64,000 bases of DNA from Orbicella franksi (taxonomy: Eukaryota). Positions 1 through 64,000 of this stretch are shown piece after piece. The position numbers and the translations under genes were made by a program. The stretch is taken from contig OZ116707.1 in assembly GCA_964199315.1 (NCBI GenBank), forward strand, positions 7,564,001-7,628,000, given 5' to 3'. Within the stretch, counting starts at the first letter, position 1; each line of letters opens with the position of its first letter. The notes beneath the pieces are model-generated. The model was not told where the DNA came from and did no database searches. It saw only the letters and a program-made list of their open reading frames with translations.

Positions 1-36603: not shown

Positions 36604-36923
36604 ATGAATGAAAAAGAGAGGCGTATTCATAAAGAGAGGAGAAAGAGGCAAAAGCGGAGGCGAAAAGAACGGAAAAGAGAAGAAGCAAGGCAAGCAAATA
36701 TCGCAGATCACCGTAAGCGCATAGAAAAAGAGGCAGCACGGATTTTAAAGGAGCAAGTCCGGGAAGTACATGCGTCAAGAAAACAGGCCGGGGCAGACCA
36801 AGACGAAGGCGCACCAAAAAAGGCTCTTTGTCCAGGTTTGCGTTCAGTGAAGGAAATTAATCCATTTCACATGATTGTCACAGGAAAACATTTAGGATCA
36901 GGTACTTATGGTTCCTGCTACCT
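36604..36923 (+). pseudogene. Protein kinase gene, 5' half (Gly-rich loop)
   Basis: Charged helical N-terminus, then GKHLGSGTYGSCYL, cut by MITE copy 1. Confidence 0.75.
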
Positions 36924-37108
36924 ACAATCCCAGACAAAAGACTTGGGACACGAAGCAAGTTCTCCCCTCCCCCCACTTTCAATGTTGATAATCAGGTGAT
37001 TTTTCCCTTTTTTGTTGGAGAAAATGCGATATTTTCCAACATTGATTAGGGGGGAAGGGGGATACGTGATACAGCTCAAGTGTCCCAACTACTTTTGGCC
37101 AGGATTGT
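36924..37108 (+). mobile_element. 185-bp MITE, copy 1
   Basis: Imperfect ~28-bp TIRs ACAATCCCAGACAAAAG...CTTTTGGCCAGGATTGT; near-identical to 41287-41469. Confidence 0.85.
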
Positions 37109-37400
37109 CTGAAAGAGATATGCGAGGAATTTTCCAATAAAGGTAACGCCAGCGATCGTCATGGCGTCACGATATTTTAGAATTTGATTTCGGCTTAATG
37201 ACGTACACTTTGTTTCTGTAAATTGGACAGAACTTTTTTACGTTAGTCTAGATTAAGGTTCGGTGCAGATATTCGTGGAATATAACCCGTAACCGCCTGT
37301 AGGAAAACGAAATTTGGGACTTGCTTCAAGCAAAATGGCATTTAAGGGAAGGTTAGAGCTCGTGTCTATTACTTAAGACATTTTCCAGGATTATCAATTC

Positions 37401-37667
37401 GCAAAGTAGCAGATCTTTGTGTTGTTTAACAGAATAGTGTTAGATAAATTGACTTAAACCCAATGAAATGCTTATCGGTGTAGAGTAATATCACCATTAC
37501 ACGTATATCATCATTACACGCGACACGACAGCTTCCAGGTTCCATGTGTTTTGTGAACGCGCACGAATAACCACAACAGTTAACCACAACGGTTAACCAT
37601 TTGAAAGTCAGCGTTTTGCAACCTAACCTTCCCTGTTCTTCCCAATTGGCAGAAGGTTAAAAAAATT
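37401..37667 (+). repeat. 267-bp direct repeat, left copy
   Basis: Matches 38543-38809 with about 2 substitutions. Confidence 0.95.
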
Positions 37668-37769
37668 TTAAAAATTTTTTAAACAATTTTTTAAAATTTT
37701 TTAAAATTTTTTAAAATAATACTAGTGAGCAGCACTTCAGCAACAGATCTTGTCAACTTGCTTTATTTT

Positions 37770-37811
37770 CTCTGACCGGTTTCGTCTGATCATACAGATT
37801 TCATCAGGGAG
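37770..37811 (-). ncRNA. Hammerhead motif, degenerate copy
   Basis: Same motif as 38285-38326 with one stem I and one stem II substitution. Confidence 0.65.
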
Positions 37812-37910
37812 TTTTTGACAATATTTTTAAAAAAATTTTTTAAAATTTTTTTTAAAAAAATACTAGTGAGCAGCACTTCAGCAACAGATCTTGTCAACTT
37901 GCTTTATTTT

Positions 37911-37952
37911 CTCCGACCGGTTTCGTCTGATCATACAGACTTCATCAGGGAG
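37911..37952 (-). ncRNA. Minimal type I hammerhead ribozyme
   Basis: Exact reverse complement of 38285-38326. Confidence 0.85.
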
Positions 37953-38284
37953 TTTGAACAAGATACATAAAGGAACTTATTTTATACCTATTCTTTAGAG
38001 TACAAATCACGTTCCGACTAGGGTGTGAACAGCAAAAAACACCTACAAAATTGCGTGCAGGATATGACTAAAATCCTGTGAATGTGCAATGTATAATTTT
38101 GGGGCTCACGGATTTAACGTTAAATCCGTGAGCCCCAAAATTAAACATTGCACATTCGCAGGATTTTAGTCATATCCTGCACGCAATTTTGTAGGTGTTT
38201 TTTGCTGTTCACACCCTAGTCGGAACGTGATTTGTACTCTAAAGAATAGGTATAAAATAAGTTCCTTTATGTATCTTGTTCAAA

Positions 38285-38326
38285 CTCCCTGATGAAGTCT
38301 GTATGATCAGACGAAACCGGTCGGAG
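38285..38326 (+). ncRNA. Minimal type I hammerhead ribozyme
   Basis: ctcc-CTGATGA-a-gtctg(tatgat)cagac-GAAA-ccgg-TC-ggag; palindromic ACCGGT stem III of the dimer-dependent Penelope/retrozyme type. Confidence 0.85.
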
Positions 38327-38422
38327 AAAATAAAGCAAGTTGACAAGATCTGTTGCTGAAGTGCTGCTCACTAGTATTATTTTAAAAAAATTGTTTAAAA
38401 AAAATTGTTAAAAAAATAAAAA

Positions 38423-38464
38423 CTCCCTGATGAAGTCTGTATGATCAGACGAAACCGGTCGGAG
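38423..38464 (+). ncRNA. Minimal type I hammerhead ribozyme
   Basis: Identical to 38285-38326, 138 nt downstream. Confidence 0.85.
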
Positions 38465-38542
38465 AAAATAAAGCAAGTTGACAAGATCTGTTGCTGAAGT
38501 GCTGCTCACTAGTATTATTTTAAAAAATTGTTTAAAAAATTG

Positions 38543-38809
38543 GCAAAGTAGCAGATCTTTGTGTTGTTTAACAGAATAGTGTTAGATAAATTGACTTAAA
38601 CCCAATGAAATGCTTATCGGTGTAGAGTAATATCACCATTACACGTATATCATCATTACACGCGACACGACAGCTTCCGGGTTCCATGTGTTTTGTGAAC
38701 GCGCACGAATAACCACAACAGTTAACCACAACGGTTAACCATTTGAAAGTCAGCGTTTTGCAACCTAACCTTTCCTGTTCTTCCCAATTGGCAGAAGGTT
38801 AAAAAATTT
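38543..38809 (+). repeat. 267-bp direct repeat, right copy
   Basis: Matches 37401-37667. Confidence 0.95.
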
Positions 38810-38929
38810 CTCACTTCACATTATTTGAAATGCAGGATGGAAGCAATTTGGTGGCAAAATAGTCAAGTTTGACACTTGAAATATGGTTAACCGTTTGCCG
38901 CAGATAATAAGTTAACTACATAACTACCC

Positions 38930-40506
38930 TGAGTAATGTCACCCTCATCCATAAGAAGGGCGATGTGACCGATAAAAACAATTACCGACCAGTCAGCGTT
39001 ATCTCTGCAATCTCTAAACTATTTGAGAAAGTGCTGTTCGACCAGATGTACGCCTCCTTTGCACCAATTTTCTCGCCCAACATGTCAGGTTTTCTTAAGG
39101 GACACTTCTGCGCTACAGCGTTGATCAAATTAACAGATGATTGGAGACGCACACTTGATGAAAAAAAAGAAGTGGGTGTAGTTGCTATCGATCTCTCCAA
39201 GGCCTACGACTGCATTTGCCACAATCTGCTGCTAGCAAAGTTAAAAGCGTATGGCTTGCAAGAACCAGCCCTACAACTTTTAAGATCATTTTTGCATGAC
39301 CGTAAACAAAGGGTAATATGCAATAATACGTGTTCTAGCTGGTCACTTTTACAGTGCGGCGTCCCGCAGGGAAGTCTCCTTAGCCCCTTACTGTTTAACA
39401 TCTTTATGAACGACATGAACGAATCTGTTTCTGTCTCTTCCCTCCGCCTCTACGCGGATGATACAACCGAATATACGGCGGACGAAAGTCCTCTTGTGCT
39501 TCAACACGTCTTAAATCAAGACATGGAAAAACTATCTACCTGGCTTAACTACAACTATCTTCAAGCCAACGGGGACAAGACACAAGCAATGATTCTTGGG
39601 AATTCAACATACAATTACGATTTGGAGTTTGATGGCACCTTAATCGATATCAAAGAACATTTAAAGATCCTTGGAGTATGTCTGGACAATAAGTTATCTT
39701 TCAAAGAACACACAAATGTAATGCTGAAAAGAGTATACGCTAAGATTGCCGCACTTCGTCGCCTCAAGCGCTTAGTACCCATAGATACTTTATTACTTTT
39801 ATACAGGAGCTTTATATTACCGCATTTTGAGTATTGTAATTCTTTACTGATTGGTATAGGTAAAACGCTCAACAAAAAAGTGGAAGACGCTAACTACTAC
39901 GGTCTACGAACAGTAATGAACACGGGGAAAACTTCTAATTATGAGTCATTACTCAAACTGTTGGGCATGAGAACGCTAGAACATAGACGTATTGAACAAT
40001 CTCTGATAATATTTTTTAAGTGTTTCAAAGAAAATGGCCCACGTTATATCACCAACTTATTCAAGCCCCGGGTCACGCCATACAATCTTAGAAGCAGCGG
40101 GCTAAACGTAGAACAACGCCCTTACAATAGTAGATTCTTCCACGGCTCGTATTCTTATATCATCTCTAGAATTTGGAATCAGTTACCACCGGCAGCAAAA
40201 AATGCAGCAAACGTTCCAGCTTTTATCAATCATCTTAATACAATAAACTTTGGTGGCTGCCAATGCAGTTCTTGTCTTAAATGATTCCTTTACATGTTGT
40301 ATTTTTATCGTTTTTTAATATTGTATTTTCAACGAATATTTTTTAAGATATTAATAGCATGATAATTTTGTATTTTTTAATATATAGTTTTTAAATCTTT
40401 TTTTTAACATGTATGTCAAACACTTTTATCATGAGCCCCTGGCTCGGGAGACTTGGGCAACCACTCCCCGTGTTCTTGACGTAAAATAAATTACCTTACC
40501 TTACCT
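38930..40506 (+). mobile_element. 5'-truncated L2/CR1-group LINE (RT ORF 38965-40284)
   Basis: NYRPVS, DLSKAYD, GVPQGSLLSPLLF, YADDT; 3' GGGAG/CTCCC stem-loop, AATAAA and a (TTACC)n tail. Confidence 0.92.
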
Positions 40507-40879
40507 TTTTATTTCAATTGAACGATTAACCATATAAACCTCGGAAAGCTCTCTGTTGCTAGTTCTTGATCCCAGACAATGTTAAATGGTTTTTCGTAAT
40601 TCGTATAAAGCGGGAAAAGGTATAATTCGAATGACACGTAGCAGTTTGGAACCAAATAGTGTTACCAGAATGGTTAACCGTAAGGGTTAATCGCGGCGGT
40701 TAACCCGGTGGCACTTCTGAAGCCAAAAACACACCTCGCTTTATACGCGTTCCAGTATTAGAGGGGAAAACGAAGGAAGACATGCATAATTTAACCGCGT
40801 TTAGGTAGCAGCAACGCTTTATTGCTGTCCACAGATTAACTCCGCGAAACGGTGACGACAAGGCGAAAATATCCACTTG

Positions 40880-41286
40880 CCCGGCACCTACTGTTTCAAC
40901 TGAATTTGCATCATTTCTGTTTCGCGCCAATCAACCAACCCTCTAAAGACGTAGACAAGGTCGTATTTTTCAGTGCAGGAAATAGAAACATCCTTTTTAA
41001 ACACAACATCTTGTGCAAAGTTGCATTTCACGGGCAAGCAAGTGGGCCGTTTGCCCCTCAAGAGGCAACAGAAGGTCATGCCACGGACTTACCAATCGCC
41101 TACCGTAGAAGGTCATTTACAAAGATGACTTTACATTTCTTAGTGCCCGACCAGGTAAAACTTGTCATTGTATGTTGTTTCTTTTTAGTAGCGCTCGTTA
41201 GCTGTACCCGCGAGACGTTACAACTCCCCTCTTCTCCAAGCTTTGTTAGAGCGAGTGGTGTAACATTCTTTAAATTCTTCTTTCAG
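40880..41286 (-). pseudogene. Highly decayed SF3-helicase-like coding remnant
   Basis: Frame-broken TSFTWSGTKKCKVIFVND, WHDLLL..EGQ and NFAQDVVFKKD resemble the Walker B/motif C region of SF3 helicases in invertebrate Rep-helicase elements. Recognition from memory only. Confidence 0.35.
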
Positions 41287-41469
41287 ACAATCCCAGACAA
41301 AAGACTTGGGACACGAAGCAAGTTCTCCCCTCCCCCCACTTTCAATGTTGATAATCAGGTGATTTTTCCCTTTTTTGTTGGAGAAAACGCGATATTTTCC
41401 AACATTGATTAGGGGGGAAGGGGGATACGTGATACAGCTCGTGTCCCAACTACTTTTGGCCGGGATTGT
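41287..41469 (+). mobile_element. 183-bp MITE, copy 2 (same orientation as copy 1)
   Basis: Near-identical to 36924-37108. Confidence 0.85.
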
Positions 41470-42169
41470 AGGGTCTTACAGAGGACTGGATGTTGTAGTC
41501 AAACAACTAAAAGTTAAAAAATACAGTGGAGAAACGCAAGAAGTTGCAGAGACAAGAGTCCGCAATGAATTGATCTACGAGGCTCGGATTATTAACAAGC
41601 TGGGTGACCATCCCGGTCTTCCTCTACTTTTCGGAGTATGCAGTAAGTGTGCACCATTTCGCCTTGTCATACAATTTCATGGCGTGAAAGACTGTAGCTC
41701 AGCGCTCATGATTTGCAGCACGCTGACCAAAATGGCAATATCAGCTGTAACAGTGTGGCTGGATGTTATACAAAAAGTGGCAGAAGCTCTTCACGTCCAC
41801 AACGCCGGATTCGTCCACAATGACATAAAGGGAAACAATGTTGTTCTGGACAACCGGAATGAAAGAAAGTACAATCCCATTTTAATTGACTTCGCTAAAA
41901 GCTTGCCAGTGACTGGTCTCAAAGGACCCAAGGTTCTCTTGGCAGAACAGCAGACAAGATACAAGAAAGAGTATCCGCACATTGCCCCAGAAATAGTCGC
42001 AGGAAAACGAGGGCAAAGTATCGCCAGTGACATTTTCAGCTTCGCCCATATGACAGAAGTTATTTTCACGAAGGCCAAGCTGGGTACCCTGCCCGATGTA
42101 CTTCAGAGAGCTTTGGACTCTGATCCACACAGAAGGCCAGCTTCAAAGGAAATCCTTGCGCTTCTTTGA
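41470..42169 (+). pseudogene. Protein kinase gene, 3' half
   Basis: GSYRGLDVVVKQL, ELIYEARII, VHNDIKGNN, LIDFAKS, HIAPE, SDIFS. Confidence 0.85.
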
Positions 42170-43899
42170 ACTATATTTCTTGTTTTAATTCTAACCTGTT
42201 TCTTGCTCTGAGATTTAGTGAGAATGCCAAAACGTAGAAAGTGCGATTGCAAAAAAAAATTCAGACTCGGGGTTGGGAACAGGAGACCTAACGTGTTTTA
42301 TTTTTTTGCGCATTCACTTTTGTTATTTTCTCATTCCTTCTCTCTGAGAGCACAGAACTGGCCATTCAATTTGAATAATTAAACGAAGACAGACTTTGGC
42401 CTGGTTTATGGAGAGTGTTAGTGTGTTATGTTCGTTTTAGCCTCAAACAGTTTATCATTCTCAGATTTCCGTTTTAACAATCGATTGTTTGGTCTTAGTT
42501 TGTAGCAATCCAACAGGGATACAGAAGAGCAAAGTACTGATTTGTACTAGGTGCACAAGGATCGTTTGTATTCTCAGTTTTCCCTGGCCTTTGGCCAGGT
42601 TGATAAATGAAGAACTCCTTGACCAAAATGACATGATAAATTTATATTAGGCCGGTTTGAGTGGTCGTGGTAAATTGATTAAATCGGACAAGAAATCTTT
42701 TGATACGAAGAACTATTGAGTTGTAAGTGTAAGTAGAGTGTTTCTTTGGACGCTACTTTCAGTAAATGGAAAATATATAAAGATTTGTTAGCTGTAGCGA
42801 AATTTGTAATGAGCGGCACTGGTTGAATACAGAAAGATCTCTCAGTTCCAGTTCCGGTGTTAGATACCAGAGATAATATCAAAGGTACCACGCATAATTC
42901 ATATCATGCCTTAGATTTTCGGTTATAACCAAGTAACAACTGGATACGAAAACCTTGGTGTTGATTAGTTGATTACGAAAAACAATTTGGCTTGTATTTT
43001 CCCTGATTTGTAGTGAGACTGAACCATAGCAGCCTTTTTCCCATTTCGTTGGGCATTAATTAAACGGAGACATTTTCGTGTGAATATTTTTACAGTTAAA
43101 AAACAACACGGTTTGAACGCAACAAAGCCAACTGTTTTTCTGTTTCGACAGTGAAAAACGCCATCGCGAGTACCATCAATTTATAGGTTCGAGTGCAGTG
43201 GATTAGCGCCGGCTGCGCTAATGTTTCCAGAAAGAAAAGGTTTTTAATTACCTTGATTTTGTTTTCAGAATGATTCCGTTGACAGATAGATGCCGTCTTA
43301 GTTTGATTTTTTAACACGTTTCTTGTCAAGAAGCATCAAATAAATTATACCCTGCGGTTAAGTTGGCTTGGATTAAAACTAGACCCCCTCACGACTTTGC
43401 GCTATTCACTAGCACAAAGTCAGTAGGGGGCAGCTATTTCAGAACCTCATGAATCTCGTCGTGTTTTTACACAAAAACAAACAAAAACTGTTGCACTGTC
43501 CAGCAAGAAAAGAAAAACTGAATCACGTGACCAAGTGTAAAACTGACATCCTGACTCATACCCAGGTCTCCCAGACAGTGTGAGAGAACTTTGTTTCCTG
43601 CCTCTTTCGCAAGCTCACCTGGCAGGAAAAACATTGGCCACCTGGGCGATCAAAATTACCATTACACACGTTCAAAATAGTTGAAATAGGCATACAGTGT
43701 ATGATCAAACCATAGAAAGTTAATTGGCTGTGAAGTTGAAGATGCTTCTGCTACATTGTCCCTTAAGAGGAATTCTGGATTGTTGATTGTTTGTTGACTG
43801 ATTGTGTTATTGAGTTCTGTCTATCTGGTTTCTTGTGGATTTTTCAAGCAATTTCAAGTCTCAGAATTTACGGTTTAGCAACCTATATTTTGTTTCATG

Positions 43900-45770
43900 G
43901 GTTTATTCTTTACTTATTTATTTGCAGCTGAATATTGAATATGAGAAAACGGACCAATAACCCTGTGCTTCGCAATCTCTGACGACAAATAAGAATCAAT
44001 AGCATCTGGGAAGTCTGTGACACCCTTGTGATTGTGAAAGTTAGTGTGTATTGGAAGAGGACAGGAATAGTCGAAACCAACTGGCCAACCAAACTCCAGA
44101 AAATCACAAACTCCATAACTGCCATACTCTTGTAAATATGCTCTCCAAACAGGCAAACAAAGTGACAATGGCACTGGTAAACGAAGACCCTCAAAGTTGT
44201 AAGCACGAGATGCAAAAATTCGGGCATGTAAATTGAGAAATAACCGGAAGATAAACCAAACGCTCCACCAGGCGCACTTGTCGCAGAAGGTCATGAGTCA
44301 AGCACAGAAAGTCTAGAGTCGGACAACAAACACTGAGATTCAAGCGTCGTGTCAAAACCGTGCAAGTCAAGTATTGGACCTGAACAACTGTAACTTGCGT
44401 GACAAGAGGCAACACTAGAACATAAACTGGAATCAACCACGGGCGAAAATGTCTTGAAAAGTCTAGAGTCATGAAAGTCTATAAAACTATTATCGTTTGA
44501 AAACACAGTACCACTCAAAAGTCAGGCGGATGTGCTACGAGGCGGTTCCAAAGGTGCACGTAAGTGAGAAGCTGAAATTCCAGAGCAATCCTCGGAAAAC
44601 TCGGTGTGCCTGGCGATTGTGAGTGACAAAGTCCAACACTTGGCACAAATGTGCTGAAACCATTTTCTCTCATTGCGAATCATCCCATAATGATCCTTAC
44701 TGTGCGTACATTTACCGGTTTGAAAATCACGGCAAAATAACACGGCACTGGGCTGACGAGGAGGGCTTGAATTGCTGACAGGTTTTCCCATAGCATGCAG
44801 GAGTCGAGATTCCAAGTGAGCAAACAAGTCGCCCCAACGAGCACGACCACACTCGATTTCAAACAAAACAGCAGCAGGTGAACTGTGTCAAAAGGTACAT
44901 CAAAACCACAAAATGATCGAGACGTCCAGTTCGCTTATCAGGAGGAAGGGTTTTTATCTGCAAAATAGAGGCGTACCCAGCAGCGAATTCGGCGAGGGTT
45001 AGCTCATCGTAATTACAATCTTCGGACACATATGCAAGACTGAGGTAGCTATGAGGCCATAACTGCAGAACGATCACTCAACTAGTAAGTTTAGCAGTCT
45101 TTCCTGACCACAATTTCTTACCTCGGGCATGTTTCTTGTTGTTGGACGCAATGCCCTTGTCTTCCAAGTTGCTCGAAGAGAGCCCAAGCTGATCGATTTC
45201 AGTGGAAACCCTCTGGGTCAAAACTGGGTCAGCACAGAGTTGATTAATGGTCACAGAGGGCTCCTGAACCACCGTACGTCCAGTTGGAAACTGCATCGAC
45301 AGAAGCAGTTTGACTCTGTAAATGGGCGTTCCGCTTACACAGCACGTGAAGCTTGGTCTTCGACTTTGTCACCTCTGCACGAAGTTCTAATTCATTGTTC
45401 TCTGCCTTGGCCCAAGCAACAGCTGTGGTTAACTCGGCGATCTTGCCTTGTGACCCATTTGGTCCTCTATTCAGAGCGAGAGGCATAGAAGACTGACCAG
45501 AAGGATTTCCAGTACTGGTACCAGGTGGTGCTGTTTCTTGCGGAAAGTCGAAACTATCATGAAATTCTTCATTCTCATCCAACTCGTCACCAGCATTCAT
45601 AGCCACATAATCACGAGAAGGAAGCAATCCTAAATGATACTGAGTCATGATAACTAAGAGACAAAAAGACGATTTAAACAAAATACAAAATACTGAACAA
45701 AATAAAAGGCGTTTGAACCCAACATGAACAAAGTGAAAATGAGCCACTGATGCCCTCATCGGCAACTTTT
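43900..45770 (-). mobile_element. DIRS/Ngaro-type retrotransposon fragment (gag-like region and start of pol)
   Basis: FCRDFQTGKC...HICAKCW; WRAYLQEY...FLEFGWP; NHKGVTDFP...GPF, truncated before the RT core. Confidence 0.65.
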
Positions 45771-48700
45771 CCGGTCATGTGCCTGCGGAATGTATGCGGC
45801 TTCATACATAAATGGCTCTCAAAATGGTGTCAAATTTTACAAAGAAATGTACGAAGAAGGTTTGACTTTTCGCAGATAGAAGTGAACATAATAAATATAA
45901 AGGATTTGCCGGACCGGCACATTATTATACCAAATATAATTGTTGTACTAATGTTCAAATAAAGATGATATATTTGAACTAACCCTTTCCTTTCCACTTT
46001 GCTTGAAACGAAGGTTAGCGGACCCTCAAGTTTTTACATTAACAAGCGAAAGCACGCAGAAACCCAAAAAATCAGGATTCGTAGCTATGTTCCAGTGCTT
46101 GCTACCTCATTTGCCGTACCGCATATCCATAATTGACTCAGGGCTCATTCGTATTCTAAAATATGAAGCACATTGCAAAATGTTTTCCCTTTCCTTTTTG
46201 CAATAAAAAATGTTAGAAGATGACTAAACCAAGCAAAAGGCGAACACGAACATAATCTACCTTTTTAGCTTCCGGTCAAAGATTGTGCACGAGTTCTGTG
46301 TATTTTGAAGCCTGAAAAACTCTTCCGATACCTGCCATGTTTTATATCAAAATCTTCAGCAAGATTTCAGCTTTCCGATGCTGCAAAGTGTTCTGGGTTA
46401 GCTATAAAGCGCTGTTTTGGGTCAGCAGTGAACCAGCATGCATAGTCACTTTCGGTAAATTCACTCCTCTGCGTACCAAAATCAAAATAAAATTTTCCCA
46501 TCTCTTAAGAGTGCAAACAGACCTTAGCACAACAATTAAAAAAATGTCTGACTCTCTCGACCAATTTGGCCTTTTAAAAATCAACAGCATTTAAGCATTG
46601 AAAGCGTAAATAGCCTGGATTATTTGAAAGAAGAGTGCGATACAGGTGGTATTGATCAAGTTGTTTTCAGAATTTGCTTCACTTGTGAGTGTCTGATCAG
46701 TTGGTACCATGTCAAGAATAGCACAGCAGTAGCAAACAGCTACATTGAAATTCTGAACGTCTTTTTAAGTGAAATGTAAGGTATGAAAGTAACAGAAGAT
46801 TGCTCGAGGTTGGAAGGGCAATTGAGGTGGCTTTGTTCAGAAACCCAAAGCAAAATTACAGGGAAGACTGGTAGAAATCACCAAAAATTTTCCAACACAG
46901 TTCATCAAGTTGATATAAGAAAAGGTGAGCTAGTCAACATAAATGAAGTTCAAAAGGCATTAAATCGGTCACAGGAAGAGAACAAGTCTCTCGAAGAGGA
47001 GAATGTCAGCCTTCAACACAGATGTGATGAACTGTATAAGGAACTACTAGTAGCCGAGGCACTGGAGAAGGAATTACAAGAAAAGTTACAAGAAACATAT
47101 GTTGATCTACAGAGTTTGAAAAACAAAAATTCTTATCTTCCTCAGTACCTAGACAAAATAGAGGAACAAAAAAAGTTTTGAAAACACTGGGGGAAATATT
47201 GCAGAGGTTAAAGAAAAACAACAAGGCCGTAAACTTCGAGAATTTAAAACAGCTGTTGAGAAGTCACTTTGGTTTTCCAAAACCCTGGGCCTTAGGCTTA
47301 ATCAAGCATGGTTTACTGATGAGAGAGGAGAAAACCACAAAGTGCATTTTTCTTCAGAGGACACCCCTAAATCATTTAAAGATCTACCCAAGGAAGAGCA
47401 AGAAAAGTTGAAAAGTGTGCTATTCCTTGCTGATAAGTTTTGTATAAGTGATGCAGCTTACCATGAGCTGACTCTGACAAGTGGAGGGGAGAATCTGCCC
47501 AGAAGCTATCTAATCAGACAATGTAAGGAAAACCTCAACCAACTCTGCCACATAACAAGAACACCAGGAGCTGTAGAGGGTGCCCAGTTGATATTCAAGG
47601 AGGAATTGACAAACAGAATAAAATCACAAGTAAACATATTCCAAACTATTTAATTAATTTATTTACTTAAAATTTATTATCTATTTATAATTATTTGTTC
47701 GTGTATGTACATGTATTCACAATAACATTTGTATCAGTGGTTGGCTAATCAGCTATGACATTATTTTATATTTTCTCCCTAAGAGCCTGACCAGCCCTAC
47801 CCTGCCAGAAAAAATAAGACTGAAGGTCAGTGGGGATGGTGCGAGGATGATCCAGATGACCAATTTTGTGGTTATCTCCTACTCCCTGTTAGATACAGAT
47901 GATGTGATGTCATCAAAAGGTTTGTAATAATATGATTATGAAGTAAACACAAAAACTCCATCATACATAGCACTTCAACTTTTAATCTGTATTGATATAT
48001 AAAATAATTATTATTTCATGATGTTTTACACAGGAAATCACACTGTGGCTGTTATAAAGGGCCACGAGAGCTATGATCTCCTGAAATCTTCATGCAAGGA
48101 TGTCTTTGGCTACATGAACCAACTACTTGATGATGGCAAAATCAGCATTGATGGAAAGGACATCCCTGTAGAAATATTTTTAGGTGGTGACTACAAGGTA
48201 TATTTTTATATACCGGTAATATTTATTTATAATTCTGGGAAACTAAATTCATATTAAAAAAATATATTAAGAAGGAAAGTAACAACAGCAAATATACATG
48301 TAAATGGTGCCCCAGCAAAGTAGCCAAAGTAGCCAGGTACTGTATATATCACCTTTAATTGATACACCAACTTGTGAGAAACAAAAATAAACAAATTTGT
48401 CAAGGCAAAAAGAAATATGTATCAAATGTGTGATGCATTTGCTTTGCATTTGATTTATCTTACAGGTGTGATATGTCAAAGCCCATGGGGTTCTACTAGG
48501 AACAACACATGGTTAGGACAATTGGAAAATGTAAAGAGTGGGCATGACAAAAAATGTTTCATGTGCCTATCCACCTCTACTTCACATCCCACTGCAGAAT
48601 GTCATTTTGGATGAACTGCATTTGATGCTTAGGATTACAGGTACAGTTACAGTTAGTTCAAAAGTTATTGCAGTCACTACGCTAGGAGTCTTGCAGTGGT

Positions 48701-64000: not shown

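Follow-up and report, generated by a model that had tools for sequence, protein, structure and literature searches.

A spacerless palindrome of a coral Penelope-like pseudo-LTR between 267-bp direct repeats in Orbicella franksi

This study focused on a 64-kb stretch of the Orbicella franksi genome (the window), in which an 874-bp inverted repeat lies between two direct copies of a 267-bp sequence, here called A. Judged by their sequence relatives, the arms of the palindrome are the pseudo-LTR (pLTR) of a stony-coral family among Penelope-like elements (PLEs) that has an RT-encoding full-length form, and A is DNA of a host transposon, element T. The palindrome and the duplication of A were probably made by a single PLE-mediated event, read here as two cDNAs primed 267–272 bp apart. 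The features of the locus are as follows.

37108–41287, no strand: host element T, multicopy and non-coding, with 8-bp inverted ends TCTGAAAG / CTTTCAGA; it hosts the PLE palindrome and a 5'-truncated LINE (38928–40503)
37401–37668, + strand: left copy of the target-site duplication (segment A of T), starting at 37396 if the AATT microhomology is counted; single copy in the X16 contig
37669–38118, - strand: left arm, PLE pLTR module; it begins at the centre with a half palindrome and continues with the 163-nt C, two hammerhead units separated by an A/T tail, and a terminal A/T tail of about 63 nt
37764–37815, - strand: left arm's outer hammerhead, bearing two G>A changes and probably impaired
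37905–37956, - strand: inner hammerhead of the left arm, intact
38097–38140, no strand: native 44-bp terminal palindrome of the pLTR (22 + 22 nt), its centre being that of the large palindrome
38119–38542, + strand: right arm, module as in the left arm, with a short terminal tail of about 28 nt
38281–38332, + strand: inner hammerhead of the right arm, intact
38419–38470, + strand: intact outer hammerhead of the right arm, at a distance of 138 nt from its inner partner
38543–38809, + strand: right copy of the target-site duplication, from the direct-repeat comparison

Self-comparison of the sequence gave the direct repeat as 37396–37667 and 38538–38809 (272 nt, 99% identity), and with strict boundaries as 37401–37668 and 38543–38809 (267–268 nt), the left end of strict A being preceded by AATT, a 4-nt microhomology, and then one mismatch. 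The two copies of A differ by two substitutions, both transitions, and by a 1-nt indel within an A-run. The insert has its axis at 38118|38119, with zero spacer, and gapped extension from the axis gave arms of 424 and 423 nt with an overall complementarity of 96%. When the A/T stretches are set aside, 4 substitutions in about 363 nt (about 1.1%) separate the two arms. Their A/T stretches and tails are strongly unlike in length and sequence, the internal ones diverging by about 15–20% against about 1% for the remaining arm sequence. From the centre outward, each arm runs through a 163-nt segment (C) and two hammerhead units, with an A/T-rich stretch between the units and a terminal A/T tail beyond them, the units having a period of 138–141 nt. 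No further copies of A, of the hammerhead unit or of segment C were found within the 64-kb window. These comparisons, internal to the assembled sequence, confirm the A–palindrome–A arrangement as real. An earlier note on this DNA had described the 267-bp repeat as adjoining both ends of the palindrome, which the repeat coordinates bear out, and had described the ribozyme-sense 3' ends as pointing outward, which agrees with the four motifs, those of the right arm being sense on the + strand and those of the left arm on the - strand. Its claim of perfect symmetry holds for the axis, which is exact and without spacer, but not for the arms, given their incomplete complementarity and differing tails.

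The four hammerhead motifs have the CUGAUGA, the GAAA and the GUC cleavage triplet all in place, the defining traits being drawn from PMC4209133. In the window together with related loci, 96% of cells in the proposed helices are paired, compared with 18–41% when the partners are slid, and two subfamilies differ by a compensatory double change at one pair in each of helices I and II. Three of the four motifs are intact; the outer copy of the left arm has a G>A change in the first pair of each of helices I and II, so that both pairs are broken, and is probably impaired. The Rfam hammerhead families gave no match, either at the gathering score or at E ≤ 10, and Rfam returned only spurious microRNA-hairpin matches on the palindrome centre. 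The miss is probably due to the minimal helix III and an extra core nucleotide, and the predicted motif is convincing despite the silence of Rfam, because the core nucleotides are intact and two base pairs have changed in a compensatory manner between subfamilies. Each arm contains two of these ORF-less 138–141-nt units. Most copies of the family have one, and two units per arm were seen in no locus besides the window.

An exact search with the central 24-mer led to 31 coral-metagenome contigs, and many of these 31 loci carry a module of about 300 bp, consisting of the palindrome, C, one hammerhead unit and a tail. At L016, L025 and L026, and at the long-read loci L032, L036, L037, L039, L040 and L042, two ORFs lie between copies of the module that are direct repeats of each other. 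In these full-length relatives ORF1 is about 310–350 aa, and Pfam and Atlas searches recognised no domain in it. ORF2 (580–620 aa; the ORF2s lying between pLTRs have 583–619 aa) has a weak RVT_1 match, is 35% identical to a reverse-transcriptase remnant at 30534–31565 of the window, and has homologues of about 580 aa in Acropora, Porites and Oculina that are annotated DUF8422/HTH_animal/RVT_1. A search of the ORF2 sequence against the PDB gave no match, and the Atlas clusters nearest to it include 734-aa proteins of the same fold that bear GIY-YIG, a PLE architecture. Neither GIY-YIG nor any other endonuclease domain was recognised in ORF1 or ORF2, and the homologues are all about 580 aa. The full-length relatives would thus appear to be endonuclease-less, although this is weakly established because its only basis is the lack of a recognisable domain.

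Several traits of PLEs are found in this family. The pLTRs occur in direct orientation, the autonomous relatives have a PLE-type RT (as indicated by RVT_1, the domains of homologues and the Atlas neighbours), and an inverted copy lies head-to-head with a palindrome at the junction, as is also the case at L036, L039, L041, L008 and L011. The link to a Penelope-type RT suggested in the earlier note is upheld by the occurrence of the module on either side of ORF1 and a ~580-aa RT in full-length relatives. Two traits are not shared: the GIY-YIG domain, which defines the EN+ clades, was not recognised, and the target duplication, which is short in PLEs (a few to tens of bp), is 267–272 bp at the window locus and 178 bp at L036. 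A foldback or TIR DNA transposon was also considered and rejected, as the arms end in A/T tails and consist of retroelement sequence, and the flanking repeat is 267 bp long and direct.

At the centre of the giant palindrome lies a 44-bp palindrome that belongs natively to the pLTR, at its 5' end. In full-length elements the 22 + 22-nt palindrome follows directly after the ORF2 stop codon, and is therefore part of the element; the stop falls just before the palindrome in all subfamilies. Palindromes with arms of 19–23 nt occur at the equivalent place in nine further loci (L032–L034, L036–L039, L041 and L042), and in L036–L039, L041 and L042 their sequence is clearly different. L040 has a looped hairpin at this position, and in L035 the palindrome is absent from the position after the ORF2 stop. 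Since the place is kept across families, the giant palindrome has at its centre a structural feature that is conserved in the retroelement. Folded as single-stranded DNA, the 44-nt sequence is predicted to reach -27 kcal/mol (z = -10.9). At 36 other centres the inverted arm was 12–40 nt in 33 cases, with a mode of 22 nt, 75 nt in one, and at least 91 nt in two that are cut by the contig end and may be one locus, so that the 424-nt arm of the window is extreme by comparison.

Contigs from four public coral-sample runs were compared with positions 36500–42400. They are about 2.7% diverged at the flanking kinase-like gene, and so appear to come from other species, and in them element T reaches 3–100 times the depth of single-copy sequence. 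One of them, the X16 contig (1111 nt), covers 37021–37489, 38646–38927 and 40504–40852 contiguously, and has a single copy of A, no palindrome and no LINE. An empty form with one 267-bp copy, which had been put forward as a check, is thereby provided, but the element is multicopy and the contig is from another organism, so that this form may be a paralogue and is not a proven allele. The earlier alternative, in which the repeats were the terminal repeats of a permuted cargo, is contradicted, as A is absent from all 31 other loci that have the central palindrome of the element, and is contiguous with the host flanks in the insert-free copy. The outer 182-bp direct repeats (36925–37107 and 41288–41468) were likewise rejected as a giant duplication, being two Stowaway-like MITE copies with their own inverted ends. 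In contigs of three runs the whole MITE–T–MITE block is missing and a TA footprint is left.

At the left junction A ends in TTAAAAAA(A)TTT and merges into the reverse-complemented tail, and at the right junction the tail ends in AAAAAATTG immediately before GCAAAG of A. The original target sequence reads AATTCGCAAAG, and the microhomology at the right junction is AATT. That the A/T tails match the host at both junctions had been noticed before, and it is in accordance with the TTAAAAAA(A)TTT of the left junction and the AATT of the right one, both of which are present. Given microhomology on both sides, the 3' ends of the target could anneal to an A/U-rich tail, the top strand at the right end of A and the bottom strand at its left end. 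The layout of the junctions is that of ordinary target-primed reverse transcription, except that the nicks are 267–272 bp apart.

The event could have proceeded as follows. Two 3'-OH ends on opposite strands of T, 267–272 bp apart, would anneal through A/T microhomology to the A/U-rich tail of the RNA, and a cDNA would be primed at each. Because each cDNA ends in the self-complementary terminal palindrome, the two could pair and template each other, giving a spacerless, tails-out, head-to-head palindrome, and fill-in of the two 267-nt single-stranded stretches of target would then duplicate A. As the relatives have no recognisable endonuclease the nicks may be host-made, which would explain their wide and variable spacing. 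Two-unit arms were seen nowhere else, and twin priming therefore needs a two-unit source RNA. A 5'-truncated copy made in cis fits equally well as an RT acting in trans. The mechanism suggested in the earlier note, PLE insertion by twin cDNAs or by fold-back, is supported and has been largely borne out by the pLTR nature of the arms, the single-copy target and the example of L036.

L036 lies on a 515-kb contig and belongs to a related family with an RT that is 65% identical. Here a complete inverted pLTR is joined to a full-length element, forming a perfect 558-nt palindrome on the element's own terminal palindrome, and the whole is flanked by a 178-bp direct repeat with one mismatch. The outer tail of the inverted copy continues with AAAAAATT and an A-run, matching the 3'-terminal tail of the element; the junction of the 5' pLTR with ORF1 has a different sequence at the place where the outer tail is of the 3'-terminal type. 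This indicates that the inverted copy was primed on the 3' end of the RNA and was not copied from the first cDNA, and it favours two target-primed cDNAs over a simple snap-back.

Long duplications had been expected, in a test set by the earlier note, to flank other copies of the family as well, and this is not the case for most of them, which have a short duplication or none. The borders of 16 short-read insertions showed no exact direct repeat as long as 9 nt, in contigs that are biased against long flanking repeats since such assemblies tend to break there. At the eight determinable long-read loci other than L036 (L033, L035 and L037–L042) there was no flanking repeat of 20–30 nt or more, although inverted partial copies are present at several of them. 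L034, a short scaffold with almost no flank, is outside this count, and L032 sits in a 63-bp satellite where a flanking duplication is undeterminable. A long duplication is thus occasional rather than a rule of the family. The same window also has a direct duplication of 3.3–3.7 kb, at 3725–7469 and 31731–34955 (95–98% identity), the second copy of which starts about 50 nt after the end of the RT coding sequence of another PLE; no hairpin or pLTR like that of the palindrome locus was seen there.

A single cDNA of the same PLE might also account for the locus, but seems unlikely to have done so. Primed at the right end of A, it would copy the RNA as far as the 5' end, fold back on the 44-nt palindrome and copy itself as far as the tail, and its 3' end would re-anneal by AATT 267–272 bp behind the priming site, with A duplicated as a result. 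Self-priming has been proposed for PLE palindromes (PMC3846280), and the stable folding of the palindrome as DNA would allow it. Partial inverted arms that start exactly at the centre elsewhere (29, 29, 38, 40, 75 and at least 91 nt) indicate that snap-back also occurs in the PLE family of the window, and copying of one arm from the other agrees with the otherwise unseen two-unit layout common to both and with a terminal tail that is shorter on the right than on the left. It does not sit well with the internal A/T tails, in which the arms are much more diverged than elsewhere, nor with the tail of the inverted copy at L036, since a fold-back of the first cDNA would not yield the RNA 3'-terminal type. 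For the copy in the window we infer twin priming rather than snap-back, together with the order of events given above.

A replicative rearrangement involving DNA only (FoSTeS/MMBIR type), in which a nascent strand leaves A at the A/T-rich end, switches to a genomic PLE copy, turns at the palindrome and returns 267–272 bp behind its departure, is very improbable. Such a path would have microhomology at both junctions, as is found, would turn round at an inverted repeat, and would yield a duplication by returning behind the point of departure, but the tails-out, head-to-head arrangement recurs as a mark of PLE insertion in published work and at other loci alike, the insert ends in the 3' tails of the element on both sides, and no two-unit donor copy was found. 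We see hardly any chance that the duplication of A was unrelated to the insertion, either as an earlier A–A tandem that was hit at its junction or through later recombination. Nothing speaks directly for this, although the run contigs do include forms of T in which A is internally deleted. The insert lies exactly between the copies of A, no tandem A–A form was found in the four runs, and L036 has the same arrangement independently. Furthermore, the divergence of the A copies (0.7–1.1%) is about equal to that of the arms outside their tails (about 1.1%), so most likely one event made both. Least credible is an artefact of assembly or of a fold-back read: palindromes are prone to artefacts, and no run matched a 60-mer specific to the right junction, so that independent reads neither confirm nor refute the structure, but in a chimera from a folded-back read the flank would be inverted, and A is direct at either end of the insert, neither the arms nor the copies of A are identical (the differences are transitions, half of them at CpG sites, and the tail lengths are unequal), and the structure is only 874 bp long within otherwise colinear sequence.

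Much of this arrangement is already known, as the head-to-head palindrome is a described hallmark of PLE insertions (PMC3846280, PMC8557442). An inverted pLTR adjoining the 5' pLTR, the two meeting in a palindrome, was reported by Arkhipova et al. (2013, PMC3846280) and by Craig et al. (2021, PMC8557442), the latter describing the inverted copy beside the 5' pLTR as typical of PLEs, and the pLTRs of rotifer Penelope elements begin with palindromes of 18 bp and 38 bp and are often head-to-head (PMC3846280). The window locus has in common with the complex insertions of rotifer and other PLEs the hammerhead pLTR, the head-to-head inverted copy, the palindrome at the 5' end of the pLTR (18–38 bp in rotifers) and the outer tails. 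It differs in that both copies are pLTR-only and both are complete to the tail, in that the duplication is 267–272 bp as against the 8–10 bp reported for rotifer Penelope, and in that the full-length coral relatives are without a recognisable GIY-YIG. What is unusual is that a duplication of 267 bp, and at a related element one of 178 bp, should be found in a PLE group whose terminal palindrome is conserved and perfectly symmetric and which has no recognisable endonuclease.

Twin priming is known from LINE-1, where it was reportedly described by Ostertag and Kazazian in 2001. As in the present case, both 3' ends of the target prime and the distance between nicks sets the length of the duplication, but in LINE-1 different parts of one RNA are copied, giving an inversion and not a mirror-image palindrome, and LINE-1 has its own endonuclease, unlike the coral PLE relatives with none recognisable. 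LINE-1 duplications longer than 100 bp make up less than 10% of events in HeLa cells; where repair is deficient they extend up to 5.3 kb, which has been attributed to use of a distant, unrelated nick (Servant et al. 2017, PMC5223499). A retroelement with no endonuclease of its own would be expected to depend on distant nicks in the same manner. The rotifer R9 rDNA retrotransposons reportedly have a 126-bp target duplication (Gladyshev and Arkhipova 2009, listed in the references of PMC8557442), and they resemble the coral case as target-primed retroelements with an exceptionally long duplication; they are, however, site-specific and LINE-like and their long duplication is constant, whereas that of the PLE family of the window is only occasional. 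The non-LTR retrozymes of animals are PLE-dependent tandem repeats of hammerheads (Cervera and de la Pena 2020, PMC7229834; bioRxiv 10.64898/2026.07.22.740005). The window arms may be likened to them for their tandem 138–141-nt units, each with a minimal type-I hammerhead and no ORF, and for their kinship to PLE pLTRs, but they have only two units per arm, which are attached to a non-repeated 163-nt segment and a terminal palindrome.

If two cDNAs were indeed primed at separate 3' ends, it could be speculated that the 5' palindrome of the pLTR, with its perfect dyad symmetry, is a device for the pairing of cDNA with cDNA, so that cDNAs primed independently at host-made 3' ends on opposite strands zip together and finish integrating without any second-strand cleavage encoded by the element. 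This idea is tentative and we regard it as doubtful, with three candidate cases at hand: 178 bp at L036, 267 bp at the window locus, and perhaps the 3.3-kb duplication in the same window. Were it true, tails-out, head-to-head insertions would result, and the length of their target duplications would be arbitrary and in some cases very great.

Tandem and inverted structures have been described for PLE integration, and there is no in vitro system (PMC8557442). The window locus and L036 are clean natural snapshots of the route by which PLEs integrate. In each, the tails-out inverted pair is complete, the two copies of the pair meet at a conserved terminal palindrome, both junctions with the target have microhomology, and the duplication is long; the single-copy empty form applies to the window locus only, not to L036. 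Together they argue that both 3' ends of a target can prime cDNA synthesis, and they suggest that endonuclease-less elements may rely on distant, host-made nicks. No host function is implied, the insertion being, for the host locus, a scar inside another transposon. Duplications of this kind nevertheless copy hundreds of base pairs of host DNA, and the long palindrome that results could yield a hairpin RNA or be unstable.

The kinase-like ORF of the window is interrupted by a large block, and contigs from three runs join position 36922 straight to 41469, with a TA overlap, in a block-free form that makes the reading frame whole again (GSCYL|GSYRGLDVVVK).

Features of the window (positions in nucleotides)
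3725-7469 and 31731-34955: direct duplication of 3.3-3.7 kb, 95-98% identity
36604-36922 and 41471-42169: intronless kinase-like ORF, in two parts separated by a 4546-bp block
36925-37107 and 41288-41468: 182-bp Stowaway-like MITE, present as a pair of directly oriented copies (about 98-99% identical) that flank T (a multicopy, non-coding host element)
38928-40503: 5'-truncated LINE inserted in T, with an RVT_1 ORF and an (ACCTT)n-like 3' end
38965-40284: RVT_1 ORF of this LINE, 439 aa

Inverted ends (CAATCC...GGATTG) and a TA duplication mark the MITE, solo copies of which, with diverse flanks, are plentiful in all runs. T has 8-bp inverted ends of its own and, in another organism, likewise carries MITE sequence at both sides; MITE-T-MITE thus behaves like a composite transposon. 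The LINE is missing from the T copies of coral sequencing runs X1, X2 and X16, which show instead an exact joint of 38927 to 40504. Palindromic motifs of the GGTTAACC type are repeated inside T (37566-37615, 38870-38890 and 40670-40710). Elsewhere in the window, the direct duplication contains 171-bp satellite arrays, and its second copy starts about 50 nt past the RT coding remnant (30534-31565) of a different Penelope-like element (PLE).

Two loci of the coral PLE group show the following structures. At L025 (605-660), the 5' end of a 5'-truncated full-length copy bears the first ~30 nt of the pseudo-LTR, and no more of it, in inverted orientation and joined by GTTAAA; this arrangement indicates a template switch onto cDNA during insertion. 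At L032, a full-length element lies within a 63-bp satellite, the arrays of which on either side (1-4559 and 8057-13752) are in mutually opposite orientation.

A loop-less palindrome with arms of 19-23 nt lies directly 3' of the RT stop codon in 10 of the 12 loci (L025, L032-L042); L040 has a looped hairpin after the ORF2 (RT) stop, and L035 has none there. The palindrome differs in sequence between PLE families, and its dyad symmetry is unbroken through the apex. This combination of sequence turnover and symmetry suggests that two identical strands pair with each other, or that copying regenerates the palindrome, more than it suggests an ordinary RNA hairpin.
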